DNA of 64,000 nt. Source: an uncultured Bacilli bacterium (lineage in GTDB: Bacteria > Bacillota_I > Bacilli_A > RF39 > UBA660). The stretch spans positions 997 through 64,996 of the forward strand of contig CALVOW010000005.1 in the NCBI GenBank assembly GCA_944350445.1, read 5' to 3'. This document shows, one piece after another, positions 1 to 64,000 of the stretch. Position 1 is the first letter of the stretch. Each line of letters starts with the position of its first letter. The translations under genes were made by a program, and so were the position numbers. Under the pieces are notes generated by a model. The model had not been told where the DNA came from, made no database searches, and worked only from the letters and a program-made list of their open reading frames with translations.

Positions 1-137
1 CTATTGTTATATTACATAAATTAATGCCTTATAAAGTAACGCTTATTCCAGATTATAAAATAAAATGGGAAAATGATTATAAAGATAGCAAATTGTTAGA
101 AAGAGAATTACCAGAAATTAAATTTTTTTCTAATTAA
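1..137 (+). CDS. 3' end of an unidentified protein-coding gene that starts upstream of the window
   Basis: An open frame enters from the left edge and ends at TAA 135-137 (..KLMPYKVTLIPDYKIKWENDYKDSKLLERELPEIKFFSN*). No family recognised. Confidence 0.3.
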   Translation, partial: IVILHKLMPYKVTLIPDYKIKWENDYKDSKLLERELPEIKFFSN

Positions 138-468
138 GAATATAAATTAAGGAAAATTTAAGGAGTTAGAAAAAATTTGTCTAGTATTAAAAGAAAGTTT
201 AGAATAAAAAAAGTTATATTATAGTCTAAATACAAAAATTAGATATTTTTAAAAAATCAACTAAAAGAAAAACATTAATTAAAAAATAGATGAAAATCAG
301 CAAGTGGAAAATAAAGTTAAAAAGTTGTTTTAACTAAATCATTTTAAAAAATTTAGTTTAATATTTTTTTCTTGACTCTCCACTTGACTGGAATGATATT
401 ATTTTAGATGAAAAGGGGGAAAAGAGTTTTTTATTAGATATTAATCAATAAAAAATAAAATAAGTAGT

Positions 469-2241
469 ATGGAAGAAAATTTTAAAGAAAATAGAAAATT
501 AACCAAAAAAGATTATAAAAAAATATTTGAAAACATAAAAAAGAGTTATAAATTTGTTAAAAGCAACAAAAAAAGTTTAATTATATGTATCATAGTTTCA
601 ATTTTAACCATTCCAGTAAGCGTCTTAACTCCAATATTGTCAGCTCAGATTCTTTTAGCCTTAAATGGAAGTTTATATGAAGACTTATTGAAAATATCCG
701 CCTTTATATTTATTGTTTATAGTATTCAACACTTGCTTTGGTTTATGTCAAGAATTGTCTATAAAAAATATATTGTTAATGTTGTTTATGGTATTCAAAA
801 AGAATTAATGAAAGAAACCTTTAAATTATCTAGTGAATGTTTTGATGAACATGGAACCGGGATATTCATTGATAGATTAAGGCAAGATACTAATGTAATT
901 GCTAATATATTTGATGATTTAGCAAATATATTAATACAAATTTTTAGTAATTTAGGAATATTTATTGTTATTTTTACAATATCAAAAATTATGTTTTTGT
1001 ATTTTGTCTTATGTGGTATTAATGAATTTATAGTTTCTAAGAAAAGAATAAAAATTTATTATGAAAGATTCGGAGAAATTCGTGATTTAGAAGAAAAAAA
1101 TACAGGTCTTGTTGCCGAGCTTATTCGAGGTGTTCGAGATGTTAAAGTTTTAAATTCAACCGATGTATTTATGAAAAAATTCGATAAGCGTGTAAGTGAA
1201 GTGAATGATAAAAATATTAAATTAACTATAAAAAATAATAAATTTTACTTATTTAGTGAAGAAATAAACGAAGTTTTAGATTACTTATTTTACTTTATAG
1301 GAGTTATGCTAACTAATTTTAATTTGTTAACAGCTAGTAACTTTGTAGTACTTTATATGTATAGATCAAAAGCAAGATATTTATTTACATATATTGTTAG
1401 TATGATGGAAAGTATTAAAACATTTAATTTTTCGGCTAATCGAGTGTATGAAATTATAGATGGTGAAAAATTTTCCAAAGAAAAATTTGGTAATATCAAA
1501 CTAAATCATATTAATGGAGATTTTGAATTTAAAAATGTTAGTTTTGCTTATAAAAAAGAAAAAGAGATTTTACACAATATTAGTTTTAAAGTAAAAGCGA
1601 ATACGACGGTTGCCTTTGTTGGCAAAAGTGGAAGTGGAAAATCAACAATATTTAGTTTATTAAATAAATTATATAATGTAGATGATGGAAAAATTTTTAT
1701 AGATGGATATGATATAAATACTTTAACCAAAGATTCGATTAGAAATAATATGTCAATTATTACCCAAAATCCCTATATATTTAATTTATCAATAAGAGAT
1801 AACTTGTTATTAGTTAAAGAAAAAGTTACGGAAAAGGAAATGATTAAAGCTTGTAAAACGGCTTGCTTGCATGACTTTATTATGAGTTTACCAAATGGTT
1901 ATGATACGATTGTTGGCGAAGGGGGTATAACTTTATCAGGAGGAGAGCGTCAACGTTTAGCCATAGCTAGGGCTTTAATTAAGAAAACGGAAATAATTTT
2001 ATTTGATGAAGCAACTAGTGCTCTTGATAATGAAACCCAAGAAAAAATCCAAAAAGCAATACATAATTTAAAAGGAAAATATACTATACTAATAATTGCT
2101 CATCGCTTATCAACGATTGTAAATAGTGATAAAATTATTATGATCGATAAAGGAAAAATAGTAGGGGAAGGAACTCATAAATATTTAATGGAAAAATCTT
2201 TAAAATATCAAAAACTATATCAAGCAGATTTACTTAAATAA
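469..2241 (+). CDS. ABC transporter, fused permease/ATP-binding protein (type I exporter, MsbA/LmrA-like)
   Basis: 590 aa. An N-terminal multi-TM domain is followed by an NBD with Walker A GKSGSGKST, signature LSGGERQR, Walker B ILFDEATSALD and H-loop IAHRLS. Confidence 0.85.
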   Translation: MEENFKENRKLTKKDYKKIFENIKKSYKFVKSNKKSLIICIIVSILTIPVSVLTPILSAQILLALNGSLYEDLLKISAFIFIVYSIQHLLWFMSRIVYKKYIVNVVYGIQKELMKETFKLSSECFDEHGTGIFIDRLRQDTNVIANIFDDLANILIQIFSNLGIFIVIFTISKIMFLYFVLCGINEFIVSKKRIKIYYERFGEIRDLEEKNTGLVAELIRGVRDVKVLNSTDVFMKKFDKRVSEVNDKNIKLTIKNNKFYLFSEEINEVLDYLFYFIGVMLTNFNLLTASNFVVLYMYRSKARYLFTYIVSMMESIKTFNFSANRVYEIIDGEKFSKEKFGNIKLNHINGDFEFKNVSFAYKKEKEILHNISFKVKANTTVAFVGKSGSGKSTIFSLLNKLYNVDDGKIFIDGYDINTLTKDSIRNNMSIITQNPYIFNLSIRDNLLLVKEKVTEKEMIKACKTACLHDFIMSLPNGYDTIVGEGGITLSGGERQRLAIARALIKKTEIILFDEATSALDNETQEKIQKAIHNLKGKYTILIIAHRLSTIVNSDKIIMIDKGKIVGEGTHKYLMEKSLKYQKLYQADLLK

Positions 2242-2372
2242 AAAATACAAAATAGAAAAATAATATAAAATTTAAATTATGAATAGAGTAAAATAACGTT
2301 ATAAATTTTAGTTACTTTTACCAATTTTTTGAAAAATATCTTTTCATTTACATAAACTTAAATGGAGGATAT

Positions 2373-4973
2373 ATGACAAATAAGGGTTTAAGTAAAGAAA
2401 GTGTAATTTTAAGTCGAAAAAAATATGGAAGTAATGAAATAGAAGTTCATAAAAAAAATAAATTTTTATCCTTGCTTTTAGAGTCTCTTGGAGATCCAAT
2501 TATTAAAATTTTGTTAATTGCCTTAGCAATTAAAATAGTTTTTCTCTTTCAAGATTTTGATTTTTATGAGACAATTGGTATTTTTATTGCTGTTTTTTTA
2601 GCTACTTTTATTTCAACAATTTCTGAATATGGTAGTGAAAAAGCTTTTGAAAAATTAGGAAGTGAAGCTAGTCATATTAATGTTCGAGTAAAAAGATCAG
2701 GGGTTGTTACCGTTATTAATATAAGTGAAGTTGTTGTTGAAGATATTGTTCTACTTGAATCCGGCGATCTTATTCCGGCTGATGGTATATTGTTAGAAGG
2801 AAATATTAGTGTTGATGAATCAATTTTAAATGGTGAAAGCAAAGAAACCAAAAAAAGTCCTAGTATCCTTAAATCGGATACAAAAACTAATAAACTTTAC
2901 CGTGGAACAACCGTTTATTCTGGATATGGTCTAATGCAAGTTACAAGTGTTGGATTAAATACAATGTATGGTAATTTGGCCTTAGAATTACATGAAAATG
3001 AACCAATTAGTCCTTTAAAAAATAGATTAACGGATTTAGCGAAAATAATTAGTCGAATTGGTTATGTTGGAGCTTTTTTAGTTGTAATTGCCTTTTTATT
3101 TTCAAAAATTGTTATGGAAAATAATTATGATTTGCAATTGATTAAAGAAACAATTACTAACTTTCCGCTTATGATGAATTATTTAATATATGCCTTAACA
3201 CTTAGTGTTACAATCATTGTTGTTGCTGTTCCCGAAGGTTTGCCAATGATGATAACTTTGGTTTTATCTAGTAATATGAAAAGAATGTTAAAAAATAACG
3301 TTTTAGTAAGAAAACTAGTGGGAATTGAAACAGCTGGCAATATTAATGTTTTATTAACCGATAAAACAGGAACTTTAACCAAAGGAAAATTAGAAGTAAC
3401 CAAACTTTTAAATGGTACTTTACAAGAAATAAAAAGAGAAGATTTAAATTCTTTTAATAATAAAGTTTATTTCGATGCTTTATTTTATAATACAGATAGT
3501 ATTTTTACCAAAGAAAATGCCGTTATTGGTGGTAACTCAACCGATCGAGCCATATGTAAATTTTTAAATAAAAATATTGCTGTTAAAAAAGAAGTTCTTT
3601 TTAAAAAACATTTTGATAGTCGTGATAAATATAGTTCTGTTACGTTAAAAGATAAAGAAAAAATTACTTATTTCAAAGGTGCTAGTGAAGTTTTACTTCC
3701 TAAATGTCAAAAATATTTAGTAAATGGAAAAGAAGAAAGACTCCCTAATATTAATGGTATAAATGAAAGTATTCAAAAAGCAATGTCAGATGGAATTCGG
3801 GTTATTACACTTGCTTATAAAAAAGGTGATAGTTATTTAAATGATTTAGTTTTTATGGGGCTTATTTATTTAAAAGATGAATTAAGAGATGAAGCAATAA
3901 ATGGTATTGATTTAATAAAAAAGGCTGGTATTCAAGTTATAATGATAACTGGGGATAGCAAAGAAACAGCTACCTCAATTGCCAAAGAAGCGGGAATTTT
4001 AACATCTGATTTAGATTTAGTATTAACAAGCTCGGAAATGAACCAATTAACTGATGAAAAATTAAAAGAGAAAATCAAAAATATTCGCATAATTGCAAGA
4101 GCCTTACCAAGTGATAAAAGTAGGTTAGTTAGAGTTTTAGAAGAAATGCATTTAGTCGTTGGGATGACAGGAGATGGTGTCAATGATGCCCCTGCTTTAA
4201 AAAAAGCTAATGTTGGATTTGCGATGGGAAGTGGTACGGAAGTAAGTAAAGAAGCGGCGGATATTGTAATTTTAGATAATAACATTTTATCAATTTCCAA
4301 AGCAATCCTTTATGGAAGAACAATTTTCAAAAGTATTCGCAAATTTATTATCTATCAATTAAGTGTTAATATGACAGCTTTACTTTTATCAATTATTGGT
4401 CCCTTTATAGGTTTTACATCCCCAATTACAATTGTTCAAATGTTATGGCTTAATATGATAATGGACACTTTTGCTGCCTTAGCATTTTCGTTTGAACCTC
4501 CTTTACTGGAATATATGGAAGAAAAACCTAAAAAAATGAATGAAAAAATTATTAATAGTTATATGTATAATGAAATTATTTTAACTGCTATTTATTCAGG
4601 AACTTTATGTATTTTATTTTTAAAATTACCGATTATAAGACATATTTTTCGAATAGGTGATAATTATAAATATCTAATGACAGCTTATTTTGCTTTATTT
4701 ATTTTTATTGGTATTTTTAATTCTTTTAATGCCAGAACTTATCGAATTAATATCTTTTCCAATATTTTGAAAAATAGGATTTTCTTATTTGTAATTGGTT
4801 TTATTATAAGTGTTCAAATTTATTTAATTTATTTTGGTGGTGATTTATTTCGAACTTATGGACTAACTGCCAAAGAATTTTTGATAATTTTAGCAATTGC
4901 TCTTTCGGTTTGGCCGGTTGATGCCATTCGCAAATTAATATTAAAAAAATTCGGTTTTAAGCGAGCGGTTTAA
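2373..4973 (+). CDS. P-type ATPase, Ca2+-transporting type (P2, PMCA/SERCA-like)
   Basis: 866 aa. Has the phosphorylation motif DKTGTLT, the hinge MTGDGVNDAPALKKA, TGDSKETA, an NGES actuator motif and a 10-TM layout. Confidence 0.85.
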   Translation: MTNKGLSKESVILSRKKYGSNEIEVHKKNKFLSLLLESLGDPIIKILLIALAIKIVFLFQDFDFYETIGIFIAVFLATFISTISEYGSEKAFEKLGSEASHINVRVKRSGVVTVINISEVVVEDIVLLESGDLIPADGILLEGNISVDESILNGESKETKKSPSILKSDTKTNKLYRGTTVYSGYGLMQVTSVGLNTMYGNLALELHENEPISPLKNRLTDLAKIISRIGYVGAFLVVIAFLFSKIVMENNYDLQLIKETITNFPLMMNYLIYALTLSVTIIVVAVPEGLPMMITLVLSSNMKRMLKNNVLVRKLVGIETAGNINVLLTDKTGTLTKGKLEVTKLLNGTLQEIKREDLNSFNNKVYFDALFYNTDSIFTKENAVIGGNSTDRAICKFLNKNIAVKKEVLFKKHFDSRDKYSSVTLKDKEKITYFKGASEVLLPKCQKYLVNGKEERLPNINGINESIQKAMSDGIRVITLAYKKGDSYLNDLVFMGLIYLKDELRDEAINGIDLIKKAGIQVIMITGDSKETATSIAKEAGILTSDLDLVLTSSEMNQLTDEKLKEKIKNIRIIARALPSDKSRLVRVLEEMHLVVGMTGDGVNDAPALKKANVGFAMGSGTEVSKEAADIVILDNNILSISKAILYGRTIFKSIRKFIIYQLSVNMTALLLSIIGPFIGFTSPITIVQMLWLNMIMDTFAALAFSFEPPLLEYMEEKPKKMNEKIINSYMYNEIILTAIYSGTLCILFLKLPIIRHIFRIGDNYKYLMTAYFALFIFIGIFNSFNARTYRINIFSNILKNRIFLFVIGFIISVQIYLIYFGGDLFRTYGLTAKEFLIILAIALSVWPVDAIRKLILKKFGFKRAV

Positions 4974-5035
4974 AAAAAATTAAAATAGGTAATAGTTTAT
5001 TTTTCTATCCATGATATAATAATAAAGAGGTGGAT

Positions 5036-5422
5036 ATGAAAAAAGGATTTACATTAGTTGAATTATTAGGAGTAATTGTTGTTATTGCAATTCTTGGAAC
5101 TTTGGCTGTTGTATCAGTTAATTATTTAGTAAATAACGGTAAACAAGGGGTTTATGAAAACTATGAAACAACTTTAAAGGGAGCAGCTGAAAATTATCTG
5201 ATTAATCATATGGATGAGGTTCCTAATCAAAATGCTAGTATAACAAAAACCTTAGATGAGTTAGTTGCTAGTAATGAAATAGAAAGATTAAAAGATCCTA
5301 ATGGAGGGGATTGTGATTCTAGTTATGTAGTTATATCTAGAGGAGCTGATGTTTCTAATAACTTTAATTTAAGTTATAAAGTTTGTTTAATTTGTGATAA
5401 TTATCGAAGTGATGGTTGTTAA
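5036..5422 (+). CDS. Prepilin-type N-terminal cleavage/methylation domain protein (ComGC/pseudopilin-like)
   Basis: MKKG|FTLVELLGVIVVIAILG is a class III signal peptide with Glu at +5. I moved the start from GTG 5030 to ATG 5036. No assembly genes lie nearby. Confidence 0.7.
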   Translation: MKKGFTLVELLGVIVVIAILGTLAVVSVNYLVNNGKQGVYENYETTLKGAAENYLINHMDEVPNQNASITKTLDELVASNEIERLKDPNGGDCDSSYVVISRGADVSNNFNLSYKVCLICDNYRSDGC

Positions 5423-5440
5423 TATTATTTCCAAATTAAA

Positions 5441-5490
5441 AATGTAGAAAGTTATTTTAATTTAATAATTTTCTACATTTTTATTTTTTT
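5441..5490. terminator. Bidirectional intrinsic terminator between the convergent pilin-like and HIT genes
   Basis: Hairpin atgtagaaa(5442-5450)/tttctacat(5470-5478), followed by a T-run on the plus strand and preceded by an A-run. Confidence 0.5.
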
Positions 5491-5493
5491 TAA

Positions 5494-5892
5494 TTATTCA
5501 TTGGTTGTAAGCATCTTTTTAATTTCTTTTAAATCTTTTAAAAGGTCTTTATTTGAAAAATGTTTAACTTCATCATTTTTATATCTCGGTATAAAGTGCA
5601 TATGCATATGTTTTATTTCTTGTCCATAGTCGAGATTGGTTGATAAAGTTAGACCATCACAATTTAATTTTTCTTTATAAATAGGATATAATTTTTGATA
5701 AATTTTTTGCATATGAAGTAAAATGTCATCGGGTATTTCTAATATATCTTGAAAATGTTTTTTGGGAATGATTAAAGTATCCCCATTAGTAGTTGGATTA
5801 ATATCTAAAAAGGCTAAAACTAGTTCATCTTCATAAATAATTTCACTTGGTATTTCAGAATTAATGATTTTACAAAATAAACAATCTTTCAT
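5494..5892 (-). CDS. HIT (histidine triad) family nucleotide hydrolase
   Basis: 132 aa with the histidine triad motif HMHMHFIP near the C-terminus and an N-terminal CLFCKI. Confidence 0.85.
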   Translation of the reverse strand: MKDCLFCKIINSEIPSEIIYEDELVLAFLDINPTTNGDTLIIPKKHFQDILEIPDDILLHMQKIYQKLYPIYKEKLNCDGLTLSTNLDYGQEIKHMHMHFIPRYKNDEVKHFSNKDLLKDLKEIKKMLTTNE

Positions 5893-5899
5893 ATCTCAC

Positions 5900-6973
5900 C
5901 TAATTTAAATATTCTGTTAATGGTTTTAAACGGTATTTTAATTCAGGCATTTCACTTGTTAAAACAAAACCTGATCTGGCATTAATTACATCTGGTATAC
6001 GGTTAACGACAGTTGCACAAGTAAGTTCTACCGTTTGGGGACGATTAACAACAATAGTTGTATCAGGTTCACCATAAACTGTCCATTCGTTTTTGTCAAA
6101 ATCTTCTTTGGAATAGACTTTTCCGATACATTCACTTTCTATTTCAATACCTTCTTTAGTTTTTGTTGTAACAACAGCACTCATTCCTGTTGCAAGTCCT
6201 GCTTTAATATCCATATTAAGTGTATTAGAATGAATATCATGATTACAAGTAATAGGTACACATTTTTGTGTTTGACTGATAACGTTAAGTCCTAATTTGG
6301 AAGCTAACCAACCATTGGTATTCCACATATAACTTGGAGAAAATTTACCATTGTTGATTAATTCTTGACGTTTTTCGGGCGTTATATCATCACTACTTGC
6401 AACATCTCTTGCAAATTCTTCTAAGGTTAAACCTGCTCCATGAGCTTTGGCAAGGGCAATACCATAATCTTCAACATTATAAGAAGAACTTCCTTTAATT
6501 TTCGTTATTTTAAATGTTGACCCAGAAATAACACTAATTAAATTTCCCCAATAAACATCTTGATACCCACTTCCGGTGATTGTACAATTATTTTCTTTGG
6601 CAATTTTATCTAATTCCTTAGTTAAAGTTGGATTAGAATTATAAGAATCAAAAGCTTCTTCACAAGTTGTAATAGCATTTACTCCGTTTAGGGCACATAT
6701 TTTTAAAACCTCGTAAACATCACTTAATAAACTCATAGTTGTAACAATAGCAATATCTGGTTTTAATTCTTTTAAACTTTTATCTAAATCAAGAACATTT
6801 TGAATTTCTAAATCCGATTTAACTTCTGTAAAGATACTCGATATAGATTTACCAATAATTTTTTCATTTATATCAAAAGCTCCTATTAAATTACAACCTT
6901 TATCAAGTAAATAACGCATCGTATAACGACTCATCTTCCCACAACCAATTTGCACTGCATTAATTTCTTTCAT
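5900..6973 (-). CDS. NAD(P)-binding DapB-like oxidoreductase (amine dehydrogenase / 2,4-diaminopentanoate dehydrogenase-like family)
   Basis: 357 aa with an N-terminal Rossmann motif VQIGCGKMSRY. The overall resemblance to DapB-N-like amine dehydrogenases is recalled from memory, not searched. Confidence 0.45.
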   Translation of the reverse strand: MKEINAVQIGCGKMSRYTMRYLLDKGCNLIGAFDINEKIIGKSISSIFTEVKSDLEIQNVLDLDKSLKELKPDIAIVTTMSLLSDVYEVLKICALNGVNAITTCEEAFDSYNSNPTLTKELDKIAKENNCTITGSGYQDVYWGNLISVISGSTFKITKIKGSSSYNVEDYGIALAKAHGAGLTLEEFARDVASSDDITPEKRQELINNGKFSPSYMWNTNGWLASKLGLNVISQTQKCVPITCNHDIHSNTLNMDIKAGLATGMSAVVTTKTKEGIEIESECIGKVYSKEDFDKNEWTVYGEPDTTIVVNRPQTVELTCATVVNRIPDVINARSGFVLTSEMPELKYRLKPLTEYLN

Positions 6974-7104
6974 TTATCTTCCTCCTAAAATAATTATAAT
7001 ATAACTAATTTTTAAAAGCAATTAGAAAAAAAGGAAAATTCAAATTAAATTTTGATAAATTTAAAAAAATGGTAGCATTTCTAAAAACTTTATGATAGAA
7101 TAAT

Positions 7105-7296
7105 TCATGTGAAATTAAAAAAATCTATTAAATATTCGAAGTAATATAAAATATTTTCTAGAAAGTTAAGGGTTGATGGAACTTAATATTATTTTATATG
7201 AAAGGCTGCTTATTTAGGATTTCGGGATACCGTTATAAAAATTAAGACCAAATTAGGATGGTAACGCGGTTAATTCGCTCCTAGGTTGGTCTTTTT
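7105..7296 (+). promoter_or_regulatory. T-box riboswitch leader, probable Ala specifier (GCU), upstream of the P-loop kinase gene and alaS
   Basis: Stem I distal motifs (agaaag .. ggttgatggaac). Specifier-loop context gaaagGCTgctta. T-box sequence aattaggatggtaacgcgg (7250-7269). Terminator gaccaa..ttggtc (7246-7291) followed by ttttt. Confidence 0.75.
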
Positions 7297-7314
7297 ATTA
7301 TTTAGGAGGATGTT

Positions 7315-7866
7315 ATGGGAAAAGTTATTGCTATTGTTGGAATGTGTGGAAGTGGCAAAAGTGTTGCTAGTGATTATTTAGTTGCTATTGGCTATAAAAA
7401 GGTTTATTTTGGAGGAGTTACCATGGAAAAATTACAAGAAAATAACATGGAAATAACTCCTGAAAATGAAAAATATATGCGTGAAAAATTACGAAAAGAA
7501 TTAGGAATGGGAGCCTATGCGAAAATCTTACTTCCAAGAATTTTAGAATATCAAGCATATTCTAATGTGGTTTTAGATGGTCTTTATTCTTGGGATGAAT
7601 ATCTTATTTTAAAAGATGAATTAAAAGATAATTTAAGTGTTATAGCCATTGTTACTAATCGAAATATTCGTTATGAAAGGTTATTGGTTCGTGAAGTTCG
7701 ACCTTTAACTAACAAAGAAGCCGAAAGTCGTGATATTTCAGAAATTGAAAACTTAGCCAAAGGTGGCCCTATTGCTATGGCTGACTATTTTCTATTAAAC
7801 AATGCTGATAAAGATACCTATATTAAAAATTTACAAGAAATTTTAAAAGATATAGAATTGAGGTAG
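7315..7866 (+). CDS. P-loop nucleotide/nucleoside kinase-like protein (dephospho-CoA kinase / AAA-ATPase-like)
   Basis: 183 aa with Walker A GMCGSGKS at the N-terminus. First gene behind the Ala T-box, 2 nt upstream of alaS. Confidence 0.5.
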   Translation: MGKVIAIVGMCGSGKSVASDYLVAIGYKKVYFGGVTMEKLQENNMEITPENEKYMREKLRKELGMGAYAKILLPRILEYQAYSNVVLDGLYSWDEYLILKDELKDNLSVIAIVTNRNIRYERLLVREVRPLTNKEAESRDISEIENLAKGGPIAMADYFLLNNADKDTYIKNLQEILKDIELR

Positions 7867-7868
7867 TT

Positions 7869-10547
7869 ATGAAAAAATTAACAAGTTTAGAAATTAGAAA
7901 AATGTGGTGTGATTTTTTTAAAAGTAAAGGACATCAAATTGTTGAAAGTGCTCCTTTAATTCCCAAAGATGATGATTCACTTCTTTGGATTAATGCTGGA
8001 GTTACACCCTTAAAAAAATATTTTGATGGAAGTATTGTTCCTGATAATCGAAGAATTGCTAATATTCAAAAATGTATTCGTACGAATGATATTGAAAATG
8101 TTGGAGTAACAAGACGTCATCAAACCTTTTTTGAAATGATGGGAAATTTTTCAGTAGGTGATTATTTTCGTGATGAAGCTATAAGTATGGCTTTTGAACT
8201 TTTAACTAGTCCGAAATGGTTTAATATTCCCATTGAAAAACTATATTTTACAGTTTATACCAACGACCAAGAAACTTATGATAAATGGGTTGAGCTTGGG
8301 GTTTTAGAGTCCCATATTGTAAAACTTGATGATAATTTTTGGGAAATTGGAGAAGGTCCTTGTGGCCCAGATACCGAAATTTTCTTTGATCGAGGCGAAA
8401 AATATGACTACGATAATCGGGCTTTCGAACATTTTCAAAAAGGAGAAGACAACGAACGTTTTGTAGAGATTTGGAATAATGTTTTTAGCCAATTTAATGC
8501 CAAAGAAGGGGTAGAGAGAAGTAAGTACAAAGAACTTCCTAGTAAAAATATTGATACCGGAGCTGGTCTTGAAAGATGGGCTTGTGTTTTTCAAGATGTT
8601 GATAGCAATTTTGATACCGATTTATTCTTACCAATTATTAAACAAATTGAAGAATTAAGTGGCGCTTTATATGATGGCTCAATGCCATATAAAGTAATAG
8701 CTGATCATATAAGGGCTTTAACTTTTGCTTTGGCTGACGGAGCTAGTTTCGATAATGTTGGTCGTGGCTATATTTTAAGACGTCTTTTAAGAAGAAGTGT
8801 TCGATATGGAAGAAAATTAGATTTACAAGGAACTTTCATGTATAAATTAGTCGATTCCGTAGTTACTAATATGAAAGATGTTTATCCATATTTAATTGCT
8901 AAACAAGAATATATTGAATCTTTAATTAAAGAAGAAGAAGAATTATTCTTAAAAACCTTAGATAAAGGTGAAAAAAAATTATATGAATTAATGGATGAAT
9001 CTCTTGATAATAAAATAAGTGGAGCTGATGCTTTTAAATTATATGATACTTACGGATTCCCATTTGAACTAACTCTTGAGTATTTGGAAGAAAAAGGTTA
9101 TACAACTAGTCGATTAGAATTTGAAAAATGCATGAATAAACAAAAAGAATTATCGAAAAGTAATCAAAAACAAAACGAATCTTTTAAAAGTCAAAATGAA
9201 CTATTATTAAATTATAAAGATACTTCAGAATTTGTTTATGAAGTTTACGAACTAAAAGGAAAAATAATAGCTTTAATAGATAATGATAAGTTTGTTGATA
9301 GTATTTCCAAAGTTGGTTTAGTAGTTCTTGATAAAACGTGTTTTTATTCCAAATCAGGTGGGCAAATTAGTGATACCGGAATGTTAATTGGTAAAAACTT
9401 TAAAGCTAGAGTTCTAGATGTTTTTAAAGCTCCAAATGGTCAAAATATTCACAAAGTTAAAGTTTTAAGTGGAAAAATTGAAAAAGATGATTTCGTAGAT
9501 GAATTAATTGATAAAGATAAACGACTTAATATTGAAGCAAATCACTCTTGTGTACACATTTTACAGCTTGCTTTACAAAAGGTAATTGATAAAGATATTT
9601 ATCAAGCTGGAAGTAAAGTAACTGCTGATTATTTACGTTTTGATTTTAATTATCATGGAAAAATTACGGATGAAAATTTAATTCAAGTTGAAGAATTTGT
9701 AAATGATTATATTCAAAAAGAAATACCAAGGGAAACGAAAATTGTTGATTATAATAATATTGATAAAAATTCTGTTATGGCTCTTTTTACGGATAAATAT
9801 AAAGATAAAGTTAGAGTAGTGGAAATAGGTGATTCCAAAGAACTTTGTGGGGGATGTCATGTCAAAAACACCAAAGATATTTTGGAATTTGCTATTACTT
9901 CTTTTGAAAATAAAGGTAGTAATACTTATCGAATTATCGGAGCTACAAAAGACAATATCGAGACAAATTTATTATTAGCAGCTAAACCATATAACGATAA
10001 TATTGTCAAAAATATTATGAAAGCCAAAAGTATTATTTTAATGGCTAAAAAGGATGGTCTTAGTCTTACTTTTGATAGTAAATTAGATAATCAAAAACCA
10101 ACTAGATATAAAGATATTGTTGAATTAAAAAGAAAAGATAGTGATATTTCTAATTCCTTACATGAATTAGATAAAAAATATCAAAAATTAAAGTCAGAAA
10201 TGGTTGTAAGTAATTTAGACAAGTTTGAAAAAAATATTAAAAAAGTAGGGGATATTAATCTATTGCTTCAAAAAGTGTATGATGAAGATATTACCGATTT
10301 AAAAAATATTTTAGATACTCTTGCCAATAAATATCTAAATAGCTTTATTATGTTTGTTAATATAAAAGATAATATTCCAACAATTGTTGCAAGAAGTAAT
10401 TCACAAATTGATGCTTCAGAAATGGTCAAATTAGTTGCCAGTATGAACGGTGGTAATGGGGGAGGATCAAGTAAATTTGCAAGTGGAGCTGGAAAAACTT
10501 TAGAACATATTGATGAAAGCTTAAAAGAAATTGAAAATAGGATCTAA
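7869..10547 (+). CDS. alaS: Alanine--tRNA ligase
   Basis: 892 aa. Class II AlaRS N-terminus (FFKSKGHQIVESAPLIP..DDSLLWINAGV), editing-domain HSCVHILQ and CGGCHV, and a C-terminal DHHA1-like GGNGGGS. Confidence 0.95.
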   Translation: MKKLTSLEIRKMWCDFFKSKGHQIVESAPLIPKDDDSLLWINAGVTPLKKYFDGSIVPDNRRIANIQKCIRTNDIENVGVTRRHQTFFEMMGNFSVGDYFRDEAISMAFELLTSPKWFNIPIEKLYFTVYTNDQETYDKWVELGVLESHIVKLDDNFWEIGEGPCGPDTEIFFDRGEKYDYDNRAFEHFQKGEDNERFVEIWNNVFSQFNAKEGVERSKYKELPSKNIDTGAGLERWACVFQDVDSNFDTDLFLPIIKQIEELSGALYDGSMPYKVIADHIRALTFALADGASFDNVGRGYILRRLLRRSVRYGRKLDLQGTFMYKLVDSVVTNMKDVYPYLIAKQEYIESLIKEEEELFLKTLDKGEKKLYELMDESLDNKISGADAFKLYDTYGFPFELTLEYLEEKGYTTSRLEFEKCMNKQKELSKSNQKQNESFKSQNELLLNYKDTSEFVYEVYELKGKIIALIDNDKFVDSISKVGLVVLDKTCFYSKSGGQISDTGMLIGKNFKARVLDVFKAPNGQNIHKVKVLSGKIEKDDFVDELIDKDKRLNIEANHSCVHILQLALQKVIDKDIYQAGSKVTADYLRFDFNYHGKITDENLIQVEEFVNDYIQKEIPRETKIVDYNNIDKNSVMALFTDKYKDKVRVVEIGDSKELCGGCHVKNTKDILEFAITSFENKGSNTYRIIGATKDNIETNLLLAAKPYNDNIVKNIMKAKSIILMAKKDGLSLTFDSKLDNQKPTRYKDIVELKRKDSDISNSLHELDKKYQKLKSEMVVSNLDKFEKNIKKVGDINLLLQKVYDEDITDLKNILDTLANKYLNSFIMFVNIKDNIPTIVARSNSQIDASEMVKLVASMNGGNGGGSSKFASGAGKTLEHIDESLKEIENRI

Positions 10548-10548
10548 T

Positions 10549-11481
10549 ATGAATTGTAAGTTATACATTTTAGAAGGAGAAAATGAATTTTTAATTCAAA
10601 AAGAAATTGATTTACTCATTAAAAAAGTTAATTTAAAAAAAGAAGATTTAGAATTTATTTCTTATAATCTTTTAGATACTAATTTAGATAATGTTGTAGA
10701 AGATTTAGACACTTATAATATGTTTTTAAAGAAAAAAGTTATAACAGTAACTAATCCTATCTTTTTAGAAGAAAAAATTCCTGATAACTTTCCAATTAAA
10801 AGCTTTTTAAAATATATGAAGAATCCTAGTGATAATATTTTAATTTTTATTACTAAAAAAGTTAATAATCGCTTAAAACTTACAAGTGAAATTTTAAATT
10901 ATTTTACACTTATTAAAATAAAAGAGATAAGTCCTTTTGCCTTTTTAAAGGAAAATATTCAAGGATACAAAATGGATTCTTCCCTTATTTCCTATTTTTT
11001 AAATAAAGTAGGAACAGATTTTCATAATATTTTTCAAGAAATCGAAAAATTAAAAATTTATAAAATTAAAACCAAAGAGATTTTGAAAGAAGATATTGAT
11101 TTAATTACCAATTCCAATATCGAAGCTAATATTTTTGATTTAATTGAAGCAATTATTAAAAAAGATAAGAAAAAAAGTTATCAGTTATACAATCATTTTA
11201 TTAGTAATGGGACCGAGATTTTTCAAATTTTAATTCTTTTAGCTAGTCAAATCAGATTAATTTATAATGTTAAAACTTTGGCTAATTTCGATGATTTTTC
11301 GATAAGTCAAATTTTAGAAGTAAAAGAATATCCTGTAAAATTAGCACGAAGTAGGGGATATAGTTATTCTAAACAAGAACTTTTGCATCTTTTACATGAG
11401 CTTTCTTTAATGGATGAAGATATTAAAAGTGGTAAGCAATTACCGGATATTTCTTTTTTAACTTTTATTATGCAAATGTAA
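10549..11481 (+). CDS. holA: DNA polymerase III delta subunit
   Basis: About 310 aa with typical HolA C-terminal helices (IFDLIEAIIKKDKKKSYQLY..LLASQIRLIYNVK). The start is moved from TTG 10531 to ATG 10549. Confidence 0.7.
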   Translation: MNCKLYILEGENEFLIQKEIDLLIKKVNLKKEDLEFISYNLLDTNLDNVVEDLDTYNMFLKKKVITVTNPIFLEEKIPDNFPIKSFLKYMKNPSDNILIFITKKVNNRLKLTSEILNYFTLIKIKEISPFAFLKENIQGYKMDSSLISYFLNKVGTDFHNIFQEIEKLKIYKIKTKEILKEDIDLITNSNIEANIFDLIEAIIKKDKKKSYQLYNHFISNGTEIFQILILLASQIRLIYNVKTLANFDDFSISQILEVKEYPVKLARSRGYSYSKQELLHLLHELSLMDEDIKSGKQLPDISFLTFIMQM

Positions 11482-11530
11482 TTGCAAATTTAAACTATTT
11501 GTGATACGATTTGTTTAATGTGAGGTGTAT

Positions 11531-12157
11531 ATGAAAGAAATCGTTTTAAATCATCCAATGGTTGAACATAAAATATCTATTTTAAGAAGTGAATCAACAA
11601 GTACCAAAGAATTTCGCGAATTAATTAGTGAATTAGCAACAATTTTGTGTCTTGAAGCTTTAAAAGATGCTCCTTTAAAAGAAATATCTATTAAAACGCC
11701 AATTACGGTTTGTAAAGGAAAGACAATTGATGAGAATAATTATGCTTTTGTACCTATTTTAAGAGCAGGAATGGGTATGGTTGATGGAGTTTTAACCTTA
11801 ATGCCAAATGCCAAAATTGGTCATATTGGTCTTTATCGAAACGAAGATACCTTAGAACCAGTTGAATACTATTGTAAATTACCAAAAAATATTGAAAATA
11901 AAACAGTTATCCTTTTAGATCCCATGTTAGCAACCGGAGGATCTGGATCAGCTGCCATTTCTATGTTAAAAAAACGTGGAGTTAAAAAAATCAAATTTTT
12001 ATCTATTATTGCCGCTCCTGAAGGTTTAGAAAGAATTCAAACTGATCATCCAGATGTTGAAATCTATACAGCTTATAAAGATTTAAAATTAAATGATGTA
12101 GGTTACATTGTTCCAGGCCTTGGTGATGCCGGAGATAGAATATTTGGAACCAAATAA
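11531..12157 (+). CDS. upp: Uracil phosphoribosyltransferase
   Basis: PRPP-binding loop [13 protein letters not shown] and C-terminal [17 protein letters not shown]. Start taken as ATG 11531. Confidence 0.95.
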
Positions 12158-12171
12158 GGAGCATAAAAAAA

Positions 12172-12579
12172 ATGAAAAAATTTTTTCAAGAATTTAAAAA
12201 ATTTATAGCCAAAGGTAATGTCCTTGATTTAGCTATTGCTGTTGTCATTGGTAATGCTTTCAATAAAATTATTTCTAGTTTAGTAAGCGATATAATAATG
12301 CCTTTGGTGGGAATTATTATTGGAGGAATTAATCTAACTGGAATAAAAGTTACACTTGGCTCATCAACTTTATATTTAGGCCAATTTGCCCAAAATGTAA
12401 TCGATTTTTTAATTATTGCTTTTTCAATTTTCCTAGTTATAAAAGTCTTTAATAAATTAAGTCATAAAAAAGAAGAAGAAAAGAAAACTGAAGTTAAAAA
12501 AAGTGATGAAATTCTTTTATTAGAAGAAATTCGTGATTTATTAAAAGAAAATCAAAAAAGTAAGAAAAATGAAAAATAA
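12172..12579 (+). CDS. mscL: Large-conductance mechanosensitive channel
   Basis: 135 aa. N-terminus [23 protein letters not shown] and two TM helices, typical of MscL. Confidence 0.9.
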
Positions 12580-12689
12580 ATATTTTTCAAGAATTCCTAA
12601 CGGAATTTTTTTTTAATTCGAAAGTATTTTTATAAAAATCATCAGCAAACACTAAATTTAAAGTCTCAATAAAATCAAAAAATAATTTA

Positions 12690-13037
12690 TTAATCGCTTG
12701 TTCTTTTGACATACTTCTTACTTCTTTCCATTTTTTCTTGTAAAAGGAATTCAAATGCATATAATTCATTACTAATATAATCTGTCGAATCAGAAAATAA
12801 ATTATCACAATTTAATTCAAAAATAATATTAGAAATCTCTTTTAATTTTTCTAAATCAATCAAAAAAATGTTTTTCTTATTTTTTAAAATATCTTTAAAC
12901 TGAGTTATAATATTTTTAACTCTTTCTAAATCTTCTAAATTATATTTTAGTTCTGAAATAACGTTTTTAGATAATAAATCAATTTTAACTAATATATTAT
13001 CTAAATGTTTTAACATTTCATTAGTGTTTTCTTCCAT
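12690..13037 (-). CDS. Hypothetical coiled-coil protein (possibly frameshifted or overlapping a second small ORF, 12587-12808)
   Basis: 115-aa ORF. A second frame carrying plausible protein sequence (MSKEQAINKLFFDFIETLNLVFADDFYKNTFELKK) overlaps its 3' end. Confidence 0.35.
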   Translation of the reverse strand: MEENTNEMLKHLDNILVKIDLLSKNVISELKYNLEDLERVKNIITQFKDILKNKKNIFLIDLEKLKEISNIIFELNCDNLFSDSTDYISNELYAFEFLLQEKMERSKKYVKRTSD

Positions 13038-13364
13038 ATAAATAATTCCTTTCTTGATAGGTATTATACTATACGGTAGACTTTATCCGCAACCTAATCA
13101 ATTAAAATCTTAAAAAAATCAACAGCCTTTAAAAATAAATTAAAATGTAATATAATAATACTTAACAAACCAAAGATTGCTCTTTCATGTAATTAAGTGA
13201 TTTTAATATGAAGATAATAGTGCAAATAAAAAAATAGTATATTTTTGAGACTTTGATAGAATGATTGTAAGTAGTTATTTGCTTAACTTATTTAAAAAAA
13301 TTAAATTAAAAGATTTTGACAAATTAGTTTATAAAAAAAGAAAAAACTGCCATAATCAGTTTTT

Positions 13365-13451
13365 TTACATATAAATTAATCCACAAATAAAAGCTGCTAC
13401 CATAATTACTAATAAAAAAATGGTAATTATTTTTACTGTTTTCTTTTTCAT
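13365..13451 (-). CDS. Small hydrophobic peptide (28 aa), function unknown
   Basis: ATG at 13451 is preceded by the strong RBS gaggtg. Peptide MKKKTVKIITIFLLVIMVAAFICGLIYM. Hairpin aaaactg..cagtttt with a T-run lies immediately downstream (13344-13366). Confidence 0.3.
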   Translation of the reverse strand: MKKKTVKIITIFLLVIMVAAFICGLIYM

Positions 13452-13598
13452 AAACACCTCAATATTATTATACAAATAAAATATAATTATTTCAATGCTT
13501 AACTAAAAGTCCAAAGAAAAAATTACAATTTTGTAATTATTATTTTTCTAATTTACTTCTTAAATTAGACGTGATATACTTAACGTGAGTGTGATAAT

Positions 13599-14996
13599 AT
13601 GAATCAAAAGAAAGAATTAATCAAAAATACAATTATTATATCAATTGGCAAGTTTTCAACACAATTAGTTAGTTTTTTACTTTTACCACTTTATACTAGT
13701 TTATTAACTACTAGTGAATATGGTCAATATGACTTTTTAAATACTATTTCTATTTTTTTAATTCCATGTGTTACTTTATTGATGGAAGAGGGGATGTTTC
13801 GTTTTTTAATTGATGCTAAAAACGATAAAGATAAAAGGGAAATATTTTCAGCTACGACGATTTTTTCCCTTCTTAGTTTTCTTGTTTGGAGTATTTTAAT
13901 TTTTATAGTTGGTTATTTTTTAGATTATCCATATACTATTTATTTAATCTTTTACATCTTAGCTAGTATCTTATCAGCTTTGGCTGGTTCGTCAGCTAGA
14001 GGAATGAGTAAGTTTAAACTTTACTCTTTATTTTCTTTTTTATCAAGTTTAGCTACGATTGTTTTAAATATTTTATTCATTGTTGTTCTTAAAATGGGAC
14101 TTCCTAGTTTATTTTTATCATATATAATCGGAAACAGTTTAGTATCGATTTGGTTATTATTAAAAATTAAGATTTTAAAATATGTCAAACTTAAATATAT
14201 AAATAAAAAACGAGTTACGGAAATGATAAAATATTCATTTCCGTTAGTTCCTAATAGTATTTCTTGGAATGCTATTGCTCTTACTGATCGTTTATTAATT
14301 GTTAATTTTTTAGGGGACTCGCAAAATGGAATTTATTCGGTCGGAAATCGTTTTCCAACTATTATTAATACTTGTTATAGTTATTTTAATTTATCTTGGA
14401 AAGAATCAGCTAGTAAAGTTTTAAAACAAGATGATAAAGATGACTTTTATAATAGTGTTTATATTAATTTAAATCATTTCTTAATTTGCGTTTCTATTTT
14501 AATAATTGCTTTTTTACCATTTGTATTTAATATTTTAGTTAAAAATGATTATCGAGAAGCCTATTTATACATTCCGATTATGATAATATCTGTTTATTTT
14601 TCTAATTTATCTAACTTTTGTAGTGGTATATTTTCAGCTTATAAAGATACCAAAATTTTAGCTAAAACAACGATTATAGCCACGATTATTAATTTTTTAA
14701 TTGGGATATTATTGATTCAAAAAATCGGTTTATACGCATCAGCCCTTTCAACTTTAATTGCTTATTTTACAATTTATCTTTATCGCAATTATAAATTAAA
14801 AAAATATATTGTTTTAAAAAAAGATCGTTATACACTTTTTAGTCTCTTAGTTTTAGGAATTGTTATTGGTCTTTATTATACAAAAAATATTTATCTTTGT
14901 TTATTAGGACTTGTTATTGCCATTTTTTATTCTTATTATTTAAATAAATCTTTTATAAAATTGCTTATAAAAAAATTAAAAAGAAAGAAGGAGTAG
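13599..14996 (+). CDS. Polysaccharide/oligosaccharide flippase (Wzx-like, MOP superfamily)
   Basis: 465 aa, about 12-14 TM helices, with a typical N-terminus (KNTIIISIGKFSTQLVSFLLLPLYTSLLTTSEYG). Confidence 0.7.
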   Translation: MNQKKELIKNTIIISIGKFSTQLVSFLLLPLYTSLLTTSEYGQYDFLNTISIFLIPCVTLLMEEGMFRFLIDAKNDKDKREIFSATTIFSLLSFLVWSILIFIVGYFLDYPYTIYLIFYILASILSALAGSSARGMSKFKLYSLFSFLSSLATIVLNILFIVVLKMGLPSLFLSYIIGNSLVSIWLLLKIKILKYVKLKYINKKRVTEMIKYSFPLVPNSISWNAIALTDRLLIVNFLGDSQNGIYSVGNRFPTIINTCYSYFNLSWKESASKVLKQDDKDDFYNSVYINLNHFLICVSILIIAFLPFVFNILVKNDYREAYLYIPIMIISVYFSNLSNFCSGIFSAYKDTKILAKTTIIATIINFLIGILLIQKIGLYASALSTLIAYFTIYLYRNYKLKKYIVLKKDRYTLFSLLVLGIVIGLYYTKNIYLCLLGLVIAIFYSYYLNKSFIKLLIKKLKRKKE

Positions 14997-14997
14997 T

Positions 14998-16203
14998 GTG
15001 TTAGTTTTAAAAATAATTTTCCTGATTTTAAACTTACTTTTATTTATAAATGGATTTCATTTTGTTTTCTTTGCTTTGTTACCATTTTTTAAAAAAGAAA
15101 AAAAGATGAAAGATTTTAAACCCAAAACAAGATTTTTAATTTTAATTGCCGCTCGAAATGAAGAGTTAGTAATACCTGATTTAATTGATAGTATTAAAAG
15201 TCAAAATTATCCAAAAGAATTAGTAAAAACTTATGTGCTTCCTAATAATTGTTTTGATAAAACCAAAGAAGTTAGTATTAAACATGGGGCTATGATATTA
15301 GAACCTGAAATAAAAGTAAATACTAAAGGGGAAGTTTTAAATTATGCTTTTAAATACTTTCAAGACAAAGATTTTTTTGATGCCTATTTAATTTTAGATG
15401 CTGATAATATTTTACATCCTAACTTTCTAAAAGAGGTGAATAATAGTTTTTTAAATGGTGAAAAGGTTGTTCAAGGATTTCGAGATTCTAAAAACTTATA
15501 TGACAATGCTATTAGTTGTAGCCATAGTTTATTCTTTTATTTACAAAATTTATTTTTAAATGAAACAAGACAAAGAATCTCACAAAGTGCCAATATCAAT
15601 GGAACTGGTTATGCCTTCTTAAAAGAAATACCTCAAAAAATTAATTATAAAGCGAAAACTTTAACAGAGGATATTGAATTTACAACGACTTGTGCGATTG
15701 CTGGTATTAAAATAGGTTATAATAAAAAAGCTTGCTTTTATGATGAACAAGCCACCTCTTTAAAAGTATCAATCAAACAAAGAAAACGTTGGGTTAAAGG
15801 GACCATTCAAGTTTTTAAAAATTATTATATTCCTTTATTAAAAAGCATGCAAAAGAAATTAACTTTAAATAAATTAGATATTTTCTTTATCTTAATAGCT
15901 CCTTTTATGCAAATTTTAACTCTTATTTCGACGATTCTTGCTAATATTATTTATTTTAATATATATATACTTATTTCATCTTTTTTAGCTCTTTATCTAG
16001 CAACTTCTTTGGTTAGTTTATTTTTAATTAAATATTATCAAAAAAATATTTCCAAAGCTCTACCAGGTATTTTCTATTTTGCTATTTTTAATATTTTTTG
16101 GATTCCAATTTCTATTTTCGCTTTTTTAAGTAATAAAAATAATTGGGATGAAATTAAACATACAAAAAGCATCAAAATGCAAGAATTACTAGAAAAAAAT
16201 TAG
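14998..16203 (+). CDS. Membrane-bound family 2 glycosyltransferase (processive type)
   Basis: 401 aa with DAD (LILDADN) and the QxxRW-type motif QRKRW. TM helices flank the catalytic domain. Confidence 0.75.
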   Translation: MLVLKIIFLILNLLLFINGFHFVFFALLPFFKKEKKMKDFKPKTRFLILIAARNEELVIPDLIDSIKSQNYPKELVKTYVLPNNCFDKTKEVSIKHGAMILEPEIKVNTKGEVLNYAFKYFQDKDFFDAYLILDADNILHPNFLKEVNNSFLNGEKVVQGFRDSKNLYDNAISCSHSLFFYLQNLFLNETRQRISQSANINGTGYAFLKEIPQKINYKAKTLTEDIEFTTTCAIAGIKIGYNKKACFYDEQATSLKVSIKQRKRWVKGTIQVFKNYYIPLLKSMQKKLTLNKLDIFFILIAPFMQILTLISTILANIIYFNIYILISSFLALYLATSLVSLFLIKYYQKNISKALPGIFYFAIFNIFWIPISIFAFLSNKNNWDEIKHTKSIKMQELLEKN

Positions 16204-16211
16204 GAGGATAT

Positions 16212-18578
16212 ATGAAAGATACATTTAATACGGATATTCAGCATGGTTTAACAAGTCAAGAAGTTACAGAAAGAATTCAAAAAAACTTAGTTAATTATAA
16301 TAATCAACCAAGAACCAAAAGTATTAAAGAAATTATTTATAGTAATCTCTTTACTTACTTTAATTTTTTAAATATCTTTCTTGGAGCAGCTGTAATTCTT
16401 GCTGGGTTATTTTCTGGAAGACTTTTATATTCACTTAAAAACTGTTTATTTATGGGAGTAATTTTTTGTAATACAGTTATTAGTACTGTTCAAGAAATTG
16501 TTTCTAAAAAAATAATTGATAAATTATCGGTTATTTCAAGTAGTAAAGCTACGGTTTTACGTGATGGCAAAGAAGAAGTAATTGAAATGGATAATATTGT
16601 TTTAAATGATATTGTTTTACTTAAAAATGGTAATCAAATTATTGTTGATTCTATTATTCGCGATGGGGCAGTGGAAGTAAATGAATCATTTATTACGGGT
16701 GAGTCTAATACTATATTAAAAAAGAAAGGGGATACTTTATTATCTGGAAGTTTTGTTGTCTCAGGAAGTTGTGTAGCTGAGGTTATTCATGTTGGAAAAG
16801 ATAATTATATTAATACCATATCTAGTGAAGCTAAATATATAAAAGAAAATAACTCCGTTATTTTAAATTCTTTTGAAAAAATCGTTCGGATTTTATCAGT
16901 TATCATTATTCCTCTTGGAGCTGCTTTATTTTGTAATCAATATTTAATAATTGGTAGTAGTATCAGTGATGCTATTATTAATACGGTTGCCGCCCTTATT
17001 GGAATGATACCCGAAGGTTTAGTTTTACTTACTAGTTCTGTAATGGCGGTTAGTATTATAAGACTTGGGAAATATAAAGTTTTAGTTCAACAATTATATT
17101 GTATTGAAACCTTATCAAGAGTAAATGTAATTTGTTTAGATAAAACGGGAACGATTACAACTGGAAATATGAAAGTTTATGATATTATTCCAAATAAAAA
17201 TTATACCAAAGGAGAATTTGCAAAAATTCTTGAAAAAATAACGATGGCTTTATATGATGATAGCCCAACGTTTAAAGCCTTAAAAGATAGGTTTAATAAA
17301 GATATAAAAGTTGATGTTTTAGAGAAAATTACTTTTTCATCTGAAAGAAAATTTTCAGCAGTAAGATTAACTGAAGGATCATTTTATATTGGAGCATATG
17401 AATATGTTTTAAAGAGTGAAAAGAATTTAGATTATTCTCTAATTAATGATTATCAACAAGATTATCGTATTTTAGTTGTTTGTAAAAATCAAGAACAATT
17501 AAGTGAAACCCCAACTAATTTAGAAGTTATTGGTTTTGTTTTAATTGAAGATGAAATTAGGAAAGAAGCTAAAGATACTTTGGAATATTTTAAAAGCCAA
17601 GGAGTTAAAATTAAGATTATTTCCGGTGATAATCCACTTACAGTTTTAAATATAGCTAAAAAAGCGGGAATTAAAGATGATTTAAAAGCGATTGATGCAA
17701 GTATCATCAACGAAGATAATGTTGAAGAATTAGTTGTTGAAAATGATATTTTTGGTCGGGTTACTCCAAGAGGTAAAAAATTAATTATTTTAGCTCTTAA
17801 AAAATTAGGTTATATAACAGCTATGACCGGGGATGGTGTCAATGATGTTTTAGCCTTAAAAGAAGCTGATTGTTCGGTTGCTATGGCCAGTGGGTCTGAT
17901 GCAGCTAGAGCTGTTAGTCAAATCGTTCTTTTAGATAATAACTTTGCCTCAATGCCAAAAATTGTGGCGGAAGGACGTCGAACTATTAATAATATTGAAC
18001 GAAGTGCTTCTTTATTATTAGTTAAAACCATTTATACCATTTTAATTATTTTAACTTGTCTATTTACGCAAAATGAATACTTTTTTATCCCAATTCAATT
18101 AACTTTAATTACAACCTGTACAATCGGTATTCCATCATTTGTTTTAGCCTTAGAACCTAATACTAATATTGTTTCTGGTAACTTTATTTTAAAAATATTT
18201 AAAAATAGTATTCCTGCTGGAGTTACTGTATTCTTAAATATTGTTATCATTATTCTTTTCGAAAATGCTTTTGCACTTTCCGATGAGGTTGTCAATGCCT
18301 TAGCAGTTTTATTAACTGGTACAACAGGATTTATTCATTTATATAAAATATCTAAACCATTTAATTTATTGAGAGGTTTCTTATTTGCATTTTTATTACT
18401 AGCATTTTTATACGGGGTTATTTTCCAATATTCTTTCTTTGATTTAAGTAGTATGAATTTACAAATTGCCCTTATTCTCTTCTTATTAATTATCTTTTCA
18501 GCTAATTCTTATGATTTTTTACATAATATTTTATTTCGTCTTACTGATTCTAGAAAAAAAGAAGAAGTTATTAAATAA
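16212..18578 (+). CDS. Cation-transporting P-type ATPase (substrate not assignable)
   Basis: 788 aa with TGES (ITGESN), DKTGTIT, and MTGDGVNDVLALKEA. Confidence 0.8.
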   Translation: MKDTFNTDIQHGLTSQEVTERIQKNLVNYNNQPRTKSIKEIIYSNLFTYFNFLNIFLGAAVILAGLFSGRLLYSLKNCLFMGVIFCNTVISTVQEIVSKKIIDKLSVISSSKATVLRDGKEEVIEMDNIVLNDIVLLKNGNQIIVDSIIRDGAVEVNESFITGESNTILKKKGDTLLSGSFVVSGSCVAEVIHVGKDNYINTISSEAKYIKENNSVILNSFEKIVRILSVIIIPLGAALFCNQYLIIGSSISDAIINTVAALIGMIPEGLVLLTSSVMAVSIIRLGKYKVLVQQLYCIETLSRVNVICLDKTGTITTGNMKVYDIIPNKNYTKGEFAKILEKITMALYDDSPTFKALKDRFNKDIKVDVLEKITFSSERKFSAVRLTEGSFYIGAYEYVLKSEKNLDYSLINDYQQDYRILVVCKNQEQLSETPTNLEVIGFVLIEDEIRKEAKDTLEYFKSQGVKIKIISGDNPLTVLNIAKKAGIKDDLKAIDASIINEDNVEELVVENDIFGRVTPRGKKLIILALKKLGYITAMTGDGVNDVLALKEADCSVAMASGSDAARAVSQIVLLDNNFASMPKIVAEGRRTINNIERSASLLLVKTIYTILIILTCLFTQNEYFFIPIQLTLITTCTIGIPSFVLALEPNTNIVSGNFILKIFKNSIPAGVTVFLNIVIIILFENAFALSDEVVNALAVLLTGTTGFIHLYKISKPFNLLRGFLFAFLLLAFLYGVIFQYSFFDLSSMNLQIALILFLLIIFSANSYDFLHNILFRLTDSRKKEEVIK

Positions 18579-18589
18579 AAAGACATATT

Positions 18590-19822
18590 TCACTCTATGT
18601 CTTTTTCTATTTTTTGCAAATTTTCGAGTTTTTCTTGAACTTGCTTTAAAGTTCTTTCATAATTACTTGTTTCCTTAGGAATATAATATTTTTTATTTTT
18701 AATATTGTCAGGCAAATACTGTTGATTTACCCAAGCATTTTTATAATCATGCGGATATTTATAATCTTTAGAATTAGTTTTAATATGATTAGGAGGATTA
18801 CCACATCTTCCAGTATCAATGTCTTCCAAGGCTTTGTTAATAGCTAGATAGGCACTATTTGATTTAGGTGATAAAGCTAGTTCAATTACAACATTGGCAA
18901 GAGGAATAATAGCTTCTGGTAAACCAACTCTTTCACTTGCACTAATAGCAGCCATGACTTTTGGTCCCATTGAAGGATTAGCAAGACCAATATCTTCATA
19001 ACAAATAACTGTTAAACGTCTAAAAATACTATCCAAATCCTCAGCTTTTAACATTCTCCCTAAATAATGTAAACTAGCATTGACATCACTTCCCCGAATT
19101 GACTTTTGAAAAGCACTTAAAACATCATAATAACCATCTTCATTTTTATCATGAAAGAAATTATGTTTATTATTAAGACTTTTTAAAAAATCTAAATTAA
19201 TATTTCCATCTTTTGAAGAATAATAAGCAAGTTCTAAAAGATTATAAGCATATCGTAAATCAGAACCAGAAACATTAGCAATATAATGAAGACTATTATT
19301 ATCAATTTGTAAATTTGGCAGAATGTTTTTCTTAACAGCTTTTTCAAGTCCTTCAAAAATATCATCTTCTGACATCGGTTTTAATTCAAACAAATGACAT
19401 CTACTTCTAATAGCCGGATTAATACTATGAAAAGGATTACTAGTAGTCATACCAATAAGCGTAATTAAACCACTTTCTATTTGTGGTAATAATAAATCTT
19501 GTTTATCCTTATTTAAACGATGAATTTCATCTAAAATTAAAACTAAGCCATCATAAAGTTTAGCTTCCTCAAAAACAACTTGAAAATCATGTTTATCATT
19601 AATAGTCGCATTTAACATACGGTATCTAACATTAAGATCATTAACTAGACTAATAGCAATACTCGTTTTACCAATACCAGGTTTTCCATATAAAATCATT
19701 GAAAAAATTTTTTGATTTTTGACTAAATTTGATAAAACTTTATCTTCACCAATTAAATGTTTTTGTCCTAAACAATCTTTTAAAGTTGTTGGTCTTAATA
19801 AAATAGCTAATGGTTTTTCCAT
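18590..19822 (-). CDS. rarA: Replication-associated recombination protein A (AAA ATPase)
   Basis: Walker A GKPGIGKTS, Walker B LVLILDEIHR, and a C-terminal MgsA domain (YDVLSAFQKSIRGSD). Confidence 0.9.
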   Translation of the reverse strand: MEKPLAILLRPTTLKDCLGQKHLIGEDKVLSNLVKNQKIFSMILYGKPGIGKTSIAISLVNDLNVRYRMLNATINDKHDFQVVFEEAKLYDGLVLILDEIHRLNKDKQDLLLPQIESGLITLIGMTTSNPFHSINPAIRSRCHLFELKPMSEDDIFEGLEKAVKKNILPNLQIDNNSLHYIANVSGSDLRYAYNLLELAYYSSKDGNINLDFLKSLNNKHNFFHDKNEDGYYDVLSAFQKSIRGSDVNASLHYLGRMLKAEDLDSIFRRLTVICYEDIGLANPSMGPKVMAAISASERVGLPEAIIPLANVVIELALSPKSNSAYLAINKALEDIDTGRCGNPPNHIKTNSKDYKYPHDYKNAWVNQQYLPDNIKNKKYYIPKETSNYERTLKQVQEKLENLQKIEKDIE

Positions 19823-19915
19823 ATTTCACCTCATTTATTACTATTCTATCACGTAATAAAGATAAGATAAAGATTTTAATTGTTAGGAAAACTAATTTGT
19901 GATATAATAATTTTG

Positions 19916-20848
19916 ATGTTTATGAAAAATAATAAAAACATAGTAAATGGTAATATAGAAGATTATAAAATAGATTATTTAACCTATATTCAACTAGAAA
20001 AAAAATTATCAAAGAATACCTATTTAAATTACAAATTAGATTTAGATAAATATTCTATTTATTTAAGAAAAAATAACATTTATAATGTCGAAGATATTAA
20101 TTTAGATATAGTTAGAGATTATTTAAAATATTTAAATAAAGCCAATCTTAAAGCTAAAAGTATTACAAGACATATAACTTCTATTAAAGAATTTCATAAA
20201 TATTTAACCAAAATGCATTTAGTTTCGAAAAATATTACTTTAAATCTAGAAAATTTAAAATTAGAAAAGCATTTACCAACTGTTTTAAAACAAGATGAGA
20301 TCGAAAAAATATTAAATATTTCGTTAGATAATGCTTTTAAATATCGTGATAAAGCTATGCTAGAATTAATGTATGGATCAGGTTTAAGAGTATCAGAACT
20401 GGTTAATTTAACCGTTTATAGTATTGATTTAGAAAACGATATTATTTTAATTGAAGGAAAGGGTAATAAAGAGAGAATTGTTCCTATTAATGAACATACC
20501 AAAAAGGCTGTTTTAAATTATTTAAGTGTTCGAAATAGTCTTTGTAAAAAGAAAAATGGTAATTCTGATAAATTATTTTTAAATAATCATGGTAAAGGAA
20601 TTACAAGACAAGGATTTAATTTAATCTTAAAAAAAATTCTTGAAAAAAATGATATAAAAACTCATGCAACTCCCCATACATTAAGACATACTTTTGCAAC
20701 CGATTTATTAAATGGAGGAGCAGATCTGCGAAGTATTCAAGAATTATTAGGTCATTCTGATTTAGTAACAACAAGGATTTATACCCATGTTGTAAATAAT
20801 AAATTAAAAGAAGATTACATAAAATATAATGCAAGAAAAGAGGAGTAA
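19916..20848 (+). CDS. xerD: Tyrosine site-specific recombinase XerD/XerC family
   Basis: Catalytic C-terminus HTLRHTFATDLL..LGHSDLVTTRIYTHV. It lies upstream of deoB, as in Bacillus. The start is uncertain (TTG 19880, ATG 19916 or ATG 19922). Confidence 0.85.
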   Translation: MFMKNNKNIVNGNIEDYKIDYLTYIQLEKKLSKNTYLNYKLDLDKYSIYLRKNNIYNVEDINLDIVRDYLKYLNKANLKAKSITRHITSIKEFHKYLTKMHLVSKNITLNLENLKLEKHLPTVLKQDEIEKILNISLDNAFKYRDKAMLELMYGSGLRVSELVNLTVYSIDLENDIILIEGKGNKERIVPINEHTKKAVLNYLSVRNSLCKKKNGNSDKLFLNNHGKGITRQGFNLILKKILEKNDIKTHATPHTLRHTFATDLLNGGADLRSIQELLGHSDLVTTRIYTHVVNNKLKEDYIKYNARKEE

Positions 20849-20850
20849 AG

Positions 20851-22014
20851 ATGAAATTTAAGCGTATTTTTTTAATTGTTTTAGATTCCCTGGGAGTAGG
20901 AGAGAGTGTTGATGCAAGTAATTATAATGATAAAGGAGCTAATACTCTTGGTAATATTTTAAAAAATTATGATTTATTTATTCCCAATTTAAAAAAATTA
21001 GGTTTTTTAAATACTTTAACCATGAATAATAAAGAAAGTGAAGCTTATTATACAATTGCAAGACCTAAAAACAAAGGAAAAGATTCCTTATCTGGTCATT
21101 ATGAATTAATGGGAATTGAAAATAGTATTCCCTATAAAACTTTTAATGAAACGGGATTTCCAAGAGAATTATTAGAAACAATTGCTAATCAAACAAAAAG
21201 AGGAATAATTGGCAATATTGTTGGAAATCCTACTAGTATTATTAATAAACTTGCAAAAAGACATATTGAAACTGGAGCTTTAATTATTTATACAACAAGT
21301 GACTCTAATTTAGAAGTTGCTGCTTCTGAGGATATTATTCCGATTAATGAGTTATATCAATATGCAGAAATTATTAGAGAAATTACCAAAAGAGAAGAGT
21401 GGAAAGTAGGAAGAGTAGTGGCACGCCCTTTTAAAGAACAAGACGGTGAATATATTTTAACTAATAATACAAGATATTTTACTTTAATGCCTCCAAATAA
21501 AAGCGTTTTAGATATTTTAAAAAATAATAATTTACAAGTAATTTCGATTGGTAAAGTTCATGATCTTTATAATGGCTATGGCATTACGAAAATTATTAAA
21601 TCTGGAAATAATCAAGAAGGTTTAAATAAATTATTAAGTATTATGGATAAAAATTTTACAGGTCTTTGCTTTTTAAATTTAAGTGATTTTGATACTTTAT
21701 ATGGTCATCAAAGAGATGTAAAAGGATATGCCAAAGAAATTGAGAAATTAGATGTAGAGATTCCGATTATTTTAAATAAATTAAATCTTGACGATTTATT
21801 AATTATAACAGCTGATCATGGTTGTGATCCAACCATGCCAGGCTTTAATCATACAAGAGAAAATGTTCCAGTTATTGTATATTCACGATTATTCAAAGAA
21901 CCTAAACAATTAGATGTATTAGAAAGTTTATCGGATATAGGTGCAACAATTGTTAATAATTATGATCTTGAAAGACCATGGATGGGAACAAGTTTTTTAG
22001 ATAAATTAAAATAA
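20851..22014 (+). CDS. deoB: Phosphopentomutase
   Basis: 387 aa with N-terminal VLDSLGVGE and the metal-binding ITADHGCDPT, typical of DeoB. Confidence 0.9.
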   Translation: MKFKRIFLIVLDSLGVGESVDASNYNDKGANTLGNILKNYDLFIPNLKKLGFLNTLTMNNKESEAYYTIARPKNKGKDSLSGHYELMGIENSIPYKTFNETGFPRELLETIANQTKRGIIGNIVGNPTSIINKLAKRHIETGALIIYTTSDSNLEVAASEDIIPINELYQYAEIIREITKREEWKVGRVVARPFKEQDGEYILTNNTRYFTLMPPNKSVLDILKNNNLQVISIGKVHDLYNGYGITKIIKSGNNQEGLNKLLSIMDKNFTGLCFLNLSDFDTLYGHQRDVKGYAKEIEKLDVEIPIILNKLNLDDLLIITADHGCDPTMPGFNHTRENVPVIVYSRLFKEPKQLDVLESLSDIGATIVNNYDLERPWMGTSFLDKLK

Positions 22015-22083
22015 ATAAACTTTTATAGGCATTTACATATATTAATATGGAGGTGCTTTTTTATTAAATTTAATTATAAAGAT

Positions 22084-22503
22084 ATGTTAAATCAGTATTT
22101 AACAAATATATACATGTTAAGAAATAATATATATAATTTACATTTTAATATTAAAGGCGAGGGTAGTAGTGGTTTTCATGAAAAGTTAAACTATGATATA
22201 GAAGAAGTTAATAAATTTTATGATAGTTTAGCTGAATTAATAAAAAAAATAGGAGGATATCCTATTATGAATTTAGAAGAAATTAAAATGATTTCTACTA
22301 TTAAAGAAATATCTAGTAAAGATTATACTAAAAAGGAGGCTGAAAATCTTTTATTAAATGATTTAACAGTTATAAATAGTATGAATAAGCAAGTAGGGGA
22401 ATATGCCCTTAAAAACTATGATTTGACGAGTATAAATCTTGTACTAGATTTTGATAAATATTTACAAAAAAGGATTTGGTTACTAGAGATGGATAAGAAT
22501 TAA
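22084..22503 (+). CDS. dps: Dps family (ferritin-like) DNA-protection protein
   Basis: 139 aa. LNQYLTNIYMLRNNIYNLHFNIKG and the following helices match the Dps four-helix pattern. Confidence 0.7.
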   Translation: MLNQYLTNIYMLRNNIYNLHFNIKGEGSSGFHEKLNYDIEEVNKFYDSLAELIKKIGGYPIMNLEEIKMISTIKEISSKDYTKKEAENLLLNDLTVINSMNKQVGEYALKNYDLTSINLVLDFDKYLQKRIWLLEMDKN

Positions 22504-22509
22504 TAATTA

Positions 22510-22668
22510 TTATTGAAGTTCATTAGATTCAAAACGATCGTCGCATTTATCACAAATATTTTGGTTTGATTTAGCATCTATTTTATTTTTAGCTGAATTT
22601 GTCATATTGTTTGATTTAGTTTTATTTGTCATTTTGCTATCAAACTTTTTATTTTTTTTGTTTTTCAT
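22510..22668 (-). CDS. Small K/N-rich protein (52 aa), unknown
   Basis: Not in the ORF track (under 60 aa). RBS aagggtga is followed by ATG 22668. Sequence MKNKKNKKFDSKMTNKTKSNNMTNSAKNKIDAKSNQNICDKCDDRFESNELQ. Confidence 0.3.
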   Translation of the reverse strand: MKNKKNKKFDSKMTNKTKSNNMTNSAKNKIDAKSNQNICDKCDDRFESNELQ

Positions 22669-22726
22669 TTTATCACCCTTTTATATTATGTGAAATTATA
22701 AATTTAATATGTAAAAAATGAATACA

Positions 22727-22771
22727 CTTCCCCTATCAAAATTTGGTATTTAAATAGGGGAAGTTTTATTT
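22727..22771. terminator. Stem-loop with flanking T/A runs at the outer edge of the CRISPR island
   Basis: cttcccctat (22727-22736) pairs with ataggggaag (22754-22763). ttttattt follows on the plus strand and a weaker T-rich tail on the minus strand. Confidence 0.4.
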
Positions 22772-22842
22772 AAAATAGTTATAAATTTAAGTGCTCTAAA
22801 ACGAATCGAGAAAGATAAAATTAATTAAAAGCTAATATAAAG

Positions 22843-23096
22843 TAATAAAAGCAACATTAAACTAGATGTTAATTCAAATAATAATAATATTATATATAAT
22901 ATTTTGATATTTATACGCCCAAAATTATTTTCAATTCAACTTCATATAATATATATTATGTTAACTTCTGTAATTGGTATATTTAAACCTTATTACCCTA
23001 CTTTTCCTCCTTTCGTCACAGAACAGTTTAAGGTACCTATCCGGGCGTATATGCTATCAGTACACTACTTTATAGGTAGTGTATAATAAAAGCACT
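22843..23096 (-). ncRNA. Unclassified structured element, copy A (homologous to 24676-24893)
   Basis: Read on the minus strand, directly after the stop of ORF 23097-23327. Hairpin acactac-N7-gtagtgt (23062-23082) is followed by actgat. A long-range pairing joins tatacgccc with gggcgtata (about 22912-22920). It shares 16-mer and 10-mer blocks with copy B, and its core is locally GC-enriched. Confidence 0.4.
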
Positions 23097-23327
23097 CTAT
23101 TTTTGAGCACTATTTTTACAGATGTTAATAATTTCTAACAATTCTTTTTCACAACCTTCTGCTTGTTTATAAACAACCTTAAAATCATTAGGATTTTTTA
23201 GATTTTCTATATTGTTATAATTAGTTTTTAACAAACATATTAACCCATTCATTTTTTTTAAATCATTTTTATATTCTTTTCTAATATAACTATCTACTTC
23301 TTCTAATAAATGATATTGTTTATTCAT
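23097..23327 (-). CDS. Small phage-derived ORF (76 aa), candidate immunity-type protein
   Basis: Its ATG overlaps the TGA of the upstream gene fragment (ATGA). The position is equivalent to ORF 24894-25091 in the large insert. No family recognised. Confidence 0.4.
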   Translation of the reverse strand: MNKQYHLLEEVDSYIRKEYKNDLKKMNGLICLLKTNYNNIENLKNPNDFKVVYKQAEGCEKELLEIINICKNSAQK

Positions 23328-23506
23328 TTGGCTTTTTCACCCTCTTTAACTAAAATTATACCACGATTTAATATAATATACATATCATTCTGCTTAACAA
23401 CATCATAATTTGATAATATTGTTGTTGCACTTTCATTTGAATTCATATAATCAAGAATTGTTGTCACTTTATCGCCGTATTTATTATAATATTCTTCCAG
23501 ATTATT
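23324..23506 (-). pseudogene. 3'-terminal 60 codons of a foreign (phage-like) gene, truncated exactly at the last CRISPR repeat
   Basis: The minus-strand frame is open from the repeat boundary: NNLEEYYNKYGDKVTTILDYMNSNESATTILSNYDVVKQNDMYIILNRGIILVKEGEKAK*. It has no start codon of its own. Confidence 0.5.
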
Positions 23507-23507
23507 G

Positions 23508-24436
23508 GTTTTAATACCATTTAAAATGTCATAGAACTAAAACTTATACTCTACATTATCAGTATAAATCTCTGTTTTAATACCATTTAAAATGTCATAG
23601 AACTAAAACTCAATTGTCGACAGTTTGGAGGTGATAAACGTTTTAATACCATTTAAAATGTCATAGAACTAAAACCGAAATTAATAATATCAAAAAAACC
23701 AGTGGTATATCGGAAACAAGTCCGAATCGACCTACTGGTTTTTCTGAAAATAATATACCACAATCTAGCAATAATGTCAAATCGGATACATCTACTAAGT
23801 ATTCTATGCAAGAAATTCAAGATAATACACTGTTAAATAATTCTAAATCAAACCAACAACCACAAAATTCCACAAAGTCTAAACATACTGATTATATAAA
23901 TAGTGAAGTAAATTATTTAGCTGATCAAATAGATAACATAAATAATAATGATAAAGTGACATTTGAAGATATAGATGAAATTGTTTACAATTCTCCATAT
24001 TATAAGTTTTAATACCATTTAAAATGTCATAGAACTAAAACTATTAATTTCCTCCTTTTAAATCATAAATGGTTTTAATACCATTTAAAATGTCATAGAA
24101 CTAAAACCTGGTAGCCATTTTCAACTTTTACTATTTGTTTTAATACCATTTAAAATGTCATAGAACTAAAACACTATTAAAGATCCATTTTATAATCAAA
24201 CAGTTTTAATACCATTTAAAATGTCATAGAACTAAAACAACTAAAATGTCATTTCCAATGAAGTTATAGTTTTAATACCATTTAAAATGTCATAGAACTA
24301 AAACATAATCTAAAATGGACTATTGACATATAACGTTTTAATACCATTTAAAATGTCATAGAACTAAAACAAATTATTATAATAACCAAGAACACTTTCT
24401 GTTTTAATACCATTTAAAATGTCATAGAACTAAAAC
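23508..24436 (-). CRISPR. CRISPR array, leader-distal segment: 10 identical 36-bp repeats
   Basis: Repeats start at 23508, 23574, 23640, 24006, 24072, 24137, 24203, 24269, 24335 and 24401. The repeat in transcription sense is GTTTTAGTTCTATGACATTTTAAATGGTATTAAAAC. Spacers are 29-30 nt, except for one 330-nt segment. Confidence 0.95.
23676..24005 (+). other. Oversized (330-nt) inter-repeat segment: internal fragment of a foreign coding sequence
   Basis: Bounded by perfect repeats (23640-23675 and 24006-24041). One plus-strand frame is open across the whole segment (EINNIKKTSGISETSPNRPTGFSENNIPQSSNNVKSD..NYLADQIDNINNNDKVTFEDIDEIVYNSPYYK). Confidence 0.8.
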
Positions 24437-24611
24437 TTAAATCCTCTTTACTTGGTAAGTTTCTAGTCTTTCTAGCTACTTCTTTTTTTAAAGCTTCATT
24501 AAATTCTTCTTGAGTAGCGAAAGCTTTTTCCACTTTTTCTTCTGTAGTCTGTGTTTCTACATTTTCAGTTACTTTTTCTTCTGTAACATTTTGAACATTT
24601 TCTTGTTCCAT
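24437..24611 (-). pseudogene. 5' fragment of a phage scaffold-like gene, truncated by a CRISPR repeat
   Basis: RBS gaagggag is followed by ATG 24611. The acidic N-terminus MEQENVQNVTEEKVTENVETQTTEEKVEKAFATQEEFNEALKKEVARKTR resembles Firmicute phage scaffold proteins. The last residues of the tracked ORF are encoded by the repeat. Confidence 0.5.
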
Positions 24612-24675
24612 AAATTCTCCCTTCTTTTAAGTCATTAAGTTGGACTTAACCATTCTTTATTGTCTTTATGTTGGA

Positions 24676-24893
24676 CATAATAAAAGAACGTATTTCTACG
24701 TCCTGAAGTGCGTTTATAAGCACTGTACTGACGATAGAATGCCGTTTATTCCCACTTACCCTACTCTGTGTTATCAGCTGGTTCACATTTTGCCTTATCT
24801 AGTGGGTTTAGTTGAATAGAATACGTCTATTCCTGTGCCTCGCGTCATCAGTACACTACTTATAAATATAAAGTAGCGCATAATAAAAGAGCA
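24676..24893 (-). ncRNA. Unclassified structured element, copy B (between the small ORF and the scaffold gene)
   Basis: Minus strand. The ORF terminator (aagagca..tgctctt + ttattat) comes first, then hairpin gcgctactt-N9-aagtagtgt (24853-24879). A closing helix joins gtactga..cg with cgtcagtac. Internal hairpins are gaataga/tctattc, cccact/agtggg and agtgc/gcact. A GAAA-capped terminator ggacgta-gaaa-tacgttc + ttttattat closes it, then the RBS of the scaffold gene about 60 nt later. Confidence 0.45.
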
Positions 24894-25091
24894 TTATTTT
24901 GCTCTTAATTTCATTTCTTTTATATCTTTAATATAAATATTATAATTACCTACATATATTGAAGAATCATCTTCATCTTCGTCAAAAAAAATACCAGTTA
25001 TTTTTTCTCCACTATTTAAAATCACTTCAACTTCTTTTTGAAAGCAATTTAAATACCTTTGTGCAAATTCTTTATTTGTCATTATCATCAC
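24894..25091 (-). CDS. Small phage ORF (65 aa) downstream of the MuF-type gene; candidate immunity protein
   Basis: Overlaps the MuF-like stop by 20 nt. Acidic 65-aa product MMIMTNKEFAQRYLNCFQKEVEVILNSGEKITGIFFDEDEDDSSIYVGNYNIYIKDIKEMKLRAK. The assignment rests on position only. Confidence 0.4.
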   Translation of the reverse strand: MMIMTNKEFAQRYLNCFQKEVEVILNSGEKITGIFFDEDEDDSSIYVGNYNIYIKDIKEMKLRAK

Positions 25092-25899
25092 CTCTTATGT
25101 TTTTAAACTGTGCATTGTTGCTTGCTGGCACAATATGAACACCATTTTTTTCAGAATAATGAATTACAAATGAATTAGTTTCTTCTTCAACATTATAATT
25201 TTTATTAATATAAACTCCAATCACTTTATTTGTACTACATATTTCTTTATTTTGAATATTGCCTTTTATAGTTAATGGTGTGTATCCCTTTGTTGCATAT
25301 TCATTTACCAGTTTTTGTTCTTCTTTTATATCAATATTGAAATAACTCTTTCCTTGAATATATTTTTCACTATTTATATTGTGTTTCAGTTGCTTATCTT
25401 CATTTATCTTTATCAAATTTGGATTTTCTTTAATTTTATTATTTCGTAAAAGCAATTGTTTATATCCATTTAATGCTACTTCATCTGTAACATTATTATA
25501 CACCTTTTTTGCTTCTTTTAGCAAGTTTTCTTTTTTTTCTTTTTTATTTTTCCAATTTTGATAAGTTTTAGTACTTTTTTCTTTAACTTTAGGACTTAAC
25601 TCAGTGCTGCCAATCCATTCATTAGCAGTAATTCTAGTTCTACCAGTCTTATCTAAGAAACTTAAATATTCTTTTTTAGTGTTACTTAAACTATTTTGTT
25701 TTATTTTTATATAAGTAGGCTCTGCTCCGGTTTGTTTAAGCATTGCTATTTCTCTTTTTTTGTTGCGAATAGCTCTTTCGTATTGACGTTGTCTTTGTTT
25801 TTCTACATAAGCCTCATCATTTTCTTTTTTTGTAAAGTCCATTTCTCTTTTTTTTGATAAACCAGGAACAAACATATATCTTGAATGACCACAATTAAT
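25072..25899 (-). pseudogene. Exon 2 of a phage MuF/SPP1-gp7-type minor capsid gene with a C-terminal toxin-like extension (exon 1 absent)
   Basis: Starts INCGHSRYMFVPGLS (NC(R/G)H motif at the end of the MuF domain). YVEKQRQRQYERAIRNKKRE is typical of Firmicute minor capsid proteins. The tail ..NSFVIHYSEKNGVHIVPA is like MuF-fused nuclease/toxin modules. The tracked Met at 25902 is an artefact of the intron end. Confidence 0.6.
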
Positions 25900-26199
25900 C
25901 ATTTCTTGTTAGCTTATATTTCTATAAGTGTCGGACTATATCTTCCTCTAATAGAGGCATCGCATTTCAAATAACGTATCAATAGTTATCTTACATGGCT
26001 AAACTCATCACCATTAGTCTCTACACCTTTTTATAAATATTTCCACACATAACCATAAGCTGTTTTTCGATAAGTATGTCCTTTCAAAACCTTTACTATA
26101 ATGGAACTTGCGTTTAAAGATTTTGTCATGTTGTTTTTTATTAACCATCTTTCGGCTTCTCTAATTCCATTAAATTCCATTACTAATTTATTGTTTTTA
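25900..26199 (-). mobile_element. 3' portion of a group I intron (subgroup IA-like) carrying a homing endonuclease remnant, truncated by a CRISPR repeat
   Basis: Minus strand. P7 5' strand ggtgtagagac, then two hairpins (atgg..ccat and ataac..gttat, P7.1/P7.2-like). P8 is cctct-atta-gagg, with J8/7-like aagatatagtc and P7 3' strand cgacac. P9 is cttata-gaaa-tataag, with terminal G at 25900. The boundary is independently confirmed by spacer 27028-27057. Confidence 0.75.
26031..26198 (-). pseudogene. C-terminal 55 codons of an intron-encoded homing endonuclease (NUMOD/HTH-type DNA-binding tail)
   Basis: The frame is open from the repeat boundary: KNNKLVMEFNGIREAERWLIKNNMTKSLNASSIIVKVLKGHTYRKTAYGYVWKYL*. 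The pattern ..EA...L......I..VL.G...TA.GY.W.Y is the usual C-terminus of phage GIY-YIG/HNH homing endonucleases. Confidence 0.55.
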
Positions 26200-28215
26200 G
26201 TTTTAATACCATTTAAAATGTCATAGAACTAAAACATTTCTTTTTTGCTTTTTCCATTTTTATTTGTTTTAATACCATTTAAAATGTCATAGAACTAAAA
26301 CGCATTTGCAACTACTGATTTGTTTTCTGCAGTTTTAATACCATTTAAAATGTCATAGAACTAAAACTTTACTCTACCTACAACACCATTTCTAGCAGTT
26401 TTAATACCATTTAAAATGTCATAGAACTAAAACTACACAATAACACAATAACGCCAAAAGCAAGTTTTAATACCATTTAAAATGTCATAGAACTAAAACC
26501 ATAAGTTGTAATATCTATAAATTCATCTGGTTTTAATACCATTTAAAATGTCATAGAACTAAAACATTTCTTTTTTGCTTTTTCCATTTTTATTTGTTTT
26601 AATACCATTTAAAATGTCATAGAACTAAAACGCATTTGCAACTACTGATTTGTTTTCTGCAGTTTTAATACCATTTAAAATGTCATAGAACTAAAACACT
26701 GACTTATGCTATACTATATTTGTAATTGTTTTAATACCATTTAAAATGTCATAGAACTAAAACCGACAACTTTAATCTTCCAAAACTTCAATTGTTTTAA
26801 TACCATTTAAAATGTCATAGAACTAAAACTAACACCTATGTATTGATAAAACATTTCAGGTTTTAATACCATTTAAAATGTCATAGAACTAAAACCTACG
26901 ACGCGGTTGGCTTCTCGCTTGAGGAGTTTTAATACCATTTAAAATGTCATAGAACTAAAACCTAGTAAATGTTTAACCCCCTTGATATCTTGTTTTAATA
27001 CCATTTAAAATGTCATAGAACTAAAACGAATATTTGGTATTAATTGTGGTCATTCAAGTTTTAATACCATTTAAAATGTCATAGAACTAAAACACATCTA
27101 CATAACTAAACCCTTGTGGCGTAGTTTTAATACCATTTAAAATGTCATAGAACTAAAACCATTGCACTTATTTTATGACTAATATAGGAGTTTTAATACC
27201 ATTTAAAATGTCATAGAACTAAAACATAATTACATTTTCTAATTTCGATAGGTAAGTTTTAATACCATTTAAAATGTCATAGAACTAAAACAGAATATGA
27301 ATTTTACGAAATCAATTATATGTTTTAATACCATTTAAAATGTCATAGAACTAAAACAGGTGTTAAGACTGCTACAGAGGTAGTATCGTTTTAATACCAT
27401 TTAAAATGTCATAGAACTAAAACAGTGTAATGATGTATGAAAAATTACCTTTTGTTTTAATACCATTTAAAATGTCATAGAACTAAAACATTAATATAAG
27501 CGTCACTATTCCAAGAACAGTTTTAATACCATTTAAAATGTCATAGAACTAAAACTAAGTAGCTTTTAATGAAGATTTAACTTCTGTTTTAATACCATTT
27601 AAAATGTCATAGAACTAAAACTGATTAGCTATTGTTCCTAATGGCGGAGGTGTTTTAATACCATTTAAAATGTCATAGAACTAAAACATCATACATGATC
27701 ACATATTCATCGGGATGGTTTTAATACCATTTAAAATGTCATAGAACTAAAACTATTAGACAATTATATTGTCTCACATATTAGTTTTAATACCATTTAA
27801 AATGTCATAGAACTAAAACAAACATACTTAATTCTTTCTATAACCTTTTGTTTTAATACCATTTAAAATGTCATAGAACTAAAACATATCAATCATTTTA
27901 CTACTATCTTCGGGTGTTTTAATACCATTTAAAATGTCATAGAACTAAAACAATAGAATTGGAGTTTATTGTGTCAATGCAGTTTTAATACCATTTAAAA
28001 TGTCATAGAACTAAAACTCTTTGTTTACTAGCTTATATGTAATTCCGGTTTTAATACCATTTAAAATGTCATAGAACTAAAACGCGACTACTAATCAATC
28101 GACGACTACTAATGTTTTAATACCATTTAAAATGTCATAGAACTAAAACTTATAATCTCTAATTTGAAGCGAATAGCTCGTTTTAATACCATTTAAAATG
28201 TCATAGAACTAAAAC
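26200..28215 (-). CRISPR. CRISPR array, leader-proximal segment: 31 identical 36-bp repeats and 30 spacers of exactly 30 nt
   Basis: Repeats start at 26200 + 66k for k = 0..30. The sequence is the same as in segment 1. It is transcribed from the leader at 28216-28296 toward lower coordinates. Confidence 0.97.
26530..26661 (-). repeat. Duplicated repeat-spacer-repeat-spacer block (identical to 26200-26331)
   Basis: Spacers atttcttttttgctttttccatttttattt and gcatttgcaactactgatttgttttctgca each occur twice (26236/26566 and 26302/26632). Confidence 0.9.
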
Positions 28216-28296
28216 CTCAAATGGTTTTAATTCTAAAAGATCCATAGAAAATCAGTTATTTTAAATGATATTTATTTCTACAACATTCTATAATTA
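28216..28296 (-). promoter_or_regulatory. CRISPR leader (between the csn2 stop and the first repeat)
   Basis: 81-nt AT-rich segment. In transcription sense it ends ..ccATTTGAG directly before repeat 1. It contains a degenerate repeat-like copy at 28224-28256. Confidence 0.7.
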
Positions 28297-28974
28297 TTAT
28301 AACACAAATTCTTCTAATTCATTATCAATAATTAATTTATTTTCATAATTAAGTTTTACTCCATAGCTTTGACTATCAATTAAAATTATTGTTATATTAT
28401 TATAAATAGCATATTTATATAATTCTTCTAATTCTTCTTTCGATAATAACTGTTTTAAGTTTACCAAAAACAAAATTTCATTTGTTTTTAAAACAGACTC
28501 TAAGTCAATTAACAAAAGTAAATTATCAAGTAAATCATTTTTATCATTTATAGATACTTTAAATAATTTAATAATATCATCAATTATTAAATCTTCGTTT
28601 AAAATTAATGGAAGATCAATATTTTTTAATATATTAGCTACACTTTTATACATTTTTTTATAAATATTAAATATTTGTTGTTTGTCTATGTCGCTTAAAT
28701 TATTAATTATTTTTTTATTTAAAGAATTAAGATTTTTTTTAGAATTTAAATCAAGATCAAAAAAATTAATATATATTTCAATTTTTGATTGAAGATTTAT
28801 TTCTTCATTTTGATTATCATAAAAATATAGTTCATTTGTATAATCACCATTTTTTATAAGATATAAATCACTAATAAATTTATAAAACATTTTCTTGTTT
28901 TCAATTTCAACAACTTGAATATTACTATCATTTAAAAAAATATTATTATTAAAATAATTCACTCGTAAATTCAT
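28297..28974 (-). CDS. csn2: CRISPR-associated protein Csn2 (type II-A signature)
   Basis: 225 aa, the last gene of the cas operon, directly followed by leader and array. Size and N-terminus (MNLRVNYFNNNIFLNDSNIQVVEIENKKMFYKF) are typical of canonical Csn2. Confidence 0.85.
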   Translation of the reverse strand: MNLRVNYFNNNIFLNDSNIQVVEIENKKMFYKFISDLYLIKNGDYTNELYFYDNQNEEINLQSKIEIYINFFDLDLNSKKNLNSLNKKIINNLSDIDKQQIFNIYKKMYKSVANILKNIDLPLILNEDLIIDDIIKLFKVSINDKNDLLDNLLLLIDLESVLKTNEILFLVNLKQLLSKEELEELYKYAIYNNITIILIDSQSYGVKLNYENKLIIDNELEEFVL

Positions 28975-29291
28975 AAAACAACCAACCTATCTTCACTATT
29001 AATTATTTTGGTATTTTCACAACCGGAAATAAATTCAATTTTTGAATATTGTTTTTCCGTTATCGTTAAAACTTGAATAATCCCTTTTTTAGGAGCTTTT
29101 TTTCTAATTCTTTCAATTAATAATTTAGATTGTTCACTGTTTAAAACTATTTTAGAATAAACAGATTCTTGCATCATTAAAAAGCCTTCATTTATTAAAA
29201 ATTTTCTAAACATTATATAATTTTTTCGATCTTTTAAATAAACGTTTGGTAAATCAAAGAAAACAATTGTTCGCACTACTCTATCCCTCAT
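28971..29291 (-). CDS. cas2: CRISPR-associated endoribonuclease Cas2
   Basis: About 106 aa starting MRDRVVRTIVFFDLP (Cas2 beta1 with conserved Asp). The tracked ORF extends to 29321, but ATG 29291 abuts the cas1 stop. Confidence 0.85.
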   Translation of the reverse strand: MRDRVVRTIVFFDLPNVYLKDRKNYIMFRKFLINEGFLMMQESVYSKIVLNSEQSKLLIERIRKKAPKKGIIQVLTITEKQYSKIEFISGCENTKIINSEDRLVVL

Positions 29292-30150
29292 AAATAAAAT
29301 CCTTATATTCTTTATTTTCACTTAAAACCTTAAAAGTATTTTTCACATAAAGTTCAATAATATCTTTTAAAGTATATTTTTTTGAATTAAAAGTATAAAT
29401 ATTATTAAAAATATTAATTATATCAAGTTTTAAATTACTATCTAATTCTCTCTCTTGATTATAATAAACAAAAGCATCAATTATAACTCGAAATGGTTCC
29501 ATTAAATCACAAGCCAAATTAAAAGGGTTAAATTCATTTTTATGGTGAATTCCTAATTGTGTTAAATACCCATTGTTAGTTATTTCTTTACTAATTGTTG
29601 ATAATAAAATAGCATAGCCATAATTTAATTTAGCATTTATGATGTCGTTATTACCTCTTGAAAATTTTTTTCCAAATAAGGCATTAAAATAAACCTTAGA
29701 AGCATGTCCTTCGCGATTACTTTTATCCCCTACTCCCACTTCATCAACATAACTAAAAACAAGATTTGCTTGTTTACTTTTAATTTTTTTTAGTAAAAAA
29801 GCTTGATTTATAATTTTATTTTTAACAATTAAAGTCCATAAATTATCTTTATTTTTTAATGTCCATTTTGTTTGTTCAATGATTTTTTTACTGGAATTAT
29901 GCCGAGAATAAAATGGCTGTATTTGACCATAAGGATTATGTTTTTCATCGCAAAAAATAATATTAATTTTGTTATCAGTTAATTCTTTCAATAAATAAGA
30001 AGAAATAGATACAGATATAGAATCAACTATAATTGTATCTATTTCTGATAAGTGAATATATTTTTCTTCAATATCTTTTTTAACGACTAAAAATCTATTC
30101 TTGTAACTTATTTTGGCTTGATTAGCGATGACAACTGTTCTAAAACTCAT
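29281..30150 (-). CDS. cas1: CRISPR-associated endonuclease Cas1 (type II)
   Basis: 289 aa, overlapping the cas9 stop. Typical type II Cas1 N-terminus (SFRTVVI..AKISYKNRFLVVKK) and a conserved C-terminal helical domain (GIHHKNEFNPFNLACDLMEPFR). Confidence 0.9.
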   Translation of the reverse strand: MSFRTVVIANQAKISYKNRFLVVKKDIEEKYIHLSEIDTIIVDSISVSISSYLLKELTDNKINIIFCDEKHNPYGQIQPFYSRHNSSKKIIEQTKWTLKNKDNLWTLIVKNKIINQAFLLKKIKSKQANLVFSYVDEVGVGDKSNREGHASKVYFNALFGKKFSRGNNDIINAKLNYGYAILLSTISKEITNNGYLTQLGIHHKNEFNPFNLACDLMEPFRVIIDAFVYYNQERELDSNLKLDIINIFNNIYTFNSKKYTLKDIIELYVKNTFKVLSENKEYKDFIYEG

Positions 30151-33100
30151 ATCGACTCTCTTTAAGACCAGCAGGAGATTTAAATATTAAAGTTCCAGAC
30201 TTAATATTTATCCCATTTTGTCGTCCTATTCGACTACTCATTTTTTTATCATGAAGTTTTATTTTATCTAAATTTGCATTAGTTGAATTACATTTTAACA
30301 TTTTAAATATTTCTTGTATAACTTCTACTTTCGAAATACTTGTTTTATCATCATTGTTTATTTGCAAATTAAGATTTTGAAATTTATTTAATGATTTAAG
30401 TAATTTAAATTTTTCTAATTCATTACTATATAATGGATAAGAAAGTTCAATTTTATCTAATATTAAATCATATAATTCAATTATTTGTTTATCAAAAATT
30501 TCTAACCAATATTTTTTACCTTCGAAATTATTTTTATAACTTGGAATTCTTTGATTAAAAATAAAATTCAATAAATTTTTATATTTAATTTGTTCTTCTT
30601 TAGTTAACTTAAATTCAATATTATTAATAACTTCAGCAGATTTAGTACCACAACCAGTTATACAACATTTTTGATTTTTATATATTATTTCAATATTAAA
30701 AGGTATTCTATCTTTTTCTATAATATAATTATCACAGTTTAACTCTTTTATAATATAATTATTAATTTCTTCTTTTAAATTTTTCTTTTTAGTTAAAATA
30801 ACTGGTATTCCTATTAATGCTTTTTCTTCTTTATTCTTTTTTTGATACTTAACTAATATCATATATGAATATTGACAAGATGTATAACCACCATATATTT
30901 TAGGATCTAAGTTTTCTTTGATATTTATTAAAGATTTATTAGAAGTTGCTTTATAAATAGTTTCTTTATAAAATGCACCAGTATTAATAAAAGTTTTTTT
31001 ACTTATTAAAATATCATTTCGATATAAAGTATTGGCAATTTTTTCAATAAATTCCTTGGTATTAAATAATACTTCTCCAGTTTTTTCATCAATTTTTAAA
31101 TAATTTTCATCAATACTATTAATAACATAACCATATTTTAATTCATTATAACGTTTTTCAGTAAGTAATTTTTTAACTAATTCAAAAAATTCTGATTTAT
31201 TTAAAGTTCTTTTTAAATATTTTGTTTGATAAATTCCCAAAGTAATTGCTAAATAAGCATCATGAGCATGATGGTAATCATTTAAATTACGATATTTATA
31301 CAATTTAAATCTTTGACGGTAATTACTAGAAATATTGGCTTTTAAATAAATTACATTGGTATTTTTATATAAGCTTTTTAAAATATTAGCTACATGTTTA
31401 GTAATTTGTCTAGTTTCAACTAATTGACGATTGATAAATCCTTCAATATCTTTGTCGGTAAAATCAGTACGCATTAAATTGTTGTACTTCTTAGAAGACA
31501 TTAATTCTATTTCTTTTAAATGTTTCCACCAACCACTTTGTTTTTGAAATTCCCTTGGTAAAACTAGGTTATCACGTTTAATTTGATTTTCTTCTTTTAA
31601 TACCAAGGCTTTATTATCAATAGAATCATCTTTAATTAAAGTTTGAGGTAAGATATGATCAACTTCATATTTATCTGTATATAAGTCTTCAAAAATAATA
31701 GATGTACCAGAATATAAACTTTTACCTTCTTGTAAGAAGTATAAAAATAATTTTTCTTTATCAATTTTTTCAACATTTTTAAGTTTATCTTTTAATTCTT
31801 GATAATTTTTAATTTCGGTTTTATTTTGGTCATATATATTTAATAGTCTTTTTTTCCGATCATCTTTTCTAACTTTCTTTTCATCACTTCTTGACATTTC
31901 TATACTAATATTCTTTGGTTCGTATCCCATATAATCAATTATTTCTTGAACTACTTTTAAAGCTTGATAAATTCCTCGTTTAGTAGCAGGGGAAGTAGCC
32001 AAATCACTAACTAAGGAGTAATCTAATTTCGTAATTTCTTCTTGATTATTTTCTTCTTGAATAAATTTTTGAAAATTATATTGTGGATTATTGATAATTT
32101 GCATGAAATTTTCTTTGGTTTCCCACATTAAATCCATTATTGATTTAAAAGTATTACTTTCTTCATCATAATAGTATTTTGTTTCTAACAATTTTCTTGA
32201 TAAATTACTCCATCCTTTATAATTTTTAGTTAAAATAGTATTCATTTTTGGTAATAAATTAGGATATAATTCTGTAATTTCTTCTTTTAATATTTCTTTA
32301 TCTTCTAAAACAGTTATTAATTCTATAATTTTTTCAGCGTCATCTATTGTTAAATTTGTATCTTTAAAAATACCATTATCACCAAAAAAATCTATATAAG
32401 AATCCATATTATTAGCAAATTTTAAATCAGATGAATAACCATCAATTCTAATATCAGCACTATCTAAATCAATATACATTGATATTTCATTGGTTGTTCT
32501 TAAATAATTTTGAAATTTTTTATCGGTTAAACTACCTTTATTTTTTAAGAAAAATTCTTTATATATTTTATGTTGAAATGCTAAATCTATTTCTTTATCA
32601 TTTATTTTAATTTGCTTTAATTCATTTAAAACTTTAAATTTTGAATATAAAAGAGAATTATTAGGAATAGCATATTCATCTAATAAATAACTAGATTTAC
32701 CTATCATTCTATAAATAAAATTTTTAGCTGATTTTCGAATATCAACAACTTCTTCAAAATTATAAGGCGTTATTTTTCCTTTACTTTTTCTTACCATCCA
32801 AGCAAAAGGATGATTTTCATTTGCAACTAAAGGTCCAACATAATAAGGAATTCGAAATTTTAAAAGTTTAACAATTTTATATTCGCCTTTTACTTTTTCT
32901 AACAAAAAATGATAATATTGTCCTTGATTTTCAAGAATAATTTTTAGTTCGGCTAGATTTAATTGATAAGGAAATTTACCATTTTGGGTATCAGCTATTC
33001 TTGGCAAGAAAGAACTATTTTCCATACTATCTAATATCTTTTTAATTTGTTCTTGATTTTCCTTAGTAGTTATTTGTTCCAAAACTTTTTTTAATTCATT

Positions 33101-34267
33101 AGTAAATTCGGTATAAGTTAATTGATTTCTTATATATTTAGTATAAACAGATAATTCTTCTTTATTATCTTTAATTTTATCTTTAAATAGTCTTCTAAAA
33201 TTACTTTGATAAGGACGAATTAAATCTTTAATAAGGTGTAAATCCTTCTTTTGTTTATTATAATTAGCAACCATTAAATTAGAAATACTAGCACTATCTT
33301 GATTTTTAAAAAGTTGTTTTAAAGAAATCATATCATATAACTCTTTAAAAGCATTAATTACTTCAAATTCTTCTGGTAATTCACTTTGTAATTTATCTAT
33401 TTCCTTATCTATATTTATATCTGTAAAATCTATCTTTTTAACATTTTCGATATTTTTAGCAAATAAATTTTCTAAATTAGCATTACTGCCAGCTAATAAA
33501 GATGCTATTTCTTTACTAACTTTATTGTGAAATTGCGTTGTTAATTCTTTTATAATTGCTTTCTTTTTATCATTTTTATTTTGAATATAAAAGGCATTTT
33601 CTAATTCTTTTAGATTAATATTATCAATACTTGGTTCTTGATTATAAATATCTGTACATATTTCAAAAATTGTATTTAAAACTTCTTCTAATTTTTCTCG
33701 AACATTGATTTTTTCGATATTAAATTCGTCCATATTATAATTAAAATTACCACGATATTTAATAATATGATGAATTGCTAAGTAAATAAGGCGAAGATCC
33801 TCTTTTTCTTTATTAATAATTAATTTTTTTCTTAAATGATAAATAGTTGGATATTTATTATCTACGCAACTAATCATTCTTTTATTTTGATAAATTACTT
33901 CTCTTTTTAAATTACTAAAAATTTCTTTTTTATCGTAATTAGTTAAAGGTATTTTTTTATTTTTAATATCATCAGGACTAATATTACTTGTTTTTAATTT
34001 TTGAAAAAAAGTAGGATCAACTTTATTTATTTCTTCTCTAAACTCATCTTGTAACAATCTAATTCTCTCCCGTCTTCTGTCATATCTTCTCCTTGTACTT
34101 CGAAAATTTCTTCTATCAACAGCTGTTGTTGCCATGTCAAATAATCTAACTCCCCATAAAGATTTTTGTTTATTACCTTTTTTAATTATGTTAAAATTAT
34201 CATCAATAACAGCATAACCTACTGATGCTGTTCCAATATCAAGTCCAATATTATAATCTTTTTGCAT
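30140..34267 (-). CDS. cas9: CRISPR-associated endonuclease Cas9 (type II-A, SpCas9-sized)
   Basis: 1375 aa. RuvC-I IGLDIGTASVGYAV, an Arg-rich bridge helix RRNFRSTRRRYDRRRERIRLL, HNH YEVDHILPQ..DNKALV, and RuvC-III NDYHHAHDAYL. Confidence 0.97.
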   Translation of the reverse strand: MQKDYNIGLDIGTASVGYAVIDDNFNIIKKGNKQKSLWGVRLFDMATTAVDRRNFRSTRRRYDRRRERIRLLQDEFREEINKVDPTFFQKLKTSNISPDDIKNKKIPLTNYDKKEIFSNLKREVIYQNKRMISCVDNKYPTIYHLRKKLIINKEKEDLRLIYLAIHHIIKYRGNFNYNMDEFNIEKINVREKLEEVLNTIFEICTDIYNQEPSIDNINLKELENAFYIQNKNDKKKAIIKELTTQFHNKVSKEIASLLAGSNANLENLFAKNIENVKKIDFTDINIDKEIDKLQSELPEEFEVINAFKELYDMISLKQLFKNQDSASISNLMVANYNKQKKDLHLIKDLIRPYQSNFRRLFKDKIKDNKEELSVYTKYIRNQLTYTEFTNELKKVLEQITTKENQEQIKKILDSMENSSFLPRIADTQNGKFPYQLNLAELKIILENQGQYYHFLLEKVKGEYKIVKLLKFRIPYYVGPLVANENHPFAWMVRKSKGKITPYNFEEVVDIRKSAKNFIYRMIGKSSYLLDEYAIPNNSLLYSKFKVLNELKQIKINDKEIDLAFQHKIYKEFFLKNKGSLTDKKFQNYLRTTNEISMYIDLDSADIRIDGYSSDLKFANNMDSYIDFFGDNGIFKDTNLTIDDAEKIIELITVLEDKEILKEEITELYPNLLPKMNTILTKNYKGWSNLSRKLLETKYYYDEESNTFKSIMDLMWETKENFMQIINNPQYNFQKFIQEENNQEEITKLDYSLVSDLATSPATKRGIYQALKVVQEIIDYMGYEPKNISIEMSRSDEKKVRKDDRKKRLLNIYDQNKTEIKNYQELKDKLKNVEKIDKEKLFLYFLQEGKSLYSGTSIIFEDLYTDKYEVDHILPQTLIKDDSIDNKALVLKEENQIKRDNLVLPREFQKQSGWWKHLKEIELMSSKKYNNLMRTDFTDKDIEGFINRQLVETRQITKHVANILKSLYKNTNVIYLKANISSNYRQRFKLYKYRNLNDYHHAHDAYLAITLGIYQTKYLKRTLNKSEFFELVKKLLTEKRYNELKYGYVINSIDENYLKIDEKTGEVLFNTKEFIEKIANTLYRNDILISKKTFINTGAFYKETIYKATSNKSLINIKENLDPKIYGGYTSCQYSYMILVKYQKKNKEEKALIGIPVILTKKKNLKEEINNYIIKELNCDNYIIEKDRIPFNIEIIYKNQKCCITGCGTKSAEVINNIEFKLTKEEQIKYKNLLNFIFNQRIPSYKNNFEGKKYWLEIFDKQIIELYDLILDKIELSYPLYSNELEKFKLLKSLNKFQNLNLQINNDDKTSISKVEVIQEIFKMLKCNSTNANLDKIKLHDKKMSSRIGRQNGINIKSGTLIFKSPAGLKESRYEF

Positions 34268-34300
34268 ATTGACATACCTCCTATAATATGTTATATTTAA

Positions 34301-34392
34301 GTAGTCTTAATACCATTTAAGATGTCATAGAGAGTTAAAATAAAGGTTTACCCTAAACATTAACTTATGAAACTGGTTAGCCAGTTTTTTTT
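34301..34392 (+). ncRNA. tracrRNA
   Basis: Divergent from cas9. The anti-repeat cttaataccatttaagatgtcatagag matches the plus-strand repeat apart from two substitutions. A nexus-like agttaaaataaagg follows, then the terminator hairpin actgg-ttag-ccagt and T8. A tataat -10 box lies at 34282-34287. Confidence 0.8.
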
Positions 34393-34542
34393 ATGACAAA
34401 AATTAATTTTTGAAAAATTAAGTACTACCATCTAAATAGATGATACCATATTTTGGAAATTTTTACTATTAATTTTTAATTTAAAAAACCAGTTACTCTT
34501 TCTGAATAACTGGATTTTTCATTATCATTAAATTGTTATATA

Positions 34543-34833
34543 TTATTTTTTATAATAATTCTTATTTTTATAATAATTTTTATTTTTGTAATAGTATTTA
34601 TTTTTATTATTATTTTTCTTTTTTAAAGGAACTTTATTACTTTCTTCAATTACATCTTCCGGATGATTGTAAATAACGTTTTCTTGTAAAGCCTGTTTTT
34701 TCTTTAAAGGTTTTACAAACACTTGCAAATATGTCCAAAAAATACCAATTAAAAGCGCTAATGCTGCAATATAATAAAATGTTAAATTCCAAGAATCATT
34801 ATATTTTGTAACAGTTTCTAAAATATTTATCAT
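34543..34833 (-). CDS. Small membrane protein with a Lys/Asn/Tyr-repeat C-terminal tail
   Basis: 96 aa with one TM helix (ALALLIGIFWTYLQVF). The tail is KKNNNKNKYYYKNKNYYKNKNYYKK. Confidence 0.4.
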   Translation of the reverse strand: MINILETVTKYNDSWNLTFYYIAALALLIGIFWTYLQVFVKPLKKKQALQENVIYNHPEDVIEESNKVPLKKKNNNKNKYYYKNKNYYKNKNYYKK

Positions 34834-34870
34834 AATACCACCTTCTTATTCTTCCCATTTTTTTTTAAAT

Positions 34871-35638
34871 CTATGCAGCTCGTGTTTGAATTTCTGCTAT
34901 TTTTTCAAGAACTTCTTTGGCATTTTCATCAGTAATACCAGTAAAACCTAATTCTTTTAAAGCTTGAGCTGTTACAGTATTTAATTCTTCAGTTCGACTT
35001 AATTTTTCTTCATGTTTTCTTTCAATTTCTTGAACAAAACGACGATGTGTCTCAGCTATCTTACTCTTAGCTGCTCCCCCATTATTATAAAGAGCAAAAG
35101 CACTAAAAATGATACTTTCAAAATTAAATTGTTGATCTTGATTGAATAAAAATTCCATAGGATCAGTAAAGCCCATTAATTTAGAAACAAAACAAAGTAA
35201 ATATTTTAATTCTTTACTATTACCCATACTTTGTAAATAATGATATAAGTAAACATAAGTATTATAAGTATCTTTGGTATGATCATCATGAAGTCTATCT
35301 TTTAAAAGCGAAATAATATCGGTTAAAATTTCAACTTCTTTACGATTAAACCCTTTTAAATCGATTAGATTACTTCCTGATAAAGCAACTTTAACACCTT
35401 CATTTAACTTTGTATCTATTTTAATAATATATTCTCCATCTATCTCTATATTATCTAAATCTGCTTCTTTTTTAATTTCCAATAATTGCATTAATCTAGT
35501 TGCTTTCTCACTTGGCCAATCTTCTAGTTTATCAAGAGCTAAATAATTATATAACATTTGTCTTGAAACTCCTAAATATTTTGCTAATCTTACTTTTGAA
35601 ACTCCTATTTCGGATAGTATATTATTAATTTTACTCAT
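34871..35638 (-). CDS. Helix-turn-helix (XRE-type) domain protein
   Basis: 255 aa with an N-terminal HTH ILSEIGVSKVRLAKYLGVSRQMLYNYL. The C-terminal domain is unassigned. Confidence 0.55.
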   Translation of the reverse strand: MSKINNILSEIGVSKVRLAKYLGVSRQMLYNYLALDKLEDWPSEKATRLMQLLEIKKEADLDNIEIDGEYIIKIDTKLNEGVKVALSGSNLIDLKGFNRKEVEILTDIISLLKDRLHDDHTKDTYNTYVYLYHYLQSMGNSKELKYLLCFVSKLMGFTDPMEFLFNQDQQFNFESIIFSAFALYNNGGAAKSKIAETHRRFVQEIERKHEEKLSRTEELNTVTAQALKELGFTGITDENAKEVLEKIAEIQTRAA

Positions 35639-35720
35639 CCTAGTACCTCCTCTAAACTAATTTTATCAAATTCTTTATTTTTGTCAATAAAATAATAATA
35701 TTGGTTAAAAAAACCATTGA

Positions 35721-36830
35721 TTATAATAAATACCATAATTTTTCATTATTTTTTAAAACTTCTTTAATAATTCCTCCGCCTAAACATTCTTCGCCTTGAT
35801 AAAGAACACAAGCTTGTCCTGGAGTTACAGCTTTAACATCATGATAAGAAACCAAAATTTCGCCATTTTCTAAATATTTTATTTTAACAGGAATGTCCTT
35901 TTGGCGGTATCGAAATTTAGCGGTTGCTTGTTCTGGCCTTAAATCACTAAGAAAATTCATGCTTTCAACGATGCAACTATCACTTTTTAAATACTCATTA
36001 TTTTCTCCAAAAGCAACATATAAAACATTCTTCTCTAAATTCTTACCAACTACAAACATTTTATCTTGATTTCCCCCAATATTTAAACCTTTTCGCTGAC
36101 CAATTGTATAATACATAAGACCCGAATGCTCCCCTACTTTTTCCAAAGTTTCAATATCAAGTACATCACCAGGTTTACTAGGTAAATAATTTTTTAAAAA
36201 TTCTTTAAAATTTCTTTCACCAATAAAACAAATTCCAGTTGAATCTTTTTTAGTAGCAGTAATTAAATCATATTTTAAAGCAATTTCTCGCACTTCACTT
36301 TTAAGTAAATTACCAATTGGAAACAAAACATTTTTTAATTGTTCTTTTGTAAGTTGGGATAAGAAATAAGTTTGATCTTTATTATCATCAACTGCTCTTA
36401 AAAGTTTACCATCTTGAATTCTTGCATAATGTCCAGTTGCAATAAAATCGGCTCCTAATTTTAAAGCTTCTTTAATGAATAAATCAAATTTAATATATTT
36501 ATTACACATAATATCAGGATTTGGAGTTCTCCCCTTTTTCAATTCATCTAAAAAGTAAGTAAAAACAAAGTCCCAATATTCTTTTATAAAATCTACTCGA
36601 TACAAAGGAATATCTAATTTTTTACATACTGCTAAGGCATCATTATAATCACTTTCCTGAGGACAAATCGGTTTATCTAAATTAGGATTTCCTAAATAAT
36701 CATTATTAATACTACTATCCCAATTTCTCATGAAAAGGCCAATTACTTCATATCCTTGTTGTTTTAAAAGAATTGCAGCAACACTAGAATCAACGCCACC
36801 AGACATTCCAATAACTACTTTCTTTTTCAT
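35721..36830 (-). CDS. mnmA: tRNA 2-thiouridine(34) synthase
   Basis: PP-loop [12 protein letters not shown], with catalytic Cys contexts NPDIMCN and GICFIGE. Start taken as ATG 36830. Confidence 0.93.
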
Positions 36831-36929
36831 TAATACCACCACATTTACTAAACATGTATATTATACATCAAATCACTATAAATAACAATTTTATTTTTCT
36901 AAAAAGTTAAAAAAAGTTCATTTATTTTT

Positions 36930-37553
36930 TTAAATGAACAAAGTGAAAAATTTCATCACAAAATCAGCTAAAAAAGTTTCATATAAAGTCGAAATTAATA
37001 AAACAATACTTGAAAATAATAATACTTGAAAATATTTTTTCATAAACTCGTTATTATTAATATTTTTTCTTAAAAATAAAACTTTAAATAAGCGAATCGA
37101 TAAATTAATACCATAAAACGATACCAACATATAAATAAGTAAGTTTAGAAGTTGCGTTGGAAATAAGTAAAGAATTCCTCCTAAAATACCTTTAAAACTA
37201 TAAAGAGAAATAATTATTCCCACCGAAAAACCAGTTATTAAACTTTTAAAATATAAAATAAACGGATTTAAAACTATCCCAATTATTGATATACCAAAAA
37301 TAAAAAGTAAAAGTAAATAGAAAAAATTAACTCCCAAGTTATTTAAAAAATTTCCTATGTAATTAATACTTTCATTATTTTTAAGATTTAAAAAATAAGT
37401 TTCAACAATCTCTCCTACTTCTTTTTTGTCATTATAACTTAATATATTTGCTAAAACAATTCCTGATAAAAAGCCTAAAATAATAATTGTTATTAAGAAT
37501 AAATACTTGTATTTATTTTTCTTTAATTCTTGCCAAAAATTTTTCTTTTTCAT
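36930..37553 (-). CDS. Stage II sporulation protein M-like membrane protein
   Basis: 207 aa, about 5 TM helices. The size and hydrophobic pattern fit the SpoIIM/DUF95 family. Weak assignment. Confidence 0.4.
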   Translation of the reverse strand: MKKKNFWQELKKNKYKYLFLITIIILGFLSGIVLANILSYNDKKEVGEIVETYFLNLKNNESINYIGNFLNNLGVNFFYLLLLFIFGISIIGIVLNPFILYFKSLITGFSVGIIISLYSFKGILGGILYLFPTQLLNLLIYMLVSFYGINLSIRLFKVLFLRKNINNNEFMKKYFQVLLFSSIVLLISTLYETFLADFVMKFFTLFI

Positions 37554-37611
37554 TATTCACCCAATTAACTTTATGAAGAAATTAAAAAAAAAGTACTAGT
37601 TTTTGTACTTT

Positions 37612-38682
37612 TTAAAATAATCTTAAAATATCATTGAAAGTTACATAAATTAGTAAAGCTAGTAATAAGAAAAATCCAATATTATGAATTAAATTCTCCG
37701 TTTCAGCTTTGACTGGTTTTCCTTTTATTTTTTCAATTATTAAGAATAAAATTCTTCCTCCATCAAAGGCTGGGAAAGGAATTAAATTCATAATACCAAC
37801 ATTGATACTTAAAAGCGCAATTAAATTTAAAATGCTATACCAACCCATACTTCTTGTCATATCAACAGCTGTATAAATTCCAACTGGTCCAGATAATTGA
37901 CTAAGACTAACACCACCAATAAATAATTCTTTTAAAGTAATAAATACTTGTCTAGAAATTGAATAGAATTTTTGAAAACCATATTGAAGTGATTTTAGAA
38001 AACCTTTTTCTAAGGTATTGGTAAATTGAATTCCAAATCCGTATTGTTTTTCTTCTTTTTCTTCCCCAGTTAAAGGTGTAACTTCATAGGTATAAACCTC
38101 ACCATCACGTCTAACTTCAAACTCTGTTGTTTGACCGTCTTGAATAGTTAGATATAATTGCACATCATCTAAGGTTTTGGTTCTTTTTCCAGCAATGGAT
38201 ATAATTTCATCCCCTGTTTCAAGACCAACAAGAGCAGCTGGAGAATCCGGAATAACATAAGGTATATTCGTTGATAAATCTGGACTACCAAAAATTAAAG
38301 CGGATAAAAACAAAATCAAAATTGCTAATATAAAATTATTTCCCGCTCCAAAAAACATTACTAAAAATCTTTGCCAAACAGGTTTTGATTGCATAAGATT
38401 TTCTTTTTTAACGTTTTTATCTTCTTCTAAACCTTCGCCAGCTAATTGTACAAACCCACCAACAGGAATTGCTCGAATACAATAAATTGTTTCGCTAACT
38501 TTTTTCTTAGCTTTTAATTTTTTTTCACGTCTTTTTTTGGTGCTATAAATTACTGGTCCCATACCAATTGAAAATTCATAAACATGAATTTTAAACATCT
38601 TTGCAAAAATAAAATGACCAAATTCATGCACTAAAACAATAAGACCTAATATAAAAATAAAATATATAATTGATACAATCAT
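37612..38682 (-). CDS. rseP: RIP (site-2) zinc metalloprotease RseP/RasP
   Basis: HEFGHF at the N-terminus, a central PDZ domain, and C-terminal NLIPFPAFDGGR. Confidence 0.85.
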   Translation of the reverse strand: MIVSIIYFIFILGLIVLVHEFGHFIFAKMFKIHVYEFSIGMGPVIYSTKKRREKKLKAKKKVSETIYCIRAIPVGGFVQLAGEGLEEDKNVKKENLMQSKPVWQRFLVMFFGAGNNFILAILILFLSALIFGSPDLSTNIPYVIPDSPAALVGLETGDEIISIAGKRTKTLDDVQLYLTIQDGQTTEFEVRRDGEVYTYEVTPLTGEEKEEKQYGFGIQFTNTLEKGFLKSLQYGFQKFYSISRQVFITLKELFIGGVSLSQLSGPVGIYTAVDMTRSMGWYSILNLIALLSINVGIMNLIPFPAFDGGRILFLIIEKIKGKPVKAETENLIHNIGFFLLLALLIYVTFNDILRLF

Positions 38683-38690
38683 GTTTCCTC

Positions 38691-39479
38691 CTAAAATAAT
38701 CCACTGATAAGTATATATGTCATTGTAACAAAAATAATACTGTCAAGTCGATCTAATACTCCCCCATGACCTGGTATTAAATTACTAAAATCTTTTATCC
38801 CCTCATGTCTTTTGATAGACGATTTTATTAAATCCCCAAGTTGACCGATAATTGTTAATAGTAAAGTCAATATGATAACTAAATAAACATTTTGATAATC
38901 TAACATAAATATATAAAATAAACTAGCAACAATACAACCTACTAAACTCCCTCCAATACAACCTTCAACTGTTTTATTTGGTGATATTAAAGGAGCAACT
39001 TTATGCTTACCAAACGCTTTACCTGTAAATAAGGCAAAAGAATCAGTTACTGTTGTAATTAATAATAAATAAATCAGTAAATAAATATCTTTGTTACGAA
39101 TATGAAGAAAATTATTAAAAGAAATACCAATAAATAAAGTAATTCCCATTAAATAAAAAGCATCTTTATAATTATATTTTTCTTGATTATTAATAAACAC
39201 TAACATTAAAAGATAAATAAATATTAAAATAGTTAAAATTCGATAATCAAAATCAATTAATAGGTTACTTTCAAAAACATTAGATAAAATAATAAAAGCA
39301 GTTAATAAATAAGTAATTATTTTTATAACAAGCGGTAAATTCTTTTTTAATCTTAATAATTCATAAATGGCAATCATTCCTAAAACAGTAATAAACATAT
39401 AAAATGGCCACGAACCAATTAGTAATAAAGGAACGAAAATTATTAGCATAACAATTGCACTTATAACTCTTTCTTTCAT
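38691..39479 (-). CDS. cdsA: Phosphatidate cytidylyltransferase
   Basis: C-terminal signature GDLIKSSIKRHEGIKDFSNLIPGHGGVLDRLDS. Start taken at ATG 39479, behind the RBS ggagg. Confidence 0.85.
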   Translation of the reverse strand: MKERVISAIVMLIIFVPLLLIGSWPFYMFITVLGMIAIYELLRLKKNLPLVIKIITYLLTAFIILSNVFESNLLIDFDYRILTILIFIYLLMLVFINNQEKYNYKDAFYLMGITLFIGISFNNFLHIRNKDIYLLIYLLLITTVTDSFALFTGKAFGKHKVAPLISPNKTVEGCIGGSLVGCIVASLFYIFMLDYQNVYLVIILTLLLTIIGQLGDLIKSSIKRHEGIKDFSNLIPGHGGVLDRLDSIIFVTMTYILISGLF

Positions 39480-39557
39480 ATCGCCTCCAAATCTTACTAT
39501 CCACAAAAATGATTATACACTTCTCTTAAAAAAATAGCAAGAAAAAAAAGAGTATTT

Positions 39558-39839
39558 CTACTCTCCAACATAAACATTTGCTACTTTACGTGATCCTTTT
39601 TGTTCAAATTTTAAAGTTCCCGTAACTGTTGCAAATAAAGTATCATCGCTTCCTTTTTTAACATTTAATCCAGGATGAACTTTGGTTCCTCTTTGACGAT
39701 AAATAATTGAACCAGCACTAATATATTCACCATCACTAGCTTTAGCACCAAGTCGACGTCCGGCTGAATCACGACCATTAGTTGAAGAACCTTGTCCTTT
39801 TTTATGAGCAAACAACTGAATATTTAATTCTAATTTCAT
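39558..39839 (-). CDS. rpmA: 50S ribosomal protein L27 (with cleavable N-terminal extension)
   Basis: [25 protein letters not shown]. The extension before AHKK is the Prp cleavage substrate typical of Bacillota. Confidence 0.95.
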
Positions 39840-39841
39840 CT

Positions 39842-40138
39842 TTAAACACCTTCCTTTACTTGAATATTTTTTGGATACTTAGTACTTAATTTTTCTAATA
39901 AATCTAACATATTATTTATTAGAGTTAAAGTAATCTTATCAAAACTTTGAATTGTAATTTTTATATTACCACTTTTTACTTCATAAGATATGGCTTTGGC
40001 ATTAAAATCTATAATAGCATTGAGACTTGTTATTACAATACTACTTACCGCACTGCAAACAATGTCTTTATCATAATCAGCATATAAAGCATGACCGGTA
40101 ATTAAAATTTTTTCTTTGCTTTTTTTTACAAGAATCAT
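39842..40138 (-). CDS. prp: Ribosomal-processing cysteine protease Prp
   Basis: 98 aa, lying between rplU and rpmA. Conserved His/Cys dyad ([15 protein letters not shown]). Confidence 0.8.
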
Positions 40139-40140
40139 AA

Positions 40141-40440
40141 TTAACCAATTTTTTTAATTTCAACTTTTGTATAAGGTTGTCTATGTCCTTGTTTTTTTCT
40201 GGTTGAGGTTGTATTAGGTTTATATTTAAAGATTTTAATTTTAGAACCTTTACCATGTTTTAAAATAACACCTTCAACACTTGCATCTTTAATAGTTGGA
40301 TTTCCAATTGTATTATCTTTCATTAAAACTTCTTCAAATGTAACTTTATCACCAATAGCTCCATTTAATTTTTCAACATAGATAATACTTCCTTCTTCAA
40401 CATAGTATTGTTTACCACCTGTTTTAATAACTGCTTTCAT
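40141..40440 (-). CDS. rplU: 50S ribosomal protein L21
   Basis: MKAVIKTGGKQYYVEEGSIIYVEKL is a canonical L21 N-terminus. Confidence 0.95.
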   Translation of the reverse strand: MKAVIKTGGKQYYVEEGSIIYVEKLNGAIGDKVTFEEVLMKDNTIGNPTIKDASVEGVILKHGKGSKIKIFKYKPNTTSTRKKQGHRQPYTKVEIKKIG

Positions 40441-40573
40441 TTTTCCTCCTTTTTTCTAGACTCGCTTTAAAGGTACAAATTTCTTTGTTTCTAACCTTTT
40501 CAAGGCGGTTTGAGCTTAGAGGCTTCAAACATATAGATTTTATCATAGAAAAATCTCTAAGTCAAACATTTTT

Positions 40574-42106
40574 TTACTCCCACTCAATAGTTGCTGGGGG
40601 TTTTGAAGTTATATCATACACAACCCGATTAATATGATTTACTTCATTAACTATTCTTTTGGATATAATTTCTAAAACATCATAGGGAATTTTTGAGAAA
40701 TTGGCCGTCATAAAATCATCAGTTGTAACAGCTCTTAATGCTAACATATAATCATAAGTTCTTTCGTCTCCCATAACCCCAACCGATTTTATATTAGTTA
40801 AAACGGCAAAATATTGATTAATATCTTTATCAAAATTATGCTTTTTTATTTCTTCTCGGAAAATATAATCGGCATCTTTTAAAATAGTCAGTTTTTCTTC
40901 GGTAATCTCACCAATAATTCGAATAGCAAGCCCTGGCCCTGGAAATGGTTGGCGATTAACTAAATCGAAACTCAAACCAAGTTCAATACCAACTTGTCTT
41001 ACTTCATCTTTAAATAAATCTCGAAGGGGTTCAACGATTTCTTTAAAATCAACATGTTCTGGTAACCCTCCAACATTATGATGACTTTTAATAACGGAAC
41101 TTTTGCCAATACCCGATTCAACAACATCCGGATAAATCGTTCCTTGAACTAAATAATCAACTGTTCCAAGTTTTTTAGCTTCACTTTCAAAAACACGAAT
41201 AAATTCTTCCCCAATAATTTTTCGTTTCTTTTCAGGATCGGTTACATCTTTTAATTTTTCTAAAAAGCGATCCTTGGCATCAACTTTAATAAAATTAACA
41301 TCTTCTCTATTACCAAAAGTCTTAACAACTTCCTCAACCTCGCCTTTTCGAAGAAGTCCATGATCAACAAAAATGCAAGTTAAATTAGAACCAACCGCAG
41401 ATGATAATAAAGAAGCTGCAACACTTGAATCAACGCCACCTGATAGAGCACAAAGAACTTTTTGATCTTTAATTTTTTCTTTTAATTCCAAAATTTTGTT
41501 TTTAACAAACATATCCATTTTCCAAAGACCCTTGCAACCACAGATATTTTTAACAAAATTTTCAATTATTTTTTCCCCGTTTTTTGTATGATTTACCTCA
41601 GGATGAAATTGCACTCCATAAAATTTTTTTTCTAAATTAGCAAATCCGGCTATTTCACAAGTTTTCGTTTTCGCAATTTTTAAAAAATCAACTGGCAATT
41701 TCGAAACATAATCTGTATGACTCATTAAACAAATATTTTTAACTTCTAATCCTTTAAATAAAGGTATATTATTTTGAAGTTCTACTTCCATTTGCCCATA
41801 TTCACGTTTAGTAGCTCTTTGAACTTCTCCTCCAAGCGCCTCGGCCATAAATTGCATACCATAGCAAATTCCTAAAATTGGAATACCAAGTTCAAAGATT
41901 TCTAAGTCACATGAGGGAGCATTCTCTTGATAAATACTAGCTGGTCCACCCGTAAAGATAATTCCTTTGGGCTTAATTTTTTTAATTTCAGAAATTGTAA
42001 TTGTATAAGGGCGAATCTCAGAATAAACATTTTTTTCACGGACACGTCTTGCAATTAATTGATTATATTGTCCACCAAAATCAATAATTAAAATTTTCTC
42101 TTCCAT
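40574..42106 (-). CDS. guaA: GMP synthase (glutamine-hydrolysing)
   Basis: An N-terminal GATase (GICYGMQ), the ATP pyrophosphatase SGGVDSSV, and a C-terminal ..KPPATIEWE. Confidence 0.95.
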
Positions 42107-42111
42107 ATAAC

Positions 42112-43608
42112 CTACTCAACATCCTTCGTGAATACATCATGTGCTCCACCTTCCCGAATACTAACACTTGAAACAAGGGTAAGACGAGCTTTTTCATGTA
42201 ATTCTTTAATCGTAATAGCTCCACAATTACACATCGTAGATTTTATTTTTTCAAGAGTAACATTTAAATTTTCTTTTAAAGAACCAGCATAAGGAATATA
42301 AGAATCGACTCCTTCTTCAAAAGTTAATTTGGTTTTATTACCACCTAAATCATATCTTTGCCAATTTCTAGCCCGATTTGAGCCTTCTCCCCAATACTCT
42401 TTATAAAATGACCCATTTTTCTTAACAATTTTCGTTGGACTTTCATCAAAACGAGCGAAATAGCGACCCATCATCACAAAATCAGCTCCCATAGCTAAGG
42501 CTAAAGTTATGTGGTAATCATGAACGATTCCCCCATCTGAACAAATTGGAATATATTTGCCAGTTTCTTGAAAATACTCATCCCGAGCTTTGCAAACATC
42601 CATTAAACTACTAGCCTGTCCTCGACCAATTCCCTTGGTTTCTCTAGTTATACAAATTGAGCCACCGCCAACCCCAACTTTAATAAAATCAGCTCCGGCG
42701 TCTGCCAAATACTTAAATCCTTCCGCATCAACAACATTACCAGCGCCAATTTTAACATTTTCACCATAATGCTCGCGAACAAAGTCAATCGTTTCCTTTT
42801 GCCAAATTGAATAACCATCACTAGAATCAATACATAAAATATCAACTCCAGCTGCAAGTAAAGCCGGAATTCTTTCTTTATAATCACGCGTATTAATACC
42901 AGCTCCAACAATATAACGTTTTTTAGCATCTAAAAGCGAATTGCTATTATTCTTTCTATCATCATAATCTTTGCGAAAAACTAAATATTTTAAATTTTCT
43001 TCTTTATCAAGAATTGGTAAACAACTAATTTTCTTCTCCCAAATTAAATCATTAGCTTCTTTTAAAGTAATACCTTCAAAAGCATAAACTAAATCTTCCT
43101 TTTTGGTCATAAATAAAGAAATTGAATCATCTAAATTATCTCTTGATAAACGATAATCTTTATCAGTTACAAGTCCTAAAAATTTGCCATTATCAAGTCC
43201 ATTACTAGTTATCATAACGGTTGAATGCCCTGTTTTTTCAACTAAATCAACTACTTCTTTTAAAGTAGCAGTTGGCTTTACATTGGAATCACTAATAACA
43301 AAGCCAGCTTTATTCTTTTTAACATTTTGAATCATCTTGGCTTGTGACTCAATACTTTGGGAACCGAAGATAAAAGATACTCCCCCTTCCCTAGCTAAAC
43401 TAATCGCCATATTCTCTCCAGAAACAGATTGCATGATAGCAGATACCATTGGGACATTTAAACTAATCGCTGGTTCTTCTCCCTTCTTAAAAGCAACAAG
43501 CGGAGTCTTTAAGGAAACATTTTCCGGAATACACTCCTTAGTTGTTAAATTAGGTAACAATAAAAACTCACTAAAAGTTCTTGAAATATCAGGTAATATT
43601 TTACTCAT
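42112..43608 (-). CDS. guaB: IMP dehydrogenase family protein
   Basis: Catalytic loop [13 protein letters not shown], an inserted CBS pair, and a TIM barrel. Start taken at ATG 43608, behind the RBS aggagga. Confidence 0.85.
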
Positions 43609-43894
43609 TTTTCCTCCTCTAATTTTTACCATATTATATATTGAATTTTCAAACTTGGCAAGATAAATTTTAAAAATATTTTTTTCTAACTATTAATATT
43701 AAAAAGAATACTGTCTCTAGTTAGTATTCTTATTCTTAAATTTATTTATTAACTTTAAATTCTAAATAATAACATTATTCATCTTTTTACTCAGCTGTAA
43801 TAAGTATTTCTTTATCACCATAAAGATAATATCTATAAGTTCCTGTTGCAAAGGTTGAATTTCCATCAGTAGATGTAACTCCAAACACGTCATC

Positions 43895-44986
43895 CTAATT
43901 AAAAGCATTGTCTGATTTGTTTATAACTTCTGATATTTGATTATGATTGCTGTATTGAACAGTGTCTATGCCAAAAGCATGGTCACCAATAGTTTGAACA
44001 TTAGCTCCTAGTTCTACTGTTTCAAGATAATTAAAGTAAAATGCATAATTGCCTATTGTAGTTACACTATCAGGGATTATTACATTTATCAAATCATTTC
44101 CCCAAAATGCCATATCAGCTATCGAAGTTACACTATCAGGTATTATTAAACTTGTTAATTCATTTAAAGCAAAAGTACTATTACCTATTGTAGTTACACT
44201 ATCGGGTATTACTACACTTGTTATTCTTGCTGAATCAACTTGATAGTCATATTGAAAAGCATTATCACCTATTGATGTTACTAGATAACCATTTATAGTT
44301 TTTGGTATAATTACATCAATTCCACAAGACTTGTCATAGTCAGTTATTGTAATTGTGGAATTATTAATTATCGTTGTAAAGCAACTAGCATCAACAACTT
44401 CAACTAACCGAAATTTTAATAAATCATCTCTTAATCTTTCGGTTCTCGTTTCATGAGGATCACCATAAGATAAAACTATCTCATACCATATATCTTCTTC
44501 CGTATAAGTATTTTTTCCATCAATTGTAAATTCAAAATATGGTAAATTTACATATGCAGTTTTAATGATATTGTTTTCTTCCAAATACGTTAACGCTTCT
44601 TCATAAAACCAATTATTATCTAACCATTGTTGAAAAGTATAACCGTATCTTGTTCCAGTTCCTCGACAAAAACTTTCATAAGATTCACCTTCCCACATAT
44701 TATCTTCCTCGGAACCAAAAATACTTGTTAAATATGTTACACAAACACTTACTTCTTCTTCAGTTATATTGCTATTATGTTTATAACCACTAATACTGTA
44801 AGGCATAGCATTTTCTATTGTTAATTGATTAGTTTCGTTGTAATGCATATAAATATCCCCAACTACTAATTGAGTATTATTAGTACCTGTTCTATTATAA
44901 TTAAAAGCTGCATAGGTTATTCCTACTGTAAATAATAATATAACTGTAATAACTACTCCTATTATTAAAACCTTTTTTCTTTTCAT
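43895..44986 (-). CDS. Surface protein with BspA-type leucine-rich repeats
   Basis: An N-terminal anchor/signal ([23 protein letters not shown]). The C-terminus carries repeated IPDSVT(T/S)IG..AF units. An in-frame TAG is followed by 35 further open codons (see findings). Confidence 0.6.
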
Positions 44987-45123
44987 ACAAACTCCTTTTC
45001 CCTTTATTCTAATAAGATTATAAATTAAACTATAAGCTTTCTAATTCTTTTTTTACATTAAAAAGACATATAAAAACTTAGTAAATAATTTACTATTTCT
45101 TATATGTCTAATTTTTAATCTTT

Positions 45124-46059
45124 TTAACTACTAAGTAAATTAGTTGTTATTTCTTGAATAACAAATCGATTGTCTACATATTTTAAGATCATTTTTTTAG
45201 ATCCTGTATAACTATAATTTGTCTCATCAAATCTTTTCGATAAAGCAAATATAACTGTAACTTCATCACTATCTATTCGAACATCTACAACATCATGTTT
45301 TAAAGTTTGATATGAAAACTCCGAAAAAGTAAGAACAACTGTATCATCTCTTAAAAAAAGACGAACTCGATCATTTTCTTGAAAATTACTGTTAAAAGTT
45401 ATATTTAAATTATCAATATTTAAATATTTTTTAAAAGCTGTTTTTAAATCACTAAAAGAAATTTCTTTTTTACTAACTAAACAATTTTCTTCCTCTTCCT
45501 CACAAAGAATATAATCGCCTTCAAGTCCCCAAATATAATAAGTTGCAAACTGAATTAAGTCATTATTTTTTAAATTATTAGTATCAATTTGATAAATATT
45601 ATATAAAAAACTTCTTGAATCTTTAATAAAATTTAAAACATCTTCTTCTTTTAGACCATAATCTTTTTTGATATAATCTTGGCAAACTGTTGCTGTATCA
45701 CATTCTAAATTCTTATCCTCTTTTAAATAATTATTATATAAAACAAAAATTAATAAAATAAGAGCAATAAAAATAATAATTGTAAATAAAATACTAACAA
45801 AACTTTGTATATGATCATTTACAGTTTTATTTTTATTTTTAGAAAGATCGGTATTTAAATTTTCTTTAGGTTCTTCTTGTTTAACTTCCTCTATATTAAG
45901 AGGTTTTACATCTTGCAATACTTCTTCATTTAAATTATTTTCTTCCTTAGATATTAAATCAACTCCATCTAAAATTTTTTTGGTTTTATTAGTGTTATTA
46001 TTTTTTTTATAATAATTATTTTTTTCATTATAATAATATTTCTTCTTTTTCTTACTCAT
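45124..46059 (-). CDS. Hypothetical single-pass membrane protein with a K/Y/N-rich N-terminus
   Basis: 311 aa. MSKKKKKYYYNEKNNYYKKNNN.. is followed by a TM helix (FVSILFTIIIFIALILLIFVLY) and an extracellular domain of unknown family. Confidence 0.4.
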   Translation of the reverse strand: MSKKKKKYYYNEKNNYYKKNNNTNKTKKILDGVDLISKEENNLNEEVLQDVKPLNIEEVKQEEPKENLNTDLSKNKNKTVNDHIQSFVSILFTIIIFIALILLIFVLYNNYLKEDKNLECDTATVCQDYIKKDYGLKEEDVLNFIKDSRSFLYNIYQIDTNNLKNNDLIQFATYYIWGLEGDYILCEEEEENCLVSKKEISFSDLKTAFKKYLNIDNLNITFNSNFQENDRVRLFLRDDTVVLTFSEFSYQTLKHDVVDVRIDSDEVTVIFALSKRFDETNYSYTGSKKMILKYVDNRFVIQEITTNLLSS

Positions 46060-46066
46060 AAACTAC

Positions 46067-46297
46067 CTATTCTTCTACTTTAAACTCACTTAAAGATCCA
46101 TCTTCATTCATAATTTTATTAATTGATGTCGTAGCATTTTTTAATTTTTCATCACACGCCTTAGCAAGCTTTAAAGCTTCATTGTATTTATTAATAGCAT
46201 CATCTAATAATATTTCTCCACTTTCAAGTTCTTTAACAATTGTTTCTAGTTTTTTAATATTTTCTTCAAAACTAACTTCTTTTTCATCTTTTTTCAT
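46067..46297 (-). CDS. xseB: Exodeoxyribonuclease VII small subunit
   Basis: 76 aa. SFEENIKKLETIVKELESGEILLDDAINKYNEALKLAKAC is the typical XseB pattern. Confidence 0.85.
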   Translation of the reverse strand: MKKDEKEVSFEENIKKLETIVKELESGEILLDDAINKYNEALKLAKACDEKLKNATTSINKIMNEDGSLSEFKVEE

Positions 46298-46314
46298 ATA
46301 TCATATCCTCCAAC

Positions 46315-47109
46315 TTATATCATTTTTAAAACTTTTTGAAATTCATAATCTTTATTAATATCTTCTAATCTTGTAATTACTAATTTTCCATTTGAAAATT
46401 TATAAAATTCTTCCTTTTCGTCTTTACTTTTATATTTTTTATATTCTAATAACTCACCATTTAAAACGGTTATTTGTTCATTTTCTTTGCCATTAATTTC
46501 ATTTTGAATTGAAATATAAAATTTATCACTTATAATTTGTCTTTTTACTTCTTTATAAAGAACATCTAAATCCAAAATATTATGATTACTTATCATAGCA
46601 TTTATAAAGGTTGCTTCATTAAATTCATCTGTTGTTTTTACTTGAAAAATAATTGAAGTATTTAAATGGGCATTTTTATAATTATAACAATATTTAAAAT
46701 ATTGATCATTTTTATCTCTTATTAATATTTTTGAATTACCATTATTAGTATATTTTTTAATCAATATTTCGCCATTTGCACCTTCATAAGTAATTTTATT
46801 TAAAAGAAAATTATCATCTTCTAAATAAAAAGTTGTTACATAATTTTTACCTAAAATTTGAACCGAAATTGGATCAGTTTCTAAAAAACCAAGAGAAATA
46901 TGCAAAGAAATATCTTTTATTAGACTATATAAAGTAACTTCAATGGTATCATAAGAAAGTCCTATATTGGTTACTAACGGATTTAGAAGATTATATTTTT
47001 TAGCAATTTTTAAAAGTAATGCTTCGGGATCTCTTGTCTCTTTCTTTAAATATTCATTTAAAGTTTTTGCAAATTGATAATTTTTATATTGAATTTTCCC
47101 CTTGTTCAT
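46315..47109 (-). CDS. Hypothetical protein inserted between xseA and xseB
   Basis: 264-aa ORF overlapping the xseA 3' end by 26 nt. No recognisable motif. Confidence 0.4.
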   Translation of the reverse strand: MNKGKIQYKNYQFAKTLNEYLKKETRDPEALLLKIAKKYNLLNPLVTNIGLSYDTIEVTLYSLIKDISLHISLGFLETDPISVQILGKNYVTTFYLEDDNFLLNKITYEGANGEILIKKYTNNGNSKILIRDKNDQYFKYCYNYKNAHLNTSIIFQVKTTDEFNEATFINAMISNHNILDLDVLYKEVKRQIISDKFYISIQNEINGKENEQITVLNGELLEYKKYKSKDEKEEFYKFSNGKLVITRLEDINKDYEFQKVLKMI

Positions 47110-48436
47110 GTATATTCAAAACCTCACTTTCTATAAAACCATCTTTTAATTTTGATTTAATTTTATCCCCTACTTTAACATCTTTAATTGATGTAATTGT
47201 CATATCTTGATTATATGTAATTGTATATCCTCTTTTTAAAGTTGTAATTGGATTTAATATTTCCAGTTTATTCAATAAAGTTTGATAATTATTTGTTTTA
47301 TTTATTAAATATTTTTCCATATTATTATTAATTTTTTTTATTGTATCATTGTATAAATATATTTTATCAATATATAAAACACTAGGATTTTTAAAAATAT
47401 AACTGGCTTTAATTAAATTTAAAGTATTTATTTTATTATTTAGATAAGCTTTAATATTGGAATTTAATTTTTCAAATAAAGAATCAAAAAGTTGTTCTTT
47501 AGCTTCATAAATTATAACCGGATTTTTGAATATTCTTCTATCCGTTAAATTTTTTAACCTTTGACTTGCCATATTTAATTTCGTTGTCATGGCTTTTTGA
47601 AGTCTAATTGTAACTTGTTCCAAATAATTTTTAACATCTGGTAAATTAGGAACAGCCATCTCAGCGGCTCCGGTTGGGGTTGGGGCTCTTTTGTCAGCCA
47701 CAAAATCAGCAATTGTAAAGTCAATTTCATGACCAACGGCCGAAATTATTGGAACCTTCGCTTCATAGATAGCTTTAGCAACAATTTCTTCATTAAAAGG
47801 CCACAAGTCTTCAAGAGAGCCACCTCCTCTACCTACAATTAAAACATCTAAATCATAAGTATCGGCCATTTTTATTTTTTTAACTATATCTTGACTTGCT
47901 AAATCACCTTGCACGAGTGCTGGAAATAAAATGGTTTCACAAAGGGGCCAACGTCTTTTAATAGTTGATAAAATATCCTTAATAGCTGCTCCTGTTGGAG
48001 CAGTAACAATACCAATTCTTCTTGGAATCTTCGGAATTTTTTTCTTATGACTTTCTAAAAACAATCCTTCTTTTTTAAGTTTTTCTTTTAACTGTTCAAA
48101 GGCTAAATATAAAGACCCAACTCCATCTTCCATAATTTCTTCGACATAAATTTGATAAGAGCCACTGGCTTCATAGACACTTACTCTTCCAGTTACTAAA
48201 ACTTTCATACCATCATATAACTGAAATTTAACCAAACTGGCATAAGTTTTAAACATAATAGCATTGATTCTTGATGTTTCATCTTTTAATGTAAAATAAA
48301 AATGTCCTCTTGAATGGTTTTTAAAATTAGAAATTTCCCCTTTTAAGAAAACGATACCAAGATTTGGATCGTTATCTATTTTATATTTTAAATATTTATT
48401 TAATTGCGTAACAGTAATATAATTATTCTTTTCCAT
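47084..48436 (-). CDS. xseA: Exodeoxyribonuclease VII large subunit
   Basis: 450 aa with an N-terminal OB fold (ITVTQLNKYLKYKID.. VFLKGEISNFKNHSRGHFYFTLKD) and a catalytic core (GIVTAPTGAAIKDI.. RGGGSLEDLW). Confidence 0.9.
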   Translation of the reverse strand: MEKNNYITVTQLNKYLKYKIDNDPNLGIVFLKGEISNFKNHSRGHFYFTLKDETSRINAIMFKTYASLVKFQLYDGMKVLVTGRVSVYEASGSYQIYVEEIMEDGVGSLYLAFEQLKEKLKKEGLFLESHKKKIPKIPRRIGIVTAPTGAAIKDILSTIKRRWPLCETILFPALVQGDLASQDIVKKIKMADTYDLDVLIVGRGGGSLEDLWPFNEEIVAKAIYEAKVPIISAVGHEIDFTIADFVADKRAPTPTGAAEMAVPNLPDVKNYLEQVTIRLQKAMTTKLNMASQRLKNLTDRRIFKNPVIIYEAKEQLFDSLFEKLNSNIKAYLNNKINTLNLIKASYIFKNPSVLYIDKIYLYNDTIKKINNNMEKYLINKTNNYQTLLNKLEILNPITTLKRGYTITYNQDMTITSIKDVKVGDKIKSKLKDGFIESEVLNIHEQGENSI

Positions 48437-48836
48437 TTAAATCCTCATTATGATAAATTGCATCCATTGCTGCATTTATCATTTTAACAACATTTAAATC
48501 ACTGTATTTTTTAGCAAGTTCAATTGTTTCATTAATACAAACAACTGCTGGAGTATCTGTATACATAAGTTCATAGATTCCAAGCGATAAAATAGCTTTA
48601 TCAACTTTACTAAGTCTATCAATAGTCCAATCTTTTAAATATAAATTAGCTAGCTTGGATATTTTTTCTTGATTTTTAAGAACTCCATCAATTGAACTTT
48701 TAACAAAGTCATTTTCAATTTCTAATTGTTCTTTAATTAAAGTATTAACATCATATTTTACATTTGTATTTTCTAAAATATAAACTTGATACAACACTTT
48801 AATAATTATATCCCTTAACTCGGATCTATTTTTCAT
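48423..48836 (-). CDS. nusB: Transcription antitermination factor NusB
   Basis: 137 aa. NRSELRDIIIKVLYQ.. and ..DTPAVVCINETIELAKKY are typical of NusB. It lies upstream of xseA, as in many Bacillota. Confidence 0.9.
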   Translation of the reverse strand: MKNRSELRDIIIKVLYQVYILENTNVKYDVNTLIKEQLEIENDFVKSSIDGVLKNQEKISKLANLYLKDWTIDRLSKVDKAILSLGIYELMYTDTPAVVCINETIELAKKYSDLNVVKMINAAMDAIYHNEDLNGKE

Positions 48837-48857
48837 AAAACCACCAACTTCATTGTA

Positions 48858-49742
48858 TCATAAAATCTTAAAAAATTTTAATATTTTTTGTACAATTTCT
48901 AAAAATATAGTAATAAATCGTTTAAAAAAAGAATTTTTAGAAGAAGTATCATTCGCATTATCATCATCAGTAGTATTATTTTCGTCATCTTCTTTGCTAG
49001 TATCATCTTTTTCTTCTTCTTTTTCGGTATTTTCTTCTTCTAGGTCATCGTCATTATCTTCAATATTTTCTTCTTTTAAATATAAATTACCAAATTCTTC
49101 ACTATAAGCAACCCACATATTGGCAGAAATTTTTATCCAAAGATAATCATCTCTTTGCTCTTCTTCCAAAATATTATAAAAACCTGGATTAATATAACCT
49201 AATATTTCCCCATTTGGCTCTTTTCTTACTCGTAAATTTGAAACAGTTATTTCATATTGCGATACTTCTTCATTTCTTTGAACGGGACTTCCTAAATAAG
49301 AAATAGGCAGTGTATATTCATATTTTTCAAAGTCTTCCCAACCTTTATCATTCCAAGCTTTATTGCGATTTTCTGTTTTAAACCAACCAAAATGTAGATG
49401 TATTCCTGTTGCTTGTCCAGTTTCTCCCGTATAACCAATTATTGTGTTAGAATCAACTTTTTGACCGTTTTTAACAGAATAACTATCTAAATGATAATGT
49501 AGACCTGTTTTCCCAAGCCTTGGATACTTAACGTATACATATTTAGCTCCGGTTGAATCAGTTCCACAACCAGTAATCTCTCCATCTTCAATAGCATATT
49601 GGGCTAATTTTTTATCATTAGTTCCGTAATCTACTCCTTGATGAAACTGGTTTTTTCCAGTAATGGGATTTATTCTATTACCAAAGGTACTTGTTATATA
49701 AGGATCAAAATTTTTAAATATTAATTTACCATTTTTACTCAT
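48858..49742 (-). CDS. M23 (LytM-type) metallopeptidase with an SH3-like domain and an acidic C-terminal tail
   Basis: HQGVDY (HxxxD) and GIHLHFG (HxH) are both intact. The tail is rich in D/E. Start taken at ATG 49742, behind the RBS ggaggtgg; the tracked ORF extends to 49868. Confidence 0.75.
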   Translation of the reverse strand: MSKNGKLIFKNFDPYITSTFGNRINPITGKNQFHQGVDYGTNDKKLAQYAIEDGEITGCGTDSTGAKYVYVKYPRLGKTGLHYHLDSYSVKNGQKVDSNTIIGYTGETGQATGIHLHFGWFKTENRNKAWNDKGWEDFEKYEYTLPISYLGSPVQRNEEVSQYEITVSNLRVRKEPNGEILGYINPGFYNILEEEQRDDYLWIKISANMWVAYSEEFGNLYLKEENIEDNDDDLEEENTEKEEEKDDTSKEDDENNTTDDDNANDTSSKNSFFKRFITIFLEIVQKILKFFKIL

Positions 49743-49815
49743 TTTCCACCTCCTAAAATATTTTATTAAGCTTAAATAAAAAAGAATAATTAGATAATCT
49801 AAGTTTCTAATTATT

Positions 49816-50139
49816 CTACTCAACCATTTCACCAATTTTTTTAAAAATAAATTTAATAACAGAATCAACCGTATTTTCCAATTTTTCGGAAATATTTAAA
49901 GAGGTTTTACTCGTTTTTGATGAATAATCTTTTTCTTCTTGTAAGTAAGACTCCAAAGATACATCTAAACCGGCTTGAATATCTTTCTCAAACTGTTCAA
50001 TCATTTGGTTAGTTAAGTTAACTTTCTCCCCTTGCATTCTTTCATAATAACCATTTGAATAAGCAAAAAATAAAGCTAAAAAGCCAAGAATTAATAAAAA
50101 AAGAAAAACTTTACTAACTTTTTTTAAATCTAATTTCAT
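49816..50139 (-). CDS. Small membrane protein downstream of spoIIP (YqxA/DUF3679-like by position)
   Basis: 107 aa with one N-terminal TM helix. The position after spoIIP mirrors B. subtilis spoIIP-yqxA. Weak assignment. Confidence 0.35.
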   Translation of the reverse strand: MKLDLKKVSKVFLFLLILGFLALFFAYSNGYYERMQGEKVNLTNQMIEQFEKDIQAGLDVSLESYLQEEKDYSSKTSKTSLNISEKLENTVDSVIKFIFKKIGEMVE

Positions 50140-50169
50140 CTTATCACCACTTAAAATATACTAAATATT

Positions 50170-51072
50170 TTATTCAGTTTTTGTCGTTTTAAGACTATTT
50201 AAATAATTATATAAACAATTAGCAACTACTTTTAAAGAATTACTAACTTCTTCAATCGTATTATCAACTCCCCCTACTTCAATTAAAATAACATTAGGAC
50301 TAATATCTTGATTGTAAACACCATTAACACCAGCCCCTTGTTTTTCATAAATGCCCCTCGATAAGCCTTTATAATTTTCATTTAAATAATCATTTAATTT
50401 AGTTAATACTTTTTTATTTTCCTGATAATTAGGATTTTCTAAACCTAGTAAAAACATAACTTTGGCATAACTTACTCCATCAATTGTCGTTGTCGTTGCT
50501 TCTCTTTTAACACTATCTCGGTGGAGATCAACAAAATACGTTATAGTATCATATTCACTTCTCCTTGTTTCTAATAAATCTCTACTTACTTCATAAGCCA
50601 TACTATAAGCCATATTTTTACTATTTAAAATATCAATTGTATTTTCACTTTCAACAAGACTAGAAATTCCTAACTTTTTTAATTCTTCTTCAAGAATATA
50701 ACTAGCTGTTTTGACATTAGGAACTATGTTATATACATCGTTTTTTGTATAAGAATATTCTTCACTTGAATGCGTATTATAAATATAAAAAAGAGGTTCT
50801 TCGGTATTATATAAAACTTTATTTACCTGAGACAAATCTTCATTTAAGCTATTATTTATTTTAAAATGCGAATCATTTTTTTTTAAACTTTTAATATAAA
50901 GATCAACAAAATCTATTTTATAAAAACTAGTATTTTCTTTTTGAAAACTTTTTGTTAAAACATCTAAAAAAATACTTGGTAAATTCTTTAATTCTTTTTG
51001 ATAACTAATGTATAAAGATAATGTTAATAAAGCTATGATAAAACTTGGAAATATTACTTTTTTTAGTTTCAT
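50170..51072 (-). CDS. spoIIP: Stage II sporulation protein P-like amidase
   Basis: An N-terminal anchor, YIYNTHSSEEY, VDLHRDS and IEVGG, as in SpoIIP. Start taken as ATG 51072. Confidence 0.7.
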   Translation of the reverse strand: MKLKKVIFPSFIIALLTLSLYISYQKELKNLPSIFLDVLTKSFQKENTSFYKIDFVDLYIKSLKKNDSHFKINNSLNEDLSQVNKVLYNTEEPLFYIYNTHSSEEYSYTKNDVYNIVPNVKTASYILEEELKKLGISSLVESENTIDILNSKNMAYSMAYEVSRDLLETRRSEYDTITYFVDLHRDSVKREATTTTIDGVSYAKVMFLLGLENPNYQENKKVLTKLNDYLNENYKGLSRGIYEKQGAGVNGVYNQDISPNVILIEVGGVDNTIEEVSNSLKVVANCLYNYLNSLKTTKTE

Positions 51073-51124
51073 GATTATCACCAATCAATTTTATGTAAAA
51101 GAAAAAAAGATTATGATTAAATCT

Positions 51125-53071
51125 TTATTCTGTAAAATAGCCAACTTCAGTTAAACTTCGCGAATTACCGATTATGGTTTGAATAGTAGTAGCACTTTTA
51201 TCTTTATAAAAAAGAGCAATTGAACCACCACCATCTAAATTAGTTCCGGTTTGACAATTTAGATCTAACATAATATTAATTAAATCATTTCTTGATAAAT
51301 CGCTTCCAGTAATTAATACAAAATTATTGGTATTAACTTGACAAATTGCTTGTCTATTAACTTTACTAGAAATACTTGGCATACTTGTTGTAATATTACT
51401 TTTTACCCCATTAACTACTAAAGGGGAAGCAAACGTAAAAGTATTTTTAATGCCAGATGCTATTACTTCGTTAGCCCAAGTTCTTTTAGCATTTATTTCA
51501 GCTTGAGTACTTGCTTTGCTGTCTGTAAATATTCGCAGTGTATTATTAGAATCAATTCCTGTAATAAACCAAGTTTTATAAGCTTTATCATAGACGTTAC
51601 GAATAACCTTGCCATTGGTTATTACCAAAGTTCCAACACTTGTTTTATTATATTTAGAATACTTAGAAACACTTGAAGCATCATAAGTATCTTCTAAATA
51701 AAAACCACTGGCATTAAAACCAACTACCAACTTATTTCCTAAATTATTAGCATTAATAGCCATTTCTAATAATTTTTTAGGTCGATATAAAACAAAACCA
51801 TAGTCAGGAGAGTCATATTTTTTTAATTGATTGTAGGGATCTTTTGCCCAAACTCTTGTAATATAATAACTACTTTTTTTAGTAATATAAACTTTTAAAG
51901 TATTAGTCTCTGATTTTTTTATTACTGTTTCACTACTACCAGGAATAATTGGATCAAGTGCTGAATTATCAATAACTTGACAAGTTATTTTCTTAAAGTT
52001 AGAAGCCTTATCATAAACAGTAACCGAAATAATATCATTTGGTTTTTTATTATAAGAAAAAGATGAATTATTAGAATTAGCAATCGTTATAGTCCCATCT
52101 TGATAAACATAATTTTTAATACCACTTAAATTATCACTAGCTACAACTTTAATCGCTGTGTTATTAGGATTTATCGTTGCTGTACAAGATACTTTAGGAG
52201 TTATTTTATCAATATTATTTACTGTTATAACTTTTTGAAATATATCGCCATTTTGATTATATGCCAAAAAAGTATAAGTTCCATTATTAGTAATTGAATA
52301 TGTAGCTGTTTTTTCGTTTTTCACTATTTTATTTGGTAAAACAAGGGCTAAAAAATTATCACCAATAACAGATACGGAAGCTACTATAGTTTCATTAGTA
52401 TAAGATGTCGTTGAAAGTGAAACAGTAATTACTAATGAATCATCAACTACTACAATAGTTCTAGTCAATTCTTTTTGGATATTATTATAAGATATTTTAT
52501 AGGTTAATTTATATTCTCCAACTAATGATGTATCAATTTGACCACTAACTTCAACAGCATCAGTTAAATCTAAATTGCCGTATGAAGCCTTATATCCTAG
52601 TTCTTGATAATTACCATTAAGAGGAATAGTAACTACATCATCACCAATTAACGAAAAATCTAAATCAAACGTTTCTTCTTCGGCTTCCTCTCCAGTAGTT
52701 TCTTCGTCAGTACTTACGACTTCAACAATTCTTTCTTTGAAAATATTAGCAATTTGATATTTAATAACATAAGTCCCAGGTTTATTAATATCCAAATTAT
52801 TTTCAACGACAATTAAATCTGTTTTTAACTGTCCAAGAGTATCAATAGCATAATAACCAGGTTCTATATATTCCTCACCAACTTCTAAAGTCATTTTCGA
52901 AGAACCAAATAAAACAATTTGTAATTCATTTTCAGTTACAATAGAATTAGTATTGTCATTTTTAAAGAAAAGAAAAAAGGCTGAAAAAATGAGAATTAAA
53001 ACAATTGCCACTAAACTAATAATAATATTTCTTTTGTACCGAAAAAAATTTAAAAGCCTATTCTCTTTCAT
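51125..53071 (-). CDS. Membrane-anchored protein with Ig-like (DUF5011-type) repeats and a C-terminal phosphodiester glycosidase (DUF2233-like) domain
   Basis: 648 aa. Repeated YIEPGY.A.D....L / KPGTYVIKYQ modules and a C-terminal NLDGGGS motif. Confidence 0.5.
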   Translation of the reverse strand: MKENRLLNFFRYKRNIIISLVAIVLILIFSAFFLFFKNDNTNSIVTENELQIVLFGSSKMTLEVGEEYIEPGYYAIDTLGQLKTDLIVVENNLDINKPGTYVIKYQIANIFKERIVEVVSTDEETTGEEAEEETFDLDFSLIGDDVVTIPLNGNYQELGYKASYGNLDLTDAVEVSGQIDTSLVGEYKLTYKISYNNIQKELTRTIVVVDDSLVITVSLSTTSYTNETIVASVSVIGDNFLALVLPNKIVKNEKTATYSITNNGTYTFLAYNQNGDIFQKVITVNNIDKITPKVSCTATINPNNTAIKVVASDNLSGIKNYVYQDGTITIANSNNSSFSYNKKPNDIISVTVYDKASNFKKITCQVIDNSALDPIIPGSSETVIKKSETNTLKVYITKKSSYYITRVWAKDPYNQLKKYDSPDYGFVLYRPKKLLEMAINANNLGNKLVVGFNASGFYLEDTYDASSVSKYSKYNKTSVGTLVITNGKVIRNVYDKAYKTWFITGIDSNNTLRIFTDSKASTQAEINAKRTWANEVIASGIKNTFTFASPLVVNGVKSNITTSMPSISSKVNRQAICQVNTNNFVLITGSDLSRNDLINIMLDLNCQTGTNLDGGGSIALFYKDKSATTIQTIIGNSRSLTEVGYFTE

Positions 53072-53143
53072 ATCTACCTCTAACTAATTTTAATAAATTT
53101 CTAAATAAATAGCAAGAAAAAATCTAATTTATTTTAAAATAGA

Positions 53144-55567
53144 TTAGATTTTTTCATTATCTTTTAATAACTCAATTTTTGTAATTTTAAAGCCTGATTC
53201 AATTTCTTTAAATTTTAAATTTTTAACAAACAAAGTTGCTTGAAAATCTTTTTTAGCTTTTGCAATTGTTTCTTTAATTTCTTTTGCAGCACTTATTTCT
53301 AAATTCGTAACTTCAGTTTTTAAAGATAAATTATTGCTTGATTTTTCTCCTCTAACGATGCTAATAATATCAACAATTATATTACCAAATTCTTTTTCTT
53401 GCCCAAAATTAAAGTTTAATTCTTTAATTTCGGTTAAATGAATTGATTTTTTATCATGATATATTTCTTGATAAATTTCTTCAGTAATATATGGAAAGAA
53501 AATACTAAAATCTTGTAATAATTTATAAAGAATTATATAAACTGTTTTTTGACCTGAATATCTTGGTTCACTTCCGAATTCTTCCGGACGATACAAACGA
53601 TGTTTAACAATTTCAATATAGTCATCACAAAAATTCCAAAAGAACTTTTCTAAGTGATTTAAGGCAAGTCCAACTTCAAATTCATCTAAGTATTTTAAAA
53701 AGCCTTTTTCCATATCTTGAAAACGAGCTAAAATCCATTTATCAATATATTCGTAGTTAGTGAATTCTTTATCTTGAAAATCAGCTAAATGCATTTCAAT
53801 AAATTTGGAAACATTAAAAATTTTATTAATTAATTTTTTACCACGAAGCAATGTCTCTTCACTAAAGGTAATATCGGTTCCAAGTCGACCAGATCCAGCC
53901 CAATAACGAATAACATCAGCCGAATATTCATTGATTAAATCGATTGGTTCAGCTTTGCTATTACCTTTACTTTTACTAATTTTTTCACCTTTATTAGCCA
54001 TAACAAAACCGGAAATCATAACATTATTCCAAGGTCTTTCTTGAAAATGATAAAATGATTTAACTATAGTATAAAAATCCCAAGTTCGAATTATTTCCGA
54101 AGCATTACTGCGTAAACTCATAGGTCTTAAGATAGCTTCATAGTTATCTTTTTCACCGTATCGCATATTGATAAGCGGGGTAACTGAGGAAGTAGCCCAA
54201 GTATCCATAACATCAGTTTCAGGTCGAAAATTAGTTCCTCCACATTTTGGACATTTTTGTATTTTTGGTTTATCTACTAAAGGGTTAACTGGTAAATCGG
54301 TAAGATTGGCAAAGATTGGGTCGTGACAATTTTCACAATACCAAACTGGAAAAGGTACTCCAAAATATCTTTGACGAGATATACACCAATCCCACATTAT
54401 ATTTGAAACCCATTCATTGTATCTTGTTTGCATATGACTAGGATACCAATTAATAGATTCACCAATTTTTAAGAAGTCATCTTTATGATTCATAATATCT
54501 ATAAACCATTGTTTCATAACGGAATACTCAACTTCCGTTCCACATCTTTCATGCGTTTGTACTTCATGCTCTAATTCTTCAATTTTTAAAACATAACCAG
54601 CTTCTTGTAAATCTTCAATAATTTTCTTTCTAGCTGCCTTTATTTTTAAACCACCATAATTTAAAATCTCATCTTTTATTCTACCATCTTCCGTAAAAAT
54701 ATATTTAAGTTCTAAATTATACTTCTTCCACCAATAAATATCCGTTTGATCACCAAACGTACAGCACATAACAATACCGGTTCCTTTTTCACTATCAACT
54801 AATTCATCAGCCATAATCGGAACTTCGACATCAATAATTGGAATATGCGCCGTTTTACCAATTAAATGTTTATGTTTTAAATCATCAGGATTAACGAAAA
54901 CCGAAACAATGGCTGGTAATAATTCAGGACGGGTTGTTGCAATGACAAACTCTTCGCCATCTTCAACCGTTTTAAACTTGATATAATTAAAAGTTGTTTT
55001 CACTTTTTTGGTTTCAAGTTCAGCTTGAGCAATGGAAGTTAAACATTCATTACACCATAAAGCTGGACTTTCTTTATGATAACAATGTCCCTTTTTAACT
55101 AAATCTAAAAAAGAACTTTGACTTATTTTAATTGTTTTTGGACTAACTGTTTTATAATGAATATTCCAATCGGTACTAACTCCAAGTCTCGTGAATAATT
55201 CTTGAAATTCTGCTTCATATTTATCAGTTGTTTCATAACATAACTTTGAAAAGGCTTCCCGACCTATTTCATGAGCTTTCTTTCCTTGTTCTTTTTCAAC
55301 TAATCTTTCACTGGGAAGACCATTATCATCAAACCCAAACGGATAAAAAATATTGTATCCGCGAAGTCTTTTATATCTAGCAATCATTTCCGTTTGCGAA
55401 TAAGAAAAAATATGCCCAATATGAATTTTCCCATTTACAGTTGGAGGTGGTGTATCTATAGAAAATACTTCCCTCTCATCCGGCTTAAATTCATAAATTT
55501 TTTCATCTCGCCAATAATTTAACCATTTTTCTTCTTTTTCTTTGGCATTATACTTTTTATCTAACAT
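53144..55567 (-). CDS. valS: Valine--tRNA ligase (short form)
   Basis: 807 aa. HIGH motif PPPTVNGKIHIGH, KMSKS motif KISKSKG, and a CP1 editing domain. The upstream T-box carries a GUA (Val) codon in the specifier position. Confidence 0.85.
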   Translation of the reverse strand: MLDKKYNAKEKEEKWLNYWRDEKIYEFKPDEREVFSIDTPPPTVNGKIHIGHIFSYSQTEMIARYKRLRGYNIFYPFGFDDNGLPSERLVEKEQGKKAHEIGREAFSKLCYETTDKYEAEFQELFTRLGVSTDWNIHYKTVSPKTIKISQSSFLDLVKKGHCYHKESPALWCNECLTSIAQAELETKKVKTTFNYIKFKTVEDGEEFVIATTRPELLPAIVSVFVNPDDLKHKHLIGKTAHIPIIDVEVPIMADELVDSEKGTGIVMCCTFGDQTDIYWWKKYNLELKYIFTEDGRIKDEILNYGGLKIKAARKKIIEDLQEAGYVLKIEELEHEVQTHERCGTEVEYSVMKQWFIDIMNHKDDFLKIGESINWYPSHMQTRYNEWVSNIMWDWCISRQRYFGVPFPVWYCENCHDPIFANLTDLPVNPLVDKPKIQKCPKCGGTNFRPETDVMDTWATSSVTPLINMRYGEKDNYEAILRPMSLRSNASEIIRTWDFYTIVKSFYHFQERPWNNVMISGFVMANKGEKISKSKGNSKAEPIDLINEYSADVIRYWAGSGRLGTDITFSEETLLRGKKLINKIFNVSKFIEMHLADFQDKEFTNYEYIDKWILARFQDMEKGFLKYLDEFEVGLALNHLEKFFWNFCDDYIEIVKHRLYRPEEFGSEPRYSGQKTVYIILYKLLQDFSIFFPYITEEIYQEIYHDKKSIHLTEIKELNFNFGQEKEFGNIIVDIISIVRGEKSSNNLSLKTEVTNLEISAAKEIKETIAKAKKDFQATLFVKNLKFKEIESGFKITKIELLKDNEKI

Positions 55568-55620
55568 AATTCCTGTCGAGTAGACAAACTCGACTTACCT
55601 CTCTTTCATTATTATTTCAA

Positions 55621-56423
55621 GTGAAAGGCTCGTCTGTCTGCCCCTCACAGAACCCATCGTGCCCTATTAAGGCAATAGGCTCTTCATATAAATCTTTTGA
55701 TTTAACCTATATTAACTTTAATTCGTGGAATAGGCATTGAAAATCTTGCCCATATTCTATTAAATATTTCATATGTCATACTTTTCTTTTGATGTCTTCT
55801 ATTTAGTATTCTATATGTACTCCATTTAACATATATATAATTGAAGTTTCTTATACTTTATAGATTGACTTCTTATATCTCCTCTTTCTTTTTCCATTTC
55901 TTTTTACCTCCATGTGTAATTAATGTTTCTATTAGAGAAACGATTTATATGCTAGTCCCTTCGCTCCAGAGTCATTACTTCCTTCACCACTACTATGAAC
56001 TAGTCCGACTACTTATAAGTCTTTTACCTAACTTAGTTTTCAATACCTTGCTTTGGTATACCCCTTACTATTGGCAATTTTAAACCTTTTAGACTTGAGG
56101 AACTTATAAGTTCTCCCAGGTATGCTTAATATACCTTGTGAACTCGCCGAGTTCTTAGACCCCGATGGAATTTATAATATCTCGCATTAACGATATTACA
56201 AATGTTGCTTGCTGTAGAAAGGAGTACATAAGCTTCCATATTTATTGTTTTAATAACGAGGCTCAATCACTTCACGCTTTCGCATTTCGGCTCGAACACT
56301 TTCTTGTCTACGCTTAAACCTAATCTCACGACTTTGGCTCCAAGACTAGATACTGGCTCTTTGCTAGAGATTACCAGATTAGGAGTTTCACCCAATTATA
56401 TATTAAGCACCAAACTGGCGCAC
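55621..56423 (-). mobile_element. ORF-less group II intron (Ll.LtrB/IIA-like by motif resemblance) in the valS 5' leader
   Basis: The minus strand starts GTGCGCCAGTTTGGTGCTTAA. Domain I strings are GGGTGAAACTCC and GCCGAAATGCGAAAGCGTGAAG. A J2/3-D3-like CATAGTAGTGGTGAAGGAAGTAATG is present. The D4 RBS GGAGGTAAAAAGAAATG is followed by only a 23-codon ORF. Domain V is GAGCCTATTGCCTTAATAGGGCACGATGGGTTC (55650-55682). D6 ends ..GCCTTTCAC at 55621. Confidence 0.75.
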
Positions 56424-56427
56424 CCTT

Positions 56428-56650
56428 CAAAAATAAAAAAAGACCAAGTCCAAAGGACGAAGTCTTCGTGGTACCACCTTATTTTGTAATAAAATTACCT
56501 TAAAATCTTAATGCGATTAACATTATATCTTACTAAACTCAGATATAATTCTCCAAAGCTACCTTCTGTTAGATTCTTTATTAGTTTCCACCAACCACTA
56601 ACTCTCTGAAAAGTTATCTAACATACTCCTCTTCTTCAACGAATTTAGTT
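56428..56650 (-). promoter_or_regulatory. T-box riboswitch leader, probable Val specifier (GUA), for valS
   Basis: Minus strand. Stem I motifs are cagagagt .. ggttggtggaaac. The specifier context gaagGTAgcttt parallels the Ala leader. T-box sequence aaggtggtaccacg (56468-56481). Terminator gacttcgtcc-tttg-ggacttggtc followed by tttttttattttt (56428-56441). Confidence 0.75.
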
Positions 56651-56725
56651 TATAGTATCATATTTTTTTTAAAAAAGCAAACTCTATTTTTTTCTAAACA
56701 TCCTATAGTTTTTTTATTTCTAAAT

Positions 56726-58819
56726 TTATTTTTTTGATATATTTTCATCATATTCATTTTCCATTTGTAATTGTTTTGCAAATTGTTCCATAACCATTTT
56801 TTCACAATAAGTACGATCAGCAAATTCGCGACTATCGTTAAAAGGACTCATATGTTTATCACTTAATACATAATCATGATTTCTATTCGTTAAGGCATCA
56901 AACTCAAAATAAGGTTCTTTATCACCTATCGGTTTATTATATACTAACAAAAGATTTTGATAAAAATAAACAAAGTTTCTATCAAAAAAATATAATAAAT
57001 TTGCGGTTTGATAACTATTAATTCTCTCTAAAACCTCATGATTTCCAACATAAGTTGCCTTCTTAAAAAATTCAGCTAAAGAAATATAATCAGCTTTTGC
57101 TGTTCTCTCAGAAATAGTTTTAAGAGGCTTGGAAGGATCTAGTGGTCTGATTAAAATTTCCGTTCCAAGTTTATCTAATGTACAAACCATACCATTTTTT
57201 CGAGAAATAAATATTCTATTAGATGGTTTTAAACTATCAATGATTTCTTCAGTAAGAGGCATATTTTTAAAACTAATTTGATCTAATTTAGAAATATTTC
57301 TATATAAAGTATCATCATCTAAGGTCTGTAAAAAATTTAATACTTTATCCAAGTTTTTAAAAATTATATTAATGTCTTTTAAAGAAATAGGAAAAGCATA
57401 ATAATAAAAACTATTCATTATTTTATTTTTTAATCTATTTCTTTCAGAAGATTCCATTACTTCCTCTTGCATTGAACTATCTTCTTTAAAAGATTTTAGA
57501 AAATCTTTTATTCCAGCTTCATTTTGAAATTTTTTCTCTTGCAATAATTGAAAAAGCTTTAATTTTCCAGTTTCTTCTTGGAAATTTTGAAAACGAAAGG
57601 TTGAAAGAAATTCAAGAGTCATATTTAAATCACTTGAGTTTGTATTCTCTAAAAGTTTAAGAGTTTCTCTTAAGACATTAGCTTCTAACATAATCTTATC
57701 AATCGGTAAATTAAGAGATGCTTTATAAAAATACGAAATTAAAGAACGTTTAGTTATCTCTTTTAAAGTTGCAATTTGTTTTTCTGCTTTCTTTTCTTCT
57801 AATCTTTTTTTAGCTTTAATTTTTTTTATTTCTTCATCAAAATTATTTCTTATAGCACATAATTCTTGGTTAGATTTTACTTCATCAATTAAAGCTAAAT
57901 ATTTTTCTACTACCTCTTGATATATTTCTTCTTTAAACCTCTGAAAATAATTTTTTAGTTTGTTTTTTCTTTCTAATAGTTCTAATTTTTCTTTTAGTAT
58001 CGTTTTAAGCTCTTCTTGGAATTTTTTTTGTAAAGCTACAATTTCTTTTTTCTCTTTTGATCTATCTAATTCTTGACTATAATAATTTACTAATTCCCTT
58101 GTTTTTTCATCTTGATATTTTTCACTTATTTCTTTTAATTCAATTTGAAAATTTCGTTTAGCTTCTTTCCATTCTTTGAATCGTTTTTCTTCTTTTAATT
58201 GAATTGCTTTTTGTTCATATTCTTCTTCAAGTTTTCTTAATTCTTGTAGTGTATAAACATTATCTGTTAATTCTAAATAATAAATTGCAAGTTTTGAAAC
58301 ATCATCATCTTTAGCAAGTTTAATAGTAAAAAGCAAATTTTTTTTAAAACTATCTTTTTCTGTTTGATAATATATTTTTTCTTTAATAACTTTAATTTCT
58401 TGATTAAATTCTTCTTTTTGTTTTTTTAATTCTTCTAAAGTTTTAATTTTTTCAATTTTATTCAAATAATTCTTACAAAGATTTATAACTTCTTTATAAC
58501 TACCATATTTAGATTGTAAAGCACGAATATCATTTTTCCAAGTAGCAACAAATATATTTTTTTCCTTTTCCTCGTTTTCAAGTTTTTCATTACGAACTTT
58601 ATTTTTTAACAATTCATAAGCCGAATTCACAATTGCAAGAATCGTATCATCATTATCAGTTCTATCTGAGTGAAATCTAAAAGCAATAGGATGATAAACT
58701 TTACGAAGTTCATCTTCCGTATAACCGGGTTTTAATCCAAAAATATTAAGTGCATTATTATAACTATTATTTGAATCATAAATTTTAATTTTTTTTAAAA
58801 ATTCATCATTATTTTCCAT
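56726..58819 (-). CDS. J-domain-like protein with a long internally repetitive coiled-coil region
   Basis: 697 aa. The N-terminus LKPGYTEDELRKVYHPIAFRFHSDRTDND..NSAYELL resembles a DnaJ J-domain, with HSD in place of HPD. About 4-5 tandem 55-aa units follow, each carrying ..EL..L..EF..EIK. Confidence 0.45.
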   Translation of the reverse strand: MENNDEFLKKIKIYDSNNSYNNALNIFGLKPGYTEDELRKVYHPIAFRFHSDRTDNDDTILAIVNSAYELLKNKVRNEKLENEEKEKNIFVATWKNDIRALQSKYGSYKEVINLCKNYLNKIEKIKTLEELKKQKEEFNQEIKVIKEKIYYQTEKDSFKKNLLFTIKLAKDDDVSKLAIYYLELTDNVYTLQELRKLEEEYEQKAIQLKEEKRFKEWKEAKRNFQIELKEISEKYQDEKTRELVNYYSQELDRSKEKKEIVALQKKFQEELKTILKEKLELLERKNKLKNYFQRFKEEIYQEVVEKYLALIDEVKSNQELCAIRNNFDEEIKKIKAKKRLEEKKAEKQIATLKEITKRSLISYFYKASLNLPIDKIMLEANVLRETLKLLENTNSSDLNMTLEFLSTFRFQNFQEETGKLKLFQLLQEKKFQNEAGIKDFLKSFKEDSSMQEEVMESSERNRLKNKIMNSFYYYAFPISLKDINIIFKNLDKVLNFLQTLDDDTLYRNISKLDQISFKNMPLTEEIIDSLKPSNRIFISRKNGMVCTLDKLGTEILIRPLDPSKPLKTISERTAKADYISLAEFFKKATYVGNHEVLERINSYQTANLLYFFDRNFVYFYQNLLLVYNKPIGDKEPYFEFDALTNRNHDYVLSDKHMSPFNDSREFADRTYCEKMVMEQFAKQLQMENEYDENISKK

Positions 58820-58975
58820 ATATACCTTTCACTTAAAAAGTGGTAGTGTCTAAAATTTTTAAAACATCTACCTATTTTTTTATATTCCAATAATTTTCTT
58901 TTACATAAAAAGTATAACAAAATGTAGTTTCCTTGTCAATTCGTTGAAATCTTAACAAACAAAATTATTATCAAT

Positions 58976-59698
58976 TTATTTGCTTAATTTTTTTTCAACT
59001 TCCAAAAGCATATTATTAGCTTGTTCATAATTAGCAACATCCAAAGTCAATAAATCAGAAATAGAAATACCTAATTTTTTAATAAGATATAAAATTACAT
59101 ATTTATACTCCGTATACATTTCTTCCGGATTAAAATTCTTACCATAAGTAATAAATCTATCATCACTTAAATCACAAAGTTTAATATCGGTATCCTTATA
59201 TAAAACATTTAAAGTAGGCTCTTTATTTTTTTCTCTCTTAGCTAAATCTAAATGACTAATTTGATTTAAATCCAATTCTCTTAAAGCAAGCAATAAATTT
59301 TTTAAAATTTTCAGTAAAGTAACATTATCTTTGGCTGAATAAGTAGTCAAATCTTGATAATCTAAATGCGGAGTTAATATTGATCCACAAATTCTCTCAT
59401 TTACATAAACTATTCCTAAGTCAAAATCAGTTAAATGAATATTTGCTTGTTTAGAAAGTAAATATTCAATTAACTCTTTATTAACAAATGGTTTATCATT
59501 GTAGCGATAAGTTCGTTCAAAAATCTTTTTGGCAAAAGTTTTGGAATTAATACGTAAATAATGATATAAATTCTGATCTAATTTTAGTAATTTTTCCCCA
59601 TGTAAAAATATTGATCCCGAAAAACCCGAATCACTTATTAATTTTCCATCATCAATAGCATCTTTTAATTCATTAACATTAAATTTTAATATTTCCAT
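58976..59698 (-). CDS. Hypothetical protein with a protein-kinase-like catalytic-loop pattern
   Basis: 240 aa. ISHLDLAKREKN (HxDLxxxN-like) and IKLCDLSDD (DFG-like). Weak assignment, made by eye only. Confidence 0.3.
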   Translation of the reverse strand: MEILKFNVNELKDAIDDGKLISDSGFSGSIFLHGEKLLKLDQNLYHYLRINSKTFAKKIFERTYRYNDKPFVNKELIEYLLSKQANIHLTDFDLGIVYVNERICGSILTPHLDYQDLTTYSAKDNVTLLKILKNLLLALRELDLNQISHLDLAKREKNKEPTLNVLYKDTDIKLCDLSDDRFITYGKNFNPEEMYTEYKYVILYLIKKLGISISDLLTLDVANYEQANNMLLEVEKKLSK

Positions 59699-59798
59699 AT
59701 TTCCCCCTTTATAATTGAGCTAAATTATATCATAATTTTTATATATTGTCAAATTTTACAAATGCTTAAAAACATGGTAAAATAATCTCGAAAGTGAA

Positions 59799-61787
59799 GT
59801 GGTATTTTTGAAAAAAAGACTAAATAAATTTTTATATAATACGATTATTTTAAGTACTTGTCTTTTTTTAATTGAAATAATATTTAAACTTGTTAGTAAT
59901 CAAACAATTTTTGATATAGCTAGTATTAGAATCTTATTTAGTAGTATTTTTATTAGCATGATTATAAGTTATATAGAACTTTTTATAAAAGATAAAATGG
60001 TTCCCAAAATTAATATTATTATTGTTTTCATCTTATCAATTTATAGTATTTTACAAGTTGGCTTTAATAATTTTATTGGGGTTTATATATCTTTTAATGT
60101 AACTAGTCAAGCTGGAGCAGTATTGAGTTATATTTTAGATTTCTTTAAAAGTTTTTATTGGTATTATTATTTCCTATTAGTTCCTTTTATATTGTTAATA
60201 ATTTTTTATGAATTAATTCAAAAAAGAAAAATAAAAATTTCTTTAACACGAATTGATAAAACTAAAGCTACTTTTGCTCTTATTAGTTTTTTACTTGTCT
60301 TTGGGTTTTTATACTATGTAACAATTAGTTTAGACGTTTTTCAAAATAAATTACAAACTATTTCTAATAAAGAATTATTTAAAAGTCCAAGTAATCCAAG
60401 TGTTGCTATTAGACAGTTTGGAACAACTATGTATGCTATTTTAGATATTAAAAATTTATTTCAAACTGATGATATAAATATTGAGCAAAATACTCCAACT
60501 TATAATCAAGATCCTAGTATAGATGTGGATGATAGTAAATGGTTAGAATTGATTGACAATGAAGATGAAATTGTTCTAAACTATTTAAATAATTATTTTA
60601 TTAATAATACTTATACTGGCACTAATAGTTATACAGGTTTATTTGAAGATAAGAATTTAATTGTTATTATGATGGAATCAGTAAATGATATTTTTATTAA
60701 TGAAGATTTATATCCTAATTTTTATAAATTATTAAGTGAAGGATATTATTTTAAAAATAATTATTCACCAAGAAATTCTTGTGCAACTGGTAATAATGAA
60801 TTTAGTGGTATGACAGGTCTTTATTCAATTTATAATAAATGTACTTCCAATGCTTATAGTAGTAATGTTTATCCAGAAAGTATTTTTAATTTATTTAACA
60901 GAAAAGGTTATCAAACAACTTCGATGCATGATTATACTGAAAAATATTATGCTAGAAGAGAATTTCATACTAATATGGGATCAGGTAGATATTATGATGT
61001 TGATGATTTAAAACTTGAATATAATACTAGATATGAAGAATGGGCAAGTGATGAAGAGTTTATGAAAGAAGTTGTGAAAATTTTAAATCAGTATGATGAA
61101 GATGATAAATTTATGACTTGGTTAACAACTGTTACTTCCCATCAACCATATGGAGAAAGTTTATATGGTAATAAATATTTGTATTTATTCGAAGGAGAAA
61201 AATATAATAATTATCATATAAAATTAAAACGATATATGTCAAAATTAAAAGTATTAGATGATGGACTTGGAGTTTTATTAGAGGGATTAGAAAGCCAAGG
61301 GAAATTAGAAGATACAGTTATTGTTTTATATGGAGATCATTATCCTTATGGACTTTCTAATAGTGTCTTAGAAACAGCTCTTCCATATAGTATTGAGGAA
61401 AAATATGAAAACGAACGAGTTCCTTTTGTTATTTGGTCAAGTGATATAGAAGCAACTACTTATACTGATTATACTTCTTATGTAAATATTCTACCAACTA
61501 TAGCTAATTTATTTAATTTAGATTTTGATTCTAGATATTATACAGGTACTGATTTATTTTCTAATTTATACGAAAGTTTAGTAGTATTTGCTGACGGTTC
61601 TTGGAAAAATGAAAAGGCCTTTTATGATGCATATACAGGAAATATTACTTATTATGGTAATGAAGAATATACCATTGAAGAAATTATTGAAATTAATCAT
61701 CTAGTAGAAAATAAAATAAAATATAGCAATTTAGCTATTCAACACGATTATTTTAATTATTTATACAATGCTTTATATAATGAATAA
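59799..61787 (+). CDS. LTA synthase family protein (membrane-anchored sulfatase/phosphoglycerol transferase)
   Basis: 662 aa with N-terminal multi-TM helices. The extracellular alkaline-phosphatase-superfamily domain carries LIVIMMESV, TVTSHQPY and YGDHYPYG. Confidence 0.7.
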   Translation: MVFLKKRLNKFLYNTIILSTCLFLIEIIFKLVSNQTIFDIASIRILFSSIFISMIISYIELFIKDKMVPKINIIIVFILSIYSILQVGFNNFIGVYISFNVTSQAGAVLSYILDFFKSFYWYYYFLLVPFILLIIFYELIQKRKIKISLTRIDKTKATFALISFLLVFGFLYYVTISLDVFQNKLQTISNKELFKSPSNPSVAIRQFGTTMYAILDIKNLFQTDDINIEQNTPTYNQDPSIDVDDSKWLELIDNEDEIVLNYLNNYFINNTYTGTNSYTGLFEDKNLIVIMMESVNDIFINEDLYPNFYKLLSEGYYFKNNYSPRNSCATGNNEFSGMTGLYSIYNKCTSNAYSSNVYPESIFNLFNRKGYQTTSMHDYTEKYYARREFHTNMGSGRYYDVDDLKLEYNTRYEEWASDEEFMKEVVKILNQYDEDDKFMTWLTTVTSHQPYGESLYGNKYLYLFEGEKYNNYHIKLKRYMSKLKVLDDGLGVLLEGLESQGKLEDTVIVLYGDHYPYGLSNSVLETALPYSIEEKYENERVPFVIWSSDIEATTYTDYTSYVNILPTIANLFNLDFDSRYYTGTDLFSNLYESLVVFADGSWKNEKAFYDAYTGNITYYGNEEYTIEEIIEINHLVENKIKYSNLAIQHDYFNYLYNALYNE

Positions 61788-61807
61788 AAACAAGAAAAAT
61801 CTTGTTT

Positions 61808-62758
61808 TTATTTTGGAAATAATATTAAAGAAAGTAAAAAGAAAATACTAATACTAAATCCTATCAAAAAATTTAAAGTAATTTGATTAACAAATCCCCT
61901 TTTTTTAGAAAGTGATTTATTTTCTTCTTTTTGCTTTTTATATTGATTTAGAGAATCATAAACTTTACTATAATCAATTTTATCGTAGGTATCACATTTT
62001 TCTTTAATACCAGCCACTCCGGGATAGTTTTTATTCATATAAGGGCGAAATTGGTGTTCCATATTAGCATAAACATCAGCATACAAAGAAACAGCTTCCT
62101 CACCTAATTCTTCTCTTAAAATAGTAAATCTTTCTTTAAGTTGTGAAAAAGCCAATTTATCACAAATTTCTTTGCCAAAGATTTGTTGTAATTCAAAAGC
62201 TATTTTTGTTTCTTTGGGATAACCACAACAAGAAGTTTCTAAACCATATTTTGAAGCTAGTTCCCTTGTTTTTAATTCATTAAATCCTTCAGCTAAAGCT
62301 GATGAGCCTCCCGATCCACATATATGCATCACTTCATGTAATAAGATCTCACGAAAATATTCAACTGGCGTTTCCCCTTTTAAAATTACATGTTCAACAA
62401 AATCACGATAAGTATTATCATTTATAATCATATTATTTTTATCATGAGTTTGATGACTTTTATCAAGACCATATTCAGGAAATTGTGATAAAGCCTGAAT
62501 AGCTTTATAAGCATCAAGAGGCAAATGAATAGTACTATCAGATGGTTTTGCAAATAAAGAAATTGTACCAGTATTTTCTATTTGCACCAAGTCTTTAAAA
62601 TCTGTAATTTTACTTAATTTTTCTTTTATATCTGTAGGTACTTTATCTTTGTATTCATGTAAAATAATTTTTACGTAACGCATAAATAAATCAGCAATTT
62701 GGCTTCTATCAGCTTCAATATCATAATTTTTCATCTTAATATTACTCCTTATTATCAT
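61808..62758 (-). CDS. Hypothetical protein with an HExxH zinc-metallopeptidase motif and a C-terminal TM anchor
   Basis: 316 aa. LLHEVMHICGSGG, with a C-terminal FLIGFSISIFFLLSLILF. Confidence 0.35.
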   Translation of the reverse strand: MIIRSNIKMKNYDIEADRSQIADLFMRYVKIILHEYKDKVPTDIKEKLSKITDFKDLVQIENTGTISLFAKPSDSTIHLPLDAYKAIQALSQFPEYGLDKSHQTHDKNNMIINDNTYRDFVEHVILKGETPVEYFREILLHEVMHICGSGGSSALAEGFNELKTRELASKYGLETSCCGYPKETKIAFELQQIFGKEICDKLAFSQLKERFTILREELGEEAVSLYADVYANMEHQFRPYMNKNYPGVAGIKEKCDTYDKIDYSKVYDSLNQYKKQKEENKSLSKKRGFVNQITLNFLIGFSISIFFLLSLILFPK

Positions 62759-62872
62759 GATATTTTTTAATTTTATTTTAATATATAAATATTATATCAT
62801 TATTATTAATATTTTATTAAAAAAAATAAAAAGAAATTAAACTTAAGCAATTTCTTTTTATATTAATAACAA

Positions 62873-64000
62873 TCATAAACTAATTTCAAAAGGATCATTT
62901 TTAAGTCCAGTTCCCCCTGTTATCCTAACTGCTGATGACAGATTGATGGAAGGACGAGCCATTAGCGTATTCGACAAATTTCTTTGCATCGTAAACTCGG
63001 TAGAATGTGCATACCACACGTCCGAGGAAGAATAGGAATTTATTAACCACATATTTTCCGACAAATACGATCCATTTCCTTGCTGGCTTGCAAACATTTC
63101 GCCATATCTTGGTAATCCGACATAGCCGGTCCAGATATTACTTGTTTTTTCACAATCAGTTGTCGTTACTGTATCACTGGCAGTAGCACAAATTGATACT
63201 TTGTAACTTGCATCATCACCTATCGTTCCCAAATAATAGGTTCCTTCAACTAACATATTTTTATAAGTTTCACTGATGGAATTATACCAAGTATTATTCA
63301 AATAATAATCCCAATATATATCACTAGTACCATTTCCATAAGTTGCACTACTTGAAAAAGATTTACTTATCACAACTCCACTTTCATCTCCTACATAATC
63401 CATTTTATTTAATTTTGTAGTATTGTTTTCAATTCCAACGATTCGGTATAACTCACCATCAAAATTTACATATTCGCCACTTGTTCTTGTATTTAAAAGC
63501 GTTGTATTAACTATTGCCATATCCTTATCTCCACTTATTGTGTATGGGTCACTACTGGTGCCATTTCCTCCGTTTATCGTGATTCCTGCTTGTAGTTTTA
63601 TTGATGGACGAACCCCAGGTCTGACGGAGACCGGATAGTTGTTGACTGCAACTCCAATAAAGTTCACATACCAAACGCGAGAGGAAGAAAAAGAATTCAA
63701 TAACCACCAATAATAGCCTAAATTTAAGTAACTAGGATTGATATTATCATTTCCATAAGGAATAAAATCTTCATAACTTTTATAAAATTCATAACTATTT
63801 AAAAGCCCTACGGGAGCAGTTACCATGGTTGTTTCCGTCGGTTTAATACTTTCATCACTAGTTTCTGTTGCATTCCAACTAGCATCAGTTACAATGATAT
63901 TTTCATAATTATATAAAGTACTCAAAAAATCTTCATTTAACCATTGATATATATAAGATTTATCATTTTCATCAGTATAAAAATTAACATTACTTCCAAA
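62873..64000 (-). CDS. Secreted/surface protein with two repeated W-L-x-S..(V/A)RPSI(K/N)L..G.G...DP(Y/F) modules; 5' end lies outside the window
   Basis: The frame stays open from 63925 to the window edge (..SYIYQWLNEDFLSTLYNY..), so the TTG start in the track is not the real start. Duplicated modules end in VRPSIKLQAGITINGGNGTSSDPYTISG and ARPSINLSSAVRITGGTGLKNDPFEISL. Confidence 0.45.
   Translation of the reverse strand, partial: FGSNVNFYTDENDKSYIYQWLNEDFLSTLYNYENIIVTDASWNATETSDESIKPTETTMVTAPVGLLNSYEFYKSYEDFIPYGNDNINPSYLNLGYYWWLLNSFSSSRVWYVNFIGVAVNNYPVSVRPGVRPSIKLQAGITINGGNGTSSDPYTISGDKDMAIVNTTLLNTRTSGEYVNFDGELYRIVGIENNTTKLNKMDYVGDESGVVISKSFSSSATYGNGTSDIYWDYYLNNTWYNSISETYKNMLVEGTYYLGTIGDDASYKVSICATASDTVTTTDCEKTSNIWTGYVGLPRYGEMFASQQGNGSYLSENMWLINSYSSSDVWYAHSTEFTMQRNLSNTLMARPSINLSSAVRITGGTGLKNDPFEISL

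What the first reader, a model, noticed from the sequence alone, without database searches (positions are those of the whole stretch)
25900..26199. Group I intron with a homing-endonuclease remnant preserved inside a CRISPR array
The 3' 131 nt (26030-25900, minus strand) carry a recognisable group I core: a P7 5' strand, two extra hairpins as in subgroup IA, P8, J8/7 aagatatagtc (nearly the Tetrahymena/T4-type string), a P7 3' strand, GAAA-capped P9 and a terminal G. Upstream lies the last 55 codons of an ORF with the typical homing-endonuclease DNA-binding tail (..TAYGYVWKYL*). The CRISPR repeat cuts through this ORF.

The intron interrupts the most conserved motif of the MuF domain (..G|INCGHS), the kind of site homing endonucleases favour. 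Homing-endonuclease cuts also create free DNA ends, which is the substrate type II-A adaptation is known to prefer.
Basis: partly seen in the sequence, partly recalled or inferred. Interest (0 to 1): 0.6.

Follow-up and report, generated by a model that had tools for sequence, protein, structure and literature searches.

The report
Phage intron fossil inside CRISPR array
The 300 bases are a dead piece of a phage self-splicing (group I) intron and of its homing-endonuclease gene. They were carried into a bacterial CRISPR array as the first part of a 1.8-kb slab of phage DNA. The intron itself is ordinary; the unusual thing is where it was preserved.

Summary
On the minus strand, window 26198-26034 holds the last 55 codons of an I-TevI-type GIY-YIG homing endonuclease. 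Window 26030-25900 holds the 3' 131 nt of a group I intron, ending in the terminal G at 25900.

- **Full-length relative.** A metagenome contig (L060, 94% identical) carries the whole element: MuF exon 1 ending ..GILG, a 960-nt intron with a 209-aa GIY-YIG ORF, then exon 2 starting INCGHS.
- **Covariance model.** Rfam's model sees the window piece only in truncated mode (25 bits, E 7e-5), as expected for half a ribozyme.
- **Covariation.** It supports P8, P9 and two extra helices.
- **State of the copy.** It lacks P1-P6, exon 1 and the nuclease domain, so it is inert.

The piece is the leader-side end of a 1763-nt phage fragment that sits in a spacer slot. The same junction, 100% identical, occurs in two other assemblies whose arrays differ, so it is inherited and not a misassembly.

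The fragment starts exactly 30 nt before a TGG PAM. It ends where related phages have AGG. This points to spacer-protospacer recombination (inferred) or mis-trimmed acquisition.

The intron is a new member of a known kind. Its interest is moderate and comes mainly from the context.

The parts
26200..26235 (-). CRISPR repeat on the leader side of the long insert. It is intact, with all 36 nt.
   Evidence: (CRISPR-DR22, 30.5 bits)
26170..26199 (-). First 30 nt of the insert ('S1'). It is protospacer-like and is followed at 26169-26167 by TGG (an NGG PAM). It lies inside the endonuclease ORF.
   Evidence: (PAM NGG from spacer matches)
26034..26198 (-). Last 55 codons of a GIY-YIG (I-TevI-like) homing endonuclease (stop at 26031-26033). 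The catalytic domain is missing.
   Evidence: (P0002, 209 aa, 95% identical over the tail, PF01541)
25900..26030 (-). 3' 131 nt of a group I intron: J6/7-P7, two extra helices, P8, J8/7, P7', P9(GAAA), terminal G at 25900.
25075..25899 (-). MuF / minor capsid protein 2 exon 2 (INCGHS...), with a C-terminal Ntox50 toxin domain.
   Evidence: (PF06152 55 bits, PF15542 79 bits)
24437..26199 (-). Whole 1763-nt phage fragment occupying one spacer slot. In order: endonuclease tail, intron 3' part, MuF exon 2, a 66-aa ORF, an intergenic element with terminator-like hairpins, and the first 58 codons of the scaffold gene.
24437..24466 (-). Last 30 nt of the insert ('S2'). Related phages have AGG (2 of 4) or AAG directly after this point.
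24401..24436 (-). CRISPR repeat on the trailer side of the insert. It is intact.
27028..27057 (-). Spacer 17. It matches the uninterrupted (intron-less) exon 1/exon 2 junction of the same MuF gene, antisense. Its 19 exon-2 bases are identical to the insert's exon 2.

Best explanation
Window 25900-26199 (minus strand) is a non-functional remnant of a mobile group I intron from a siphophage.

**What the intron is in the phage.** It sits in the MuF / minor-capsid-protein-2 gene, between the codons for ..GILG and INCGH... It carries an I-TevI-type GIY-YIG homing endonuclease in a loop upstream of P7.

**What survives here.** Only the last 55 codons of the endonuclease (most of its small C-terminal subdomain, with a beta-strand/helix-helix layout) and the ribozyme's 3' 131 nt survive. 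Missing are P1-P6, the internal guide, exon 1 and the nuclease domain. The remnant can therefore neither splice nor home. It is passive cargo.

**Where it sits.** It is the leader-proximal end of a 1763-nt fragment of an intron-containing phage genome. That fragment lies exactly where a 30-nt spacer should be in a chromosomal type II-A array, and it is inherited in a lineage of strains.

**How it arrived (inferred).** The most likely route, about 55%, starts from two ordinary spacers, S1 in the endonuclease gene and S2 in the scaffold gene. These recombined with their protospacers in an infecting phage, by double crossover or gap repair. The phage DNA between them was copied into the array. 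The endonuclease played no part.

**Shown:** identity, truncation, junctions and inheritance. **Inferred:** the recombination route. The confidence given is for the identity and the passive-cargo reading, not for the route.
For: **Identity of the endonuclease tail**
- Twelve longer relatives end in the same tail (E 1.8e-26 to 2.6e-6), and ten of them carry PF01541 GIY-YIG. The closest full-length one, P0002 (209 aa), is 95% identical over the tail.
- P0002 matches the I-TevI catalytic domain by sequence (1LN0/1MK0, E 5e-7). It also matches by predicted fold (TM 0.78 to 1MK0).

**Full-length intron allele**
- L060 reads exon 1 ..GILG(ggt) | 960-nt intron holding the 209-aa ORF | attaat.. INCGHS. 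It is 94.4% identical to the window piece.
- By eye, exon 1 TACTCGGT pairs with GCCGAGTA 35 nt into the intron, with U.G at the splice site. In L070 the exon/guide pair covaries (ATTCGGT/GCCGAAT).
- More distant phages (L069, L070) have the same insertion site, with a homologous 3' core.
- Nine related MuF genes are uninterrupted across the site.

**RNA evidence**
- RF00028 truncated hit: 25 bits, E 6.8e-5. It is the only such signal in the genome.
- In 13 homologous 3' halves, 92% of cells pair, and 19 of 27 pairs show compensatory changes. None of 500 shuffles reaches the observed covariation score or percentage paired, and slid controls give 31-41% paired.
- P7 is invariant.
- ORF-less members of the same core family give full-length RF00028 matches of 40-42 bits, E 1e-10.

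**Real and inherited**
- Contigs from two other samples (L067, L068) carry the same repeat-insert junction, with 493/493 and 1003/1003 identical insert bases. Their leader-side spacer sets differ.

**Route of entry**
- The PAM is NGG for 4 of 6 spacers that have phage matches.
- NGG sits at +31..33 of the insert start (TGG). It also sits directly after the insert's end in 2 of 4 phage homologues (AGG).
- A related array (L020) has a 4654-nt phage insert that starts 30 nt before TGG. That insert ends where 4 of 4 homologues have TGG.
- The DNA after the last repeat also starts with 30 nt followed by CGG.
- GG occurs at about 3.5% of positions on this strand.
Against: - The Rfam score is below the gathering cut-off, and the piece was invisible to the standard scans.
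- The 5' half of L060 scores only 8.9 bits, E 6.6. I could not assign P3 with confidence.
- The window's own 55-aa tail hits no Pfam family.
- For the route of entry, no array with S1 or S2 as ordinary spacers was found. Two JGI metagenome scans gave 0 hits.
- The second long insert (330 nt, 24005-23676) has TCT, not NGG, at +31..33.
- The AGG after S2 is seen in only 2 of 4 homologues. The true donor phage is unknown.
- A 30-bp homology is a poor recombination substrate.
Confidence: 0.88

Rival explanations
1. Mis-trimmed acquisition. The Cas1-Cas2(-Csn2-Cas9) machinery integrated one long 1763-bp prespacer in a single step. One end was measured 30 nt upstream of a PAM and the other was cut at another PAM. 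The intron remnant has the same identity under this reading; only the route of entry differs.
For: - Both flanking repeats are complete and the junctions are exact, as integration would give.
- The trailer-side end abuts a PAM position in related phages, like a normal spacer.
- No ancestral array with S1 or S2 as ordinary spacers was found.
- The 330-nt insert lacks a PAM at +31..33. Some route that does not depend on PAMs must therefore also exist in this lineage.
Against: - To my knowledge, no known ruler mechanism places the far end exactly 30 nt upstream of a second PAM.
- The DNA after the last repeat starts with 30 nt followed by CGG but has no repeat at its far end. Integration would have created one.
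- The same start and end geometry recurs in an independent array.
Confidence: 0.25
2. A homing-endonuclease double-strand break in phage DNA created the free end from which the type II-A system captured this DNA.
For: From knowledge, not tested here: type II-A adaptation prefers free DNA ends, and GIY-YIG homing endonucleases make double-strand breaks near intron insertion sites. Spacer 17 shows that intron-less alleles of this gene circulated.
Against: - The captured DNA carries the intron, so it is the allele that is not cut.
- The expected cut site (exon 1, near the insertion site) is not in the fragment.
- The boundary is about 300 nt from the insertion site, inside the endonuclease ORF, and is placed 30 nt before TGG.
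- The related array's insert starts in an intron-less MuF gene with the same PAM geometry.
Confidence: 0.05
3. Assembly chimera. A de Bruijn-graph assembler jumped from a spacer into a co-occurring phage genome at the matching protospacer and jumped back at a second one. On this reading no such DNA molecule exists.
For: - The genome is a 46-contig draft.
- Junctions at spacer-sized, PAM-flanked sites are also what a k-mer jump would produce.
Against: - The same junction, with identical insert sequence, is present in contigs from two other samples.
- The arrays of those two contigs differ from each other and from the window in their leader-side spacers. This is the pattern of diverged sister strains.
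- A 30-nt overlap is shorter than the final k of common assemblers (my knowledge).
Confidence: 0.04
4. Not an intron. The region is ordinary intergenic DNA after a free-standing endonuclease gene that lies between two separately translated capsid genes.
For: - Bacillus phage records annotate the two MuF halves as separate genes.
- The Rfam score is below the cut-off.
Against: - Removing the 960 nt in L060 joins ..GILG to INCGHS in frame and recreates the motif that nine uninterrupted homologues have.
- Read unspliced, exon 1 runs into a stop after 11 codons.
- Covariation supports four helices.
- Family members give full-length RF00028 matches at E 1e-10.
Confidence: 0.02

Closest known systems
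Phage T4 td intron with I-TevI (group IA intron encoding a GIY-YIG homing endonuclease)
   Same: - A self-splicing group I intron in a conserved phage gene.
- The endonuclease ORF is looped out upstream of P7.
- The N-terminal domain of the full-length relative matches the I-TevI catalytic domain.
- There are extra helices between P7 and P8, as in subgroup IA.
   Different: - The host gene is a virion protein (MuF / minor capsid protein 2), not a nucleotide-metabolism gene.
- The window holds only the 3' half of the ribozyme and the last quarter of the ORF.
- No sequence match was found between the tail and the I-TevI DNA-binding domain.
Split minor head protein genes of Bacillus phages 250 and vB_BceS_LY4 (Cecivirus), with an intervening 308-aa GIY-YIG 'homing endonuclease'
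   Same: - The same gene family is interrupted.
- A GIY-YIG endonuclease is present with a similar ..TAYGYRWK tail.
- The 3' core is similar (GUAGAGACUA..., GAUAUAGUC).
- In LY4, RF00028 gives a weak hit (21.5 bits).
   Different: - The insertion site is 46 codons further upstream (GAR|P instead of G|INC).
- The tails are only about 40% identical.
- These are intact elements in phage genomes, not remnants.
Prophage PhiAP1.1 integration into type II-A CRISPR repeats of Streptococcus pyogenes (bioRxiv 10.1101/2020.10.09.333658)
   Same: - Kilobases of phage DNA lie inside a type II-A array.
- The likely effect on crRNAs downstream of the insertion is similar. Here the insert has terminator-like hairpins on the transcribed strand.
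   Different: - There, a whole prophage integrates by site-specific recombination inside a repeat (8-bp attB).
- Here, a 1.8-kb gene fragment without an integrase sits between two intact repeats, exactly in a spacer slot, with protospacer-like ends.
Spacer-protospacer recombination that makes phage/CRISPR hybrid molecules in staphylococci (Varble et al. 2019, cited from memory; the title is quoted in papers found)
   Same: Homologous recombination between a 30-nt spacer and its phage target is the proposed step.
   Different: - That work describes CRISPR DNA carried into phage particles.
- Here the proposed product is the reverse: phage DNA fixed in the chromosomal array, needing two crossovers.
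- This is inferred, not shown.

Membership tests
Group I intron (Rfam RF00028) | P7 pairing, the J8/7 consensus and a terminal G at the 3' splice site | tested here: met
   GACUA/UAGUC and AAGAUAUAGUC are present. The G at 25900 is followed by exon 2, as in L060, L061, L069 and L070.
Group I intron (Rfam RF00028) | Covariance-model score at or above the gathering cut-off (50 bits) | tested here: not met
   25.0 bits in truncated mode and 24.9 bits in the genome search. There was no hit in the standard scans. This is expected for a half molecule.
Group I intron (Rfam RF00028) | Helices supported by compensatory changes among homologues | tested here: met
   P8, P9 and two extra helices: 19 of 27 pairs have changes on both sides. 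None of 500 shuffles reaches the observed covariation score or percentage paired. P7 is invariant, so it is uninformative.
Group I intron (Rfam RF00028) | Complete catalytic core (P1-P2, P3-P8, P4-P6) with an internal guide that pairs with exon 1 | tested here: not met
   This part is absent from the window, because the array repeat replaces everything upstream of 26199. In the full-length relative L060, P1/guide pairing is seen by eye. P4-P6 scores only weakly (8.9 bits). P3 is not assigned.
Group I intron (Rfam RF00028) | Removal restores the reading frame of a gene that is uninterrupted in relatives | tested here: met
   L060, L069 and L070 compared with nine uninterrupted MuF genes.
Group I intron (Rfam RF00028) | Self-splicing with guanosine | not testable with these tools
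   This needs in vitro transcription of a full-length relative.
GIY-YIG homing endonuclease (PF01541, I-TevI type) | GIY-YIG catalytic domain | tested here: not met
   The window has only residues 155-209 of the 209. The domain is present in P0002 (37.4 bits against a cut-off of 22.6; 1MK0 TM 0.78).
GIY-YIG homing endonuclease (PF01541, I-TevI type) | C-terminal DNA-binding module (NUMOD1 / helix-turn-helix) | tested here: inconclusive
   The window's tail has no Pfam hit. Four homologues hit NUMOD1 below the cut-off (12.6-18.5 bits against 22.8). The model shows strand-strand-helix-helix-strand. The tail has no significant PDB match.
Canonical type II-A spacer | About 30 nt between two repeats, taken from just upstream of an NGG PAM | tested here: not met
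   The length is 1763 nt. The repeats are intact, and only the ends show PAM geometry.
MuF / Phage_min_cap2 polymorphic toxin (PF06152 plus a C-terminal toxin) | C-terminal part of PF06152 followed by a toxin domain | tested here: met
   PF06152 scores 55.1 bits (profile positions 273-365 of 366) and Ntox50 scores 79.4 bits in exon 2.

The most novel reading that the evidence does not exclude
The array is a layered record of an arms race over one phage site.

- It holds DNA captured from the intron-containing allele. On the leader (younger) side it also holds spacer 17 against the intron-less junction.
- The intron separates that spacer's 11 PAM-proximal bases from the other 19.
- On this reading, mobile group I introns in conserved phage genes act as shields that break CRISPR protospacers. 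Hosts answer by targeting, and even physically capturing, the intron and its endonuclease gene.
- The position of the intron, about 160 codons upstream of the variable toxin domain of MuF, could also let homing co-convert toxin/immunity cassettes between phages.
Probability: 0.15. Interest if true: 0.75.

Novelty: new member of a known kind. Interest (0 to 1): 0.4.

Why it matters
**For intron biology**
- It adds a recurrent homing site. The YG.PAGILG|INCGH block of MuF / minor capsid protein 2 is occupied in several phage lineages.
- The endonuclease gene lies on either strand in those lineages.
- This intron family is largely missed by Rfam's cut-off.

**For CRISPR biology**
- The remnant is a datable marker. 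It proves that the 1.8-kb block came from an intron-bearing phage genome as DNA.
- It shows that the block's edge was set by protospacer geometry and not by the homing endonuclease.
- It shows that intron-plus and intron-minus alleles of one phage gene met the same host lineage.
- This makes the question of how kilobase fragments enter arrays testable.

Tried and rejected
- **Standard Rfam scans.** The whole window at gathering threshold, and 24400-26260 at E<=10, found no group I intron. Only a scan cut to the remnant, so that truncated alignment was allowed, did.
- **Rfam on full-length relatives.** With the ORF in place it found nothing. The 5' half alone scored 8.9 bits.
- **blastn against 50,697 phage records.** It found only a 79-nt core match in Staphylococcus Sextaecvirus phages. 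No close donor phage is in that collection.
- **Eight IMG/VR relatives of exon 2.** All have intron-less MuF genes.
- **Pfam and PHROGs on the 55-aa tail.** Nothing usable.
- **Two JGI metagenome scans.** One looked for the array state before the insert and one for S1 as an ordinary spacer. Both gave 0 hits, so the two entry routes could not be separated.
- **P3 assignment.** I tried to assign it by eye from L060 and L070. The candidate pairings were in different registers, so I do not claim it.
- **Prophage integration into repeats.** Rejected, because both repeats are whole.
- **A functional or trans-splicing intron.** Rejected, because the genome has no 5' half.
- **Fold search of the endonuclease model.** It matched only the catalytic domain significantly. 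The I-HmuI match covering the tail region had E about 1.

Full report
**Setting**

The window carries a chromosomal type II-A CRISPR locus on the minus strand: cas9 34267-30140, cas1 30150-29281 and csn2 28974-28297. The array that follows has 41 identical 36-nt repeats from 28215 down to 23508, and the spacers are 30 nt long. Read on the minus strand, the repeat has the usual GTTTTAG...AAAAC form. Two spacer slots are oversized: 26199-24437 (1763 nt) and 24005-23676 (330 nt). The finding covers the first 300 nt of the 1763-nt block, counted from the leader side.

**Check of the observation**

All of this is on the minus strand.
- Repeat 26235-26200 runs straight into an open frame of 55 codons (26198-26034) that ends ..RKTAYGYVWKYL, with its stop at 26033-26031.
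- The next 131 nt (26030-25900) contain GACUA, two hairpin-forming stretches, CCUCU...AGAGG, AAGAUAUAGUC, a GAAA-capped hairpin and a final G.
- From 25899 an ORF reads INCGHSRYMFVPG... It matches the C-terminal end of Pfam Phage_min_cap2 (55 bits) and then Ntox50 (79 bits).

**Is it a group I intron?**

- Standard Rfam scans saw nothing here.
- When the scan was cut to 25896-26036, so that Infernal could align a truncated molecule, RF00028 matched model positions 127-253 at 25.0 bits, E 6.8e-5.
- A whole-genome search gave this as the only RF00028 signal in 1.34 Mb: 24.9 bits, E 1.6e-4.
- The 79-nt core is about 80% identical to a segment in Staphylococcus Sextaecvirus phages.
- A degenerate 31-nt pattern from the core found 32 IMG/VR loci.
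- An alignment of 13 distinct 3' halves gave a consensus with P7 (invariant), a 5-bp helix directly after P7, a second hairpin, P8 and P9.
- In that alignment 92% of cells pair, and 19 of 27 pairs show changes on both sides. None of 500 shuffles reaches the observed covariation score or percentage paired, and sliding the partners drops pairing to 31-41%.
- ORF-less members of this core family give full-length RF00028 matches at 40.6 and 42 bits, E about 1e-10, at exactly the core positions.

**Full-length relatives**

A search for longer proteins ending in the 55-aa tail found thirteen hits. One of these (P0001) is only a gene call that reads through the array itself. Ten of the other twelve carry PF01541 GIY-YIG.

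The closest full-length protein, P0002 (209 aa), is 95% identical over the tail. It lies on contig L060.
- L060 reads MuF exon 1 ...YGEPAGILG (last codon ggt). An intron of 960 nt follows, with the GIY-YIG ORF at 273-902, and then attaattgc... = INCGHS.
- The window piece is 94.4% identical to L060 over 340 nt.
- By eye, exon 1 TACTCGGT pairs with GCCGAGTA 35 nt into the intron, with U.G at the splice site. This is the P1/internal-guide arrangement.
- If unspliced, exon 1 hits a stop after 11 codons.

Two more distant phage contigs (L069, L070) have MuF split at the same point (..GLFG | (I/V)NCGH) with a homologous 3' core. There the guide covaries with the exon (ATTCGGT/GCCGAAT), and the GIY-YIG gene lies on the opposite strand.

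Nine related MuF genes, including one in a prophage of this same genome, are uninterrupted. The block W..(S/T)YG.(P/A).GI(L/F)G(I/V)NC.H is the best-conserved stretch in that region. Bacillus phages 250 and LY4 also have a MuF intron with a GIY-YIG gene and a similar tail, but it sits 46 codons upstream.

**The endonuclease**

P0002 matches the I-TevI catalytic domain by sequence (E 5e-7). It also matches by predicted fold (mean pLDDT 84.5; TM 0.78 to 1MK0). The window keeps only residues 155-209, a strand-helix-helix-strand unit. Pfam gives nothing for the window's tail. Four homologous tails hit NUMOD1 below its cut-off.

**State of the copy**

Everything upstream of codon 155 of the endonuclease is replaced by the CRISPR repeat. 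That includes the nuclease domain, P1-P6, the guide sequence and exon 1. No second copy exists in the genome. The remnant cannot fold into a ribozyme, splice or home.

**Is the junction real?**

A gene call that reads through the repeats, spacers 28-29 and the tail (P0001) led to two contigs from other samples (L067 from ERZ28616110, L068 from ERZ28657050).
- Both contain the same repeat-insert junction, with 493/493 and 1003/1003 identical insert bases.
- Both share the trailer-ward spacers, including the duplicated pair 23/24 = 28/29.
- They differ from the window and from each other in other spacers.

This is the pattern of sister strains with a shared old part of the array. The insert is therefore inherited, and an assembly artefact is very unlikely.

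**How it got there**

- Spacer matches to related phages give an NGG PAM: TGG, TGG, CGG and TGG for the spacers with the best matches.
- The insert's first 30 nt are followed by TGG.
- Its last 30 nt are followed, in the two closest phage homologues, by AGG (AAG in two others).
- A related array on an IMG/VR contig (L020, a repeat variant) has a 4654-nt phage insert between intact repeats. It begins in an intron-less MuF gene 30 nt before TGG. It ends where four of four homologues have TGG.
- The DNA after the window's last, perfect repeat also starts with 30 nt followed by CGG.
- GG occupies about 3.5% of positions on this strand, so five of six tested junctions is far beyond chance. The exception is the 330-nt insert (TCT).

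This geometry is what two same-sense spacers would leave after recombining with their protospacers. The leading spacer keeps its PAM inside the insert. The trailing one stays next to a repeat and can still give a crRNA without self-targeting. I rate this route at about 55% and a one-step integration of an untrimmed fragment at about 25%. I could not separate them, because scans for the ancestral array state found nothing.

The captured DNA is the intron-containing allele. From established knowledge of homing, its own endonuclease does not cut that allele. I-TevI-type enzymes cut in exon 1 of intron-less DNA, which is not in the fragment. The boundary lies about 300 nt from the insertion site, at a PAM-defined distance. 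The related array's insert starts in an intron-less gene with the same geometry. The endonuclease-end idea is therefore not supported.

**Comparison and novelty**

Group I introns with GIY-YIG endonucleases in phage genes are textbook (T4 td/I-TevI; reviewed in PMC3984707). Split MuF genes with such an endonuclease are already annotated in Bacillus phages. This is a new member at a new, recurrent site, and the copy here is a fossil.

Phage DNA inside type II-A arrays is known for prophages that integrate into repeats (bioRxiv 10.1101/2020.10.09.333658). That case differs: here the repeats are whole, there is no integrase, and the insert is a gene fragment in a spacer slot.

Earlier notes of this scan had already flagged the 1763-nt block, the NGG positions and spacer 17 on this same window. 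My checks agree with them. I add the full-length intron allele, the trailer-side PAMs, the second array and the sister-strain evidence.

**Verdict**

- The intron is ordinary, and the preservation context is the interesting part.

Noticed in passing
window 27028-27057: Spacer 17 equals the uninterrupted exon 1/exon 2 junction of the MuF gene (antisense). Its 19 exon-2 bases are identical to the insert's exon 2. The intron would separate its 11 PAM-proximal bases from the rest. It lies leader-ward of (younger than) the insert. In the imperfect homologues the flank is CAG or CTG, not NGG.
   Followed up: partly
L020 3946-8600 (IMGVR_UViG_3300029782_000304): A related type II-A array, filed as 'viral', holds a 4654-nt phage fragment between intact repeats, running from MuF residue about 268 to beyond the capsid genes. 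It starts 30 nt before TGG and ends where 4 of 4 phage homologues have TGG. Its MuF gene has no intron.
   Followed up: partly
window 23507 down to about 23050, minus strand: The last repeat (23543-23508) is perfect. The DNA after it starts with 30 nt followed by CGG. It encodes the C-terminal end of another MuF toxin variant (..YIILNRGIILVKE), a 79-aa ORF and a 63-nt element that is also found in the 1763-nt insert and in phages.
   Followed up: partly
window 25902-25072 and 25094-24897, minus strand: The intron's last three bases (AUG) open a 276-codon ORF that covers exon 2 with its intact Ntox50 toxin domain. An intact 66-aa ORF follows, possibly the immunity protein. Both are 100% conserved in the sister-strain contig that reaches them. 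A toxin/immunity pair could help keep the block in the array.
   Followed up: no
window 24906-24887 and 24704-24685, minus strand: Two terminator-like hairpins lie on the strand on which the array is transcribed (3 found against 0.4 expected). crRNAs from the ten spacers trailer-ward of the insert may be poorly made.
   Followed up: no
window 26236-26331 and 26566-26661: Spacers 23/24 are repeated as 28/29 (a 330-bp direct duplication inside the array). One sister-strain contig (L067) has the same duplication, so it is old and real. Spacer 23/28 matches the phage scaffold gene in the sense orientation, with TGG after it.
   Followed up: partly
L061-L066 (six contigs from several samples): The same endonuclease tail, cut to 105 aa, lies with the intron 3' part and a MuF exon 2 that carries a different toxin (PBECR2). 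They sit downstream of an unrelated 409-aa ORF and a terminator, with no exon 1. This is an 'orphan exon 2' arrangement outside any CRISPR array. It may be a toxin cassette or another recombination product.
   Followed up: no
L069 2393-3031 and L070 2339-2992: In two phage contigs the GIY-YIG gene inside the MuF intron is encoded on the strand opposite to MuF. In L060 and the window it is on the same strand.
   Followed up: partly
L029 and other IMG/VR loci, L028-L059: The intron family defined by the 3' core is mostly missed by RF00028 at its gathering score. In the eleven of these loci that were scanned (L020 was scanned in the same call), the only group I hit (L029) is a different, neighbouring intron. 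This suggests many unannotated phage introns.
   Followed up: partly
window 56150-56648, minus strand: A group II intron D1-D4 domain (RF02005, 146.6 bits) lies directly downstream of a T-box leader (RF00230, 131.3 bits).
   Followed up: no
L002 1502-1761 (Staphylococcus phage PMBT8): The split lysin gene of PMBT8 contains a full group I intron (RF00028, 101 bits) that is not annotated in the record.
   Followed up: no
L061 2365-2421: A skipping-rope RNA match (RF02924, 30.3 bits, cut by the contig end) lies just after the MuF/toxin gene of a related phage contig. No such hit was found in the window's insert.
   Followed up: no

Follow-up and report, generated by a model that had tools for sequence, protein, structure and literature searches.

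The window, a 64,000-nt stretch of DNA from an uncultured Bacilli bacterium, carries on its minus strand an 849-nt group II intron (56423-55575) in the leader of valS; the intron is ORF-less and its protein gene has been lost. We consider the best explanation, with a probability of about 0.75, to be that about 356 codons of the reverse transcriptase/maturase gene were deleted from this intron and its ribozyme was kept, that it landed in the valS Shine-Dalgarno (SD) sequence through the SD preference of its clade, and that it would be spliced with a maturase supplied in trans, which would restore the SD. The coordinates of the intron, its parts and the surrounding leader are collected in Table 1.

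Table 1. Features of the valS leader and its intron (positions in the window; IEP, intron-encoded protein)
Feature	Positions	Strand	Evidence
T-box leader of valS	56450-56648	-	Match to the full RF00230 model at 131.3 bits (gathering score 93)
T-box terminator: hairpin 56467-56439 and U7-A-U5 run, ending at 56429	56429-56467	-	RNAfold
Last 5 nt of 5′ exon, GAAGG: IBS1 and 5′ half of valS SD	56424-56428	-	Empty alleles, EBS1 pairing
Complete group II intron, 849 nt, GUGCG to CUACUCGAC	55575-56423	-	Empty alleles, ends shared with other copies
Domain I core region (Rfam group II D1-D4-6 model)	56150-56388	-	RF02005
Candidate EBS3 (U), opposite first 3′-exon base A at 55574	56269	-	Weak co-variation
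EBS1 loop CCUUUC; CCUUU pairs with 5′ exon GAAGG, 5 bp including one G-U	56217-56222	-	Co-variation across copies
IEP start remnant: codons 1-19, then out-of-frame tail and stop; own SD in domain IVa upstream	55826-55897	-	Translation MEKERGDIRSQSIKYKKLQLYIC, then stop
IEP C-terminal remnant: maturase/X domain, residues 376-420 and stop; frame differs from N-terminal remnant	55702-55839	-	tblastn
Domain V, 33 nt, AGC triad and AC bulge; loop UAAUA, not GNRA	55650-55682	-	RF00029 alignment
Long domain VI, 75 nt; 4 bp below single bulged A, 2-nt tail AC	55575-55649	-	MFE and covariation
First 4 nt of 3′ exon, AGGA: 3′ half of SD	55571-55574	-	Empty alleles
valS, valine--tRNA ligase, 807 aa; ATG 8 nt after intron	53144-55567	-	NCBIfam NF009687, 995 bits vs cut-off 738

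Both ends of the intron were fixed by comparison with other alleles and copies. Eight alleles of the same valS leader, in relatives where the original prediction had proposed to look for the empty site, are intron-less and read TTTTTGAAGG/AGGATTTATG (here and below, a slash within a junction marks the insertion or ligation point). One of them (L007) was contiguous in BLAST across q47/q897 of the query. Homology with six related copies at other loci stops at the same ...CUACUCGAC end, and both intron ends are common to independent copies (L013, L014, L015, L016, L031-36, L037-46 and L049). The 5′ end, GUGCG at 56423-56419 as had been predicted, fits the group II consensus GUGYG. The 3′ end, originally placed at 55621 (..TTTCAC), lies 46 nt further on at 55575, as indicated by the eight empty alleles, by the point where homology of the six copies ends and by the structure and covariation of domain VI. 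The element is accordingly 849 nt long rather than about 803 nt, and the ligated junction first proposed, ..TTTGAAGG/TTGAAATAAT, was misplaced by the same 46 nt. The GC content of the insert is 36-39%, compared with 20-30% in the flanks, in agreement with the enrichment noted earlier.

The original prediction of an ORF-less group II intron 3′ of the T-box terminator and 5′ of the valS start codon was borne out by Rfam. The full RF02005 model (1-225) matched at 146.6 bits, far above the gathering score of 49 (E = 6e-42), and the match starts 35 nt after GUGCG. In contrast, RF00029, the domain V-VI model named for the same check, reached 33.1 bits in the window intron, below its gathering score of 40, whereas relatives reach 57-59 bits; the score is low because domain VI of the window intron is unusually long. 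The ribozyme is apparently complete, with 5′ GUGCG, domains I-III, a domain IVa stub, domain V and a long domain VI with a bulged A. The 33-nt domain V with its AGC triad and 2-nt bulge, located in the original prediction at the position given in Table 1, was supported by pair counts in nine copies, which gave 97.6% paired cells and six compensatory pairs (two-sided changes). The lineage combines a IIB-like RNA with an IEP without an endonuclease domain. The likeness of domain I strings to Ll.LtrB that had been pointed out proved superficial, since the IEP lacks an endonuclease domain and, among full-length proteins, is closest to those of Bacillaceae (~49%) and Sinorhizobium (~40%). Bacterial class D (RmInt1-like) and class B were considered for the IEP on the basis of these pairwise similarities, and tblastn against plasmids did not point to one class.

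The 46 nt beyond 55621 form the inner part and the 3′ strand of a single long, canonical domain VI. Its bulged A, predicted to be the branch point, is at 55581 and thereby 7 nt from the intron end, in the 7-8-nt range expected for group II introns. Unconstrained MFE folding gave an identical domain VI architecture in 11 of 11 copies. An intron end at 55621 (..UUUCAC), with a short domain VI before it and with the next 46 nt being exon or a 3′ extension like that of B.c.I4, is highly improbable. It is true that GUGAGGGGC and GCCUUUCAC can make a 9-bp hairpin right after domain V, followed by a GUCGAG/CUCGAC hairpin, and that 3′ extensions of 53-70 nt have been described in B.c.I4-type introns (PMC1865049, PMC3261151). 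However, a bulged A is missing from the short hairpin. Pair counts on the copies gave the two local hairpins 74% and 65% paired cells with no compensatory pair, compared with 85% and five compensatory pairs for the long domain VI, which is also favoured by 5.4 kcal/mol in folding energy (-25.5 vs -20.1 kcal/mol). The 46 nt are also absent from the empty alleles, and ending the intron before them would give the junction GAAGG/UUGAAAUAAU. Furthermore, Bacillaceae relatives have a shorter, plain canonical domain VI that uses the same 5′ UGAGGG and 3′ UCUACUCGAC strands; on this ground and on the pair counts we dropped a B.c.I4-like 'domain VII', which had come into question since homology continues for 46 nt beyond a domain VI-like hairpin. 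In B.c.I4 introns themselves, domain VI is normal, contains a bulged A and precedes a distinct segment of 53-70 nt (PMC1865049). Compared by published description, the window intron resembles B.c.I4 in its Bacillota hosts and in ending ~46 nt past where a short domain VI would suggest, but its extra sequence belongs to the long domain VI. Membership of the B.c.I4 type was rejected because the hairpin next to domain V has neither a bulged A nor covariation and the long domain VI explains the whole tail.

The intron lies inside the ribosome-binding site (RBS) of valS, and not, as had been described, between the riboswitch and the RBS. The terminator T-run of the T-box was correctly predicted to be just 5′ of the intron; the terminator was not flagged by a simple consensus terminator scan, and the intron starts 17 nt 3′ of its hairpin. 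Empty alleles read GAAGG/AGGA across the insertion point. Because the intron interrupts the SD, the predicted spliced junction (UUUUUGAAGG/AGGAAUUAUG) would rebuild it as GAAGG/AGGA, and the computed SD:anti-SD duplex is -12.1 kcal/mol for spliced or empty RNA compared with -4.3 kcal/mol for unspliced RNA. In unspliced RNA, AGGA stays 3 nt before the AUG and might permit some translation. RNAfold predictions showed no clear effect of splicing on the accessibility of the start region.

Across the copies, the EBS1 loop co-varies with unrelated 5′ exons, pairing in each case with the exon of the copy itself (CACCUC/GAGGUG, UAUACC/GGUAUA, AAGCGC/GUGCUU, CCUCAA/UUGAGG and CCUUUC/GAAAGG as EBS1/exon). 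At valS, the EBS1-IBS1 pairing has 5 bp, which makes it weaker than the pairings of 6 to 8 bp found for ileS and T-box B, and the IBS2 region is a low-complexity U-run. The candidate EBS3 (intron nt 155) co-varies in 6/6 cases within the clade, as does a second column equally well, with few independent changes; when the copies were searched for an EBS3 column, two columns agreed in 8/9 and none was perfect, which is not significant.

A 420-aa reverse transcriptase/maturase, of which about 356 codons were lost, has left two remnants in the intron, namely the '23-codon ORF' and the final 45 codons, the deletion being placed by tblastn and BLAST coordinates. The ATG followed by 23 codons had been recognized in the original prediction, and the N-terminal remnant is 95% identical to residues 1-19 of an intact IEP (P0134). 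The C-terminal remnant matches the same protein at 84% over 45 residues (tblastn) and aligns with a fragment from L005, ..LIGHYNYYG..PIPHIKVNIG, up to the stop. As had been stated, the intron cannot encode its own reverse transcriptase/maturase and none is present in the window: tblastn of the 64 kb found only the remnants of residues 1-19 and 376-420, no other reverse transcriptase and no intact IEP. ORF-less derivatives of this kind are a recognized subtype of group II introns. Elsewhere in the lineage, intact 420-aa IEPs (P0131-P0140) end with the X domain and have no endonuclease domain. They were recovered with the reverse transcriptase part of L014 as the query; the 82-aa L005 fragment as the query gave only fragments of ≤126 aa. 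When the genome collection was scanned with a domain I (D1) motif, the only locus found was L014, a decayed copy in another MAG. Both L014 and another close copy, L012, carry decayed ORFs. The decay of the ORF in several close copies suggests that the intron lineage may be dying in some hosts.

The valS site is polymorphic, with six filled and eight empty alleles, and the insertion is recent and present in only one near-clonal sublineage of the species. The ORF-less form is 99.9-100% identical across valS-containing contigs from three other samples. One strain (L005) appears to have the ORF-containing form at the same valS site, and domains V and VI are identical between this form and the window intron. 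Filled and empty alleles differ by a T to A change at 3′-exon position +5. The full-length homologue with an IEP, the absence of which anywhere had been named as an argument against the intron, does exist: full-length copies with intact 420-aa IEPs have 92-95% RNA identity to the window intron, and the ribozyme can be aligned with that of an intact copy over 585 nt at 94.9% identity without indels. A copy with an intact IEP (L031) sits after an Ile T-box and before ileS, the IleRS gene, and a further copy sits in a second T-box leader (T-box B) of an unknown gene, so that the same intron lineage occupies the same relative position after three T-box leaders. L014 follows an ordinary terminator and has no gene start nearby.

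Of 15 insertion sites of the clade, 10 directly follow an SD-like GAGG/AAGG and lie 5-11 nt upstream of an ATG (ATG at +6 to +12) that opens a long ORF, compared with none of five sites of outgroup introns. The EBS1 loops of the clade resemble anti-SD sequences. Most clade sites have no upstream terminator, and the clade inserts at the SDs of many unrelated genes without a riboswitch. Nine sites of the P0219 intron, which has no evident IBS2, follow promoters and SDs rather than terminator hairpins. Scanning viral contigs for the intron gave eight matches, seven of which were chance matches in high-GC DNA. Because the clade prefers SD sequences, the T-box neighbourhood of the valS intron is probably a by-product of this preference.

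We regard it as a tentative yet quite realistic possibility that a Bacillota clade without an endonuclease domain uses an anti-SD-like EBS1 to retrotranspose specifically into RBSs, either within the SD or between the SD and the start codon. Such insertion would guarantee transcription of the intron and tie efficient translation of the host gene to splicing. One sub-lineage would favour the combination 'terminator U-run + SD' and hence recur in aaRS T-box leaders (valS, ileS and a third), adding a splicing step to tRNA-sensing control. A literature search for T-box leaders combined with group II introns, or for SD-targeting group II introns, found nothing, Michel et al. 2007 being known through a later summary.

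In the valS leader, uncharged tRNA-Val would allow transcription to pass the T-box terminator, and the read-through transcript would then contain the intron. An intact sister copy elsewhere in the genome would supply the maturase in trans and aid splicing. Splicing would unite both SD halves, and valS would then be translated as efficiently as from the intron-less allele.

The valS insertion could also be tolerated as a dead relic, with ValRS translated from the unspliced leader via the residual AGGA or from transcripts starting inside the intron. The deleted IEP, the ORF decay in related copies, the EBS1-IBS1 pairing of just 5 bp and the AGGA persisting 3 nt before the AUG are all consistent with loss of splicing, and the T to A change at +5 in filled alleles could be linked or compensatory. 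However, we consider this unlikely: the ribozyme part has remained free of indels at 94.9% identity to an intact, presumably active copy, and domains V and VI match the L005 form exactly. The gene is essential and looks single-copy, and its SD duplex would weaken from -12.1 to -4.3 kcal/mol if splicing did not occur. Promoter-like sites are also no commoner inside the intron than in shuffled sequence (four found, 5.6 expected).

More doubtful still is that the T-box and the intron form a selected two-step device, in which tRNA would be sensed first and the RBS then assembled through splicing. Clostridioides difficile offers a precedent for a tandem of riboswitch and ribozyme by which an RBS is moved: removal of a self-splicing group I intron that follows a c-di-GMP-II riboswitch in a 5′ UTR sets the RBS correctly before the start codon (PMC3984707). 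The valS leader likewise has a 5′ UTR riboswitch followed by an intron whose predicted removal places the RBS, splicing would rebuild or re-space the SD, and the lineage recurs at the same position after the valS, ileS and third T-box leaders. In the C. difficile tandem, however, the aptamer allosterically controls splice-site choice and the arrangement is a fixed regulatory device, whereas the valS element is a mobile group II intron that is polymorphic in the population and occurs in a single near-clonal sublineage. Its T-box and ribozyme give no sign of communicating, and nothing suggests that the T-box fold affects the intron fold. In addition, the clade inserts at the SDs of many riboswitch-free genes, and the site of L014 after an ordinary terminator has no gene start nearby. 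The unusual coupling of attenuation and splicing put forward in the original prediction thus stands as a possible consequence of the insertion, but it shows no sign of being a designed feature, as the insertion is recent and polymorphic (6 filled/8 empty) and its position is explained by SD preference.

According to the usual description, group II introns of bacteria stay out of essential genes and hide in mobile DNA or after terminators. The valS intron interrupts the RBS of an aaRS gene that is essential and under riboswitch control, and several sampled populations retain it although it has no maturase of its own. If the pattern holds, SD targeting by an anti-SD-like EBS1 would be a third 'specialised' insertion strategy beside terminators (IIC) and start/stop codons (IIB1 clade), and it would give a simple base-pairing explanation of site choice. 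The pattern also offers natural material on the coupling of splicing and translation initiation in bacteria, and SD-targeting introns possibly represent a compact targeting module for gene-start insertions. With empty, ORF-containing and ORF-less alleles in one species, the valS site is a ready system for testing what an intron in the leader of an essential gene costs in fitness.

A precedent for the proposed trans maturase is provided by the ORF-less dnaN introns of Trichodesmium erythraeum with their RIR intron (PMC12584367). Thermosynechococcus also has ORF-less group II copies, and the ORF-less introns of both are presumed to rely on a related full-length copy (PMC12584367, PMC2882425). 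Like the introns in these accounts, the window copy is an ORF-less derivative of an IEP-coding intron in a housekeeping gene; it keeps the IEP start region in domain IV. Unlike the Trichodesmium introns as portrayed there, it is in the 5′ UTR inside the SD rather than in coding sequence, we infer its trans maturase, and its host is a low-GC spore-forming Bacillota and not a cyanobacterium.

The IIB1/CL1 clade, according to the summary of a 2007 study in PMC12584367, is proteobacterial, encodes a reverse transcriptase with an endonuclease domain, is found in or next to start/stop codons, and has 300-700 nt inserted close to where domain I begins at its 5′ end. Like that clade as summarised, the window clade is a monophyletic lineage tied to host translation signals and not to mobile DNA or arbitrary intergenic sites. 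It differs from the summary in its 420-aa IEP without an endonuclease domain, in the lack of a domain I insertion and in its position, which directly follows the SD core and is 5-11 nt upstream of the ATG. IIB1/CL1 membership was rejected on the basis of the 420-aa IEP ending in the X domain and the 35-nt distance between GUGCG and the RF02005 match. With IIC introns, the clade shares a short IEP without an endonuclease domain, a short IBS1, in the P0219 intron the lack of an evident IBS2, and the dispersal of copies to many sites; terminator U-runs also immediately precede the window copy and three of its close relatives. IIC introns typically have a CGC triad in domain V, whereas the window lineage has an AGC triad and a larger ribozyme of ~580 nt without domain IV. 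IIC membership was rejected on these two features and because most clade sites have no upstream terminator.

The specifier of the valS T-box is most likely GUA (Val), in the context GAA-G-GUA-G, if 'codon + purine + helix' sets the frame, and four divergent valS leaders share the specifier loop GAAGGUAGC without change. A reading shifted by one base gives GGU.

The valS finding is real, although its anatomy had to be corrected. The original prediction of a group II intron in the valS leader was right, and the full-length match to RF02005 is far beyond chance (see table). The 3′ end, however, had been placed at 55621; the true end is 55575, as determined from eight empty alleles (valS leaders lacking the intron) and from the shared end of homology in copies at other loci. 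The empty alleles were found in relatives with 96–99% identical ValRS, on eight other contigs (L007, L024–L030) carrying the same upstream DnaJ-like gene and T-box as the window. Only 62–63 nt separate their T-box core (GGUGGUACCACGA) from the ATG, and the junction reads TTTTTGAAGG·AGGATTTATG in 8/8. In BLAST, L007 was contiguous over query positions 1–47 and 897–931. Because of the empty alleles and this contiguity, the inserted element is exactly 849 nt. In family copies at unrelated loci (L012–L016, L031–L036, L037–L046 and L049), homology stops at the same base, after ..GUCUACUCGAC. The ORF-less form also occurs on valS-carrying contigs of three other samples, with 99.9–100% identity. At window 55570 (3′ exon +5), AGGAaTTATG was present in 6/6 filled alleles and AGGAtTTATG in 8/8 empty ones, which could be a linked sublineage SNP, co-conversion at insertion or a compensatory change.

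Features of the valS leader and its intron in the window
Feature	Position	Strand	Basis or context
T-box leader	56648–56450	minus	RF00230, 131.3 bits vs gathering score 93
T-box terminator hairpin and U7-A-U5 run	ends 56429	minus	after the T-box leader
GAAGG	56428–56424	minus	between terminator U-run and GUGCG
Intron 5′ end, GUGCG	56423	minus	directly after GAAGG
Complete intron, 849 nt	56423–55575	minus	empty alleles and copies at other loci
Group II D1-D4-6 (RF02005), full-length model match	56388–56150	minus	Rfam, 146.6 bits vs 49, E=6e-42
EBS1 loop CCUUUC, intron nt 197–207	56222–56217	minus	pairing with own 5′ exon across copies
Domain V, 33 nt, AGC triad	55682–55650	minus	Rfam alignment
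valS	starts 55567	minus	NF009687, 995 bits

The loop of exon-binding site 1 (EBS1) pairs with the final 5–8 nt of each copy's own 5′ exon, and these exons are unrelated (EBS1/exon: CCUUU/GAAGG in the window, CACCUC/GAGGUG in L015, UAUACC/GGUAUA in L017, AAGCGC/GUGCUU in L021, CCUCAA/UUGAGG in L013 and CCUUUC/GAAAGG in L034). A candidate EBS3, U56269 facing A55574, co-varies within the clade to a statistically unconvincing degree. In a nine-sequence alignment, domain V (DV) was 97.6% paired with 6 compensatory pairs. In the window and close relatives, its terminal loop (window 55664–55668) reads UAAUA and is not a GNRA tetraloop; the loops of L013 and L016 are GAAA-type. The zeta–zeta′ contact may differ in the valS-intron sub-lineage.

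For the region after DV, a B.c.I4-like 3′ extension (PMC1865049, PMC2691827, PMC3261151) was suspected first, but the evidence favours one long canonical domain VI (DVI). In the Bacillaceae relatives L020 and L021, whose intron-encoded protein (IEP) is ~49% identical, UGUGAGGG after DV pairs directly with the terminal ..UC-UA-CUCG-AC, as an ordinary DVI. Unconstrained RNAfold gave a single long hairpin with one bulged A, 4 bp beneath it and a 2-nt tail in 11/11 copies. In the nine-sequence alignment, 85% of cells in the long DVI were paired and 5 pairs had two-sided changes (for example, GGCAGA/UUUGUC, GGCAGU/ACUGUC and GGUAAC/GUUGUC), whereas two local hairpins mimicking a short DVI plus an extra hairpin were 74% and 65% paired with no two-sided change. 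The long form is 5.4 kcal/mol more stable than the local-hairpin form in the window, and the predicted branch point is A55581.

The 23-codon ORF consists of IEP codons 1–19 followed by out-of-frame sequence, and the final 45 IEP codons are also retained (55839–55705). A tblastn search of the 64 kb with the intact IEP P0134 detected these two pieces alone, each in a different frame, and RT sequence nowhere else. Because nothing else of the IEP remains, ~356 codons were deleted. The family IEP (420 aa) comprises an RT and an X domain but no D/En domain; it matches LtrA and TeI4h (PDB) at ~1e-45 and is ~49% and ~40% similar to Bacillaceae and Sinorhizobium copies, respectively. At the same valS site, contig L005 (ValRS 100% identical) carries another intron form, whose ORF is cut off by the start of the contig and matches the C-terminus of intact IEPs with 95% identity; this form is probably the ORF-containing parent of the window intron. 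Between L005:1–384 and window 55700–55960, the 150-nt ORF tail differs by ~10 substitutions and DV, DVI and exons are identical, suggesting that constraint was relaxed once the deletion had occurred, or that copies underwent gene conversion. Among other copies, L012:2519–4413 is a 3′ fragment that starts at RT domain 1 and reaches the 3′ end; its ORF is decayed, and the fragment is joined in frame to part of an IS21-like transposase. On a Peribacillus simplex plasmid (L021:332–422 and 938–2878), the 3′ end of one copy lies ~500 nt upstream of a full second copy, and a GC-rich terminator-like palindrome follows the first, partial copy.

The insertion point splits the valS Shine–Dalgarno (SD) sequence: empty alleles read GAAGGAGGA-UUU-AUG and the filled allele GAAGG/intron/AGGAAUUAUG. 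The SD duplex with a generic anti-SD is −12.1 kcal/mol in the empty or spliced leader vs −4.3 kcal/mol in the unspliced one. Because the alleles place the insertion within the SD, the predicted ligated junction is UUUUUGAAGG joined to AGGAAUUAUG, replacing the GAAGG joined to UUGAAAUAAU of the original prediction. In the most likely mechanism, T-box read-through would transcribe the intron together with valS, the maturase of an intact sister copy would then promote splicing, as in Trichodesmium dnaN/RIR (PMC12584367), and intron removal would restore the SD. The identity, boundaries, structure, ORF-deletion origin, polymorphism and site preference of the window intron are demonstrated. That splicing still goes on would fit a ribozyme part with zero indels relative to an intact copy, the retained domain IVa stub and the 99.9–100% identity of the ORF-less form next to the essential valS in three other samples, whereas the EBS1 pairing of only 5 bp, the AGGA kept before the valS ATG and the failure to locate an intact IEP in the window's own genome argue against it.

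The most interesting result, unseen in the original prediction, is an apparently SD-targeting intron clade that recurs in aaRS T-box leaders. Querying with the RT portion of the nearest copy turned up many intact IEPs of 420 aa, and the RNA of the P0134-bearing intron is 92–95% identical to the window intron. L031 and L033 contain, in this order, DivIVA, a T-box (88 bits; specifier AAA-AUC-A, Ile), a terminator and UUUUUUUAUGGAAGGG/intron/AAGAUAUUAUG, the last beginning IleRS; L032, L034 and L036 contain a second T-box (94 bits) and UUAUUGGAAAGG/intron/AGAAUUUUAUG. L031 and L032 (both ~1700–3960) have the intron and 3′ flank (ileS) in common and differ in 5′ flanks and T-boxes, reflecting either an assembly chimera via the 1.9-kb repeat or intron copies that have recombined with each other. 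For a sister intron (IEP P0219, ~68% identical), 10 loci were sampled. Its 5′ exon ends in GGAGG, AGAGG or UGAGG at nine, and the 3′ flank was recovered for five of those, all of which have an ATG at +8 to +11. The EBS1 loop of this intron reads CUUUCCUCUAAG, and a TATAAT box lies just 5′ of several sites. When L013, L015 (ExoIII-like gene), L016 and L049 were also taken in and only sites with a 3′ flank were counted, an ATG at +6 to +12 opened a long ORF at 10/15 clade sites (3 ambiguous, 2 none), compared with start-codon placement at 0/5 for outgroup introns. These sequences suggest that the clade targets SDs via an anti-SD-like EBS1. In the valS/ileS sub-lineage, a U-run also lies a few bases 5′ of the site in 4/4 known 5′ flanks, and U-run plus SD may be the signature of an attenuator terminator followed by an RBS. 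Such a preference would account for why T-box leaders are occupied again and again, and the coupling of attenuation with splicing proposed earlier is probably a by-product of this target-site choice.

ORF-less derivatives and trans-acting maturases are already known, e.g. Trichodesmium dnaN/RIR, as are lineages specialised for terminators (IIC) or for start/stop codons, the latter being IIB1/CL1 introns of proteobacteria that form a clade and carry a large 5′ insertion (PMC12584367, citing Michel et al. 2007). The valS-intron clade lacks the defining features of both. In C. difficile, a riboswitch precedes a self-splicing group I intron that repositions the RBS (PMC3984707), but that tandem is an allosteric, fixed device. 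No description of SD-targeting group II introns, or of a group II intron placed after a T-box, was found in a literature of incomplete coverage, which leaves novelty unproven.

The valS specifier loop (window 56553–56561) reads GAAGGUAG, unchanged in four valS leaders, and its Val (GUA) frame is one base off a Gly (GGU) reading, which would stand directly after GAA, the arrangement of glyQS leaders. In a relative (L009:208–392 and 2159–2373), a weak T-box-like match (55 bits, below the gathering score) lies 5′ of a gene for a class II aaRS (tRNA-synt_2b/HGTP_anticodon), directly ahead of the valS T-box, and the L009 valS leader has ~130 nt extra between terminator and start codon. A second polymorphism at the valS locus is the presence or absence of a 648-aa gene 3′ of valS (Bact_surface_Ig-like and NAGPA; window 51125–53071, L001:5497–7443). 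In L001, gene calling splits it into two ORFs (212 and 428 aa), and the gene is missing in strains with 98% identical ValRS, where spoIIP directly follows valS (L024:5924–5989).
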